This document shows positions 1-64,000 of a DNA stretch of 64,000 nucleotides, piece by piece; the stretch's first letter is position 1; the number at the start of each line of letters is the position of its first letter. The translations under genes and the position numbers were made by a program. The stretch comes from Schizochytrium sp. TIO01 (taxonomy: Eukaryota > Protista > Bigyra: Labyrinthulomycetes), in assembly GCA_004764695.1 (NCBI GenBank), contig SMSO01000036.1, positions 806,001-870,000 on the forward strand, in the 5' to 3' direction. Under the pieces are notes generated by a model. The model worked only from the letters and a program-made list of their open reading frames with translations, was not told the origin of the DNA and made no database searches.

Positions 1-2626
1 GCTTAGCTCATGCCTGTAAAAACTATTAGTGAAATTTCTAAATTTTGTGGTTCCGTGTGAGATCTCAGGAGAGAGCGCAGAACACCCATCACAATAGTTT
101 TCTTGCTATGGATTTCATGTTGCCATTTCCCCTCTGTAAGCATTTTGCAGACCTTGTTTTTGACATGGAGACAAATTCGCAAATTCAAAACCAGCTTTAT
201 TAAAAAAAGCCGCTATACTTTCCAAGGTTAATTGCTTATTGGCGAAGACAATGGTTAGATACTCAGGTTGTAGCACAGGTCGAAATATTTAACGGATCTT
301 TTCCAAAAGAGCGCAAGCAGTTTCTAGTTGCAAAAGAAGTAATTGAGTCTGATATTTTTCTCTGTTTATGGTTCTCTGTTTTCAGGATAGTGTGCAATCT
401 GAAGGGATATTTTGGTGCTGCAGTAGTTCTCTAGTTGGATCCTTCAGTATGAAAGGATTTCATGCGTCTTCTTGACAAAGTTTAAAGCAGTAAGTTAACA
501 AGAGCGTCAAGCTATTGCAGACATTCCTTCAAATTTTATTTTGACGTTGGACTTGTGAGCACCTTTTAAAATCTTGTTTTAAAAAATTAAATAAATAAAT
601 ACATGGTAGTACCTACTGATTTCACATGTAGTATAATATGATAAGACTAAAAGCTGTCCATTATCTATAGTCCCTGAGGTCTATATATATAATCATAATC
701 CTTAAAAGAGTACTCAGGATTGAGTTCAACAACTTACTTTAATTATTTTTATCCGTTTAAATTCACAACTTCTTGTTCTCAGAGACCTGAAAACGCTATA
801 TACTGCTTATATCGAAGCTATGAGCTAGTTTACTTCTAGAATAGATAACATCCGAACTGGAGGTGTAATGAATTAGGGTTTCAAGAGATATCGAATGTGA
901 TCAGGTTCAAATTCAAATGTTTTTTGCGTTGCTTAATCTTGATTGCACTTTTTATTATTTGTTTATCTACTAACAAAGAAATAAAATATAGAAGAGGCCT
1001 AAATATAAATGTAATCGTTTTTGTTTCTTTAAACATTTTAAAAAAGTAATTTTAAAAATAACTTATTTAGGTAATAATAAGAAGAATAAATATATATGTT
1101 CGAGACATAGTTTCACTGTTTTTTATTCATTAATTTTAAGTTTGGAAAACTAAGAACTCTTGTCAAAGTTGCAAATATGAAACATTTTATCAAACTGTTC
1201 AGAATAGAAAAAATGAGGAGAGCATATCAAATATAAACTTTTGTAAATTTTGTAAATAACTTTTGATAAATATTCAATCAAATTCCAATACACGCAGACA
1301 GGAAATATGTGGTTCAAATTGAATCGTTCATTAACAGCTCGCATGCATGTTTTTCAATTATGGGGGGTGCTTACTACATCGTATAGTTTTACATCATATT
1401 ATAGAATTGGGAATTATTTTTAAGTGCTCTTTGCTCATCTGCCTTGAAAAAGGTCGAGAATGAAAGGGTATCAGTAGTAACAAGGCAAAATGTCCACTGC
1501 AAAGGCCTGGTATTATCAGTACATATACAGTACCAACCGGGCGCCCTTATATTTGTTCCAAGATACGGTTGCTTGCACACCACTTTGGTAAAGGGACTAT
1601 AGTGACGACTCATTTTCAAAGTAAAATATAACGGTTTTGCGGGTCGACGTGGAAGACTCTTTCTAGTATTCTTTTCATTTTATAGATAATTTAAAAGGAA
1701 ACTGAACAAAGAACTAAGTGATCTGCTGTACAATCATCTAATAAAGAGTTTAACTTCATACTGTCTTCCACACCACGAGCACTCGCGAAATAGTTTTTAG
1801 AATGCATTCGTTACAGAATTTTTTTTGGAATAAATACGAACTGCCGCAGTTCAAGGTGGTGCTTATTTCATCAAGAAAAATATGAGAAATCGAGAAAGAA
1901 AATTAAAATAATTAAGAAACACGAAGGAAAATAAAAAGTAGAAGGGATTTTGAAATAATAGCTAGCTATACCTAGTACCCTACTCCCAAATGCAACGCCG
2001 AAAGCCAAAAAGAACAAAAGAATATATCCTAACAAAACTTAGATTCGATTATCGTTTACTCTATGGATATCCTTATGGTCAAATGCACGCACTTGTACTG
2101 AGTATACATAGGTACAGCAACTTTTTAAATTAATGAATGTCGTTTCAAAAAAAAAAAAAAAAAAAAACTATTTAAATTGCAATGCAAGAATACCTCATCG
2201 AATAATTCAACGTACACAATCCGGCCGAACAAAATAACATTGAAAGCAGCTTTTGATTTTCATTATTTGAATTTTACACTTGTTCATGGTAGTGTAGTTA
2301 AATTCCCTCGGATCCGGTAAAGTCTAAGAAAAAGTTTATTTGAAATTTGTTTATGTTTCAATTCTATTCTCTCTTTATATTTTTTTATCATTAAAGAAAT
2401 AAAATAAAATGAAACCTGATACTGCTGCCAGGTTCAGATTCGTTACAAATGTACCACCGCGTATTGCACATATTTGAATCGCTCTATTTTTAGTAACTAT
2501 ATATTAAATGTATTCTTCTGATCACGAGGGTTTCTTTCATGAAGTCAGATTCTTAACGATTAGCAGACAAAGCAAACTCCTAATTGCCGCGGCAAGTTTT
2601 TCATATCTTCTTGAGCTGGTGAAGAA

Positions 2627-5600
2627 ATGTTGCGGACACGAACCAACTCGATTTCAATGCGCTCTTTGGTTATCGCCTTCGTTGCTTTCGCAGTCACAGT
2701 CGCCTCTTGCAATGGTGATAGGCCCACGCGTTTCTTCGATTCTCAAAGCACACCGGCATTTCCAGCTTGCTCGGCTAGTTATGCAACTCCCTGCGCCTTC
2801 AATAATGTTTATCGACTTGTTGAAAGAGTTAGCTCCTTAATTGAAGCATCGAGCAATTTAGAAAGTCTCTTTACATCAATCAACAATGCATCGGAAAACG
2901 TACAAGACGGATTTTTTTTTGCACCATATGTTTTTAACTCAACATCCATGCGATGTATTGCAAATGGGAGAGATATCTCTTTCTATAATTTGACGATTGA
3001 AGAGATTGCACAAAGCTTAGGTGTTACATCAGTGCAAGATGACCTTTCTAGTGAGATGCACTCTACTGCAGATGAATCAGAAGACGGATGGTTTAAATTT
3101 GTCTTCGTGTCAGAAGATTATGTAGGCGAGCCCATTGCTCACTTAGGCTATGCCAAGCAGGCTCAGGATTTTAATAACAACACCTACATTGTAATGGCTA
3201 GTCTAGCATACAGACTTCTTCCAAGAATGGATATTGATGCTTGTCCAACATCTGTAAATAGAAGGTGCAACATACAAAATGTCCGTTCCTTAGTTGGGGC
3301 AGCCCTCTACGAGGCTATGACTGCAGAGAGTGAAGCTTCACTTCGCGAAGTATGGAGCGAAATTACATTTCCTCGACCAGACGACATTACATTTCGTGAT
3401 CAATCATGGTATATCTTTGTTTTTGAATTTGGTGACGGCAACGATGGCGACTGCTACGCTCATCTCAATTATAATTGGATTCGATGGAATTTATACGGAA
3501 TCTCCAAACTATTTATCGAAGATGTGCAACAACAAGATGGTTCTGTCATTCATGAGCACTTTAGCGAAGCAGCGCTTCAGGGAGGAGGCTGGGTAAAGTA
3601 CAACTGGACAACTTCCCCATCAGTACCTGCTCTGCTGAAAGTGAGTTATGTGACTGGTGTGGAACTGTTTAACCGCAAGTACTATATCGGAGCAGGGTTT
3701 AATCACATGCGCGACCCTGTAAATGCAGGACCTGTCTGTAGCCAATGTTCGGCTAGCTATAGCAGCCCTTGTGCGATCGGCAATGTACTTTCGCTAAGCG
3801 CACATACTGAAGTTGAACTTCTTACAAAAGCTGAGGCAAACGTAGTTTTTACTCATATTAGCGAAGGCCAAGCATTCAAAATGGATGGTGGTTTTGGAAT
3901 TATCCTCGTTGATTACAACCAAACTGTTATGGCAGATAGTCTTTTCCCTGATAGTTTAAACCAGGATGCAGAGAGTTCCTTCGCAGAGCGCAGCATCCTG
4001 TTTGAATATTCCACTCATGAATCACTTATGGCGCTGGCTGATGGTGGTGGCGGTTGGATACAGTTATCTGGGATTGATGGCCACAGTGATTTTATTGCCT
4101 TTGTCAACAAAATCAGCAAGTTTGAGCGAAGCTACTACTTGCTCAATGGATATTACAATGAGCGTGCCCCCACTGTTGATGAATGTTCTGCAGAATATTC
4201 AGACGAGTGCAGTGAGATCAATGCAAAAGCCCTGGTCGGAGACGTAGTAACGTCCATTCAAGTTGCATCATCCGATTCAGAATTTACAAGTATTTTGGAA
4301 AGCATCAATACAGGTAAGAACTCTAGTTACTTTATCACGCCAAATTTCTATGCTATCGTGCTCGATAGCGATTTCAACCTACTTGCGCATGGTGATACCG
4401 ACTTATTTCAAACCTGGAACATATCAGTTCCTGATAGCTACATGTCCTTCGTCCAACAAGAAGAAGGGGTTTCATCTCTCGGAAATGATTTCGAGGCCGA
4501 ACTTCGCTCAGCAGCATTTAAAGTGGGTGGGGGCTTCGTTTCTTTAACATGGAACACACCTGAGCAAAACTTGGTCAAGACTGCCTACGTTCAAGCCGCA
4601 AAACGAGTGTCATCAACCACAGGAGCCAGCCTCACCTATTACGTTTTGACAATGTTCATTAATGCGCCTGCACCTACCTTGGACTCAGCTGGATGTCCAA
4701 CATATTCGTATGGTGTGAATCATAATGATGGTCTTCCAGTCCGATGCGAGTGCGGATTCTACTATATGCCTGAGTACTCAGTTGTCGAAAATGAAAATTG
4801 TGTTGAGACTTTTGTCAGCAACTATTCCATGACCTGCATTGCTGACCCAAGCAAGACCAGTATTGATGGAGTTAAGAATATTGCAATGGCACTAGGCATG
4901 ATCAATTGTCTATTTGCATTCGCTTGTATAATGTGGACTGTTGCTATGCGTCGACATGTAATTGTCAAGGCCTCGCAGCCAATGCTGCTTGTTCTTGTTG
5001 GGGTAGGCACGATTGTTTCATCCACTACAATATTTGTTATGGTCATTGATGATAAGGTCGGTCCACCAGCTGGAGAGGGAATAAATGATCAAGCAAACTG
5101 GGCATGCATGGCACAACCCTGGTTCTACGGCGCAGGCTTTGCAATTACGTATTGTAGCATGATCGTAAAACTTCGTCGCGTTGCAAAGGTTTTTAAAAGC
5201 GCAGTGAAAATGTCGAAGAAGGTTCGCGGTGTTTCCTTCAAGATGACATTGCTCATTTTGATGGGACTGTTGAGTGTTGAGTTCCTCATTTTAATCATTT
5301 GGACAACAAGCGATCCCTTGAAGTTTGTTCGCCCGGAAGAAAGCCCATTAAATGGCGCTTGCGAAAGTACAAATGCACGTACATTCCTGGAGCTCATGGC
5401 AGTTTATCACCTTATTCTTCTTTTTTACGGTGCCTATCTAAGTTATCGCTGCCGCAAGATGAATGGTGTCTTTGCAGAGACGAAGTACCTGAGTTTAGCT
5501 ATGCTTGGGAATCTCCAAGTTCTTTTGCTTGCTTTGCCTGTCATAGTTCTGACAGCTGATGATGCGGAAACCTCTATGTTTATTCGATCTATTGCTGTCT

Positions 5601-5815
5601 TTCTCAACGACTTTTCTACGACAGCTCTAATCTTTGGACCTAAGGTTTACTTTAGCATATTCGGAGCTCCTGCCGGATCTGGGGATGGAGGTTCCGTGTT
5701 TAAGTCAAGTGATCCTAAAAGCTCTGCCACAAACAAGACTAATCGCACAGCAATTGCGCCATCTAGCGTGGCTTTTCGTTCTTCAATGGTATCCAAGACT
5801 GAAGCAGACGAATAA
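2627..5815 (+). CDS. Class C (7tm_3, GABA-B-like) GPCR with signal peptide and four tandem Cache-like extracellular repeats
   Basis: 1062-aa single-exon ORF (alternative ATG at 2657) with signal peptide MRSLVIAFVAFAVTVASC. The C-terminal 7TM (~4874-5660) has class C motifs VIVKASQPMLL, CMAQPWFYGAGFAITY..MIVKLRRV, VFAETKYL and LIFGPK. Four ~150-aa repeats carry C-x7-C, Y-x-F-V, GGGW-x-x-Y-x-W and K-x-x-YV motifs. Confidence 0.85.
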   Translation: MLRTRTNSISMRSLVIAFVAFAVTVASCNGDRPTRFFDSQSTPAFPACSASYATPCAFNNVYRLVERVSSLIEASSNLESLFTSINNASENVQDGFFFAPYVFNSTSMRCIANGRDISFYNLTIEEIAQSLGVTSVQDDLSSEMHSTADESEDGWFKFVFVSEDYVGEPIAHLGYAKQAQDFNNNTYIVMASLAYRLLPRMDIDACPTSVNRRCNIQNVRSLVGAALYEAMTAESEASLREVWSEITFPRPDDITFRDQSWYIFVFEFGDGNDGDCYAHLNYNWIRWNLYGISKLFIEDVQQQDGSVIHEHFSEAALQGGGWVKYNWTTSPSVPALLKVSYVTGVELFNRKYYIGAGFNHMRDPVNAGPVCSQCSASYSSPCAIGNVLSLSAHTEVELLTKAEANVVFTHISEGQAFKMDGGFGIILVDYNQTVMADSLFPDSLNQDAESSFAERSILFEYSTHESLMALADGGGGWIQLSGIDGHSDFIAFVNKISKFERSYYLLNGYYNERAPTVDECSAEYSDECSEINAKALVGDVVTSIQVASSDSEFTSILESINTGKNSSYFITPNFYAIVLDSDFNLLAHGDTDLFQTWNISVPDSYMSFVQQEEGVSSLGNDFEAELRSAAFKVGGGFVSLTWNTPEQNLVKTAYVQAAKRVSSTTGASLTYYVLTMFINAPAPTLDSAGCPTYSYGVNHNDGLPVRCECGFYYMPEYSVVENENCVETFVSNYSMTCIADPSKTSIDGVKNIAMALGMINCLFAFACIMWTVAMRRHVIVKASQPMLLVLVGVGTIVSSTTIFVMVIDDKVGPPAGEGINDQANWACMAQPWFYGAGFAITYCSMIVKLRRVAKVFKSAVKMSKKVRGVSFKMTLLILMGLLSVEFLILIIWTTSDPLKFVRPEESPLNGACESTNARTFLELMAVYHLILLFYGAYLSYRCRKMNGVFAETKYLSLAMLGNLQVLLLALPVIVLTADDAETSMFIRSIAVFLNDFSTTALIFGPKVYFSIFGAPAGSGDGGSVFKSSDPKSSATNKTNRTAIAPSSVAFRSSMVSKTEADE

Positions 5816-7247
5816 CGTACTTTATCTTCATGAATCATTCGCTTATTCTATTATGCAATTTCCACCTTGAAAGTTAAACAAACTGACGCAGATACTCCTT
5901 CCATACTTTGGTGGCCCATTCCTGAGCAGATTCAGGTTGGATATATTCTCAGTTCCTTATCCTAATTTTTCGATATTCTTTTTTATTTGTCTTATTTTGT
6001 TTTGTTTTCTTCTGTCCTGCAGTCAGGTGATTGCTTTGATGATTGGAAGTTGCAAATGATTCTCAATAAACCGGCCAAAGGCCATATTAAAAAGCTTATG
6101 ACAGATAAATTTTGCTACATTGACTATGCACATTTTAGATGGATCAAAGGTACAATGCTTTGCGACTGGGAATTGATTTATGCATACCAATATTCGCAGA
6201 AATCATTTTGTGACGTAGCTCTAGATACCACTGCCCCCCCCACCCCCACCCCCAATGGTGAATCTTTTTTCCTTACAACCCCGAAATCTAGCGAATCCTA
6301 TATTTTGAAGTGAGTACTCGATTTCAAAAGCAAACATGTGTGAGATATCCATGAAACAACAAAAATACTAAGAAGAGCACTGGTTTGTTAACCTTTAAAA
6401 AAAGAAAAGAAAAAAAGAGATCAAGCCTAATAGGATCCAAAGCTCGTCAGTTTTGAATTTAACTTTCATTGAGCTGCCATTACCAAAGGTAACCTAAATC
6501 TGCAAGTATCTTGGGATACTATAGGGTTTACAAAATATAAATAACAGATGACATTCTTGAAGTCCTTAATTACGTCATCACTACCTAGAAATTAGAATTA
6601 AGACTATTTGTTGCCCATAGTCGCTGTTGGAATGCATGGCTCTAAAACAATAGCTTGATTATTTCTACTCCAGTAGGAATCTATGAGAGCATAGTCTTCT
6701 TGAAGAATTCCGGGCTTCAATCATGAAGTAGCCGGTGTCTTATATTGTTTATCTTTATGTTTAATTTAAACAAAAATGTTATTCCAATGGTTTAATCCGT
6801 TACAGAAATGCACACCGTTATTAATTAATATTACGGCCTTGTTTCATTTCTAGTGTCTAATTCATAGAAGATCTATGATCAGAATTGGGAACATCAATGT
6901 ATTTCTCCTTCGAGAAATCAACTATGATCTAAACATCAGCACTATTCTTATCAAATTATCTATCTATCTATCTATCCATGTGTATATGTATGTAAATATA
7001 TCTAAATTATGGTGAAAAGTAATATACAACTTTTTAAAATACTATATTTATTCATTTATCATTTAATGTCAGTAATATCATGAACATCAACTATAATTGA
7101 TGTCACATAAACAATATAGAGAAGCGCCTGTTTGAACGTATTTATGTATACGTGTGCGTTTTGCTAAAGCGAAATGAAGGAGATAGTTGATTACTCAGAC
7201 GTATTGCATTGCATATCCTTATTTTGATAGTTAACAGTATTTTGAAA

Positions 7248-7907
7248 ATGGACGCACCAACACCTTGGAGGGCATATGCAGCAGTTCGGAAGACCGGGGC
7301 GCCCGTAGCAATCGGAGGGGAAACGAGCAACCAATCAATCTGTGGCATTAGTGAACGAGAGGAGGTCTCGAATCGAAAAACCCTATACAAGAGTGACAGT
7401 CAAAAGACATTATCTCATCATAGGAGACTTTCACATCGACCTTTTAAACAACGGGGGTGGATAATTGACTCACTAAACCAGGTTCATGATGTACAACAAC
7501 ACGAGAAACGGTTGATTGGTCGCAACATTGCAACTTTGAAGTCCGGGAAACGAGACCAAACTATTGTTTATGACAGACCCATATCCGTAATTAATGAGTT
7601 CATCTTGAATGGTAATCGAGATGCAGAATATTGGAAAGAGCACAACTCAAAAACAGAACACTATTTGCAAGGTCGCTTGATTCCTAGCAACCTCATCCAG
7701 AGCCCAACACACTCACGCCACCTTGCTTTCAAAGATCGTCTTCAGTTTTTAGTAGGAGGTAAAGGTGTTGACCCACGTCTCTTGTTCAGATTATGCACAT
7801 CAAAGTCTCGTATGGCTGCCATTCGCGTCCAATGCTGGTGGCGACAAGTAGCAGCTCGTAGAAAATTTGTGAAGCTCTGGTACAGGAAAAGAGGTGGTTT
7901 TTCATAA
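7248..7907 (+). CDS. Hypothetical protein with C-terminal IQ (calmodulin-binding) motif
   Basis: First ATG at 7248 (MDAPTPW). AAIRVQCWWRQVAARRKF fits the IQxxxRxxxxR pattern. May continue in the +1 frame to 8121. Confidence 0.55.
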   Translation: MDAPTPWRAYAAVRKTGAPVAIGGETSNQSICGISEREEVSNRKTLYKSDSQKTLSHHRRLSHRPFKQRGWIIDSLNQVHDVQQHEKRLIGRNIATLKSGKRDQTIVYDRPISVINEFILNGNRDAEYWKEHNSKTEHYLQGRLIPSNLIQSPTHSRHLAFKDRLQFLVGGKGVDPRLLFRLCTSKSRMAAIRVQCWWRQVAARRKFVKLWYRKRGGFS

Positions 7908-8295
7908 CATTGGACAACGAGATCTAAGAAAGATAAGATTTGCAATCCGCGTGACTATCAAAATTATTAACCGAGAACTCAAAGGATTATTGAAATTTGA
8001 GGCCTGTTCTTCCTGTAAATTCCCTTGCTCTCTTTCAACGAGGCTGCCAGCAAACCGCAGAGTCATATCAAAGTGTCATGATCACCAATCACTACTAAAT
8101 CCCCTTACAAACAGAAAATAAAATAAAGAAAATACGAAAGAAAAATCAATCATGTGTTCTTAATGTTAATGTGCACATTTATATTCATAATGCGCCTTCA
8201 GATACACACGCCATCACTTCAGTATGCTAGGCACCTCCCTAAATCTGGACTATTACGTATATTGTAGCTGAATGTTGGGACAAACTTTGATGACA

Positions 8296-9966
8296 TTAGA
8301 ACATATCTTTCAGAGCTTCCTCTGCATCTTGATCTTCATGCGTTTTGGAGCCTCCGATACGAAGATGATCCGCAACATCATTGCTCAGTTCTATATCGTC
8401 ATCCGAGCTCTCGACATCGTCATCTTCGTCGTCCTCGATGCCAGCGTAAGGATCATCATTCTCGTGGTCCACTTCGCCATTTAAGATCTCCATATCATCG
8501 AGTTCAGGAAGCGGGAAGCGGAGGATCGCTGCAACACCAGAAAGCTGCGCAAGCTGTTCGCCAGAAGTATGTAGTGCTGAAAAAATGTAGACCTTGGCCC
8601 CTGCATCTCGACAGGCCTCGACTAAATCCACATATTGACGCCGTGTCTTGATATCAGATGCCCGGAAAAGGGAATCGGTGATTAAAAGCGAATCAATAGC
8701 TCCCTTTTCAAGAGCAGCCTGGACATGGGGGTATGAGTAGAAGGCCATCTCAGAATTTTCGTTTAGCATCCTGAAGAATTTGTTTAAAACCTTCACCTCT
8801 TTAGCTGCTTGAGAATCAAGAAGCTGTGATTGTAAACCAGGATCAGCAAGGACCTGGTCTAGTGCATGTTTGTAACCTGAAGAAGAATGAGCCAGTACAA
8901 AACGCTCCTTGTTTTGTAGAATAATTTTCAAATCAGGTCGTTTATTCTATATATCAAATGCTTGGTTTAAATTGCATTACTGAGTCAGTAGCCGGTCTTT
9001 GTACAATGACTTTCTAGCTTTGAACACAAAAAAGGGTTTTCCATTCTTTGGTGAATGCATCCTCAGAACTTACCGCCTCCGCGATGATGTACTTGAAAAA
9101 GTCATCTTTGACATATCCAGGGCTGGCAATCAAAACACTCTTGACAATTGAAAAATCTATCTCCCTTAGGAGGGCCTGTAGCACCATTTCGAAGAACTTT
9201 TCTACATTTTCACGGTGCACTTTACCATCTGCCCTTTTCTTGGGTATGTTTCGTTCGATTTTCGCCCGAAGAATGGTCATATGGCCTGTGATGAGACAAA
9301 CATGCGCAAGACCCTGCTGCATGACAATGGCGGCTAATTGGGCTTGCTTCACAGGGTTGCATGCTGTCTCGAGCCTCTCAAGAAATATTGTATCCCATTG
9401 CGCCTTTTGAATTGTGAAGTTGCGGTGCGGCTCTAACTCAATAGTATGGTAAGCGTTGAGCTTAATGTGAGGCGATTCAGTCTGATTACGCCCACTCAAG
9501 CGAATGGCACATTCCTCTGGATCAAAGTCTACACCCTCCACCCGAATCGTTACAGTCAGACGAACCTTCTGGGACGAGACGGCTGTTGTGCCTTCCTTCA
9601 CAACCTTTCGAAAAGTACTTGCCTTTACCAAATCTCCAACGGAAATCAGGTTGTACACATGCCACATATCCTCGCCATCATCTGCGCATAGGACGACCTG
9701 TGTTTTGTATAAACTCGTTTCCAAGCCGAGTTGCCACAACGTTGTGTGAGAAGTTAGCATTCCTGGACTATCACGATTTTGCGATATTTTGCGAACTATC
9801 GCTTGTTACCCTTGCGATACTGAAGCAAATAGCAAGACCCTTTGCGATTTCATGGAAATGATGAGCAAAAGGATAGCACCATGCGCTAGGATTATTCTTG
9901 CGTACTCTAAATACATACCTGTCCCTCGCCGTCCTTAGCAGAAATGTTCTTCTTGATTAGCCTCAT
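8296..9966 (-). CDS. PELO: Pelota/Dom34 (eRF1 family ribosome-rescue factor), 3 exons, ~440 aa
   Basis: Exons 9966-9919, 9697-9074, 8946-8296; introns GTATGT..CAG and GTAAGT..TAG keep frame. Spliced product MRLIKKNISAKDGEGQ|VVLCADDGEDMWHVYNLI..., with motifs YHTIELE, IASPGYVKD, HSSSGYKHAL, SALHTSGEQLAQLSGVAAILRFPLPEL and an acidic tail. Confidence 0.95.
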
Positions 9967-12007
9967 GGTTGCACTTGTTTATCCAGACACCTCCGACTTT
10001 TGACGAAGCGAGGTAAAAACAAACACAACCTGCGACTGTCGGCGTCAATTTGGGGGGTCTAGATCATACCAGATTGTTTCGCGTCTAAGTTGTGTCCTGG
10101 CGTAGGCAAAGCTCTTCTCCACGAAGCTCTCCCTTCTGCTATGCCAGCACTATTGAGTCTGAGTCATACTGTAGAACTCTACAGAGTCTAAACAGTAACA
10201 CTTGTATAGGATATGCGTATTTTCCTCAGTGTAACAAATAGGCAGGTACCTACTTAGGCTGCTACCAGTATCAGTATAAGGCTTTGAGCAGTGATTACTA
10301 AGAACGAACTCTTGCGTAAAGAAGTCTAACCAATGATTAGCCTGAAGAAACATAAATGGGCCCGTTGACTACTCATGTAGGCTTAACCCTCAGAGCAATT
10401 TTTCAATTACCAAACTTTGTAAGTGGGATAACATGAACTACATTTTGCACAAAACTAATATTTTAGCACTTAGTATCGCTTCAAAGAAACTGATTTAGGC
10501 ATAATTAAGTAATCCATCATTCAATGCAGACCTCATTCGCCTTACAAACTTGTGTGTGATTAGCTCCTCCACATGCTCAAAGATAAACTCTTTCACTAGC
10601 GTTTCCTTTCTGGCCTTCATTTTATGGCTTGCCTATCTCACCCTAGCCACCAGTAGGCACATCGCTTATGTATTGTGAAAAACCAGGGCTGCGTGCAATG
10701 TTTGTCACACGATAAACCAACTTCACTTTCCTAGCTCGTATTAATATAACAATTTCGAAAGATACTAATTCGAGAAAATGAGTTTCTTTTAAACTGTTAA
10801 GCCCTGCTTGACAACGCACTTGTATCAGTAAATTGCGAGGCCTCTGAATGGGTAGTTGGCCATGCATTTGAAATATTTTGCATTGATCTTCTTCATCTTT
10901 TGAATGAGCATCAAGGTAAAAGACTGGAAGCTCAGAGTAGCAAATAAGATGATATTTAGTTTCACTAGAGAGTACGTAGAGAACGTTTGCTTTAAGCATT
11001 TCCAACGTAAATCAGGAATAGAACCAACAGTTTCTTTACAATTTGCCATTGGACTTTATCACTCTGTGAGTCTGATGACTCATTGATTGTATATTCAATT
11101 TGTTTTTGCTAAAATTAGAGCCCTCCATTGACAAGAGCGTAAAATGCATTGGTAATGCGAAGGCACGCGCGGAGTCTCATCGGGATGGTCGGTTCAAGGT
11201 TTCAAATTTACTTCTCAGGGAAATATGTACATAGTTTGAAGAGCGGAGGATAGTCACGTTTCAATTTTTTTGTGAATGGATGCAAGTCTTGTTAAATTAA
11301 TCTTTGATATCTTGTATAATTTGAATGTATCGTGAAGCATAAAGATATAGGTGCGAGAAAAATTGGAGTTAGATAAGTAGCTAGTTCGAAAATAGCTTAT
11401 AATGGTCATAAATAATAAAATACATACATAATTGCATACTATCTACAAGCCAGATCATATTCTCCTCTTGCTTAAGTCCAAATAGGTGCAAGGTTGATAG
11501 AATTGATAGAATGTAGGCACTTGCGTTTATACATGATCCAAACAGGCATTATTGGGAAGAGGAATATAGTCAAATTCACGGTGGTTTTAGACCTTTTTTT
11601 CTTCTTTTCATTTTTGTGACATAAACCAATAAATTAAATTATTAGAGCAGTCTCTTCATCGTTAAGTCTATGAACCCAAATTTGCTATCCTCCAGGTACA
11701 AACAACTCTCAACTTTACGTAACAGTTGCAAAGTTTGAGTGACGCGTTGACATTTAACAGCAGCATCATTCAGTGTCCTCAACAGTCAAATGTGCAAAAA
11801 AAGATGCATTTCCAATTTGTTCCTTACCAGGTAGGTGCCGCCATTTATTATTTTCTTGAGAAAGCATGCACTACTACTTAACACTGGTAGGTAGGTATCT
11901 ACCTGCGTCTATTGCAGTTACTAGCTTCTGAGTAAAAACTTTGGTTGAAGCAACATGAAACTCAACTCCGCATACCAAGGTAGGTAAATCACTCTCAATA
12001 GGCACCT

Positions 12008-12190
12008 ATTGTTATGGTTTGAGTTTTACTAAAGCTAAAGATGTTAGCTAATTTGTCTGAATAGTGAGATCGGGTGCCTCAGTATTGGTTGAGGTACTAG
12101 CCCATGAATTATTGCTTTGGCTTCAGTTTATTTTTTTGTTCGCCCAAGCTAAAAGATTTCAACATAATACCTCTGCCTTGTGAAAATGGG
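12008..12190 (+). repeat. Two adjacent copies of a dispersed ~75-bp repeat
   Basis: attgttatggtttgagttttactaaagctaaagat...ctgaatagtgaga and attgctttggcttcagttt...cccaagctaaaagattt...cctctgccttgtga both match the consensus seen at 49.9-52 kb. Confidence 0.55.
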
Positions 12191-12932
12191 CGCTAGATTA
12201 CTGGCAAGAAGCAATGTACTCACCTACCATTATCGCACTGGGACGTGTTAGTAATGCTGCTAGCTCTTGCACCAACGAGTGAACTTTGGCACTCGGATAA
12301 ATGGGTAACAACATGAATAATTTCACGGAGTCTCAAAATCTATGAGCAAATGCGTGAGCTTCACAGACCAAGGTCAATGCACAACTCGAGGGCTTATGAA
12401 GATAGCTGAGTGCCTCTTATAGAGAGCTGAGTGACTTGGAAGCACCGCTGCTGTAAAAGTTTTCCGATTTTACTCCATTTTGTCATAATAGTCTATGACT
12501 AAGGTCTACTAAGAGTCACGGGCGCTCCCTTTATTTCAAATAAAGTTGTCTCTTATCTTCTAAATCATAGACCTGTCACTTGAAATAGAAGATAAAGCTG
12601 GCTCTCACTGAGCCTACTTTAATAAAAAATCAAACAATCAACATATTTCGGTTTGCTCAATCATGCCCGTTTCCTTGATTCTTTCTTAGTCTTGATCGCG
12701 ATGTTCTGAACCCCAATTTGATCATGGTCAACTTCAGCGCTACTCTACTATGCTGCTACGCTCAAAACTTAACCCAGACAGCAGGCAGGGGAAGGAAGCG
12801 AACGCAAGAGAAGCTCATCAGAGAGTTAGAAATGATACAAGGTGTGCAAGAAGACAAAGAAACAAATATTAGTATATGTACCTAGGGAGGCAGGTATCTC
12901 AAGTGTAAGAAAGTGGAGAAAAATGAGACGCC

Positions 12933-12995
12933 GTGCACTCTCACTAATAAGCTAAAATCTAAAATCTCTCTCTCAGCTTTGGTTAGAATCACTCA
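12933..12995 (-). repeat. Inverted copy of the dispersed ~75-bp repeat
   Basis: Reverse complement reads gagtgattctaaccaaagct...agatttt...tagtgagagtgcac. Confidence 0.45.
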
Positions 12996-13977
12996 TAGCT
13001 TTTTCGAAGTATCTGATCTTTAACCTTTAAAGGATGTTGTGTCCCAACGTATTGTTTCCACACGATAAGTGGCCAGTTCTAGACCTGCGAGTAGCGATAT
13101 GCATCAAGAGATCTATCATACTGTGAGCTTTGACCGAGGGATGATTGATCGCAGCGGTGTCTAACTCGGAGAGAGGAAGACAAAACTCGAATTCTAAATT
13201 CTCGGGGCAGCTGTCGGGGCTTTAGCCTGATTTCTTTCAATTCTTTTATTTCACCCAACACTAAAGATAGATGCTATAATTGATCTACTAGTAGGTATGT
13301 ACATAGAAGGTTCCTATTACCGACTTTACGTGCTGTGACCATTTCAAGAATAATAAAACAGATTTTAAGGCGCTGATAGTGGATATGCGGGTATGCTTCA
13401 CGCCTCTAATTTGGGTTCCTTGTCGCTAGGTAACATCAAGCCAGCAGAGCTAGCTGTACTTCTAGATTTTTAATACTAAAATATACTAAATTTTCAAAAT
13501 ATGAGAAGCAAAATGTAGTAAGTTGTTAGTACTATTGGTAGGTATTAGTTTTATTATCTAAATTGCTGCAGATGTTAAAAGGCCTGATATTGAAAATCGC
13601 TTTTTAATATTCTAGCTAGGTAGTAGTACCATGTTGGCGGGATGTGTTTAAATAGCTTTTAATAAAATTGAAAAATTGAAAGTTCTTACTAACAATTTAT
13701 TTCATATGATATATTATATGATAATTATTTTAACCCCCAAAAACTTTATAAAAATACTCTTCAGTAGTACTATATTAGTGTATTCAAGTTTTAAAAAATA
13801 AAATATTAAAGTTTAGATCATTGATTGCGCTTTAATTGGTGACAATTGGTGACAGACAGGAAGTCCCATTTCAAAGCCAAATTAGCTTCATAGCGTGTCA
13901 AGAGTCTTTGCACATCGTTGCACGGACCACCGAGTTGCAAGCCGAGGTAACCAAGTACAGCACAGGGAGTGTACAAG

Positions 13978-15498
13978 ATGAACCTCAATGCAGAGGAGCA
14001 CAAGCCTTTGCGCGTTGCTATTGTTGGTACAGGAATCTCCGGCCTGAGTGCAGGATGGCTCTTAGCCAAAGAAGGTGTAGAGGTGACGCTCCTGGAGCGA
14101 CTCGACTCTGTAGGGATGGACGCTCATTGCGTGACTGTAGAGAAGAAGGACGGAAGTAGTTTTAGATTGAATACACCCCCTCGCTCATTTAGCCGTACAT
14201 ACTACCCAAATCTCATTGAGCTGTATCGTTTGAGTGAAGTTGAAATTGAGCCGTGGAGCTGGTCATGGGTTGCTTTTGTAGTTGGATCAGAAAACCCGCT
14301 TTTACGTATGGGTAGAACCGATTGGTTCTCGGGGTGGTCAATTCCCACTTATATCAACTTACGTCAACCATGGGAAACACTAAAACTCTGGAGAGATGGA
14401 TACCGCTTCTCGACACGGTGCCAGCGAGATCTAGGTGACCCCAAATACGCAAACCTAACGTTGGAAGAATATGTTCGAGGTATTCTGAATCTCTCCGAAG
14501 CGTACATCGATAAAGTTCTCCTGCCAACACTTTCGATGGTTTGTACCTGCTCCTATGAAGCATGCCTCGCTTATCCTGCGGATTTAGTTATGCAGTTCTA
14601 TGCTCGCACATCAACAGCTGGTCAATATCGTACTCGCTACGGAACAGAGGATGCAGTTCGTATGCTGACGAGCAATGTTTCTCGTGTTCTTACTAGTGTA
14701 AGAGTACAGTGCATTGAGCCTGGTTCCAATGGACTACCAGTCGTCAAATATACTCGAGATGCAAGCAACCCCCAGCAAGATGAGCCTGGTGCTCAAACGC
14801 ATGTGACAGAGGAGACCTTTGATCATGTCATTCTAGCTACGCAAGCTAATCATGGCCGCTACTTAATCAACGATGAGAAGCTAGGACGCATTCTAGAATC
14901 TTTTTCTCACGAGGAAAGCCAGGTTGTGATCCATCAAGACCCTGTGGTTATGCCACAACGACGGGAGATGTGGGCCCCGATGAGTGTCGGAATTGCCTCG
15001 CCACTGGTTGATGAGAAGGCCCCGTCCTCTATGTTCACAATCTGGATGAACGATACATACCCGGATCTGAAACACAATTTATTCCAGACGTGGAATCCCG
15101 TGGTCGATATCGATAAAACTACCGTTATAGATAAGGCAATTACTTTTGAAAGGCCCATAATGAGAGTGGAAACACGGCAAGCACTTAAAGACCTTGAAGG
15201 GTACCAGGGTAAGAATGGTATTTGGTTTTGTGGAGCTTGGAACGCATGGAGAATCCCTTTGCAAGAAAGCGGTGTCATCAGTGCTCTTGTTGTTGCTAAA
15301 TCCATTGTCGGCCACACGCCAGTACCAGAAGCAACATGGGCTTTGCCAGAGGATGATATCAGGCACAACGAAGAGGCTCGCAATTCTGAAAAGCTTACCA
15401 CGATTGTGCGCTTTGGTAAATCTCTTTTTGTTCTTGCGGCAGTCGGCTCCCTTGTTATGATGCTCAAGCCAACAACAACAAGGCGGGCTTTCATTTAG
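13978..15498 (+). CDS. FAD-dependent oxidoreductase (amine oxidase superfamily, COG2907-like) with C-terminal membrane anchor
   Basis: ATG at 13978. Rossmann motif VAIVGTGISGLSAGWLL...VTLLE; YYPNLIEL; FDHVILATQA; VVIHQDPVVMP; YQGKNGIWFCGAW; QESGVISA; hydrophobic tail SLFVLAAVGSLVMML. Confidence 0.85.
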   Translation: MNLNAEEHKPLRVAIVGTGISGLSAGWLLAKEGVEVTLLERLDSVGMDAHCVTVEKKDGSSFRLNTPPRSFSRTYYPNLIELYRLSEVEIEPWSWSWVAFVVGSENPLLRMGRTDWFSGWSIPTYINLRQPWETLKLWRDGYRFSTRCQRDLGDPKYANLTLEEYVRGILNLSEAYIDKVLLPTLSMVCTCSYEACLAYPADLVMQFYARTSTAGQYRTRYGTEDAVRMLTSNVSRVLTSVRVQCIEPGSNGLPVVKYTRDASNPQQDEPGAQTHVTEETFDHVILATQANHGRYLINDEKLGRILESFSHEESQVVIHQDPVVMPQRREMWAPMSVGIASPLVDEKAPSSMFTIWMNDTYPDLKHNLFQTWNPVVDIDKTTVIDKAITFERPIMRVETRQALKDLEGYQGKNGIWFCGAWNAWRIPLQESGVISALVVAKSIVGHTPVPEATWALPEDDIRHNEEARNSEKLTTIVRFGKSLFVLAAVGSLVMMLKPTTTRRAFI

Positions 15499-16384
15499 TC
15501 TTAGTAAATACCTTACCAATTTCCAATGTCCATTACTGAAATGTCTCATCGGTGTAGCCTTACCTTAAGTTTAAAGAGAAATAGCTTGGACCGCAGATGC
15601 GTTGATCATTCTTTACTTCTTCTACAAACACAGAAAAACTGACTAGTGACGTAACATATTGAAACTAAAACTCCCAATTCACCTTTCCTGCTTAATATGA
15701 GATACATTCGCAGCAAGAAAAGCCGGGTTCATGATTCCCTATATGAGAAGGATACTCCATAGAACATCTACACAATAATTATGCGGACCAATTCTCAAAG
15801 CAGTGTACTATGAAAGAAACCTTCAGACAACTTGGCATCTCTAAAAGGTAGACATATTTCTTGGCATATTTTGTCGCCGAGGCTACAGCGTATGTAAGGA
15901 GGCGCCTCGTTGCTCGTTTAGGCTCATTAGCTTCGCTCGCTCCGAAGCAACATCCATAGCAATTGAAACATTAAGTCTGATTTGTTAATCGAGTCAAGGT
16001 TGTAAGGAAATACCAAAATCTAACATGGTAATTCTGGGTTTCAGATAGTTCATATACCAAACATTCTAATTCTGTCATTTTCACTTTAGTACATTTGAAT
16101 GAAATCGTGTATTCCGTTCGAAAAATGTAAAGATAAGAGCAATATTGTCCATGCAGTTAGAAATTTGCATAATTAAATGAGACCTGACAGTCATTTTGGT
16201 AGGATCGATTCAAATAGGTATAGAATGGACACGCACAAAATGCAAAACCACTCCATAGCAAATTGCTCCAGTTCTCTTGTGCCATCTTTGTTCCGATTAG
16301 TCAAATTTTATATTTTTTAATTTTTATATTTTGCAGCGGGGAAAGGAGTGGGGAGGCGGGGGTGAGAAGGTCGGAGTGCGAAGA

Positions 16385-17306
16385 TTAGTCAACAGTGACG
16401 CAGTTCCAGAGGCCGTCACCGAGGCTGTGCAGAATCTCAACGCCAACACCCGAGTCTGCAGATTTGATAGCTGACGAAGACAGCTTTGAGATGCCAATCG
16501 CAAAGGGCAACTCCTTGCCTTCAGCCATAATCTGTACCGGAGTATCTGCTGGGAAATCTCCAAGCTTGTCAGCCTGAATACCACGGCACATCAAATCGGC
16601 ACCTCCGATCAAAGGCTTGATTGCGCCAGCATCAACCCAAACCTTTGTCATAAAGTCACCAGCCTTGTACAGTAATCTTAAAGTAGGATACTGAGGTCCA
16701 TCACGGTGATTAAAAAAGAGGACCTCCTTGCTGTCTCCAGAGATTAAAAGGTTCACATGGTCTTGGCTGTTCGAAGAATTTACGTAGGGGGGGGGGGGGT
16801 AATAAATAACAATACCAGGAAATACAGAGCAACGCACAGTGCAGATTATAGATAGTATAGTCAGTATATCTTTTCACCCTATCGTTTCATTCATCCCTGA
16901 TTTCAACAAGCTGTCCCAAAATATAAGCATGAAAATTCAAGCTTCATCCTCATAACGCAATCTAGTGCTAAGTTCAAAAGTTCTTTGCTTCTTTAACCAG
17001 ACCAAACGTTTTGAAGTAGGCAAAGATCCAACTCAATTGGGAGACAAGGGCCTTCATCACACATGTGCAAGCACATTTGGTTTAATGTAAAGACCGAAAC
17101 CCGGCGTGCTATTATATTTATGATATTTACAATACTTACCATTTGGCTACCATGACCTGGGATTTTTTAGGCAAAACCTCGTCAAGAACCTCTGCAGACA
17201 GGTCGGGGTACTGATCAGCAATATTCTTCGTCAGGCCACGCTGCACGGACGACTTGACAGGCGTCGTCGTGGAGATTTGTTCACTCGCCACAAACTTGCG
17301 AAACAT
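16385..17306 (-). CDS. MCTS1: MCTS1/Tma20 (pre-PUA + PUA domain translation reinitiation/recycling factor), 2 exons, ~182 aa
   Basis: Exons 17306-17140 and 16766-16385; the GTAAGT..CAG intron splits a TGC codon. Product MFRKF...VKSSVQRG...VAKC|QDHVNL...YPTLRLLY...VDAGAIKPLIGGADLMCRG...GVGVEILHSLGDGLW. Confidence 0.93.
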
Positions 17307-17720
17307 TGTGCTTCTTCTTTGGTAGGCTCCTGTTCCTGTAAATTCGTAGCACGTGAGCCACTTGCGCCCACTTTTAGCCCCTTTCTCAATAAGACTGTGC
17401 GGCTCTAGGCACGTTTTGAGGAGCTCGACCACGACTGCTTTTGCGGCCACCCTTTCCTCTTTCCTCTTGTTTTCTCCATTCTCCTTACTCTTCCTCACTT
17501 GAACAACTAGATAGCTTGTCAAGCCTACTCCTACCAGTATCCTCTAATGTTAACCCGCGATTAGCTATCAATACCCTCACTACCGTGACTAATCAACTTA
17601 ATGAAGTACTATACTACCTACATACCTATATAAGGTGTCTTACTGCTATGAAATCTAAAACAGATTCATAGGAACCTCTACTTCTACATATATACCTCAC
17701 CTACCTCTGGGTACCTATTT

Positions 17721-17746
17721 ATCTATCTATCTATCTATCTATCTAT
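17721..17746. repeat. (ATCT)n microsatellite
   Basis: atctatctatctatctatctatctat; a similar tract lies at ~6956-6976. Confidence 0.8.
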
Positions 17747-19645
17747 CCTGATTGTTGTTTGTTCACCACGATACCAGTACCAATGGTAGTACTAAGAATA
17801 GTATTTATTTAATTATTTGTCTACTGTCAGTCATTACTGTCAAAGTAGTAGTAAGCCAGTACTATTTAGAACATCATATCATCTGCGTAAGATACTTCAA
17901 TGCTTATGCACTTTAAATTGCCTCTCATTGAATAAATTATTTTGAAGGCAATGTTGTCAACTCACTTTCAGTTGCAGGCTACTCTTCTCAATCATTTTAG
18001 GCTGATGCTTGGGCGGGAAACTCATAATACTAATGTTATCTCTGTCGCTTTCTGAAACTTGAAGTAAAACTACGTACCTATGCCTACTGAAGTATTCTGG
18101 GTTTACGATGCAAAGCGTAATGATTGCTATATATATACTCTAGGTTAACAAGAATCTGTCCAGTATATCAAGGAGTTTTCATGATATTCTTTACGTTCAT
18201 GGCGGAGGAACTTTCCATGTTAAACTTGTATCAACTTCATGAAACCTTGAAAAGAGTATTTTTTTCCATCACATATCAACATATATATAGGAAGTTTCTT
18301 TTGAACAGCTCGCTAATGAGAGCTTCCTTATTGCAATAAATAGCTCAAAACATGATGGTTCTAGGCCTGAGTAAACATGCAAATCAAAAGGGAAAAAACC
18401 AGTGTAGGTACAGCGCCTGCCCTTCGACTCATCTTTCATGCGATTCGATGAAAATTCACTGATATAACCCATGGTGCTGTACAAATCGACTTCAATTTCG
18501 TTCGAAAACCTTGCAGCTCCTCTAACCCCACAAAATACCCAAAGAAGTGACTTAGGCTCGAGACGAGACAGCCCCTTTTTGCGCTATTTTTTCTACTGAT
18601 AGTAATCTCTAGCTAGCTAGCTACCTATCTCTAGAGTCATAGTTTGAAAGAAAATAAGGAGTGATTGCCTATACTTGGCTACAGATATCAAGCAGATATC
18701 AAGCTTCTTTGTAACATATCCTAAATAGGTATTCACTCATAGCTTTCTTTCTTTCTTTCTGAGTCCTTCTGCCAGTGGTTCTTTGTGTATCATTTTTTGT
18801 TTGAATATCAAGCTAGAGGCAATTATTTACTACATCGGTAGGCACTGTAGCAGTGGTACTATTACCGATTACTGTAGAATTTTGTGTAGATGGTCCTAAG
18901 GCTAGAGCTAAGTAAATACCCAACTAAAAGGGTGTTTGGTTGATAGCACTCTCTTGTAAATCTATCACATCCTTTTGCTACCCACTACGTATGTAATGTA
19001 AAAACTCGACTGATTAATATATGGCTAATAGCTCGTATAGAAGCGATACTTGCTACTAAGTAGTTTCCACAACAGAAGAGAAAAAAACAATAAATAGAGA
19101 GAGAGAGAGATACATACCTAGAGAATACCAGAGGAAAAGCTCAAGGAAATCTGAGCTCTTGGAGACAAACCGAGACCAGAGCCTTTGCAGCACTGGGCTA
19201 GACCATCTACCCAGCCTGGTCGACCAGGTTTGCGCTTGCACTCGCTTTGGGCAGGCCGGCTTCTTATATTGTGAAAGAAAGTGGGGCTCCCGATCCCGAC
19301 TCATCTTCATTTTGGACGCACCTTCCCTTGCAGTCGGAATCTTTGTCGCTACTCACTACCATACTTTCCTTTCCTATCCTTGCCGACAAATCTACTCGCT
19401 AATTCGCTGTATTGTTCGTGATTTGCTGTATCGTCAACTAGTAAATTCTTGCTTAGCCTTCTTCCCTTGTCTCGCGTGATTTACCTGTATTGTTGCAGTT
19501 GCTTCGTTGCAGTTGCTTGGTTTATTTTGTTCTACTGCGAACCTTTATGCCGAAGTCAGACTGAGCCAAAGACAAAAGGTGAGAAGCATTTAGCAAACCA
19601 AGATTCAGATCGATCGAATCGCAAGCAAACAGATATTCAACAAAA

Positions 19646-22600
19646 ATGTACTGGTATGAGGTAGGGTGCGATATGGACATGCGCATGTCGGGGGATGTGC
19701 CTTGTTCTTTGACCTTTGGTGCTGTACATGAGGCCCTTGTGGTTGGTTGGTCAAGCGGAATGGTCAGCGTTTATGATGCCTCTAGTCTTGGGTCAGCATG
19801 GAGCAGCTTTAAGGCGCAGCCTACTGCAGTGCGACAATTAACCAGCTTGGGCATGGCAGGTGTCCTCTCTGTCAGTTCCACACATGTTTGCATTCACAGT
19901 CTAAGCGGTGCACCTTATGCTAATGCACAACTCTTACACTCCACTCGAGAAGGGCGGGAGCTTACAAGCACTCTCGTTCTGGACTCTTCTCGATTTATTG
20001 TAGGCTGCAATGCTTCTAAAAACGGTAGTAGTCTATACGAACTTGACCTTACCAGAGTAGAGTCGCAATATCTTCACAAGTTCCGGGGTGCAGTATACGA
20101 TCATGGTGTAGATTTCATGTGCCCAACTTCCCATGGTGCAATTGTATGTGGCGGAGGAGTCCCTAGTGCTGGAGGCAGTAAGGAAGCAAATGATGCTAGA
20201 GGCAAAATTGGACTTGTTGATCTTCGTGCAGGTGCCAAGACTGGAAACTTACTCACTGCTCACAGTGGAGGCATCACCGACATGGACATGTATGACACCA
20301 AGCTCCTGACGTGCGGTTTGGCACCAAACGGCATGGCAGATCGATTTGTAAAGATGTTTGATGTACGCATGCTGGCACGTCCAGCGGGTGCCCTCCAAGT
20401 GAGCTCTCGCTTCGTCCGATTTCTTGCTCCCAGTGAAGAGGTACCTGCGCTTGGACGCGCCTTCTTTGTTGGCGAGATGGGAAATATCTGTACTTATGCA
20501 GATTTGCACGAAGACGTAGCTTCAGCCCATATGGAGCAAACTGACCAAATTCATTCGGTGCAAGGCATGGTTACTGGAATGTGTGTTAGCCCTGTTGGTC
20601 GTGCAGCAGCGATTTGTGATGCAGCCGGTGTAGTACACTTATGGACAGATGATGAGGTATGGGCTCACGAAGCTCGTCCAAATATCAATGTATTTTCCAA
20701 GCCGCTTGGTGATATGCCTCCGCCTTCATTTGCATGCTCTGACAAACGAATGGATAACCTTCAGTTCTGGGAAGAAGCTAATTTTGATCTCGTATCACAA
20801 TCAATGCTTTCCAGCTGCGATGTTGACGATGTCTTGGAGGCTGGTCACGGTCTCTGCAGTGAACTTAGTCCGTTATTTATGGACAAAATGCCAACAGAAA
20901 AGAACCCACGTGAGATTCATCCTGAGATTCTTGAGCGCGCGCAGACAAAGCAAGATTTCCCGGGTCAGTTTATTGAGACCACCTCAGATGAATTTGTAGT
21001 TAGCCAGTCTTTAGTTTTCGGGAAAAAGAGCTCTCAACGTGCTTATATACACCCCAATGACGAATACAAAAATGAGTTCCACACCCCTCCTTCATCACCA
21101 AACCACCCACGTCATCTCTCACCCCGGCGCGGGTTTGAAGAACTCCTTGGTGGTGCTGGGGCGTTGAGCTCTACGTCTCATAATATCCCGGAGCTCTATC
21201 TCAAACCTCGAATCTCTCCGAGTCGCGGTGCGCCCATCCCAGTGGATTACTCTGATTTTAACCGTACAAACTTTGCTGGTTTGGAGGGAAAGCTCCCTAA
21301 TAGCTATGCAAACCCGGTTTTACAGGTGTTTTATTTCACACCAGAGCTACGTACGCTATTGCTCCCATACGTGACTGCTGATCCGAAGTGCTTGGCGACA
21401 GAAGCTGGGTTTCTTTTCCACATGCTCGATCAAGCCCAAAATGTCTTGCCACGCGATCGAGTCTGTGAAGCACGTAATTTGCTGCGCGCATTCAGACTTG
21501 CCCCGGACGTTCAAGCTTTTGGCTTACTTGAACCAAGCCCACTAGACGCGGATCAGCGTACAGCAGCCTGTGCTCGCTTTCTGTTGGAGCAATTCAGCCG
21601 AAGTCATCCCCTTCTTAAAGATGTTGTTGTCCAAACGTTTGGAATCCGGGTTACCACTCGGGAAAAATGGTTGGTACAAGGAGTTGACGATTCACATCTC
21701 ACGAGTCACTCTTTGGCACTTGACCTGGCATACCCTAGTGAACTTGCCAAAGCTGTTGCTACCGGCCGCAAGCTTCCAGAGTTGTCCTTTTTGAGCTTGC
21801 TGAGAAAAACCTTTAACCAAAGTAACAAGACGCGTTTGTGGTCAAAGCAAAAAGGAGATCAGGTTCCAGTAGTCCAGACGCGTACTGCCACCTTATTTTC
21901 TGATGTGATCATTTTGAATGCAGCTTCGCATGAAAATCGAGCCATCTATCTCCCCTTGTTTCGACAGAAAGGCAAAACTAAAGATAAAGGCAATTACGTG
22001 AAAACGTCGTTTCGAGTGAAGGCTGCCAATCCAAATACTTCTGACGCAACAATAGTTGAAGGAGTGGATGAAAGCTCGAATGATGAGAAAAAGAAGGGAG
22101 ATGTTTATGACCTTGTTGCTGTGGTATCGCATATTGATCCGACCAACCACATGATTGCGCATGTGAAAATTCATGCAGAGTATGCAGAACGCGCTGGTTC
22201 TCCAAACCTTGCAAACAAGTGGATGCTCTTCAACGATTTCCGTATCGAGCCTGTGGACGATGTGTCCAGTGTAACTGACTTTCACGATCCGTGCCGAAAC
22301 CCGTGTCTCTTCGTATACAGGCGTCGTGGAACTGAAATTAAGGAACCCGGTGTGATACCAATTGTTGACACTGCGCTGTCAGATAAGGAGGTATTCCATG
22401 CTCCGTCTGTTAGCACTGTCCCATCTCCTCGCACATTTGATCAGTTAGAACTTGATAAGCTTCCTCGTGAAGGTGATCTTGTTGCAATTGACTGTGAGAT
22501 GGTAGCTCTATCTACCGAAGAGTTTTACACAAATAGTGATGGGCGTAAAGTTGTTACTCAGGAGTCACAGCTCAGCCTTGCTCGTGTTTCTTGCACCCTC

Positions 22601-23077
22601 GAGAATGAAAAGGTGTTCATCGATGATTACATTCGCACTCCAGATGAAGTCGTTGATTACCTTACCCGATTTTCGGGATTAGTCCCTGGAGATCTGGACC
22701 CTGCCCTATCCAAGCACCATCTGGTGCCGCTTAGAATAGCTTACTTGAAGCTACGACGCCTTGTTGATCGTGGATGTATATTTGTTGGCCACGGGCTCAG
22801 GCAAGATTTCCATGTCATCAACATCTTTGTGCCACCTGAACAGATTCGCGACACTGTTCATCTTTTTCGCCTCCCTGACAATCGCATGCTCTCGCTTTCG
22901 TTCTTATCTTCTGTTGTTTTACAGCAGGACATACAAGGGAAAACTCATGATTCTATTGAAGATGCACTCATGGCATTGCGATTGTTCAAGGTTTACAATC
23001 AAGAAAAGGATCAAGGCACATTGCAGGAAACGTTGACAAAGATCTATGAGCAAGGACGTAAACGCAATTTTCGTTGA
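19646..23077 (+). CDS. PAN2: PAN2 poly(A) deadenylase catalytic subunit (WD40 + inactive UCH + DEDD exonuclease)
   Basis: FNRTNFAGLEGKLPNSYANPVLQ (pseudo-UCH lacking the catalytic Cys), WMLFNDF, VAIDCEMV, FIDDYI, VVDYLTRFSG, FVGHGL..DF, HDSIEDA. Confidence 0.95.
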   Translation: MYWYEVGCDMDMRMSGDVPCSLTFGAVHEALVVGWSSGMVSVYDASSLGSAWSSFKAQPTAVRQLTSLGMAGVLSVSSTHVCIHSLSGAPYANAQLLHSTREGRELTSTLVLDSSRFIVGCNASKNGSSLYELDLTRVESQYLHKFRGAVYDHGVDFMCPTSHGAIVCGGGVPSAGGSKEANDARGKIGLVDLRAGAKTGNLLTAHSGGITDMDMYDTKLLTCGLAPNGMADRFVKMFDVRMLARPAGALQVSSRFVRFLAPSEEVPALGRAFFVGEMGNICTYADLHEDVASAHMEQTDQIHSVQGMVTGMCVSPVGRAAAICDAAGVVHLWTDDEVWAHEARPNINVFSKPLGDMPPPSFACSDKRMDNLQFWEEANFDLVSQSMLSSCDVDDVLEAGHGLCSELSPLFMDKMPTEKNPREIHPEILERAQTKQDFPGQFIETTSDEFVVSQSLVFGKKSSQRAYIHPNDEYKNEFHTPPSSPNHPRHLSPRRGFEELLGGAGALSSTSHNIPELYLKPRISPSRGAPIPVDYSDFNRTNFAGLEGKLPNSYANPVLQVFYFTPELRTLLLPYVTADPKCLATEAGFLFHMLDQAQNVLPRDRVCEARNLLRAFRLAPDVQAFGLLEPSPLDADQRTAACARFLLEQFSRSHPLLKDVVVQTFGIRVTTREKWLVQGVDDSHLTSHSLALDLAYPSELAKAVATGRKLPELSFLSLLRKTFNQSNKTRLWSKQKGDQVPVVQTRTATLFSDVIILNAASHENRAIYLPLFRQKGKTKDKGNYVKTSFRVKAANPNTSDATIVEGVDESSNDEKKKGDVYDLVAVVSHIDPTNHMIAHVKIHAEYAERAGSPNLANKWMLFNDFRIEPVDDVSSVTDFHDPCRNPCLFVYRRRGTEIKEPGVIPIVDTALSDKEVFHAPSVSTVPSPRTFDQLELDKLPREGDLVAIDCEMVALSTEEFYTNSDGRKVVTQESQLSLARVSCTLENEKVFIDDYIRTPDEVVDYLTRFSGLVPGDLDPALSKHHLVPLRIAYLKLRRLVDRGCIFVGHGLRQDFHVINIFVPPEQIRDTVHLFRLPDNRMLSLSFLSSVVLQQDIQGKTHDSIEDALMALRLFKVYNQEKDQGTLQETLTKIYEQGRKRNFR

Positions 23078-23262
23078 TCTGTATCTCACTTCCTTCGTTG
23101 TCTTCGTATGTTTGGAATATAAAAAATTAAAAAAAAAAGAACTCACTTTTTACAATCTAGTCAATCCAAATTAATCGACCAAAATTCTTATAACAGAAAG
23201 CGAACAGACAGAAATAAGTCGCTCGTTTTAATTGATGTTTTATCTAATGGAAGGAAACATAT

Positions 23263-25299
23263 TCACGACTCGGTGAGCTTCTCACACCCTGCTTGCCAGG
23301 ACGCCAGAAGTTGATGCCTTCGTGATATACGGGCAAGCTGATCCTTTTCAAAATGCGAAGCCTCAGACGATGATGTTTGGGGGTTAGAAAGAACATAATC
23401 AGTGTCGGCTCTTTCATTTTCAGTTATTTGGGCATGAGCCTGATGCAAATCATAAAAATTTGTGGAGTCTCGCGCATTGCATTTGTTCTTGTTTTTGTTC
23501 GAAGTTTCCAGTAAGTGCAGCTGGGATATATCATTTTGTAACGCCTCAACTTTAGATTTCATTTTCTCATTCTGAGTTTGCACTGCAGCACACAATGCTT
23601 CTCTTTCTAAAATATCCTTTCGAGCTTTCTGAAGCTGTTCGAATTGGTTCGCCAAGTCACGTTCGCAACTAGCAAGATGAGTTATCAGTCTGGTACAAAG
23701 TTTCAGAAGTTCCTTCTCTCGGTTTTCACTTTGCTGATATAAAAGCTTTGTGTCGAAAACTAGCGCAGGAGAAAACTCACGACCTGATGTGGATTCGTAT
23801 CTACTCACTTGAGCTACGAGCTCCTGGTAAATTGATTGCAAGTTTATAGGGGTGGGGGTCTTGTTGTCCGGCTGAGACTGTTCAATTGTCAAAGTGTCGT
23901 TACCGAGCTTTAAAGAGTCATCCCCTAAAGAATGGTTGTCCAGAGGCACTGTAGAACGCACCTCTGTCATATTAATGCCCGTCGCACTAGCTTTACTATC
24001 TCGATGAGTCGGGGATTTAATGAGCCAGGTCGGTGACAAGATTGAATTCAGAGTAAGGTCTTGCTCTTCGGCAGATACACCTTCATTTTCAAGGCGCTTG
24101 CGAGCGCTGCGGTCAAAACGCGATACATGCTGAAGACGATGCTTTTTCTGTGCCTCTTCGTTAAGCTTGAACTTCGATAAGTCATGGATTGTGCTATCCC
24201 AAGCCGGACGAGGTTTAGATTTGGGTGTTTGGTTCACTTTAGAGGAAGGTTTCTGACGATGTCTAGGAGTTCGTAATTGAGAAGACCTTCTGAGCTCACG
24301 GGACGAAGGAGTACGCGATTTTTTAGCAGAAGAAGAAGCTCTGTAGTTCTGAGCCCTGACCTCGCATTGGTTTCCCTTGAGTTGTAAAGATGACTTTGAA
24401 TCTTGGGGTTGATTATTTTTTGTAGAGACGGCAACTCGTGTCTGTGGCGAACCCGATGGAAGTCTGAGAGGCGATCCTAGGCTTTGCTTGCCCTTCACCA
24501 TCGAAAGTGACCGCAGCAAATGATTTCCTGCCTCTGAAGAAAGGTTAATATCATGCGTGGATTTAACTAGCTCCGACCCAAGTTGGGGACAGTTGGACAT
24601 TGCTGCTATTGAACTTGACTTTGAATATTGATGCTGAGATGCACTTGGTAACGAGGAATTTTTTGACACTGTCTCTGTTGGTGTTAAAGCTTGAGGTTCT
24701 TTGCGGCCTGCTTCATAACACTCAGCAGATGACGACTTTGATGATCGAGACCGGCTGCTTAAATCTGGATTGTTTCTTTTCCCTACCGTGGAAGTTGCTT
24801 CTACAGCAGGGTCTGACAAATAAGTTGGACTTAAGTCAAAACGAAGGCGACGGCGAGTACCCCCTTTATCGCTATGAGGCGTGACTTGGGATCCTGTGAA
24901 GCTCTTTTCAGGGATCTGGACTGGTACTTGTTTGCTTTCTGAAGCTAGTACGTCAGCACTCTTTCCAGCTGGCAGATTTTCTTCATTCGACATGTGGGCA
25001 AGGTTCTCTGTGAAATGAATACTGACATCTCCACTGCTTACCCCAGAGTCGCCCACTTTATCGTGAGCGTTATGAAGATGCCATGGACTAGGCATTTCTA
25101 AATCAGCATCCTCTTCTTGATTGGCCGATTGATTCTGAAAGGTTCGAAGGATGTCCTCCATACCTGTGTCTTTGAGGCGTGTCATACTTAAACGAGTGGA
25201 GAGAAGGCTGGTAAGTGGTGTTTCACCGAGCTCACGACGCGCAGCCTCCAGCTCTGGACTCTGGAGTGGACCTTCGAGACGCCTAAACTCGTTGTCCAT
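23263..25299 (-). CDS. Ser-rich, coiled-coil protein with SPICE1/CCDC52-like motif
   Basis: First ATG at 25299. Internal PAWDSTIHDLSKFKLNEEAQKKHRLQHVS resembles the SPICE1 conserved WDxTxxDL...H motif. C-terminal coiled coil. Confidence 0.6.
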   Translation of the reverse strand: MDNEFRRLEGPLQSPELEAARRELGETPLTSLLSTRLSMTRLKDTGMEDILRTFQNQSANQEEDADLEMPSPWHLHNAHDKVGDSGVSSGDVSIHFTENLAHMSNEENLPAGKSADVLASESKQVPVQIPEKSFTGSQVTPHSDKGGTRRRLRFDLSPTYLSDPAVEATSTVGKRNNPDLSSRSRSSKSSSAECYEAGRKEPQALTPTETVSKNSSLPSASQHQYSKSSSIAAMSNCPQLGSELVKSTHDINLSSEAGNHLLRSLSMVKGKQSLGSPLRLPSGSPQTRVAVSTKNNQPQDSKSSLQLKGNQCEVRAQNYRASSSAKKSRTPSSRELRRSSQLRTPRHRQKPSSKVNQTPKSKPRPAWDSTIHDLSKFKLNEEAQKKHRLQHVSRFDRSARKRLENEGVSAEEQDLTLNSILSPTWLIKSPTHRDSKASATGINMTEVRSTVPLDNHSLGDDSLKLGNDTLTIEQSQPDNKTPTPINLQSIYQELVAQVSRYESTSGREFSPALVFDTKLLYQQSENREKELLKLCTRLITHLASCERDLANQFEQLQKARKDILEREALCAAVQTQNEKMKSKVEALQNDISQLHLLETSNKNKNKCNARDSTNFYDLHQAHAQITENERADTDYVLSNPQTSSSEASHFEKDQLARISRRHQLLASWQAGCEKLTES

Positions 25300-26343
25300 G
25301 TTGGTTGAACGACTTGAACTCTGTGCCAGTTGAGAGTTGACCAAGACGCTACGCAGGATGTGGGAGGTCTATTGGTTCTGCTGCCTTGTTCCTTAATGGT
25401 TGGTTTGCAAAATGATTTCTGCTCGCCTTCTATGGAGGTACAAGCACCTACTTCATGTGCAACTAATACAGCCCGAAGCGTTCATTTGGTTTTGCTGTTT
25501 TATTTACCAGGCACCTAGGTAAGAAGTAACCTAGAATACCTACTAGGGGTACACTGAGCATGGAGGGGGTGGGAAAAATTATAAAATTTAAAAAGAATTA
25601 TAGGTAGGTTGGTAAACATATCAAAACTTGGTGTGTCCACGAAGAGGGTCACGTATTAGTCTACGCTAGAGAAACTTGGAACATTTAACAGCAATAGCGA
25701 TATGTTCTCTGTATTTTCTAATATTAGGGCATTATCCGATCCGACCGATCACAAAATCCTTGTCCATACCACATACTCGGGAAACTACTCCTTCTAAAAC
25801 CACTTTCGAACGTTGAAAAGAGTTCTCTTTTCTAATGGTATCCCAAAAATGAATCACACAATCAAAAGATCTTCAAGTGTAATACACATCCAACGATAAA
25901 AACAAAGAATCTACAAAATATTTCATACTCAGGTACCTTTTTTAAATTTTAAATGAAGACAAAAGAGGACTCTTCGAAGTCACTGCTTTCATTTAATTAA
26001 ATATAAGTCAACATAATAATACAGGAAAAAACAAGATACGGACTGAAAATTGCGCCATGTTTATCACGGATTGAAACTATTGGAGATATTAAATATGGCA
26101 GAGTATGTTTGTCCGAGATTGAGCTTTTATTATTTACACACTAACCAAGAGTTGCACATGGAACGAAGGCACGTATTATTTTATCATTGCTAAAGCGCAA
26201 AATCTGTACTATAAAATGCGCTCTAATCCCTTTAGGGAAAAAAAGTTATCATCTCATTGTGGACCCCAGCTCCTCAATTTTACCATGTAGAATTAAAGGT
26301 AGAAAAAACTGCTCTCATCATGCATAGTAGAATTGTTAGATTA

Positions 26344-29343
26344 TTATACATCTAGAACCATGATATCTGGTAGCATTACTTGGTTTAGCTGATCCAGTAT
26401 ATTACTGTCGATAGAGTGTGTTGAGCCTTTTTGCAAACTCTCTCGAAGTTTGTTAAGCTGCATAGCAGGAGAAGAGGCTTGTTGAAGCTTCTGAACTGTT
26501 TCTTGTACAAATACTGACGTCGGTTTCGACCGCATGAAAATATGCGAGCGATGATGGGATTGTTGTTTAGCATCTCTTGAAATCAAATCACCCACAACGC
26601 GAGGGAGGCGTGCTTGCAAAGCAAATGAAATACGATCGCATGCTTGAGACAAAGAAATAGCAGCGGTTGTTTCACAAATTGCTTCGTTCTGTTTGAAAAA
26701 ACGACCTTGAGATGCACAGCTAGCACGGACAAGGTCAGATACCGGGCCTCGCAAACTATCTTGAGCAAAAGAAATGAGTGCATCCGCAGCTTTGTGGCAC
26801 GCGACATTTGTGACTCGCTCAGGGCTACTCATAGCAGGGTATTTCTGCAAAGCTTCCGTCACAGCATTAACAAGAATGTCATGCCCCGGACCTTCCGCAA
26901 GATCTTCGAGGAAACCATCTGATAATAAGCGGCTAGTAAAGTCAACTATTCTCTGCATTCGAGGATTGCGATGTAAGAACGCGGTAGCTAATGCGCGTTG
27001 AACATTGGTATCCTCATCAAGTGGCACTTCCGCTTGGAGAATTCGTGAATCCTGGTCCTTTGCTTTGGGAAAAGATCCCAAGTGTGAGAGCTCTGCTTGA
27101 GACATATCCTGAGACAATTGCCTGCAGAGTCGAGATGAGCAAGGCCAGCCGTTTGCAAATGCCGAGCTCTTAATGATATAGTCAATATCACCTGACCATA
27201 TGTTTGCATAATTGTGGCTATTACTTAACTCAGAAGAAGGAACGGATCCTTTCACAACAGTTGATACTGTAACATCGCCCACGAAGTTAAATAAAGCTTC
27301 GATCTCCGATGCAATAAACAGCTGCTCAGGCTTGGTACGGTTTCTGACGCAGTCAAGGATTTTAGCAAGTTCACACAGTGCGTTTCGGAAGCCGCTGTTT
27401 GCCCATATTACTGAATTTTGGGAGTGAACACGCAGCATTTCAGTAGTCCATGGAACAGTTTGTAGCAAAAGCTTCTTCTGCTGTGCACTCTTGAGAGAAT
27501 CCACGGCCAGTAGAAGTGAACCCGATTGTGCCCTTGCAGACACATCAGATGCCTGCAACATTAAGGTTGATAGGGCTTCAGAGCGCTCTTGGAAAACTGG
27601 GTCATGTATCCAGGCAAAAGATGCACAACCAAGGGTTCCCAAGAGTCGTCCTAGAGCGCGAGCAATGTGAAGGTGGGCAACACACTTTCCAGGAGTTGCA
27701 GCATCCTCTCCGAAAGTGTTCGATTCGCTTAGCTGAGCAACTTCGTTTTGAGCTACGTTCTCAATCGAAAGTAGTATGAGATGATTGTTGCATTCTTTTA
27801 CAAAACACTGAAAAAATGTGTCTGTTGTAGACCGCAGCGCAGTTTTATCAGTACAAACTTGCATCATGGTTACAACAAAAAGTTGGGCGAACCAGTGGGT
27901 ATTTGCACGCTCAAGTAAAGTGGTGCATTTCGCTACAGCATCAGTGACAATGCCGTGACAAACTTCTAGAGAATTTGAAATGCCTGCCGGGCCGGCCATG
28001 TTCTTTTGTTCTGAATCATTGGTTTGAAGAGCCTCAAATTTACGTAGAGATCCAAGAAAGTGGTCTCGTGTAGTCTCACGATTTATAAATAAGCGAGAAA
28101 GGTCGGCCTTTTGAAAATGTAGACGAGAGTCTGTTTCAGCCCGAAAAGGTTGAGCAAGCCCAACACCATCAATTCCGCCATCTACCACAGCTTCTGTTGA
28201 AGAAGAAGATTCTACACTAAGCAACATCTTGTGTACAACAGGAGCAGCATATTGCCGTAATGTCTGGAATTTGGTGAGAAGGTTGAGGAGAGGTGCGCCA
28301 AATGCCGTCAGAAGGCTATCGAGGTGTTTAATAACAACGCATACAAAATGAACCCAACTATCAACAGTACTCGGAAAGAATTCTGCGGCATTATTGAGAC
28401 CTTTAGTCTGAGAGTTTTCCTGCGTTTCGTGTCCATGTTCGAAGAGCTGCAAGCTGCTACCGACCTTTTTCTCAATTTTTGAAATGTGGCTGGCTTCGGA
28501 TTCTTTATGAGTGTTTGTGAGTGATGAATCGTCGCTACTCCGTAACGAAGACTCTTTTAAAGTTTCTTTGTGAATGAAGCGTTCAAGTTTAACAAGCACG
28601 GAGAAAAGGAAATCTAATTCAGCTTCGCAACAAGGCATGCACCCAGCACTTATGAGGGATGCATACTGATGATGTAATAAAAAGCCATTCGGAAGCCATT
28701 TGAGTCAGTGACCGAGGTCATTCAGAGAAAATAGCCCAAAATCTCCGTTGTGCGGGTAGATTTCTGTAACAAAGTGTTAACTTACTAATTGAGCCAGCTG
28801 GGCGATGTGCCGTCGACTGCGAGGAGAAAGATCTAGTATCGCAAGCCGCGGAGCAATTGCAGGGCTCGAAGCATCTTCGGCATTAGAGTGATCTATAGGT
28901 AGGAAGGATGAATGCGGAATAGGAGAACGCAGATTACGCCTTCCAAAGGCTTCATTGGGCTTTCGCCGGCGCTTTGCAAGTGCATCAGCTTCCTTCCGCT
29001 GGCGACTACGACCTCGAGATTGGTCTTGATCCTCATCAATCTGCATATGGGTAGTCTCGTCTTGCAGATAATTGCGGTTACGCTTTGAGCTTTCATCGGA
29101 AATATTTGATTCGGGAAGAAGCACTTTACTTGCTTCTAAACGAAGTGCTTGGCTAAGCTCTTGTGCGAAGGTTGTTGCTCTTTTTATGGTTGACGCCCCG
29201 ACCTTCTCATCTTTGGATAGGGGATCCTCGTTTTGAGACCTACTACAGCGGTACGTAGAACATGTTTGAACTATGGAATCAATGGACTCGCGCCCTTCTG
29301 ACAGCTCACGTAAAGTAGTCGCCAAAGACAGCTCCCGCGCCAT
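26344..29343 (-). CDS. CDAN1: Codanin-1-like protein, 2 exons
   Basis: Exons 29343-28786 and 28665-26344 (GTAAGT..CAG, in frame) give LAQL|YASLISAGCMPCCEAELDFLFSVL. Further codanin-like blocks: PFRAETDSRLHF...RDHFLGSLRKFE, ARALGRLLG, TVPWTTEML, QRALATAFLHRNPRMQRIVDF. Confidence 0.8.
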
Positions 29344-30560
29344 GAGTGTTCGATAAGTACAAAGCAGCTTTAGTTTGATTGCTTTAGTGCATTTTTCTGA
29401 CTTAGTAGTAAAGTTCTAGATAGTGTTATTAGCTCATAGTTAGAGTTACCATATTTTAGGTTATTACTATATAGAATATTTACATAAATACAATATTCTC
29501 TTCTCTAAGATGTAGTAACTAAGATCAGACTTCTAGTAGTTTGATACTAGGATACCTGCATGACATCTTTTCTCATGCAAAAATGAAAAAAATTCAACCG
29601 AAGTGTTTCAAAATCTGCAAGAATGTGCCAGAATTAAAGGGAAGAAGAATCGAGAAATGCATTCCCACACATCATATGTAAGGGTACCTATCATGATGTG
29701 TTTGGTTTTCAAATATAACTGTCTTGGTAGTTGTTGTTGTAGAAGTAGTATTTGTTGTTGATGTTTTTGCTGTTTAAAAAGAAGAAAGCGTAGTATGACC
29801 TCTGGCAAGCAAGACAGTACACAAGATACTATGGTTTCCTCGACTGATACGACTCAGTTGATTATACCAGCCCTTTGAGAGAATCCTGTACTTTAGCAAA
29901 GTCCCTAGAACATGGTTGAGTCTAACTACAAAAGGTTCGAGCTTGAAGCGTGTTTGCCTTCCTACATACTTGTAGAAAGGTAGGCGTATGTTTAGGTCTT
30001 AAGTATTTAATCTCCTGAGTACACTCAAAGAGAGAGAACAACTAACAACAATATTTTGCTTGCTAGCTTGCACACTACCCCGTCAGTATTGAAATGCGCG
30101 TATAAGCCTTGCCTGTGGATCGTTGAATCCGTGCATTCATGAAAGGTGTGGCAGAGACTATGGTAGGTACCTAGCGATTGAAAAGAAGAGAAACAAACGG
30201 GACCAGAGCAAGTAGTTGGATTAAAGTAACAGCTAAACAAAACCAAGATCGTTTCCCAATGCTCGAAGTCTGGCTGCGCTAGTATCACTAGTATTTTTTC
30301 GTTTGTAAGTCACAAAAATGAAGTGAGATGTAGGAGAGTGACATAGAATATATTAAGAGATGCACCTTGCGCAGTCTTACTGGTCAGAGGCTCTATCTAA
30401 CGTTTTCCAAGGTTTAAAATGATACCTCTGTCATAACCTTTGTACTCTCTGTTTTTTTTTTGTATTCTCGATTGCCGGAAAGCTAAGTACGGTAGTATTA
30501 TAGGTATAAGCTAGTAGAACCCTATACTCGGTTAATTCGACATCTAGTCAGAAGAGACCA

Positions 30561-30706
30561 TCACCACGTCATTCTTTTTTTTTTCTGTCTTTTTTTTTTC
30601 ATTTCTTCACCACGTCATTCTTTTTCTGTCTTTTTTTTTTCATTTCCTCACCACGTCACTCTTTTTCTGTCTTTTTTTTTATTTCCTCACCACGTCATTC
30701 TTTTTC
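30561..30706. repeat. Minisatellite, ~3.5-4 copies of a ~40-46-bp unit TCACCACGTCA(T/C)TCTTTTTCTGTC(T)nCATTTCC
   Basis: Units start at 30561, 30607, 30648 and 30687; they differ mainly in T-run length. Confidence 0.9.
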
Positions 30707-31248
30707 ACTTCTTACCAAGTCTATTTTTAATACCAATCACCTGATTGCCTCGTCATCCCGTACAATGGTATGATATCTAATACCAACCACCATACACTCA
30801 AAAAGTTTGACTCCGCTTAGGTATGTAGGTACTACTATCCCTTGCTGACTAAGATTTAAATAAAAAATATAAAAAAATACTTTTTTTAAATAAATTAATT
30901 GTCCATACCGTACTACCTGCAAATTATTAGTGTAGAAGGGATACGTGCTCTTTAACTAAACCCCCTCGAAGTTGGGAGGCAAACCTGAAACTCGGCACTA
31001 GGGATTTGCAGAACCTTATCTAGAAAAAGTCTCATCATCGACTCATCTGTGCTTTACCAAAACAGAACTGCATCAGAATCAAAGCTCATATTGTCCTTCA
31101 CCTCCAAAGAAATACAGGGATTCGCTGCTTTATTGGGCAGACTTCGAGAGTTTGTTCAGTGATAGGCATTATAACTTCCCTCTCATCAATCTATCAGAGA
31201 CTATTCCTATATTTGACCTCAATTAAAACCCAAGTACAACCATATACA

Positions 31249-32064
31249 ATGTCGAGACAATACTCGTCGTGCGAGCTTGGTCTTCCAAAGATTAAAGGTT
31301 TATGTGAGCGGACCAAAGAAGAAAAGGCCGAAGCGCACCGCGCTGATAAAGAATCACACGCAATTTTAAAGTTATTACGGAGGGATAACAAGACATGTGC
31401 AGACTGTGAAGCTCCAAATCCAGGGTGGGCTGCCCTTCCTCACGGTGTGTTTATCTGTATAGAATGTGCTCAGGTTCATCGGTCTCTTGGTCGACACATT
31501 AGTCAGGTGAAGTCATTTTCAACTGGAACGTACCTATGGTACGAAGATGAAATTGATTGTATGCGTCAAATGGGGAACCGCCGCGCTAACAATTTATATC
31601 TTCAAAATTATAGTCTAACAACACAACTCCATACGACTCTCGACCTACAAGACCGAAATGCGGTCGCTGTCTTCATTCGTAATAAATATGTGACATTGCG
31701 CTGGATTGGTAGGTTCGCCCAACAACAACAATGTCGAACTCTCTCTCTAAACGGCTCGGTAAATAGAGGCTTTCAAACAGGTATAGAATTGCCTGAAGAC
31801 AAATTCAAAGGAAATAAAGTTGGACACCCAAACAAGAAGATACATGGATTTGGAGATTCTTCGGCAACTAATTTGGAGGAAACTCTGCCGAAAGTAGAAA
31901 GTGAAGAATGCAATTCTCTGTCATTTAGAAATCATACAAAAATTAAATCTCTCCTGCATGTTGGCGAGACTTCACACGAGGAGCGTTGTAAGAGAATTCT
32001 TGCAGCTTATGATAGTTCCGAATTTTTTGCTCAGTTTGGCATTTCAAAAGGACCTTATTATTAA
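31249..32064 (+). CDS. ArfGAP domain protein
   Basis: ATG at 31249. Zinc finger CADC-x16-CIEC followed by AQVHRSLGRHISQVKS (catalytic Arg present); MGNRRAN; FIRNKY. Confidence 0.9.
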   Translation: MSRQYSSCELGLPKIKGLCERTKEEKAEAHRADKESHAILKLLRRDNKTCADCEAPNPGWAALPHGVFICIECAQVHRSLGRHISQVKSFSTGTYLWYEDEIDCMRQMGNRRANNLYLQNYSLTTQLHTTLDLQDRNAVAVFIRNKYVTLRWIGRFAQQQQCRTLSLNGSVNRGFQTGIELPEDKFKGNKVGHPNKKIHGFGDSSATNLEETLPKVESEECNSLSFRNHTKIKSLLHVGETSHEERCKRILAAYDSSEFFAQFGISKGPYY

Positions 32065-32499
32065 ATATAATCCAAGGAAGCTAGTATTTTCAATTTTTAA
32101 TTTTCGCAAACAACTAAAATATGAACCTCTCCCTAATTTTTTTTAATTTTTTAGTCATGTAGGGTTGGTAAACAACAAGTTTTTGCGCCTCTTCTTGATG
32201 TTGAAGTGAGTGGGAAAAGATAATGGTAGGTTCAAAACCAGAGTATGATAAACGTTGCAAACTGAGACGAGCACCTGTGTGAAACAACATTAGAAAGATG
32301 AAGATTTTTATATTATAATTATTTCCCTGTGCTCCTCGCCTTTCAGCCTCATTTCCCTGCCCTTCATTCATCATAAAATTGCATCAGAAATCTCAAGTAA
32401 TTGAAGGTATTATCTACCTACCAACCAACCAACCTATTTAATACATATTAAAACTAGTAAATGGTTGTAGTTGGCTTTTCTTAGTCAGCACATACCAAT

Positions 32500-32635
32500 A
32501 CTACAAACTACTTCTAGTAGGCCTCTACTCGCAAGCATTTTAGAATTTAACCTCGCAAAACTTGCAGTTTCTATGGTGAGTTGGGGCTAAGGCCAATCGC
32601 AGATTTTAAACCAATTCGCGACTCAATGATAACTT
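32500..32635 (-). ncRNA. Candidate Fanzor omegaRNA scaffold / transposon right end (degenerate)
   Basis: Lies directly 3' of the Fanzor stop. Contains the hairpin AGTCGCGAATT-GGTTTAA-AATCTGCGATT (32623-32595), the GC-rich motif GCGATTGGCCTTAGCCCC (32600-32583), a small GCAA-GTT-TTGC hairpin and a repeated TTGCGAG. Boundaries are approximate. Confidence 0.4.
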
Positions 32636-33295
32636 CTAAATCATGTTTTCAGATAGGTAGCGCAAAAGGATGCCTCTGGCAGCGTGGACATCACAATCGA
32701 CTACGTGTGTGCATTTGGGACATTTAAAAACCTTGAATGTTCGGAGCTTGTCTACATTCATTGCATGGTGCCACCCACATTCAATGTATGGTTTTGAAGT
32801 GCCATCTCCTCTGCAAGTAACTTGTTTATATCACTGGAAGGGAGGAAGCTCGGCTTTGCGAATGAACTCTTATTGGAAGCCGACCTACGACACATCATTC
32901 GAGCTGTGTTGATTTTCATCCATCTTGTTAACTTGTTGAGTCTTCAAATTTAGGCATAGAAATAACACGGTAGTTTTCACAGAGCCAAAGTGCAAGCTTG
33001 CAGTGAATCCCGGTAGTGCAACAGTGGGCCCGTTGAAGTTGACCCCTCTACCGATGTCTTTGTAGACGGCGGCGGCAACTGAAGAGGCACGCTGGAGGTT
33101 ATCAAATTTGACATTTGAAATTCCCTTTTTGCTTGGCGGAGGACACTATAGCGTAGTTAATGGCAAGGTCAGTGCTGCGTTATTCGCGGCCACAGAAACA
33201 AACCGCAGCCATTGGTGCCCTCAATGTCGTCACTTGCGTATATGCGATTACCTCAGAGGAAGCGCCCGAAGGTCACTTGCTGAGACACCAAACTT
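32636..33295 (-). pseudogene. Decayed, internally deleted Fanzor2/IS607-TnpB-like RNA-guided nuclease gene
   Basis: Frameshifted minus-strand fragments occur in collinear order: SASDLRAL; HQWLRFVSVAANNAAL/TDLAINY; KFDNLQRA; RHR*RGQLQRA; IHCKLALWLCENYRVISMPKFE; KINTARMMC; FQ*EFIRKAE; TSKPYIECGWHH...KVFKCPKCTHVVDCDVHAARGILLRYLSENMI* (stop 32638-32636). Confidence 0.8.
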
Positions 33296-33841
33296 CTGGT
33301 TGAACTACTTTGATCATTTAAATTGAAGGTTTCAGTCACTTCTAGTGTTTGGAGCTTATTCCTCAGCCATTCCAGTTTCTTTACCCTCCACTCCTTAATA
33401 GTAAAGACCTAAACATTTTTTGTTTTATATATCATGTGAAATAGTCACGACCATTTGGAGGTTATATAAGTTCTAACATTTTCCTAGTAAGTACTTTTGC
33501 TCCATTTTTTTTTAAAAACAAAGTTAGACAAAATTAATTTTTAAAAATAAAAGAACGAATGGAACACAAGAACAGCAATAAGAACAGAATATGAAGAACA
33601 AAACAAGAATGAGAACAAAACAAGAAGAACAAAATAACGAGAGCAACTTCAAGGAGAAAAGTAAGCAGTACCCTACTACGATAGTAGTAGATGTCTGCCT
33701 ACCACTACCATGACAACATCATCGACGCCAACTACAATAGCGACGACTAGAACTTCAAGACAAGAGCGGCGCTCAAACAGAAACGTTTGACACACCCACT
33801 GAGGGAGCAGAACGGCGCTCAGCCGAGCGAGCACAAACAAG

Positions 33842-35881
33842 ATGGACGAGCTTGCACAATGTCAAGCACGCATTACGGAGCAACAGAAAAAGCTGGAGGA
33901 GATCGAACGCAAGCGCGAGGAGCTTGCACAAGCGCGTGAGAAACGCAAGCTTGAGGAGGAGAAAGAGCGCATCAAGAAAAAAGAAGAAGCGGAAGTCAGG
34001 AGGAAGAGACAGAAGCTCAGTCTATCTCCTGCTAGAGCAGAAATTGAGACTGGTGGGCAGATTCTCTCCTGCCTTCTCATGGAGCACACCAAAGAAGAAT
34101 TCAGCAAATCGGTGCATAGCTCATTTCGTAGCGCCCGGGGAAATTGCGTTCTTCTCTGCACAGGTACCAGTGATGGTAAACTTGGGTTCTGGGATGCCTT
34201 GGACTCTTTCTCAAGTGTTACTACCATGGAACTAAAGACTGGATCAAGTATCTTCTCAATTGTGGAAATGAAGGGCTCGTTGCAGTTTGCTACCTCGTCG
34301 AGAAGCTCCTCTAAAACGTCAGCCTTTTCAACAAAAGGAAACCCTCTTGAATCTACATCCTCACCAGCTTCAGCTGAAGATCAGTCTGGCGAAGGTCAAG
34401 TCTCTTTACTTGTGGTGGGAGTAGGGTGTGATATTGCCTTGCTCAGTTTGTGGAATCTAAGCCAAGTGCATAGTATTGAAGAAGCCCACTCTCACGAGAT
34501 TCAAGTCCTTACGACTTTGCATGATGAGGTTTCAAATCGGAATCTTCTTTTCTCTGGAGCCCTCGACGCAACAGTTGCATGCTGGGACTCTTCGACTTGG
34601 ACTTGCCTGTTCCGTTTGAAAGGCCATGAGGACAACGTCCTTTGCCTCCTAGGTTTACCAGGGCTTCCTGGCGCACCAGAATCGTGCCGGCTTCTCAGTG
34701 GATCTGACGATTCCACAATTCGTGTATGGAATGTACCGAAGTGTGTTAAAGATGCACTGGCTCGAGCTAATGGGATTCTAACGGCTGTGCAGAATGAAGA
34801 AGGAGATACTACGTCTTCACAAAAGAGCGAAGTGAGTAGCGCCGATCCGAAGCAAGGGCCAGCTGGCAATGGAAAGGAATCCTCCCATGTCGAAGAGAGG
34901 TCAATTGCTGTGAAAAATTTGGCAGATGCTACAAGTGCCACCGCTGGGGCTTGTGTTTTTGAGAAAGCTGAACATATCATTAAAGACAACTCCGACTTTA
35001 TTAGTGCTCTCTGTCGTGTAACCATCGCCACCAACTCAACTTCGTCCTCCTCTTCAGACTCGCCTACAGATATTGATCTTGTTGTCGCTTCATCTGCAGA
35101 CTTTAATATTCGCGTCTACAATCGTTCTTGGGAATGTTTACGCGTCCTTGAGACTAGCATTTTTGCGACTCACCTTGTTGCATGCGGTACTTTTCTATTT
35201 GCCGCTACGCGCTTTGGTGATGAAGGCGATCCTGGCAAGATTGAACGGTGGCAACTTCCTAGCCTCAAGCCCTTTTCTTGGAAGCGTGTCTCAAAGCCCT
35301 TGAATGTAATGCCGTGCAGTACTTTAGTTGCAAAGGAATTCCCGCTTACTCGTTTTGCTGCACCAACCCAACCAGAGAGCAAAGCCCCACAAATGGCTCT
35401 TATGCTTCTCAGCGCTGATGAGGACGAGGAATGTATCCGTGTATGGGCGTCTCCGTTTAAAATTGCCCAGCAGCATTCCAAAACTGATCAAAAGGCCATA
35501 GCATCGGGCCAGAATAGTCCAGCTATACCCCGTCATGCTCTTCAGGGGGACCAGAACTCGGGTCAACAGCTCTCAGCACCTCTTTCAAACGCTGCATCAG
35601 TTCCGCTGCCTCCACAAGTGCACACCATTGCCCCTCCGGTGGCACATGTATCACATGCAGATACTTCGCAAACATTTGCCCAGCATCAAATTACTGCCCA
35701 TTCCTCAGCACTTGCATACTCCCCCACCATTGCTGCGTCTACAAGTGGTGATGCTCTTGCTAAAAGGTTTATTCGGGACATGTTGCATATCCCGGGTCTT
35801 TCACCAGACATGGCCCGAATCCTGCGCGTATGTCTCGATTTACACGTTTGTAACCCAAGCCCTGGTGAAAGGGCAAACTGA
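33842..35881 (+). CDS. WD40-repeat protein with N-terminal coiled coil
   Basis: E/K/R-rich N-terminal coil; WD repeats TGTSDGKLGFWD, LFSGALDATVACWD, LKGHEDNVLCL...LLSGSDDSTIRVWN, SSADFNIRVYN. Confidence 0.85.
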   Translation: MDELAQCQARITEQQKKLEEIERKREELAQAREKRKLEEEKERIKKKEEAEVRRKRQKLSLSPARAEIETGGQILSCLLMEHTKEEFSKSVHSSFRSARGNCVLLCTGTSDGKLGFWDALDSFSSVTTMELKTGSSIFSIVEMKGSLQFATSSRSSSKTSAFSTKGNPLESTSSPASAEDQSGEGQVSLLVVGVGCDIALLSLWNLSQVHSIEEAHSHEIQVLTTLHDEVSNRNLLFSGALDATVACWDSSTWTCLFRLKGHEDNVLCLLGLPGLPGAPESCRLLSGSDDSTIRVWNVPKCVKDALARANGILTAVQNEEGDTTSSQKSEVSSADPKQGPAGNGKESSHVEERSIAVKNLADATSATAGACVFEKAEHIIKDNSDFISALCRVTIATNSTSSSSSDSPTDIDLVVASSADFNIRVYNRSWECLRVLETSIFATHLVACGTFLFAATRFGDEGDPGKIERWQLPSLKPFSWKRVSKPLNVMPCSTLVAKEFPLTRFAAPTQPESKAPQMALMLLSADEDEECIRVWASPFKIAQQHSKTDQKAIASGQNSPAIPRHALQGDQNSGQQLSAPLSNAASVPLPPQVHTIAPPVAHVSHADTSQTFAQHQITAHSSALAYSPTIAASTSGDALAKRFIRDMLHIPGLSPDMARILRVCLDLHVCNPSPGERAN

Positions 35882-38800
35882 AGCATTTATAGAGAACTAC
35901 TATAGATCCTAGCTATACTCCGAAAATATATTCATAGGCAATAAAAATGCGAAGGTAATCGCAGGATGCGTGCGCGGGGGGAAGAAGAAACTAAGCATCT
36001 TGTAAAGCCCGTCTAGTTGTGCAACTTTTTGAAAACAGCAAACTTACCCTCTTCAGCTAGACAGCACAGTATTTTGCTGACTAGTGAAAGGAGGGTTAAT
36101 TATTGATTAGGACTTTATGATTGTTAGATTGCACACAGAATCGTAGCTGCCATTAAATACTGAACAGAAATTAACGGTGCAAGCTGAAAGTATCTTTGGA
36201 AGATTGTGCTACATTCCAGTAAACTAATTTCGAATTTTTTTATTTTTAAAGGGAACAAATAGATTTAGTATGTTATGAATTAAGAGGTTCTCTAAAAGAG
36301 ATATTTAATGCAAGATCTCTACACCTTTGATTGCTGCATTTCTTCTATGAATTTGCAGCTCAATTTTCTATTTCTACTATTTTCATAGAAATAGGTATTT
36401 GGAGATTCGCCAAAGAACACTATGTCCCTCTCAATTCGTCATAGAGTTTGTCCTTCTTTACAATGGTAGCTTCTCTATTTCCTGATTGATCCTTCAATTA
36501 AACGGGACTTCGCAAACAATTTCTACAAGTGCATTCAAAGCAGAATTATATACTTCAAAGAGACTGGCTTCGTTGCCGATATTGTTTGTCATTCTTTGTT
36601 CTCTTTACTTTTACAAATAAAGAGCACTGTTGATCTGAACGTAGAACTAACTCGTTCAGTACAGTCGGTTTGAAAATATACTACTTGATGAAGCTACCCT
36701 ATGATACGAGCTGCAAGTTTCTTCTTCTTTTCGGCGGTTTGGAAAGCCACCTACACATAGTTGAAAAAAAGATCGCAATTCCTGAGTCTGGAATGCGTCT
36801 CATTGCCATTTAAGATTTTATCAAACTAAAGCATTATAGCATTTAAAGCTACCGCAACGTAATCGAAGCCTACGGCTGTCAACGTTCCATTCAATGCAAG
36901 GCTGACAGTACTTTTATTGTGCTAGCTGCATCATGTGATATATCATTCAGGACGCCATGGAAATTTGGAGAGACATAACCAAGTCCTTCGCGCCTCCGTT
37001 CAATGTTACCTCTTCAATGTAAAACGTCAGTAGTCAACAACTCAGGAGGGTGGCTGAGGTATTTTACTAGAATGGCCCCAACCGATGAATTGAGTGAGCG
37101 TGAACGTCAATCTCCAAGCTATTGTGCTTCCTATATCCATGGTTGTCTTCTGTGATCACGACTTACCTTACTTTCTTGATTCAAAAGCTGGAAGAAAAAC
37201 AAACCTTTACCAAGGGAGTAGCTGTAAGTGAGTCTCCACATCCAACACTGTACAGCATTCATAGTTTGACTTAAGAATTTACCCAACCTTAAGGAAAATA
37301 ATTGTGGAAATAGTTGAATAGAAAGAACGGTGCAAATTAACTGCGGAAGCTTACGCTGATTCGAGTATTGTGCTGTCGTGCCTTGCAACCGGTCAAACAC
37401 TCGAACATCTATAGTATCGAGTATCACCGAACAATCCACTGTCTCTTCCACTATGGTACTGATCTAAACGTCTGTTAGTTATACTTCTGTCGATGGGGAT
37501 AGTAGCTAGGATGCAAAATACCGTTCTGACCACGTCTCTGGCTTATAAATATGCAGTGGATTATGCAACAGAGTAACTCGAAGCTCTTTCTCGCGCTCTG
37601 TGTAGTTGAACTGTTGATCATGCTTCTCTTGTCCTTGTATAGGCGTAAGAACATGCAGCCAGTACTCCTGACTCCGTTGACGGGCATGTACAGCTCTATT
37701 TAAATTTGTGCAATTGATTCCTTCTTGGATTCCTCGTTCTAGCAGCGGGCCCTCCTTTTGGCCTGAGTAGGATTATCAGATCATGATGGAGCCTTTGCAT
37801 GGGAGTATTGGCTCCTATGCTGGGGAGCAAATATTCAATTGAGGACTTGGGCACGGAGCAGTCCAAGGCTTTTGTTTAGTCCACTTTCTCACTCCTTGCC
37901 TGGGCTTTCGCATTCACCTTAGACTGTCACAAGCCTTTCCCCTTATTTTGGTGAGACTAGGTAGAGGAGCGCGGTGTTTGTGCAAGAGCAATGTGTCGCT
38001 ATTTGGGAGTGCACTTTTCGGCACAACAACAGGATTATGAGCGATTGTTTCGATTTGAGTATCCACCCAAGTCAAAGAATGACTAGTGATATCTGTCTTG
38101 GCTTGAGTAGGTAGAAACCTTAATAATATACTGTAATAGTACTGCTCTTTAAGGTTCTTTTTTGTTTGTTTGTCTATAAATCGGTCCCAGCACTAAGGGA
38201 GACTTTATTTCTATATAATTTGTCTTGTTAACTTTTGGAATCGCGGAGTGCGTTTAAAAAAAGGGAGGTAAATTATCCACATTTGATATTCACGGTGCAA
38301 TTTGGTGAGACAGTAATAAGACTGCAAAAACATCACTAGTCATAGGACCTGCGCACCTCCTATCAATTGTATGCTTCTTGGGATTTTCTCCAACTTGAAG
38401 CAAAGTGATTTCTGCTACCTGGCGAGAGTGTAATTGAGTAGCAATATGCTGATATCACTAGGCCATTTTATAAGTAAACTATTGGCGAGCATAGCAAAGA
38501 ATATTCAGCTTGGACCAGGCATTCAAAAGGTTCACTGTTTAGAAGAAGAAGAGCGCCCTCCTGCAAAACGGATGCAGCTTGCGATATATTCACCATAATT
38601 ATAGATTGGGTTTTACTTGAGTTTATACCCTTAGCATAATTGAAAGGAGCGATGGAGGTAGGGCTAGCTAGTGAATTATGAACCAAGATGCCTGGTAGGT
38701 AAAATAATACGTATGTAGTAGAACACCTCCTTCTCTGTCTGCACTCTTCGCTATGCTATCGCAATCAATCATTTTCTTTATGTGAGAAATTAGGTGGTTC

Positions 38801-39555
38801 TACTTAGAGCTCTTGTACAAAACCACCTCGCATGAACAGAACTGCTAGCTTTGACAACAGTGTGATAGAGTGTCCCCTCCCCGGATTCCCATGTCCTCGG
38901 ACTTGAGCACATAATTGAGCATTCCTCAAGTTCGTGAGGACAATAAATTTTGAGCCAAAGAAAGGCTTTTGCGAAGCGGGGAGTTTACCTTAATTCCTAC
39001 ACCTTACTATATTTTTTTTCTGAAAAGCAAGAGAACATATGCGATTAGGCACCCACTACCTATAGATGGCAATTCGTTGCTGCACGTTATGCTAGTGAAG
39101 AAAGAACTATACTGTAGGTATGGTACTACCTAGATACCTACCCCTACATTCCCATCTGCGTACTAACCTACTGTCTTAGCAGTCAGTCAATAAAAGTTTA
39201 GTTGTCCACGCCCTTCATCTTGCCTCAACTTGCTGCGACTTTCTTGCTTCAACTGAAAGTTCTAAGCTCAAGTGAGTTGTCCTCGCAGGTTGTTGCAACG
39301 TCTTGCCAACTGCTGCCATCATAAACGTTAGTTCAGTGCTCTTACAGGCGTGAGCCTTTGAGTATTGATGTAAGATTGCTAACCAACTAGCCCTAGATAT
39401 GATAAACTAGTAAGATAGTCACAACTACCAAACCGAAGTTTCCCTCCTCCTTTAAAAAAAATAAATAAATTTAATAAATAAATAAATTAATTAATTAAAG
39501 AGAACTTTCTGTAATACATAAAAACGTTTTGGCATATATTATATATGTAAAATAG

Positions 39556-39588
39556 GTCTTTCGGGTCTTTCGGGTCTTTCGGGTCTTT
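39556..39588. repeat. 9-bp tandem repeat (GGTCTTTCG) x~4
   Basis: ggtctttcgggtctttcgggtctttcgggtctttc. Confidence 0.85.
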
Positions 39589-41246
39589 CACACTAGCATA
39601 TCTGGGCTCCTTGAATGATGATAGGTTGAAGGATAACTAGAAAGTCAATATGATTAAGGGGTGAGGTGGTTCGGAGAATCTCCATCCACTGAGAACAATT
39701 ATATTGCTAGGTTCTCTATTCGGTGTCAGTTGTTAAAGGCAATTTCTTTTTGTGTGCTAGCACAGAGTGCTAATGAATGATCAGTTCCGTCTAGAACTAT
39801 TTAGACATATGGTATATAGTTCGCAACAGTCGCTACTAAGTGCTCTATTACTTTTATTTTTTATTTTTCAAATGTTGAAGTGAAATTCGAATTATTCTAC
39901 TCTTTTATTTCTTTGTTTTATTTCTCTGAGAAAGAGTTTAGCTTTTCATGCTTGATTCTAGGGTGGGCACGGGTAGTATCTCCTATGCTAACCTTCTGAC
40001 ATGTCTCATAATTTAAACACCATCTTTCTAATTATAATGGTTTTATTTATACGGGCGTATAACTACACATATATTATTTTTACTATTTATTTTTTATTTT
40101 CTAGTATCTAGAGTAGTGTAGCATTGCTTTCTGCAAGAGAAGGGGTATTCCATGTTTAAAGCGTTCGTTGGGTGGAAAATAAGAAAGTCAGCACATTGAG
40201 TAATTTTGTGTATGCTAAGAGAGCCCTCGAAAACGTATATTTTCTCTCCCCTTAATAAAACAACAGAAAGTAGTAGTATCAAGTATTGACGTCAGTTGTT
40301 CATAGAATAATACTTGCCAATATTACGCTACTAAGATTATCCATCTACCTACCATTAGGGAGTGCCTACTGGCGAGCTCAAAGTCTGTAGTGGGTTTTCA
40401 CCAGTCGATACTAATGGTGTCTGACATCACCTACTATTAATAGTACTTGCGCTTTTTCCGTTTAATTTTTTAATTTCTTTTTAAAATAAAAGTTAATGTA
40501 TTAAGAAATACTCACAAGTTCCTACATATAGGTGAAGCAGGGGACACATATCTTTACCTTTAAATTACTGGAAGTACATGTTTTCAACCTGCTAGTGATA
40601 AAAATAATGAAAAGAATAAGAGAGAATAAGAATAAATCGAAAAGTCGCTAAGAAAAAAACAAAGATTGAGAGACACAGACGAGACGCACCGTTGCGGCAA
40701 AAGCCCAACGGAGGCCTCAGAGTTTAAGCAGCAAGAACAAACTACAGGCCCCCTAGCAAGAGAGCCTCGCTGGGACCGGCCGCTACCCCTGACCTGTGGA
40801 AACCGATCGCCCCTTAATCAGCGCGGCACGGAAGTAAGTCTCTGTCTGCGCGCGTGGCTGCTCTTCCCGTTCGCTAATCTGTCTCTCCCAGCCACGCACA
40901 AAAATCACTTTTTGGAATCGAAGTAATAATAGGACCAGAGCTAAAGCGAGAAAGGTAGCAAACGATTTGCATCCAGTCACCAATTTGTGGAGCAGTGTCT
41001 CGTTATTTTCAGGCTTTCCTCCACTTCAATCGTCTTGCTCTTTCGTGCCTTCGTATTATTTGGTCTGGGCTGAATTGCGAACTTGAAATTAGAAGGACCT
41101 TCAGAAGGTCTTCAAGTCACTAAACGGCAAACTCTGTTTGAGAGATTCTTTCTCTCGTGCAATCATTCTTTTCATTTCTAAGATTGCTCGTGAAAGGCCA
41201 AGATTCATAAACTATCTTGCGGTCAATACCGAACAGCGCGGCTGAA

Positions 41247-43121
41247 ATGAACATGAGCCACGTGGGGGGTTCTGATTATGGTAACAGATCTTCTTTAGAC
41301 TCGACCATGCATTCATATCACCAGGATACGAGATGTGAGAATGGCAGTGGCATGGACCCGCACTTGCATGACTCGTCCATCGTTAATCAGCCGCTCAATT
41401 TGTCAAGTCTCGAAGCTCCAGATTCAAACCCAGCCAGGAGACATCAGATCATAGATTCTCTCAATATGGGTACAGGCTCCTCTGCATCAGGAGGCGCCCC
41501 CCGACTAGAATTTCGTGCTGGCACAACATGGAAGCTCGCATATCAGCGTAACAACAAGTCAAAGGACCAGAAGAACCTTCGATGCTTCCCCAACTGCTGT
41601 CTTGGTTTTGGACATCAGGATGGCTTCTGTGGACAGTCTATTACTGTCGTATTTGATTACATTCCAGCAAGTATATCTGCCAATTCTCTAGTAGCATGTG
41701 GTGAATTTGCTGTTGATGGCAGCTCTGGTCACGTCCCAGGAAGTATCATTACGCTCGACTGTATTAACAAGCATGGAGCAGAAGATGAAGACAAGAAACA
41801 ATTTTGCTATATGAAGGGCCATCGAATGCCTCTGAAACATCAGCAGCAACACCATATGCAACAGCTTCATAGCAGCGAACTTGGAGAGTTTAAGTCTCTA
41901 CCTGGTCATCAACAAACACTTTTTGAGTTCAATCGAAACCTTAAGGGATGGCATTATGGGTTTCTTGGATCGAAAAAAACCCGGAACATGTATCACGTCT
42001 TTCGTGCTTATGTTCTTGAGAAAGTCCAAGAAGCCAATAGTGCCAACGATCTGGCAAAATATAAGGTTCTGGCAATGTGTCAATCCCCACCTTGGCAAAT
42101 GTATTGCCGCCGTCGTAAGTATAACCATATTGTGCAGAAGAAAAGCCGTCGTGTGGTAGGATCCTCAGCATCTGAAGCTGCAGAAGCTGAAATGCAAATC
42201 CAGCGTCAGATTGATGAGGAAGCTAGCAAAGCTGCTGCAGCTAAAGCGATGGCACGACGCGTTGCTAGCGCAAATGCGCGGAATCGTATCCATGGTGAAC
42301 ATCTCACTCACCCAATGGACCCCATCAACGATCTTACGGGTGAATCGTATGTTCGAAACGAGCCTATGAAGCGAGCTCGAGGTGCTCAAAGCATGGCTAG
42401 TGATGCTGGGTCTTTCAAGCGCCGACCAAAGGCAATTTCTATTCCTGCCCCTCGCTCCGATCATCGCCGCTCCGGATCAATGTCAGAATATAAATCTGAG
42501 GGACTTGATGTGTTTGGCTCTATTTCTCTGGACAACCAAGGAGTCCATGATTTTGAAGCCCAATTTGCCTCGCTGCAGCGAGGAGGTGCACCTTTGCCTA
42601 ATCTCTCTTCACCTTCTGGTCTGCACTCTGATACTAGGTTTGAACGCCTTGTGAAACTGATACGAGAGCTCGGCCTTCCTGAACATCTTGAGCCCCATAA
42701 GTTTTCTGTAAGCAATCAAAAGATGGGACAGTTTTCCCAACAGGTGTGCTCTTTCTTAGTTCACTGGAAGGAATTGATTACCCAATGGCCGCCTCAGATT
42801 CCATACCGAGCACATGAGTACATTCATCGGGTGCGTGATCCTCACGACAAAGGAGCAGAAAACGTGTTGGACGATTATGAACGATTTGCGCTTTTTATGC
42901 TGACCAGAAGGCAGTTTCGCCATGACGTTACTGTGTTTGCGAAAACAAATCAAGGTGGGCTTCGGAATGCAGATCCTTATGAAGTAAGTGTTTTTGCACT
43001 GAAGCTTTTCACAGAGCACTTTCAACACTTTCTAAAAGAAGACGGCAAACCTGTAGATTTCCGTTCTGACAACATTGTTAAAGAAGAAGGGGGGCCGCAC
43101 GCGCCCAGTGTGGATATCTGA
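41247..43121 (+). CDS. Putative transcription factor with a Cys/His-containing, beta-rich conserved domain (N-terminal part of a split gene)
   Basis: ATG at 41247. Domain YQRNNKSKDQKNLRCFPNC...H..GFCG...WHYGFLGSKKT..YHVFRAY...SPPWQMYCRRRK, flanked by low-complexity, basic and helical regions. Possible 5'UTR intron 40834(GTAAGT)-41182(AG). Confidence 0.7.
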   Translation: MNMSHVGGSDYGNRSSLDSTMHSYHQDTRCENGSGMDPHLHDSSIVNQPLNLSSLEAPDSNPARRHQIIDSLNMGTGSSASGGAPRLEFRAGTTWKLAYQRNNKSKDQKNLRCFPNCCLGFGHQDGFCGQSITVVFDYIPASISANSLVACGEFAVDGSSGHVPGSIITLDCINKHGAEDEDKKQFCYMKGHRMPLKHQQQHHMQQLHSSELGEFKSLPGHQQTLFEFNRNLKGWHYGFLGSKKTRNMYHVFRAYVLEKVQEANSANDLAKYKVLAMCQSPPWQMYCRRRKYNHIVQKKSRRVVGSSASEAAEAEMQIQRQIDEEASKAAAAKAMARRVASANARNRIHGEHLTHPMDPINDLTGESYVRNEPMKRARGAQSMASDAGSFKRRPKAISIPAPRSDHRRSGSMSEYKSEGLDVFGSISLDNQGVHDFEAQFASLQRGGAPLPNLSSPSGLHSDTRFERLVKLIRELGLPEHLEPHKFSVSNQKMGQFSQQVCSFLVHWKELITQWPPQIPYRAHEYIHRVRDPHDKGAENVLDDYERFALFMLTRRQFRHDVTVFAKTNQGGLRNADPYEVSVFALKLFTEHFQHFLKEDGKPVDFRSDNIVKEEGGPHAPSVDI

Positions 43122-43875
43122 AACCTCAGAGAATGACCATAACACTAGCAACAACAACGTTCACAGCGCGCTATCAGCTGGACTCGGCCCTGGAACATCA
43201 GCTTCGGGTCTCGCCCCGTTCCTTCCAGGGAACTATTTTGACATCTCACTCACGCCCAGAGCAAATCACTTGAATCAGGAAGACTATGATATGTTGCAGG
43301 CATCGCTTCAAACCCCTCGTGGTTTATCCGGCGGACCTGCACCGTGGGGATCAATGGGAAACTCTGCCCTAGGTAATGGATTTCGCTTCTCTAGCTTCAA
43401 CGCTAGTGGAAAGCATTTTGACCCCAACACCCTCACGTCAGCTTCATCTTCATCATCTTTCACAAAAGAGTCAAACATTGGAAAGTCGTTGTCTGGTCTC
43501 ACTCCTAAGAACTCATTCCTCATGACACCGAAGGGGTCTTTTATGCTTTCCCCAAAGAACTCGTTTTCGTTAAATCCACGATTTCTCAACAGCGATCCCA
43601 AAATGGATCTCGATATGATGAACCTTCCGAGTCCAGGCTTTCGAAGCCCGAGGCTCTTTGCTCAGGTCGACACCTTTCTGGAGGATACCAAAGATTATCC
43701 TTCCCTTGCATCTGCTAATATGTCTTTGCACTCTCCTTCAGCGAAGGACTCGCAAACCGCTTTCAAGGCATTTATGTCTAGTAATGCGCAGCGTGGGTCC
43801 AGTAGCAATGTACTGATGTCGTCGACTAACTCAAACGTTTATCCTACTGCGTCAAATTCCTCCTCATCAAATTAA
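43075..43875 (+). CDS. Ser/Pro-rich low-complexity tail with repeated (L/M)(T/S)P(R/K) motifs, probably the C-terminal part of the 41247 gene
   Basis: 266-codon open frame, +1 relative to the upstream ORF and overlapping its end, with no early ATG. Repeats LTPR, LQTPR, LTPKNSF, MTPKGSF, LSPKNSF. Confidence 0.65.
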   Translation: MLKKKGGRTRPVWISETSENDHNTSNNNVHSALSAGLGPGTSASGLAPFLPGNYFDISLTPRANHLNQEDYDMLQASLQTPRGLSGGPAPWGSMGNSALGNGFRFSSFNASGKHFDPNTLTSASSSSSFTKESNIGKSLSGLTPKNSFLMTPKGSFMLSPKNSFSLNPRFLNSDPKMDLDMMNLPSPGFRSPRLFAQVDTFLEDTKDYPSLASANMSLHSPSAKDSQTAFKAFMSSNAQRGSSSNVLMSSTNSNVYPTASNSSSSN

Positions 43876-44754
43876 TTACATAGGAGAACCTAACAAACTG
43901 CCCTGCCCAGTGTTTCATAACGATTTTGCCAGCTTTACTTGTTTGAGTTTTTGAATTCGATTTTACTCATAGGGTAAAAGGAAGTGCGAACAGCGTGGTT
44001 CGATGGGGGATGTAGGCTTTTCGTGGTATCGAAAAGAACTTGGATTCATTTACTGATCTTGAGATGCCATTTATACTAGCAGGGTAATCAATGGTTATAT
44101 CATAAAGATTTGTTGATTACTCCCATTAGTCAGAGGCTGCTCCCCAAGTTAAATTCATTTACTGAAACAAAGTTTTGCTTTCTCTACCATAGTACTAGAG
44201 CGAGCCTTTAGCTATAGGTAATAAGCAATACCACTCATTGAGTACTACTCAGCGACCTCAGAGAGTGTTGCTCCGGCTAGCATGATTTATGATTTTACTT
44301 AATTGTTTATTTTTAGTTTGTGTTAAAACATATATATATTTTTTAATAATCAATGATCTTCTTGAATTTTCTCTTTGATACTGATTATTTCAAATGCCAC
44401 AGTAATTATTTGGAAACTTTTTGAGGACATACAAAATATCTCTCAACTGGCAATTTACTTTTTAAAATTGATACATCCGTGAAACAAAGAGGGTCGCCTT
44501 ACTATTGTTTGTGTTGGCGATATTAAAGTCATCTTGAACATCAAACAACTTTGTTCAAAAGGACTAGTTGCATTATACACCGGGTAGCCTATCTAGCAGT
44601 TTTCCAATAGCTAAGTTATTGTAGAGCTCCTCGGGAACATGTTCTCTTAGGACGGGGGTATAATAGAATAAATGTTGGTATTTTTGAAATTGAAGAGAGA
44701 ACGGTTTGAGTAGCCAAACTTTTCAACGATTGTAGTATAATATGTAAAACCCGA

Positions 44755-45579
44755 ATGACACAGAGTGCAGAAACGCATTGCGAGTGTGTTAGGTTACTAG
44801 TGCAGAAAGGACCCATCATCGATCCAGCTTGTAAGCTCATGCAGGCCGAGCACTGTATAGACAAGGATAGTGACTGCTTCATGAATGCGAAGAGAAAGAG
44901 AACGAAGAGTTTTGCGATAGGAAGTGATATTGTTTATCATTCGGGAACAAGCTCTAAATACTTCTCTGGAAAGGAAAGAGCAAAGAAGATGCATAGTATA
45001 GGTGCGACGAAGCGCAAGGCAGACATAGACTCTAATAATTTGGTACCATCCAATACTTCAACTCAGAATGCTAATCTACTGAACGTAGTTGATGAGAAGA
45101 GTCAACGGAACGATCACAACACCCAGCAAGCGGCTCCAAACAGCGAATCTGATTATGGCATTACCCTAGATAAAGGCGCCATCAAAAACTCTACCTCGAT
45201 TCGTAAAAAATGTGAAGAAACAAAAAATAAACGACAGCGCCTCGATGTCAATATTAATTTACCAGCTCGAACTTCAGCCTATGTGTGCAAACTACGTATG
45301 GGACTTGCAGAAATTCCGAGAGGAATGGTTTGGACCTTTTCTGGCCTTGCGCGCCAAATCGGGTCAAGTCCTAGGCTTGTAGCTAGTGAAGTACGGCGCC
45401 TGCGAAGAATTGGTAAGGAGGATCCCTGTAAAGCTGTACCTGGAGTTCATCGGGTTGTCGCATCAACAGGAAAGTTGGACGAGATCTCCCCTCTTGGTTC
45501 GCAAAGTACCCTACTGCGATGCGAAGGCGTGGAATTTGATGCTCAAGGCCATGTGAGTCGGCGATGTATGAAAAGCTAA
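44755..45579 (+). CDS. Alkyltransferase-like (ATL/MGMT DNA_binding_1 domain) protein with long basic N-terminal extension
   Basis: C-terminal EIPRGMVWTFSGLARQIGSSPRLVA...VPGVHRVVASTG...QSTLLRCEGVEFD matches the MGMT/ATL fold; there is no catalytic Cys at the PCHR position. Confidence 0.75.
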   Translation: MTQSAETHCECVRLLVQKGPIIDPACKLMQAEHCIDKDSDCFMNAKRKRTKSFAIGSDIVYHSGTSSKYFSGKERAKKMHSIGATKRKADIDSNNLVPSNTSTQNANLLNVVDEKSQRNDHNTQQAAPNSESDYGITLDKGAIKNSTSIRKKCEETKNKRQRLDVNINLPARTSAYVCKLRMGLAEIPRGMVWTFSGLARQIGSSPRLVASEVRRLRRIGKEDPCKAVPGVHRVVASTGKLDEISPLGSQSTLLRCEGVEFDAQGHVSRRCMKS

Positions 45580-46018
45580 CAAACGAACAAGTCTGGCTGC
45601 AAAGCCTCGATGATAATTTTCGAAAGTGAGATCTTATAATTTATATTCATAAATTATATCTCTTAAATCCTTTTTTTTTTTTCAGAGACAATTGTCGAAG
45701 AAATGAAAAAGGTCATTAGAGCTGCCTTTACGCAACTACCTATATACTTCTTTATTCAAGATATAATAACATAAAGTGCACGAAGCAATCCGTACGCCAT
45801 ACGCTCTTTTCGATTTTAAACTTCTTGGTTCGCTTATAAACTGACAAGAAACTAATTTGCAAGATTTAGCTGTGATATTAAGCTCTACAAATCAGGCATA
45901 TACATATATATATATATATGTTACAACTAACATGATTGATGATGTAAGCACTGTTCCTAGGTATCAATTACGAATAGACGCTCACGAGCTAGGCAAGCTA
46001 CCAGATAATTGTGTAATA

Positions 46019-48949
46019 TCAAGTAGGTGATAACCCTGGGTTGTTGCTTGTCCTACTATTTGACCCCTGACGAAGATTGCTCAGTGAAGGTTCCAGAGAA
46101 AGTTCCATAAAGCTCTCAAAGGGAGCCTTTAGCTTGCGCTCCAGATCTTCGATCTCAGCTTGGCATTTGCGACGTTCGATTTCCTTTTTACGAGCAAGTT
46201 CCTCCCGAGCTTGACGACGAAGCTGCTCCTTGTAAGCTTCATCCTCTTCTGATGCTGGCAGCGGAGACAGAGATTTTCCTGAGGAGGATGAGTATGCGCT
46301 GGAGGACCGGTCACGGAATGTGCTATGGCGACCCGGAAATGAGGGAGTCTGAGAAAACTTGTTTCGGAAATGCTCCAACTGAGAGGTAAGAACCTTAAGT
46401 TCTGATTCGGGCATATTTGCAGGGAGACAACCTTCAGCAACCATTTCCTTAACGGTTTCTGAAGGTGATTCATGAAGATCGAAAACGAACGTGATTCGTA
46501 GTTTTTTCCCATCAACACAAACCTTCAATTCAACATCGATACTATTAGGAAGCGAGTCACTTGGGTGTGCTGAGCATAGCCACTCTGAATCGCATTTTTT
46601 ATTATGAGAAGAAACTGAAGCGATTTCACTCGGGAGGGGGAGTGCGCCAGTAGAGTTCGACCTTACAGCTGTATCAGCTGTTGCAGAACCATACCGCATA
46701 TTGGTCGTAGTGGCGGAAGTAGAAGAAACTAAGCCATTGAGACTTGTTATATCAGGTTTTGTAGCAGGTGAGCTAGTTCTAGCGCATAACCTAGGTGGAG
46801 GTGGTATGGCCGTAGTAGATGAGCCTTTCAGAAGGCCAGCAGGAAAAGGTGAATTGTCTGGTGGAATAACTCCAGTGGATGCAGACCGAGCCCGCGTTTG
46901 TGCCCCTTCAAGGGTATCGAATCTCGAAGAATGAAGCTCAGTTTCTGACGGAGGGTTTTGCTGGCTTTGAGAGAAGGTATCAGAGTAAATGAGCGGCGAG
47001 CCATAATCAGACGAATGGTCTAGTGTCCTATAAGTGCTTGCAGAGGAGTGTGATCTGGATGAGGCTGAGCCTGAAACGACACCTTGTGATTGAGAGTCTA
47101 ACTCCTGCCAAAGTGTTGCGTTGTGCTCTGGATGTTGTCTCTCTTGCAAATACAGTTGTTGTTGCTGTTGCTGTTGCTCCTGTTGCTGTTCCTTCTGATG
47201 ATGCTGATAGCTTGTTTGTATTTCAGAAGAGAGGGGGGGGCAAGAGAAGTTAAGAGATGGAGACCTGTTCAGAGTGAGATCGACATTCTGGTCAGGAACG
47301 TCAATTGGAGTAGACAAGGGCTGCCGCTCTATGAGATCTTCTGAGCCCAAGGGCTCTATTTGACCAACCATTGGAGAAGACACAACGTCCTCATCAATTT
47401 CTAAGACAACAACATTATCTGGGTGTAACACTGAACTCATGTAGCTCGCAGAATCACTCGCTGGCAAGCTCTCACTTCCGATACTTGTTAGGCCTGCATC
47501 TGTATCAGAACGTTCTAGAGTACAAGCCTTGGCGATGCGATTTATACTGTCATCACAATCCCTTTCATTGTGGTTAGGATCAAAAACGTTAGTTTGTAAC
47601 AGACTGTTTGCATGGCTATGCGAATTGCTCACCTCGGAGAAGCTGGTACAAACCTGAGCCGGGTCTTGAGAAAGGTCATCAGTATGCACAACTTCATCAT
47701 TTAACTGCTTAGAAATTGTATGAGTTGGCTTATCATTGTCATTACTCTGTATATCATGAACAAAATCTGCACAGTCAACACCATTGTCCTCTTCTCGGTC
47801 GACCAAGAATGTGTCCAGCAGAAGCTCTTTGGCCGAGGGACGGCAGGAGCCTTTGACAGGCAATTCAATGCACTGCTTAATAAAAGTTACAGCTGCGGGC
47901 CACTGGATTTGTGAAAATGCAGCGGGTGGCTCACCTCGTGTGACTTTACGAAAGATTTGAGCTGCGGTGCCACATTCACTGTATGGAACCTCTTTGACCA
48001 CCATTTCTAAAACACACATTCCAAAAGCATATATGTCTACTTTTTCATCGTAGTGCTCATCATAAAGCTCTGGAGCCATGTACTCAGGTGTACCAAGAAT
48101 ACTTTGTCTATGTAGACTATCGCGACGCCACGAAGCTAGACCTAAGTCACCCAAGCGCAAGTCACCTGTACAACCATTGATAAAAACATTTTCGCACTTG
48201 AGGTCTCGATGTATAATTGGAGGTTGATGACTGTGCAGGTACTCCAAAGCACTAAGAATATCGCGACACCATCGCCGAAGCACATTAATGCATACTGGCC
48301 GATCCTGAATAAATTCTTGCAAACTTCCACTTGAAATCAACTCTGTAATGAATATGACAGTCATTTTCTTGTGGTCAAGCCAAGAACCGAAGAATTTGAT
48401 TATGCCAGGGTGGTTCAAAGTCTGTAGAATCCGCATTTCTTGAATTACACGGCGAGCTCCATTTGAATTTGGATCTGAAGAATCAACTCGTACAGTATTC
48501 CAGGCTACCTCCACACCCTTTTGTGAATCCCAGCCACGGAAGACACGCTTGAACGAACCCTCACCAATCAGGTCATTAAAGCGCACAAAGCGTCGCTTCG
48601 GTGAAGACTCGACAACTTTATAACCAGAAAAAAACTTTGTTTCGGATTGCTCATCTCCATCATCATAAACCTCTTCTCCTTCATTGGTGTCAATCTCGTC
48701 TTGAATTGAATCTTGCACAGAGTCTTCTTTGACAAGGCCGCCGGCCTGGTTGGGGTTACTGGTTGACGACACCGAGGCAGAAGGGGAGGAAGGGGTTGAT
48801 GAAGACGAAGAAGAGAGAGAAGAAATCAGACAGCTCTGTGCGGATAAGGAAGAGGAGGTAGAGTCACAATTACAGTTCTTGCTTAAACTCTTGTCACGAT
48901 GACCATCACCACATACCTCCTCACACGCCTTCACTTTCGGAGAATCCAT
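46019..48949 (-). CDS. WNK: WNK family Ser/Thr kinase
   Basis: IGEGSFKRVFRG (Lys in subdomain I), EVAWN (no VAIK Lys), FITEL, PPIIHRDLKCENVFING, LGDLGLA, GTPEYMAPELYDEHYDEKVDIYAFGMC. C-terminal CCT/PF2-like block RITFVFDLHESPSETVKEMV; internal polyQ. Confidence 0.93.
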   Translation of the reverse strand: MDSPKVKACEEVCGDGHRDKSLSKNCNCDSTSSSLSAQSCLISSLSSSSSSTPSSPSASVSSTSNPNQAGGLVKEDSVQDSIQDEIDTNEGEEVYDDGDEQSETKFFSGYKVVESSPKRRFVRFNDLIGEGSFKRVFRGWDSQKGVEVAWNTVRVDSSDPNSNGARRVIQEMRILQTLNHPGIIKFFGSWLDHKKMTVIFITELISSGSLQEFIQDRPVCINVLRRWCRDILSALEYLHSHQPPIIHRDLKCENVFINGCTGDLRLGDLGLASWRRDSLHRQSILGTPEYMAPELYDEHYDEKVDIYAFGMCVLEMVVKEVPYSECGTAAQIFRKVTRGEPPAAFSQIQWPAAVTFIKQCIELPVKGSCRPSAKELLLDTFLVDREEDNGVDCADFVHDIQSNDNDKPTHTISKQLNDEVVHTDDLSQDPAQVCTSFSEVSNSHSHANSLLQTNVFDPNHNERDCDDSINRIAKACTLERSDTDAGLTSIGSESLPASDSASYMSSVLHPDNVVVLEIDEDVVSSPMVGQIEPLGSEDLIERQPLSTPIDVPDQNVDLTLNRSPSLNFSCPPLSSEIQTSYQHHQKEQQQEQQQQQQQLYLQERQHPEHNATLWQELDSQSQGVVSGSASSRSHSSASTYRTLDHSSDYGSPLIYSDTFSQSQQNPPSETELHSSRFDTLEGAQTRARSASTGVIPPDNSPFPAGLLKGSSTTAIPPPPRLCARTSSPATKPDITSLNGLVSSTSATTTNMRYGSATADTAVRSNSTGALPLPSEIASVSSHNKKCDSEWLCSAHPSDSLPNSIDVELKVCVDGKKLRITFVFDLHESPSETVKEMVAEGCLPANMPESELKVLTSQLEHFRNKFSQTPSFPGRHSTFRDRSSSAYSSSSGKSLSPLPASEEDEAYKEQLRRQAREELARKKEIERRKCQAEIEDLERKLKAPFESFMELSLEPSLSNLRQGSNSRTSNNPGLSPT

Positions 48950-49866
48950 TGCTAATATGTTTTAACAGTCCAAGCTTCGCTTGCCTCAGAAGGCAAGAGA
49001 GCTTCTGTTTTCTTCAAAAACAGAAATAATTGTGCACGCTTACGTCACTCGCGTAGGAGCGCTCTTTGCTATTATTGTTATAGAACTACCCTTTCGAAAA
49101 CAATATGTTTTGATGCCATGCGCTCGTTAGTCTAGCCTTTGATGTAGAGACTTGTGAACATGCGCTGCACGATGACAGAATAAAGTATAGTGAAAGGATG
49201 CTATTCACAGTTGTAGTAGTGTTGGGCAAGTCGGCACTGGCCTAAATTGGCCTTTTGTCTCAGTGGCCCGGCGCAGATTTCTTTGTCCTTGTTCGAGCTT
49301 GAGCGAGAGTCCGTGCTGGTGCTAGGCGGTCGTCTTCGTGCTACCTGCTGGTGTTTCCGAACCGAAAATATTCGCTCCTGTGCTTGCCCTGGCCAAGTTT
49401 GCGAGGAATGGTGTATGTCACGTATAGGGCACCCAAGTTCTGTATGCGGAAGAGTCCTTACTCTTGCTCTTTTTCTCTCAGGCGTGCAAAGTCACTTTCT
49501 TGTGAGGGTTGAAAACCGCTAGGCTTCGTACACGTACTCTGTACGTAGTAGTGCGTAATGGTTAGCTACCTGGTTGACCTTACTTAAATACTTGCTCTAC
49601 CATGCCCACTAACAGTAATTACGTATTCCAATAAGCAGTACACCTCCACTCGACTCACTCGACTCGACTCAACTCAACTTAAGTTGACTGCCTCAACTCT
49701 TTCTCCAGGTCCTTCTCTTTTTGTTTTCCTTTTTTTCTTTCTTTTTTTTTAATTAGTCACAGGCCGGCCTAAATTTGAAATGCTTTGGAGCTTACTCTCT
49801 TCCTTTCTACCTTTCTCTAATACATCCTTTGGTGGCTACGTAGTATTATATAGTCACCATTAGGTA

Positions 49867-52750
49867 TTATTTTGGCTTGAGTGTCTTTTTACAACCCAAC
49901 CTACACAAATAAAAGTTTTAACTTTTACCTCTTTAACTAGAGAGAGTGAGTATGATCATCTACCTATAGGTACTAGCCGATGAGGCTATTCCCTACATCC
50001 TTTTACTAAAAAGAATACCGGTGGTCGTCGGGTGTTACCCAGAATAAAATGTATTCAAGTTCATTAGCGGTTGTTTTGACTTGAGTTTCTAACCCAAGTT
50101 AGAGGAGCAGCCTCTGACTTGTCGCTGGCAGACTGCTCGAAGTTGGTTTTGGCCATCTTTCGTACCTTGCGTTGTAGCTTTCACCTTTGCGGAAAGAGCA
50201 TATTTTCTATATCAAGAAATCTCAGAAAGACTCATGCAGGCCTCACCTAAAGTTGAGTTGGTTATCTCTATGTGAAGCTCCTACTGGCAAGTTGCGTTGA
50301 GCTCGAAATTATGGTATACCGGCTTCATGAACAACTTTTGAGCCTTAGGTACAAAGTAGCAAGAACCCACTCTCGCCGCTACTAGTGGTAGGTAGATAAG
50401 TGGTATATAGATACCGACATAGTAAGACATAGTAATCAGAATTTTGTTTTAAAAAATATTAACTCATCTATTTGTTCTATTTATTACTTGCTGATTCTTC
50501 TGACTTAAACTTTTACCAACAAAAAGATTTAACATATTTCCTCTGACTAGTGAGAGTGCACTCATCTAAGTGGCGTCTTGCGAGCCTGCCAGTGCCATGT
50601 CCTATCTGAGTCACCTAATAATCTCAGAGGCTGAGAGCATTGCTTTTCCTTGCGATAGTATAACGCTAGGTGAGTTACAATTTTGTCGTTTGCATTCAAG
50701 CTTATGATGAAAATTGCTGAAAGAGTAAGTTACCCCAGGAGCTCACCTGGAAACTACGAATGCCAGTGGATTGGGCGAAACTGATGATGCATGAATTTAG
50801 ACACATCCAATCTTAAGTTCATGAACTTAGAGAAACCCTGATTTTGCCATGGAGATATATGCTACCTACTGAGTATATGGACAATGCTAGAGGTGACAAT
50901 CACTTGCAGCACTGAATGTCCGCCTTCAAGCTGTTTAAAGTGGTACCTAGGTATGGTAGGTATGGTGTGGCTTCGTGTTCAATAAGTAATTGTTTTGGCT
51001 TGAGTTTTCACCAAAGCTAAATTTATTATCTCTGCGTAGTGAGAGTGCTTCATGTTTTATTCTGATGTCTTTACGATGAAGAATAGGTGCCACCATGATC
51101 ATAGCTCACCAAACTATTACTTGGACATTACAATGTTTTTGTTCCCTCATTAAGGTAATTCCTGTGATTGCCTTCTCGAGAATCATCACGAGCGGTTGCT
51201 TTCCCTTGAGTTTTTACCTAAGTTACGATTTTGAAAGGAAAGGAGTTAAGTAGGGAGAACGGGAGATAATCTTCATTACAATTTTGACACACAAAGTGCT
51301 AAGTATGTAGTTCGAAGTCGATTTCAATTTCCCTCTGATCATTTAGAAAGCCTCCCTAAAACCTTTTTACTTGGGTAGCAATCCAAGTCAAATGCTAATT
51401 TCCATTACGTATGCCATAGTTAATGGCTAAGTTTTCTTCTAAATTCAGATAGCGATCAATAAAAGGCGGTGCTGCTCTTTGGGCAAGATTGCAAGGAAGA
51501 GCTATTGAGCACCAACACACGTAAGTAGGTAGGTGCCTAGGTAGTAGTCTTCAGACTAATATTCATCAACATTATATAGTAAGCAGTCTTTTACAACTTA
51601 TGAGTCTAAGTTATGAAAGTCCTTTTCAATTTTTGCATGTCTGCCCTTATAGCGTCCTCGCGGCCTTGGTTAAGGCGAAGAAGTATATCTCCAGCGTTTA
51701 TAAAAGGTGCGCACCCAAGTACTTCGACTCGCAATCTTGAAAACTCGAAGTTCTTCAAAGTTGTTGACTATATGGAACAAGTATTCATAAAGGACGCGAA
51801 CCGGAGAGAGAAAATAGAAGATAGTGCAGGGGAATATGAGATTCTAACTTTCTCCAACCTTTCCCTTTTGACATTTAAAAGATTTATGGGGGTGAGGTGT
51901 TTAAGCAGTAAGAACAAATTAGAACAATATGAAACGCTGCGAATGGGCACTCTCACTAGTCAGAGGCACTGAGCTTAAATCTTTTAATTGGGGTAAAAAA
52001 CTTAAGCCAAACTCAATAGCCAATGGGGAATCTTTGCTGTCGTCGTACAAGGCATAGATCAAGTACCTAGCTAGCTGGATAGTACCTCACCTCGAGGTTT
52101 TACTTAAGTGAAAGAATTCATTCATTCATAGCAGGAATTTCTAAGAGCTCTATCAACGTACTCTCAGTTGCTATATTATATAACTCTAGAGGTAGGTAGT
52201 TACTCCTACCCATGGTTTTCCAATCTTCTCCTCAGCATCGCCTTTGGCATGCGTTTTATTCTTTGACCAGCACGTCAGGATTCCTATCCTCATTGAAGCT
52301 TATTTCATTATGGCCTGGTTGAGCAACCGTGTTGAGTGCTGTTTTCTTCGACTTCCTACCTACCTACCTAAGAGCAATCTTTTTATGCTGTACGAAGCAT
52401 CCCAGATACCCTCAGGAATACTCAAGAATTACTTCGGCTGCAATGAGTGAGCAATGAACCTTTTGCTAGTCACTTTCCACTGAGCTTCGTAAGATCCTCC
52501 GAGTCTGGAACGCGGTGCAGCACGTTGCAAACAAATTGCGACTTTGGTGCTTTCTCACCTTGTATTCTTCTTCAGTTTTATGATAGGCTTTTAAAAAATT
52601 ACTTTTTTAAATTTGTCCAAAGTAAAAGAATTACACATACCTACATGCTAGGTCTTAACTACCTACCAATACAGAGTAGTGAATTCACCATAACTCATCA
52701 GAGGCAACCACTACCTACTTTTCTACCATGGTAAAAAGCTAAAACAAACT
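49867..52750. repeat. Cluster of the dispersed ~75-bp repeat (about 7 copies, both orientations)
   Basis: Copies at ~49867-49950(+), 50070-50125(+), 50493-50561(+), 50989-51050(+), 51196-51230(+, partial), 51946-52020(-), 52695-52750(-, degenerate). Consensus TTGTTTTGGCTTGAGTTTTTACCCAAGCTAAAAGATTTAA-n8-CCTCTGACTAGTGAGAGTGC. Confidence 0.65.
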
Positions 52751-53504
52751 CGTTACTGTGAATAGTTCTTTTTACTATTTGGCATCGCCCTGGTTGAGAA
52801 CTTCGAGGGGCTTCTTCGTTCGAATAGACAAATTCGGTTTAATTTTTATTAAAGTATTTACTAAAGAGAGCTAGTCGTTGCAACTCGCGTTTCTCGTCAG
52901 ACTCTATCTTGAAAGGTTACGCTGGAAGTGGTAACTCTATTTCTGTACCCTCCCCTCTTTAGGCTTGCAGGCTGAGTTTAAAGAACTGAATGCTATCATG
53001 AATGTAGATCCACTTGAGTTGAGTTTTGAAAAAGACAAAGAAGAAGAATTGACGCAGATAACAATTTAATATATCAGGCACTCCATGTGCGTCATCCATG
53101 GAAGCGCTTAGCAATTTGATGTAAACAACAGGCAAAGTTCAAGAAATCAATGCAAACTGGTCCAGCTATCATTGTTCGTCAATACTAAACCTAAGTCCAA
53201 AAAAGAAAAGGAATGGAAAGGAAAGAGGAAAAAAAGTCGGGCTTTTTGCTGGGCCACAAAGCTATATCAGGAGTTTCTCTATCGGGTAGGAAGCGGAGTA
53301 TAAAAAGAACTCGTTTTGCTGATGTATTTAATTCATTATCGGCGTTTCAATTTACTTTATATGTGTTGCTGGATATAAATCTACAAGGAGCCTCTGATTC
53401 CGATTTGTAGGCTAGGAAGCTTCATTTCGTAGCGTGCATTTTAAACAACTCTAATTAGCTGTATACTTCCAATATTTGTCTATCGTTTACCTCTCAGTAA
53501 CTAA

Positions 53505-55646
53505 CTATATGTCAACATCAGGCCCACCGCTAAAGTCGATGTTCTTGCCCTCGTCCTCAACCCCTACGTCTTCAAAACTTTCAGATAGAACTGCCGAAAG
53601 GCTTTGCTGAACGGGCACAGCATGAGGTGGTGATATTTTGAAATGAGCATGAATTAAATTTTCGTGGAGGTAAAACCTGCTCAAAAAAAGAATCCAACGC
53701 AGACCAAACGGAAGCCAACTGGCTTCATTATCGCCCCGAACTGCTGACTTCGCATAGACCATAAAGCGATTCCGGTTGCTGCCGCCTAGCTTATCATTCA
53801 AATCCTTGATCAGGTGCATAGTTTTTAGAACAAGCACCATGTCATCAGGAAGTTTATCCGCAAGACTTCCAATATCCGCAAGCCCGAGCTTTGATATCCC
53901 AAGACGAGCTTTTATATCACGCAGCTCTGCTGCTGTGAGACGTGCTTGCTCCCCGAGATGAGCCTGTGTGTCCACAGTTCGATTGACAAAGACGAACGGC
54001 ATCAAATCCCACAAGGAGGGCATGCCCATCGCCTGGCAGGTCGCTTGCAAAGACACTTGGTCCTGCAGAATCATTGCTTTCCACAGTCGACAATTCTGTT
54101 GACGAAAATCTTCACCTAAATCCCGGTACAAGCCATGGTCAAGAAGCACAACCGAGGTTGGGATATTTCCTTTGCCTGGACAAACTAGGAGATTACCTGG
54201 ATGGGGATCACAATGTACAAAGCCGTACTCGAATATCATTGCTGCAAATGCATCCAAAACAATGCTGGCAACCTCGTTGCAGTCTACTCCCATAGCTTTA
54301 AGTTCTTGTACACGACTGATTGGAATCCCTTTAATGTAATCCATACAAATAAGACGAGGAGTGGTCAACTCCCACTGAACACTGGGCACCCTAACAGTTT
54401 GAGATAACCTGGCGTCACCACGAAAATTCTTTGCTGAACGTTCGCAATTCTGAGCCTCTTCTAAAAAATCTAGCTCTCGGCTTAAATTTTCTTCAAACTC
54501 TCGCACGGCCCAGTCCAAAGAGAAACCTTCATTGGAAAATAGCCATGTGGCAACTGTATTTAAGTACTTCACAAGGTGCAAGTCACTTCTAAGGACACGG
54601 TGTAAATCCCGGTGTTGTACTTTTAGAGCAACAACTCTACCATCTTTAAGCGTTGCGCGATGCACCTGCGCCAGAGAGGCACAACCGACAGGATCAGGAT
54701 CAATATCTGCCAATGCATTAGCTAAGGCGTCATTGCCAAGTTCTTCTTCTAGCGTTTTCCAAATTTCAGACACCGGTCGCGCACTAGCACGATCCTGCAG
54801 AGTTCCAAGTTGTTCAATATATTGAGAAGGCAGAGCTCCTTTCAAACTTGCTGCATGTTGACCAATCTTCACAAATATGCCTCCATTTTGACGGCACAAT
54901 TCCAAAATGTGCTCTGCCCCAGAAGCATGAACAGCCTCTCTAATTTTGAGCCTTTCCTCAGCAGATTTACCGTGAGAAATGAATTTAGCCCATTTATAAA
55001 TTAAAGCAACACGACAAAATGAGACAATCGTGCGAGACATGCGCACGCTATCCATGAAGAGTGCTTCGGCACGCTGCTTTACATCTTGCGCATGTGGGTC
55101 TTGGATGAGAAGCCGCCCGTGGTTCTCTTTGCACTCAACGAGGTCACCGTAAGAGGTAAAAACCCATGTTGAGATAATGCCTCCAGCTACAAGAGAAGCC
55201 AATATAAAAGCAGTCTTTGGTCTTCTACGAGGTGAATTGAGCACCTCCGTGGTTAAGGTTGAGAAAAGTGCCTTTCTCCCAACTACACAGCCCCGAACCT
55301 TATGAGCTCCGGAGAGGTATGAATTAAGCGACAGCAGCTGTAACCGCGGCTGATTACAACGATAGACTTGAAAGTCTCGAGATGCTCGACTACGAGAGCT
55401 CAATCCTAATCGAAGAGAGGCGAGAACTCGCATACCTTTGTTCGGGGTAGAGTAAAGACGGGCTCCTTCAGATTGTTGTTGAATACCGAGGCATGTCCGT
55501 GAACCTGTTGGCACACCAGTGGAGCCTAAAGTTAGGAGGCCTCGACTGTTTCCTTTTAAGAGGTTGTGGCAACGTGTTTGCACCCCTGAAGAGATTGGTG
55601 GTGAGGCTTTGGGCCCCCATGCTCGTTGAAGTGCAAGCCCACGCAT
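53505..55646 (-). CDS. ABC1/AarF atypical kinase (ADCK1/ADCK5-like), probably mitochondrial
   Basis: NGGIFVKIGQH, LQDRA, PVGCASLAQVHRA, VALKVQH, ELDFLEEA.N, ICMDYIKG, GFVHCDPHPGN, LLDHGLY; Arg/Ser-rich transit-peptide-like N-terminus and one TM segment. Confidence 0.92.
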   Translation of the reverse strand: MRGLALQRAWGPKASPPISSGVQTRCHNLLKGNSRGLLTLGSTGVPTGSRTCLGIQQQSEGARLYSTPNKGMRVLASLRLGLSSRSRASRDFQVYRCNQPRLQLLSLNSYLSGAHKVRGCVVGRKALFSTLTTEVLNSPRRRPKTAFILASLVAGGIISTWVFTSYGDLVECKENHGRLLIQDPHAQDVKQRAEALFMDSVRMSRTIVSFCRVALIYKWAKFISHGKSAEERLKIREAVHASGAEHILELCRQNGGIFVKIGQHAASLKGALPSQYIEQLGTLQDRASARPVSEIWKTLEEELGNDALANALADIDPDPVGCASLAQVHRATLKDGRVVALKVQHRDLHRVLRSDLHLVKYLNTVATWLFSNEGFSLDWAVREFEENLSRELDFLEEAQNCERSAKNFRGDARLSQTVRVPSVQWELTTPRLICMDYIKGIPISRVQELKAMGVDCNEVASIVLDAFAAMIFEYGFVHCDPHPGNLLVCPGKGNIPTSVVLLDHGLYRDLGEDFRQQNCRLWKAMILQDQVSLQATCQAMGMPSLWDLMPFVFVNRTVDTQAHLGEQARLTAAELRDIKARLGISKLGLADIGSLADKLPDDMVLVLKTMHLIKDLNDKLGGSNRNRFMVYAKSAVRGDNEASWLPFGLRWILFLSRFYLHENLIHAHFKISPPHAVPVQQSLSAVLSESFEDVGVEDEGKNIDFSGGPDVDI

Positions 55647-55942
55647 GGAGCTTGGTTTGCTCGTTGATCGTAATGTGATGTGCAGCGTTCAAACAAGTCG
55701 TAGTAGGTTGTGTGCTGTGACTACTTGAAAAAGTCTTTTCTTTTTTTTCTTTTCTTTTGCTGGGCATATCACCTAATAGGAAATAATAGGAAACAATAGG
55801 TAGAATACTCTCGGGCTTCAATCAATCAAATTTTCCAAAATTCTTCCATTCATTTACTCTTTTCCTTGAACCTCAATTACTAGTGCCAGTACTTGAAGAT
55901 ACCTACTACCCAGGTGTTTCCCTGCATGCATATCCGTGAGTG

Positions 55943-56000
55943 ATTGTTTTGACTTGAGTTTCTACACAAATCAAAGGATTAATAGGAGTGGCCTCTATGA
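55943..56000 (+). repeat. Copy of the dispersed ~75-bp repeat
   Basis: attgttttgacttgagtttctacacaaatcaaaggattaa...cctct; about the first 20 nt are identical to the copy at 50071. Confidence 0.55.
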
Positions 56001-56399
56001 TCTAGGTTAGATGGACATGCTGGTTAGCTTCTTCAAGAACAACGATTGGTACTTACCCTACCTCAGCGTGCCTACCAGGAAAAGAACGCAGTGTCAGGAA
56101 AAGAACGCAGTGTTAGCTGAGTGAGTAAATAGATGATATGTTACTCTTAGTATCCCTAGCTAGTAGAATTTAGATATAGTAGTATCAGGTACTGCTAGTA
56201 ATAGCAGGTAATATTCACTAGATAATAGATTTTAATTTGCTACCTCTGCTAGCGAGAATGCAATAACTACATTTACTTAGGGTAAGGTAGGGTGCCTGCC
56301 TACCTATCTATGTACCTACCTACTTATCATATTTATGATATTGGTATTCTGTACACATACTATTACTCCTATGCATGATACAGGCAAGATAAATTCACA

Positions 56400-56468
56400 A
56401 TAATAATTATTATTACTATTATTATTATTATTATTATTAACATTATTATTACTATTATTATTATTATA
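56400..56468. repeat. (TAT)n imperfect microsatellite upstream of SRP72
   Basis: taataattattattactattattattattattattatt... Confidence 0.85.
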
Positions 56469-56588
56469 AGTCTGGAAGAGTTTGAGGAAAAATTGAACAA
56501 AAACTCAAACACAAAAGGAGACAAATAAACATATAAAAAACACGCTGGCAGGCAGCCTTTTCAGACTACTGCTGTGACGTTCGCGCTC

Positions 56589-58688
56589 ATGACTGCTCAA
56601 GAAGAAGACGTCAACAAGACGCTGATAAGCTTCTACGAACGCCTTCGCAAGTATGATGCCAAAGGTCTAGATGGCAAAGCTGTTGCCCTTTGTGATAAGA
56701 TTCTCAAAGTAGAGTCAAACCCTGGTCACCAACGCCAAGTCCTGAAGACCAAGTGTGTTTGCCTTCTGCGACAGCAAAAGCTCCAAGCTGCTCTTGAGAT
56801 TGCTGAGAGGGAAGGTTTCACTCTCGAGAGAGCATTTGTGCTTTACAAGCAAAAGCGGAATAAAGAAGCGCTCGAAACTCTGGATCAGGTAAACCCAACT
56901 TTAAGCGAAAATGCGGCAGCAACAAACTTGCGCGCACAACTTCTTTACCGGATGGGCAACTATGAAGAGGCTCGCGCTCTCTACGCAGAACTTGTTCAAG
57001 GTGCTGGGGATGGTGTCATGAACGAGTTTATTGCAAACTTTTTAGCGTCCAGTCTTTTAGCAGGGAATGTTGAAGCTGTTCTGGAGATCTTCGACCAAGG
57101 TTTGCTTAGCGGCCGGGAATCTGGCGATGCCTTTGAGCTTCTGTATAACAAAGCTTGCGCTCTTTTAGCTGTGGGCAATCACCAAGGTGCTGCAGATGCT
57201 TTGCAAACTGCTATCGAACTTGGGCAAGTGTTTTTGCAAGAAGATGATCGCCTAACTGACGCGAATATTGCATCTGAGCTGGCCGTGCTCAAGGTCCAAC
57301 GTGCTTTTGCCTTGCAGCAAGGTCTTGTAACCCTCACCTCTTCGTCAGAAGTTGAAGATTGTAAAGCTGAGATTCTTAATCTACTTTCAGAAGCGTTGAG
57401 CTCCAACGCCCAGGATAAGTCTGTATGTGCTGTGGCTTCCAACAACCTACTTGCGCTGCGTGGTGATCATGAGGTTTTCGACTCCTTTAAAAGAATGCGC
57501 CTTCATGCATCCGACCCTCAAAATCTCGAAGCCCTTCCCCAGTCTTCCCAGGAGACTATTGCTCTCAACAGGGTACTCTTACTCCTTAAGATGAACAAAA
57601 GTAAAGAATGCTCAAAGCTTGCGGAGGAGCTACGTGGTGAATTTCCGCAGTTGAAATCACTTGACCTAGCTGAGGCTGTAGCATTAGATCATGATGGCAA
57701 GGCGGACCTACGGGATCGGCTGATTGAAGAGAAACTTGAGCAATCCCTGAAAAGAAATGAAGTCTCCCATGCTGCTCTGTTTGTTCTTGCGCAGGCTCAA
57801 TTCCAGCTCAATGCAGGCGAGATTGAAGCTGCGCTTTCGACTCTCAAAGCTCGACCTGAGCTCAACCGCCAGCCGTCTATCGTTGAAGCTTCCCTGAAGC
57901 TATGCCATTACCTTGGGCACGATGATGAGGCTAAAGCTCTTCTTGCGGATACAACAAGCACGAAGAGTACGCTTGGAGATCAGGAAAATTCTATTCAACT
58001 TGCAATGCTTCAAGCCAAAGTATATATGCAAGGAGATGGTGCTGTAGAGGCTGCAAAGATTTATGAGGGCATTTTCACTGGCAAGTTTGGTCCCGTGGAT
58101 GGCGAGCTTCGAATGGAAGCACTGGCCAACTATGTTCTTGCTGCCGCACTTTTTGACACTGATGCCGCCGAAGCAAAGGCGAAGGCGCTGCCTATGCCAG
58201 CTGGTGTAGATGATGTGAATGTGGAAGCTCTAGAGGCAGAAGGCTTGACCCAGCAGAAGGCTCGCCCTCGTCGTGTTCGAAGCGTGGTTGCTTCTAGCGA
58301 CGGTGCTGCACGAACTCCGGCTGCAGAAGACGCTGCCAAAAAACTTCGTAGTATTGAGAACAAACGCAATAAAGAGCTCAAAAAACGAGCAAAACGCCGC
58401 GAAGCTCACTTGGCGAAGCTTAAAGAACGGAATGGCGCCGACTTTGATACCACAAAGGAGAAGGTGGATCCTGAAAGATGGATCCCGAAAAATATGCGTC
58501 AAGCTGCCTTAAAGGCTCGCAAAAAACGAAATGCAAAACTTACTGGTGCACAAGGTGCCAACTCGGTTAATGCATCAGAGGCTGCTCGTTTGGATGCACG
58601 TGCCTCGCTTTCAGCCACTGCACCCGCTTCTGCAGGTACCTCTTCAGCGTCTTCCCGTTCGAAGTCAAAGAAAAAAGGCCGTCGCTAA
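56589..58688 (+). CDS. SRP72: Signal recognition particle subunit SRP72
   Basis: ATG at 56589. TPR region LERAFVLYK, LRAQLLYRMGNYEEA, ELLYNKAC, ELAVLKVQRAF, VASNNL; C-terminal RNA-binding motif KVDPERWIPKNMR, GAQG and a basic tail. Confidence 0.93.
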   Translation: MTAQEEDVNKTLISFYERLRKYDAKGLDGKAVALCDKILKVESNPGHQRQVLKTKCVCLLRQQKLQAALEIAEREGFTLERAFVLYKQKRNKEALETLDQVNPTLSENAAATNLRAQLLYRMGNYEEARALYAELVQGAGDGVMNEFIANFLASSLLAGNVEAVLEIFDQGLLSGRESGDAFELLYNKACALLAVGNHQGAADALQTAIELGQVFLQEDDRLTDANIASELAVLKVQRAFALQQGLVTLTSSSEVEDCKAEILNLLSEALSSNAQDKSVCAVASNNLLALRGDHEVFDSFKRMRLHASDPQNLEALPQSSQETIALNRVLLLLKMNKSKECSKLAEELRGEFPQLKSLDLAEAVALDHDGKADLRDRLIEEKLEQSLKRNEVSHAALFVLAQAQFQLNAGEIEAALSTLKARPELNRQPSIVEASLKLCHYLGHDDEAKALLADTTSTKSTLGDQENSIQLAMLQAKVYMQGDGAVEAAKIYEGIFTGKFGPVDGELRMEALANYVLAAALFDTDAAEAKAKALPMPAGVDDVNVEALEAEGLTQQKARPRRVRSVVASSDGAARTPAAEDAAKKLRSIENKRNKELKKRAKRREAHLAKLKERNGADFDTTKEKVDPERWIPKNMRQAALKARKKRNAKLTGAQGANSVNASEAARLDARASLSATAPASAGTSSASSRSKSKKKGRR

Positions 58689-59724
58689 ATCTTTCATATA
58701 ACTTTTCAATCCTTTCACCTACATGTTTGCTTATTTTATCTTCGTTGCTATGGTTGGTGGATCAAGTATCTAAGTTGCAGGAAGACGCGTGATTCTTTTG
58801 CTTCAATTTTGGTTGCTTAGTATAGCAGCAAAATATCAAGATATAAATAGCGGTTTGCATCTTGCAGTGTCGCATATTCACATCCCTGCATCTGACTGGA
58901 CAAATAATTAAAATTGCTGGTCTTGATAATCTTATACTAATAATGTCTGATGAAGACTTGAGGATGAATTACACCTGGCTTCTGCTTGAGACAAAGATGA
59001 AATTTCCAAAACGTGCAAATTCCAAGAAAATAGCCAAGGGTCAGGTATCTCGTGTTATGAGTGAGACTAGAACATTCCATAGTATTACCCTCTGAATTAT
59101 ATGAGCATCAATAGATTTGGAGATTTTCACAGAACTTGCTTGATTAAAAATAAGCCTTAGACAAAGATCTAGAACTTATATGTAAGTACGTACTTGATAA
59201 ACTTCAGTTAGCTGAAATCTTAGAAGTATTTTATAAAATTTCCGAAACAGGAATTGAACAAACATGTCAGATGTTTAAGCTACTTCATACAATGTAGCGT
59301 GTTGAACAATTGACTTTAAGGTTGGATCCCAAGCCCAGCAGCAGACCAATAATCCCCAACCCAGGATGCTGGCATTTCCACAAGGCTGTGCATCCAACCA
59401 AGTTTATGGTCCTCGTCTTTCCAGTGAACCTGTAGCTAGCACCGGCCAACTACTTTAGCACCAAGGTACGTAGTTCTGCGCGTTCAATGTCCTTTAACAA
59501 TTCCAAGTTTTATTAAGCAAAAGCAAGCTGAGCTGATGGCTAAGCTTTGAGGAGACTATATACGTGTTTCTTTTGTTTTGTTTTTTTCAAATTTAAATGT
59601 AGGAATTAGTTTTTGAGTAGATTTTGTGAGCTACATCACATTCCCAAGCTGTCGTTCTGGTGTAAACAGTAGTTGCCGTTCTGTAATCAAGAAGAATGAA
59701 TATCTTTTTTGGATCATGAAACAA

Positions 59725-62700
59725 TCAGGTTGAACTATCGATCACTGGTGAAGCCTCTGCCATGAGCTTGGAGAGCTGAGAAGAAGATTTCGATGACCCA
59801 ACACCGAATCGGATAAGGTTCTCAAGGTGCCAGCGTTCATAAATATGACGATTTTGAGTAATCCACTCAAGTACATCCTTCAAACGATCATAGTAGAAAG
59901 CTTTCACATAGTTTTCCACACGCTGTCGAGCTGGATCTATGATCTCTTGAAGACCTGGTGCAATTTCGACAATGCCACGAAATAGAGTTGCTAAATCCAT
60001 AGACATAAGCGCTCGTCCTTCTGTACCACATTTCTCTACCGATGCGATTGCGTCAAGAAACTGGTCCATAACCTCCTCCAAAGCACGTGACCAGACTAGA
60101 GGGATGGCACTCATTGAAAACTTGGTGCCTTCGGCGCACTCACGCTGTAAATGTGACCAGATCTTGCGCATTCGTAAAATTACTTTTTGAACGTAGTTAC
60201 TCGGTTCACTTGCCAACGTCTTGATTTTGTGCCATTGTACAGTATCAAGAATAAGGCTGGTGATCGTTGCTGTTGGAACTACGTCGGCTGCGTTAAGATT
60301 CCGATCAGGCATAGGACTGGGTGATGAAGATGTAGAAGACTTCATGGTAGTTGCGGACATCGGAGACTCCATTTGCTCACCTGACATCTGAGGACCTGCC
60401 CTGGTGCTGTAGATTTGGCCTGGGGCACTTGAGTCAAGGGCAAACCGGTTAACCAAATGCCTCGCTACGCCTCGGTGAACAAGTCCTCGCAAGTCCTCAC
60501 AAACTGTGTCAAATTCTTGATATGCATCACCAGCAACCTGAACACGTTCCACAGCTGGCAAAGAAGCCTCCACACGGGGTCGAATGTTGTGGAGAATCTG
60601 AAGGACAAATCGGCACGACTCCGCTGCAACAATACGAGTGGGCAGAGCGTCTAGAGTGTTAGTCAACCCTTCTGCATTATGCAGGTTTGAGAAACGTGCA
60701 GGAATAGCTGACTCTGTGAGAGTTGCAGAAACAGAAGGCCCTTGTAATGAGGCTCGGGTGTCTTTCGGGTTCCCAGAACTTCCTACTGAACGGTTAAGCA
60801 GGCCTTCACTCCGAAAACTCATTTTGAATGAGCTTGAACTAGACGCAGATGGCGTTGTGTGCCCTCCTGGTCCTAAAGTGGATGATATCGATGAAGATGA
60901 AGATGATGAGGAATTCGGACCTGTGACGGCGACTTGTATAGATCCACTACTTGACGTTGACAAAGAACCATTAATTGTTCGGGTCTCCAGACCAAGGATA
61001 CTGCGAGATCTCTCCATGCATTTGCGAAGGATTGCATAACGCGTTCCGCAGCATGATTTTGGCTTGTCAAACAGCTGAAACAATAAAGATCCTGGAATAA
61101 AGTTTGTACAAACAGCATACATGTAGCACCAAACTAAGTTGCACATACTCGTGAATGTATCTGCAGCTATGTTCGGAAGGTGCTCCATCATAAGGAGTGA
61201 ACTACCAAGATCCTTTGCAAGGCAGTTCACAATCGTACTTGTCAAAACAAAATCGGCATCATCACCTTGTTTACAAGGTTGATCACCATAATTGACACTA
61301 TCTGAGGGTAGGAGCTTTGATTGACTTTCGGCCGCAGAATATTGTAAGTCAGGCAAAACTAGAGAAGCGACGGGCTTGCTTCCTGAAGAATCCAAGTGCT
61401 TTGCATTCGCAATACTGCCTTGTCTAAAAGTCGACTGAGAACTTTCTTCAACATTATTAGCTGATGTTAAATGATAGTCATCGATGGCCAGATTCTCGAA
61501 TGGATTCTTGCGATGACCAGATTTGGGAGGTTGTCCACGAGACTTTATTTCATCAAGTGATGCAAAAAGGGCTGACTCGTCGTCATTTGATTGGGAACGA
61601 ATAAGAAGCTTAGCAGAACCTCGAAATACTAAACCGTCAAATCCCCCCAAGGAATCAAGCGATACACCAAGATTCACCCAATGCTCCCGAACTAAAAAGC
61701 TGCGTAGAGCCTCCATCCGGTCAGCATGAAAGTCTTTACAGTAGGTTTTGGACGTCTCCCGGATGAACGCACGGGCCTCTAAAAAGCACGTATCCCCACC
61801 AAAGGCTTCACTTTCAATAGCTAGAAGTTCTAGTAAAGTAATCAAACGTTCAAAAGAATGCAATTTCAGTGCAGGAAATCGACTGCATGGGCTCTTTGTC
61901 ACTGTAGCAATGTGGGATAGAACGCCACCCCACACTACACGACGATTCTTTGCAAGAGTTTCTGCAACGCCTTCAAGGCTCTGAACCACACTCAATTGAT
62001 GACTGGAGGAGGACGAAGATATTACGTTAGCTACTGTCTTCGTGGCGACATCTCGATTCTGGGTAAAATTTACATGCCATGTTTCAATTGATTCGTAGTG
62101 CTTCAAAAGGTCGCATACGCGCTTAAACGCGCTCCCAAGACGATGCACGAAGCTAGGTTGCATCTTCACACGAGCCGGGATTTGGTCACAGACATCCTTC
62201 AGAGGTAAACCACTTGCTCGAGCAACACTCAAGATCTGAGGGGATTTTGAGTTCATTGAAGATGTTGTTGAGGAATTGGTTTCTCCATCGCTAGACTTCG
62301 CAGCAGCTTTATCGTTTTGCTCATCCATTTTGAGAACAAAATTGCTTTTGTCAGGCTGTACCGCAGTCTGCTTCTGGAGAGCTATTAGTTCATGTGCAGA
62401 GCGTAGTAGCATAATCATCTCGTCTTTGAGCGCCTGCTCTACGAGTGCAACAAAGCACCGCTGAACACGGTGTGCAAGGCCTGAAACACCATCAAGCCGC
62501 GTCCCCTCTGATGTTTTACCCAAAGTACCACGCGTCGACCTCAAACGTGCAATGTACTCTTCGGACAAATACTCTCCAATCGCTTTGTCTAAGGATATAT
62601 ATGCTAGAACAATGTGTTTGTATGCGTCAGCATTTGTAAATGTTTTACAAACAACACGGAGGGTGTCATCGACGCGTTTGCGAAGGTTTGGCAATGCAGA

Positions 62701-63792
62701 TGCCATGTTAGATCGAAGCTCTTGCAAAGCCTGTGGCAGTGGGGCCGCCATTTCATCAAGCTCACGCATAGTTTGAACACAAATACTCACCGCAGTGGGG
62801 ACGTCATCACGATTTGCGGCATCAAAAACCTGTGAGCGACGTGAAATTAGAGATGCCATAGTCTCTAGACGCTCCAGAAGTTGACGGGCCCGCGCACGAC
62901 GTCGATACAGCCCTACAACTTGTAAGTCCCCGCGCAAAAGACTATCACGTGAGAGTCTGAGTCGACGCCGTGCGTTCTTTGCATTAATTCCGGCGCGAGT
63001 GAGCTCTAAATCAATCTGTTGCACTTGGCGCATACCAGTCACAAGTGACGCATGATTTTCGTGTACAATTGACAGAAGATCATGGTGCACTAACTCAGAT
63101 TGCTCTTTGTATTTGCTGATACGCTCCATCAGAAAAGAACTTGTTTCTGGATCGTCATTCTGGAAGCCAGACAAAGCAACTGTGAGGGGGTCGAATTCAC
63201 TCTCAAAAAAACCAGAGTCTAGGTCATAATCTTGTCCAGGCTCAACCTTATCCTCATGGTCAGTAGAGTCGTCTAACATACGAGCTTCATCGAAACTAGT
63301 TGTTCGCGTGTCCCCTTTTTGAATATGTCGCAAGAATTGCAAGCGCCGGCGACTAGATGGGTGATTCGTCAAATACGACCGAAGAAGAGCCTTTGCCCGT
63401 GCCAGGGCAGCAGCAGTGAGTGCTTCGTCAGACTCTAAGCGAACTCCATTAGTCAATGCCGATGATGTAGTTGTTGCGCTGCTGTTAAAGGTGGCTGGAA
63501 AAGACCCTGATGAACGTGCAAACGAGACTTCACGCTGCTCTTGAAATGGAAGACAGAGAAGTTGCTCCACATCGGCTTTGCTCAGGGACTTACTTGGATC
63601 CGTCGTCTGGAACATTTCTCGAAAGAAAGAGGGTCCAACAGAGCTTGGAACGGCGTTCTGAGTCGCAGGAACTGGCATTTGTTGATCTTGTCGACTTAAC
63701 CTTCCTATCAGGGTGCCTCGCTGTGATGTTTTCGCCTCGGTGGACTTCTTTCGAGGCCCTGGCTCAAACATATCTTTAAAAAAAGTTGCCAT
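59725..63792 (-). CDS. VPS50: VPS50/syndetin (EARP complex subunit)
   Basis: N-terminal Vps54_N-like region FFESEFDP...GMRQVQQIDLEL; FHADRMEALRSFLVREHW; RIVAAESC; C-terminal EPSNYV, EKCGTEGRALMSMDL, VENYVKAFY. Confidence 0.9.
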   Translation of the reverse strand: MATFFKDMFEPGPRKKSTEAKTSQRGTLIGRLSRQDQQMPVPATQNAVPSSVGPSFFREMFQTTDPSKSLSKADVEQLLCLPFQEQREVSFARSSGSFPATFNSSATTTSSALTNGVRLESDEALTAAALARAKALLRSYLTNHPSSRRRLQFLRHIQKGDTRTTSFDEARMLDDSTDHEDKVEPGQDYDLDSGFFESEFDPLTVALSGFQNDDPETSSFLMERISKYKEQSELVHHDLLSIVHENHASLVTGMRQVQQIDLELTRAGINAKNARRRLRLSRDSLLRGDLQVVGLYRRRARARQLLERLETMASLISRRSQVFDAANRDDVPTAVSICVQTMRELDEMAAPLPQALQELRSNMASALPNLRKRVDDTLRVVCKTFTNADAYKHIVLAYISLDKAIGEYLSEEYIARLRSTRGTLGKTSEGTRLDGVSGLAHRVQRCFVALVEQALKDEMIMLLRSAHELIALQKQTAVQPDKSNFVLKMDEQNDKAAAKSSDGETNSSTTSSMNSKSPQILSVARASGLPLKDVCDQIPARVKMQPSFVHRLGSAFKRVCDLLKHYESIETWHVNFTQNRDVATKTVANVISSSSSSHQLSVVQSLEGVAETLAKNRRVVWGGVLSHIATVTKSPCSRFPALKLHSFERLITLLELLAIESEAFGGDTCFLEARAFIRETSKTYCKDFHADRMEALRSFLVREHWVNLGVSLDSLGGFDGLVFRGSAKLLIRSQSNDDESALFASLDEIKSRGQPPKSGHRKNPFENLAIDDYHLTSANNVEESSQSTFRQGSIANAKHLDSSGSKPVASLVLPDLQYSAAESQSKLLPSDSVNYGDQPCKQGDDADFVLTSTIVNCLAKDLGSSLLMMEHLPNIAADTFTSMCNLVWCYMYAVCTNFIPGSLLFQLFDKPKSCCGTRYAILRKCMERSRSILGLETRTINGSLSTSSSGSIQVAVTGPNSSSSSSSSISSTLGPGGHTTPSASSSSSFKMSFRSEGLLNRSVGSSGNPKDTRASLQGPSVSATLTESAIPARFSNLHNAEGLTNTLDALPTRIVAAESCRFVLQILHNIRPRVEASLPAVERVQVAGDAYQEFDTVCEDLRGLVHRGVARHLVNRFALDSSAPGQIYSTRAGPQMSGEQMESPMSATTMKSSTSSSPSPMPDRNLNAADVVPTATITSLILDTVQWHKIKTLASEPSNYVQKVILRMRKIWSHLQRECAEGTKFSMSAIPLVWSRALEEVMDQFLDAIASVEKCGTEGRALMSMDLATLFRGIVEIAPGLQEIIDPARQRVENYVKAFYYDRLKDVLEWITQNRHIYERWHLENLIRFGVGSSKSSSQLSKLMAEASPVIDSST

Positions 63793-64000
63793 GGTGTCAC
63801 TTGATCCACTACACCTGTCACGCTGATCTTGTCTTGAACTATAGTTACGTATCTATCTTCTGATCCTACTTTCTCATGCAATTTATCAAACACAAAAGTC
63901 AGGCGCTTTGTTCGGAGGCTCTCAGTCCACGTCTGAGCTAGTCTCCTTCTGCGTAAGGTCAAGGCGTGCAGCACTGACCCTGTCTTACTAATTGATGATC

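Follow-up and report, generated by a model that had tools for sequence, protein, structure and literature searches.

Genes and features of the locus

The DNA analysed here (hereafter the window) is a 64-kb stretch, G000:C35:806001-870000, of an assembly of 64 Mb (37 contigs). Its open reading frames (ORFs) are eukaryotic (PAN2, ArfGAP, Vps54/syndetin, ABC1 kinase, class C GPCR and a WD40 protein), and the element described below is thus encoded in a eukaryotic genome. Among named relatives, the ABC1 kinase is nearest to that of Hondaea fermentalgiana, with 68% identity, and it is also matched at 99% by a JGI protein and at 99% by an MMETSP transcript. This one protein points to a thraustochytrid as the host. 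The GPCR is a 1,062-residue ORF (window 2627-5815, plus strand) with a class C seven-transmembrane domain (PF00003, 133 bits) that is preceded by dCache_2 and sCache_2 sensor matches, which replace the Venus-flytrap domain.

Between the ArfGAP gene (PF01412) and the WD40 gene lies a transposon relic on the minus strand (32536-33494, approximately 959 bp). It is a copy of a short, internally deleted IS607-Fanzor2 family, as delimited by blastn, by alignments of its copies and by end profiles, the last of which place the left end at 33494 and the right end at 32536. A preliminary description, made from the letters of the window, had recognized a Fanzor2 fossil at 32636-33295. This span lies inside the relic but is too narrow at both ends. 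The identification as Fanzor2 holds, but the description overlooked both a remnant of the transposase gene tnpA and the fact that the internal deletion recurs in every copy tested.

The relic is composed of five parts, all on the minus strand. In the non-coding left end (33376-33494), homology with the left end of the intact elements found elsewhere in the genome, here represented by the copy L036, extends from position ~3805 of L036 onwards. This end is followed by the 5′ half of tnpA, which encodes a serine recombinase (33033-33375, codons ~1-124, located by tblastn). The start codon of this remnant has changed from ATG to CTG (33375-33373), and what is left of the Fanzor N-terminal domain overlaps this remnant in a frame shifted by one base. 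Next comes the deletion junction (33010-33032), at which blastn alignment leaves ~23 unaligned bases in place of ~1.23 kb (L036 ~4244-5471). The Fanzor2 C terminus (32639-33014) was delineated by tblastn and three-frame translation; it corresponds to codons 536-662 of a 662-codon frame (127 codons) and includes the helix preceding the canonical RuvC-II position, the site of the relocated catalytic glutamate, the zinc ribbon and RuvC-III. This remnant is split across three frames by frameshifts and contains at least three stops, and its C-terminal open stretch ends in a stop codon at 32636-32638. The 3′ non-coding part and right end (32536-32635) were placed by alignments and end profiles. Together with the last ~115 coding bases, the 3′ part is the counterpart of what is presumed to be the omega-RNA scaffold in the intact element.

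Homology and residues lost in the relic

Translation of the minus strand in three frames (window 32300-33700) yields all of the peptide fragments quoted in the preliminary description, broken by stops and frame changes and in the order given there, including IHCKLALWLCENYRVISMPKFE (33008-32943), KINTARMMC, FQ*EFIRKAE and TSKPYIECGWHH...KVFKCPKCTHVVDCDVHAARGILLRYL. The profile search that it had proposed gives a clear answer for the C-terminal stretch: window:32639-32830 (minus strand) scores 30.6 bits (E = 3.7e-7) against PF07282 (Cas12f1-like TNB, formerly OrfB_Zn_ribbon), above the curated Pfam cut-off of 26.3 bits. The match covers residues 10-54 of this stretch (window 32669-32803, minus strand), and the same domain is picked up by a six-frame PF07282 scan of the whole genome, at G000:C35:838669-838803. 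The stretch also has weak matches to the NCBIfam models guided_TnpB, IS200_TnpB and IS607_TnpB, at their extreme C termini. The fragments upstream of it give nothing significant in Pfam or NCBIfam on their own and were placed by comparison with the intact element. A weak NCBIfam transpos_IS607 match at window:33105-33179 (minus strand; E = 0.1) was later borne out as tnpA.

The comparison with intact proteins from the same genome was made by tblastn against the whole 64-kb window. Residues 9-124 of TnpA match 33355-33035 (E = 5e-8, several stops) and residues 11-127 of the overlapping Fanzor N-terminal frame match 33357-33034 (E = 3e-9, several stops), whereas the Fanzor C terminus is found in two overlapping pieces, residues 536-561 at 33014-32937 (E = 8e-8, 81% identity) and residues 544-662 at 32965-32639 (E = 7.5e-16). 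These matches, all on the minus strand, are significant and collinear and fall in the relic only; elsewhere in the window every E value exceeds 1. At the DNA level, the relic aligns with L036 in two blocks of ~67.5% identity each. The first (window 33412-33033, L036 3833-4243) contains the 5′ half of tnpA with part of the left end ahead of it, and the second (window 33009-32617, L036 5472-5874) runs from the Fanzor C terminus into the 3′ non-coding part. Between them, the deleted ~1.23 kb held most of the N-terminal domain, REC, WED and RuvC-I, which agrees with the earlier view that RuvC-I and most of WED are gone. The upstream fragments quoted in that view are present, but they come from the zone in which tnpA and the Fanzor N terminus overlap, and not from WED. 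TDLAINY and KFDNLQRA are read in the frame of tnpA, where TnpA has VIYARVSSAKQK and VGDLQRA, and HQWLRFVSVAANNAAL corresponds to LIAVPPAASNAAL in the Fanzor N-terminal frame that overlaps it.

Key residues have been lost in addition to the deletion. The relocated catalytic glutamate is replaced by glycine (CRGDGTSK in the relic, CQESYTSK in intact copies). The signature TSKxCxxCG had been cited for the zinc ribbon, but it is not intact here, as its first cysteine is a tyrosine (TSKPYIEC). The RD of RuvC-III reads CD in the relic. The motif D-X(125,275)-[TS][TS]-X-X-C4 zinc finger-X(5,50)-RD is thus absent from the relic. With its stops, frameshifts and missing catalytic and zinc-binding residues, the relic belongs to the Fanzor/TnpB superfamily as a pseudogene fragment that codes for nothing, and the copy is dead, as the preliminary description had held.

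Intact full-length elements

The same description had supposed that the lineage hosts, or hosted, Fanzor2 and that intact copies might be found elsewhere. The six-frame PF07282 search of the genome returned 43 matches, of which at least 17 loci lie in uninterrupted frames of 615-682 codons and score 54-55 bits. The intact elements, numbering at least 17, are 92-100% alike. Ten loci were compared together with their flanks. They share a unit of ~2.2 kb (L036:3754-5961) at 94-99% identity, outside of which the flanks are unrelated. Since intact copies exist, the consensus reconstruction that had been proposed was needless. Two of the weaker PF07282 matches (C13:2776650 and C35:2606339) were considered as a possible second Fanzor lineage and rejected, as both proved to be copies of the family described here that are truncated or have decayed.

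Each intact element carries two genes. The first (L036:3870-4568) encodes a TnpA of 232 residues with a Resolvase domain (PF00239, 72.5 bits, residues 83-216), ahead of which are weak MerR/HTH_17 matches (residues 28-66); this is the layout of an IS607-type TnpA and bears out the IS607 derivation proposed at the outset. The second is a Fanzor frame of 662 codons (L036:3862-5847), the first ATG of which, at 3994, gives a protein of 618 residues. This frame matches PF12323 (HTH_OrfB_IS605, 37 bits), PF01385 (weakly) and PF07282 (50 bits), and the NCBIfam model guided_TnpB at 94 bits; its scores for IS607_TnpB (61.7 bits) and for IS200_TnpB (59.8 bits) are not discriminating. The two genes overlap by 575 nucleotides, one base out of register (L036:3994-4568, equivalent to G000:C32:2840993-2841567). 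The N-terminal domain of the Fanzor protein is therefore overprinted on tnpA; it is conserved in relatives of 33-48% identity, in which, for example, W92, C106, W119 and W131 are invariant.

Among solved structures, the best match of the intact protein is chain P of 9b0l, the 'TnpB-like protein L79' of mimivirus (ApmFz2; E = 2.5e-18). Cas12m, Cas12f and TnpB chains follow at ~1e-6, and no Fanzor1 chain appears in this PDB search at E values up to 1. ApmFz2 has the catalytic triad D324, E467 and D501, in which the glutamate is shifted ~50 residues past its canonical site (PMC11832414). In the HMMER alignment, D416, E564 and D601 of the 618-residue protein align with these three residues. The canonical RuvC-II site is occupied by K513, in the sequence LPKFE, and E564, in QESYTSK, lies 51 residues further on. 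The LPKFE stretch, which had been taken for the RuvC-II signature, is therefore not the site of the catalytic glutamate. An alignment with nine relatives (33-48% identity) shows no variation at D416, E564 and D601 or at any of the four zinc cysteines. Intact copies also contain the complete motif that is missing from the relic, in the form of D416, T567-S568, C571/C574/C589/C594 and R600-D601. Together, the rearranged active site and the closest solved structure favour the assignment of the intact protein to Fanzor2, in keeping with the original naming of the relic. The intact proteins may perform RNA-guided cleavage.

Two complete MMETSP transcript ORFs (601 and 617 residues) belong to this family, one of which is 97% identical over its full length to the genomic copy L038. 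Transcription thus extends over the whole long ORF and takes in the N-terminal domain. The internal 1.15 kb of the element, which is the part missing from the short family, is present in ~20 copies of 91-100% identity, a few of 80-88% and a dozen fragments of 67-77%. This continuum from 67 to 100% among long copies points to long residence in the genome with continuing activity.

Three long copies share an insertion of ~294 bp (L039:3693-3986, L041:3940-4233 and L043:6767-7061) in the 5′ part of tnpA, at L036 3951/3952. The insertion cuts the tnpA frame to 169 codons and leaves a Fanzor frame of 665 codons open. These copies have multiplied despite a broken transposase gene, with the nuclease gene intact.

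A family of short copies

A DNA search with window:32500-33450 found at least 46 matching pieces at ~40 loci, with 69-77% identity to the relic. These counts are lower bounds, as 40 of 231 first-look candidates were scored. Thirty-four further copies align with the relic from about position 8 to about position 940 of its 959 bp. Among 35 aligned short copies, the median pairwise identity is 74% (range 68-83%), and the relic, with a median of 72%, is a typical member. Each short copy is ~86% identical to the majority state of the family. As 0.86 squared equals 0.74, the pairwise median, the divergence is star-like, which is the pattern expected if one burst was followed by neutral decay of each copy on its own. 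The majority-rule sequence, which was used for statistics only, shares 76-78% identity with the living long family and contains no frame of more than 122 codons; the founder of the short family was therefore unable to encode a complete TnpA or Fanzor.

The autonomous partner of that time survives only as a few fragments of 67-77% identity. Old fragments of the internal part in this range of identity lie at G000:C31:1840927-1841908, at G000:C7:183991-184837 and at about ten shorter places, and are probably the remains of autonomous partners that were active while the short family spread.

The ends of the short family were profiled from 27 left ends and 26 right ends. Conservation starts at TG/TACCTAT-GAAAACGTTAGAAC and stops at CTCTAAG/TG, the slash marking the junction. 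At the corresponding positions, the relic starts with GTAC-TTACTAG-GAAAATGTTAGAAC and ends with ...TTCTAAAATG. In the long family, the left end reads (C)AG/TA...ACAAAAAACGTT and the right end ...TCTAAG/AG. Comparison of the two ends revealed no terminal inverted repeats in the element, and the flanks are random directly outside TG...TG in the short family or AG...AG in the long family. The same 2-bp NG is thus found at both junctions, as expected from serine-recombinase crossover at a 2-bp core, and this dinucleotide would be the crossover core. Seven of the eight left junctions of long copies read CAG, making CAG (or NTG) a candidate TAM.

The 3′ module and transcription of the locus

The last 217 nucleotides of the intact element have a predicted folding energy of -57.2 kcal/mol (z = -2.89; 1 of 200 shuffled sequences folds as well), and the predicted structure comprises two hairpins, of 13 bp and 5 bp, and a terminal one around GCAAGUUUUGC. 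The corresponding 215 nucleotides of the short-family majority sequence fold with z = -2.64 and the same layout of hairpins. Out of 66 base pairs in the intact fold, the short-family majority retains 45 unchanged, has a one-sided change in 5 and a compensatory change in 2, and breaks 8, while the other 6 coincide with gaps in the alignment; the two compensatory pairs are weak covariation. An Rfam scan of the whole window at the gathering thresholds returned no match. When the short family is compared with the long one, conservation in the 3′ non-coding part does not exceed that in the coding parts (0.71-0.82), and for this reason the reading of the module as an omega-RNA draws on its predicted structure. 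On this basis, the 3′ module fits an omega-RNA scaffold that the short family would have kept when it was active. In the relic itself, the structure has been lost: its module folds no better than shuffled sequences (z = +1.32).

The relic and its flanks are present in sequencing runs from 11 studies under eight organism codes. In run X17, a contig extends from inside the ArfGAP gene to 32999, and in run X19, low-depth pieces cover 32455-33304, with none over 33334-33514. Both runs are probably RNA, a status that is guessed, and their contigs carry no information on strand or ends. In X19, the relic is covered at 1-4% of the depth of the ArfGAP contig. The coverage suggests that transcription of ArfGAP reads weakly through into the relic, in antisense.

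Two local features of the reads were also observed. In X19, a contig of 135 nucleotides, with a depth of ~6000 compared with 482 for the ArfGAP contig, shares 40 nucleotides with the tnpA remnant (window 33033-33072, the segment coding for YKDIG.GVNF), and read depth peaks at 32972-33152 in all four runs. The high depth at the tnpA remnant is likely to stem from words common to many other copies or their transcripts. At window 33490-33518, a contig from run X15 has several insertions of 1-10 nucleotides at or just outside the left end of the relic, in an A/T-rich flank; these differences are strain variation at the left junction.

These data bear on whether the relic has acquired a new use, with the relic or its 3′ module serving as a guide-RNA gene for the living Fanzor2 or as a functional part of the ArfGAP 3′ UTR. 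We consider such co-option very improbable. The short-family ancestor did keep a structured 3′ module, part of the relic is covered by the X17 and X19 contigs, and the insertion recurs across the 11 studies, all of which would suit a retained function. However, the module that would have to act has lost its fold, the coverage in X19 amounts to a few per cent of the ArfGAP depth, the RNA status of the runs is itself a guess, and the divergence of the relic from the majority sequence is typical of the other copies, as neutral decay predicts.

Origin of the relic

All 15 tested short copies (L001-L015, the relic included) share the same junction, at which L036 4227-4279 is joined to L036 5463-5500. 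A junction common to all tested copies indicates an old, amplified, non-autonomous family rather than decay in place. We therefore interpret the relic as a dead member of a non-autonomous family that derives, by internal deletion, from a Fanzor2-carrying IS607-type transposon, with a probability of about 0.92. The homology of the relic, the common junction, the star-like divergence and the existence of intact, transcribed relatives are the observations on which this interpretation builds.

The course of events would have been as follows. An ancestor of the short family lost ~1.23 kb, from the middle of tnpA to just before the RuvC-II region of Fanzor2, but both of its ends and the structured 3′ RNA module were kept. 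With its cis-acting ends retained, such a derivative could be mobilized in trans by the TnpA of full-length elements, and presumably was. It then reached at least ~40 loci in one old burst, followed by neutral decay of every copy, and one of these copies, the present relic, landed between the ArfGAP and WD40 genes.

The same remains could in principle have arisen from a full-length IS607-Fanzor2 element that inserted here and lost its middle later by an independent local deletion. Old transposon copies often suffer internal deletions, and the relic is old, with 67.5% identity to the living family. This account is contradicted by the junctions, which coincide to within ~35 bp in 15 of 15 copies on many contigs, as independent deletions would not, and by the copies aligning end to end as units of ~0.93-0.96 kb; we rate it marginally below co-option. 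A chance pattern of motifs, or a fragment of an integrated giant virus or other virus, can be dismissed as having next to no probability, because, although Fanzor2 is enriched in giant viruses (PMC10530073) and one relative of 45% identity is named after the chlorovirus gene A625R, the matches are in collinear order with E values down to 7.5e-16, and the relic is a discrete repeat of ~0.95 kb with defined ends that is dispersed over many chromosome-scale contigs and is here directly flanked by eukaryotic ArfGAP (PF01412) and WD40 genes, with no viral hallmark genes adjoining.

The interpretation of the relic as a dead copy of a non-autonomous derivative can be taken one step further. Still-active IS607-Fanzor2 elements, with their conserved N-terminal domain overprinted on tnpA, and a protein-less satellite family carrying omega-RNA, to which the relic would belong, may have formed a long-lived two-tier Fanzor2 system in the thraustochytrid, in which the satellites used TnpA and Fanzor2 in trans, being spread, and perhaps kept in place, by the proteins supplied. 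We hold this extension to be doubtful, with the odds clearly against it. If true, it would be a eukaryotic counterpart of the bacterial miniature insertion sequences that carry guide RNAs.

Relation to known systems

Short derivatives of TnpB-bearing insertion sequences of the IS200/IS605/IS607 types are known in bacteria, and these keep the ends and the omega-RNA region. The short family resembles them in that it keeps both ends and the 3′ module and was amplified without coding capacity of its own, presumably in dependence on the proteins of full-length copies. It differs from them in being eukaryotic, IS607-type and old, and its dependence in trans and its guide-RNA role are putative.

The activity and structure of Fanzor2 have been described (PMC10530073, PMC11832414). 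Like ApmFz2 (9B0L), the intact copies have the TnpB-like HTH/REC-WED-RuvC-zinc-finger layout, and an extra N-terminal domain that includes a basic, NLS-like stretch. In both, a lysine occupies the canonical RuvC-II site (LPKFE in the present protein and IGKLN in L79) and the catalytic glutamate lies ~50 residues downstream (E564, 51 residues after K513; E467 in ApmFz2). Both elements are accompanied by a serine-recombinase tnpA. Unlike ApmFz2, the protein is encoded in a cellular protist genome and not in a virus, it is ~100 residues longer (601-618 compared with 520 residues), and the candidate TAM inferred from its junctions is CAG or NTG, whereas that of ApmFz2 is GGG. The overprinting of the N-terminal domain on tnpA is a further difference from ApmFz2, and the window copy, unlike ApmFz2, is a dead fragment. 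The mimivirus Fanzor2 element has been described with inverted terminal repeats (PMC10530073), none of which were found here.

IS607-type elements with Fanzor2 are known from eukaryotes and viruses, for example, Phytophthora, Acanthamoeba and chloroviruses (Bao and Jurka 2013, PMC3627910). The species table of that study includes Phytophthora and other stramenopiles but no thraustochytrid. The elements described here are of the same type, have the C-terminal motif intact in the long copies and reside in a stramenopile host. They differ from those of PMC3627910 in that an old deletion derivative outnumbers the long copies in this genome. The literature searched, including the main texts of three Fanzor surveys, returned no match joining Fanzor, TnpB or IS607 with thraustochytrids. 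The transposon type is thus a known one, but it seems to be undescribed from this group of hosts, although thraustochytrid Fanzors may already be among the 3,655 proteins catalogued in PMC10530073.

The relic itself is functionally unimportant and its locus is ordinary. Its value is that of a pointer to the objects of interest, the intact elements elsewhere in the genome, with ~20 near-identical, open and transcribed Fanzor2 genes that have a complete active site. Thraustochytrids are industrially used and genetically tractable protists, and a compact, putatively RNA-guided nuclease that is native to them, with a presumed guide scaffold and a candidate TAM, is directly testable. The short family, in turn, is a natural record of the persistence of IS607-Fanzor2 in a eukaryote, including the burst of a coding-dead derivative.
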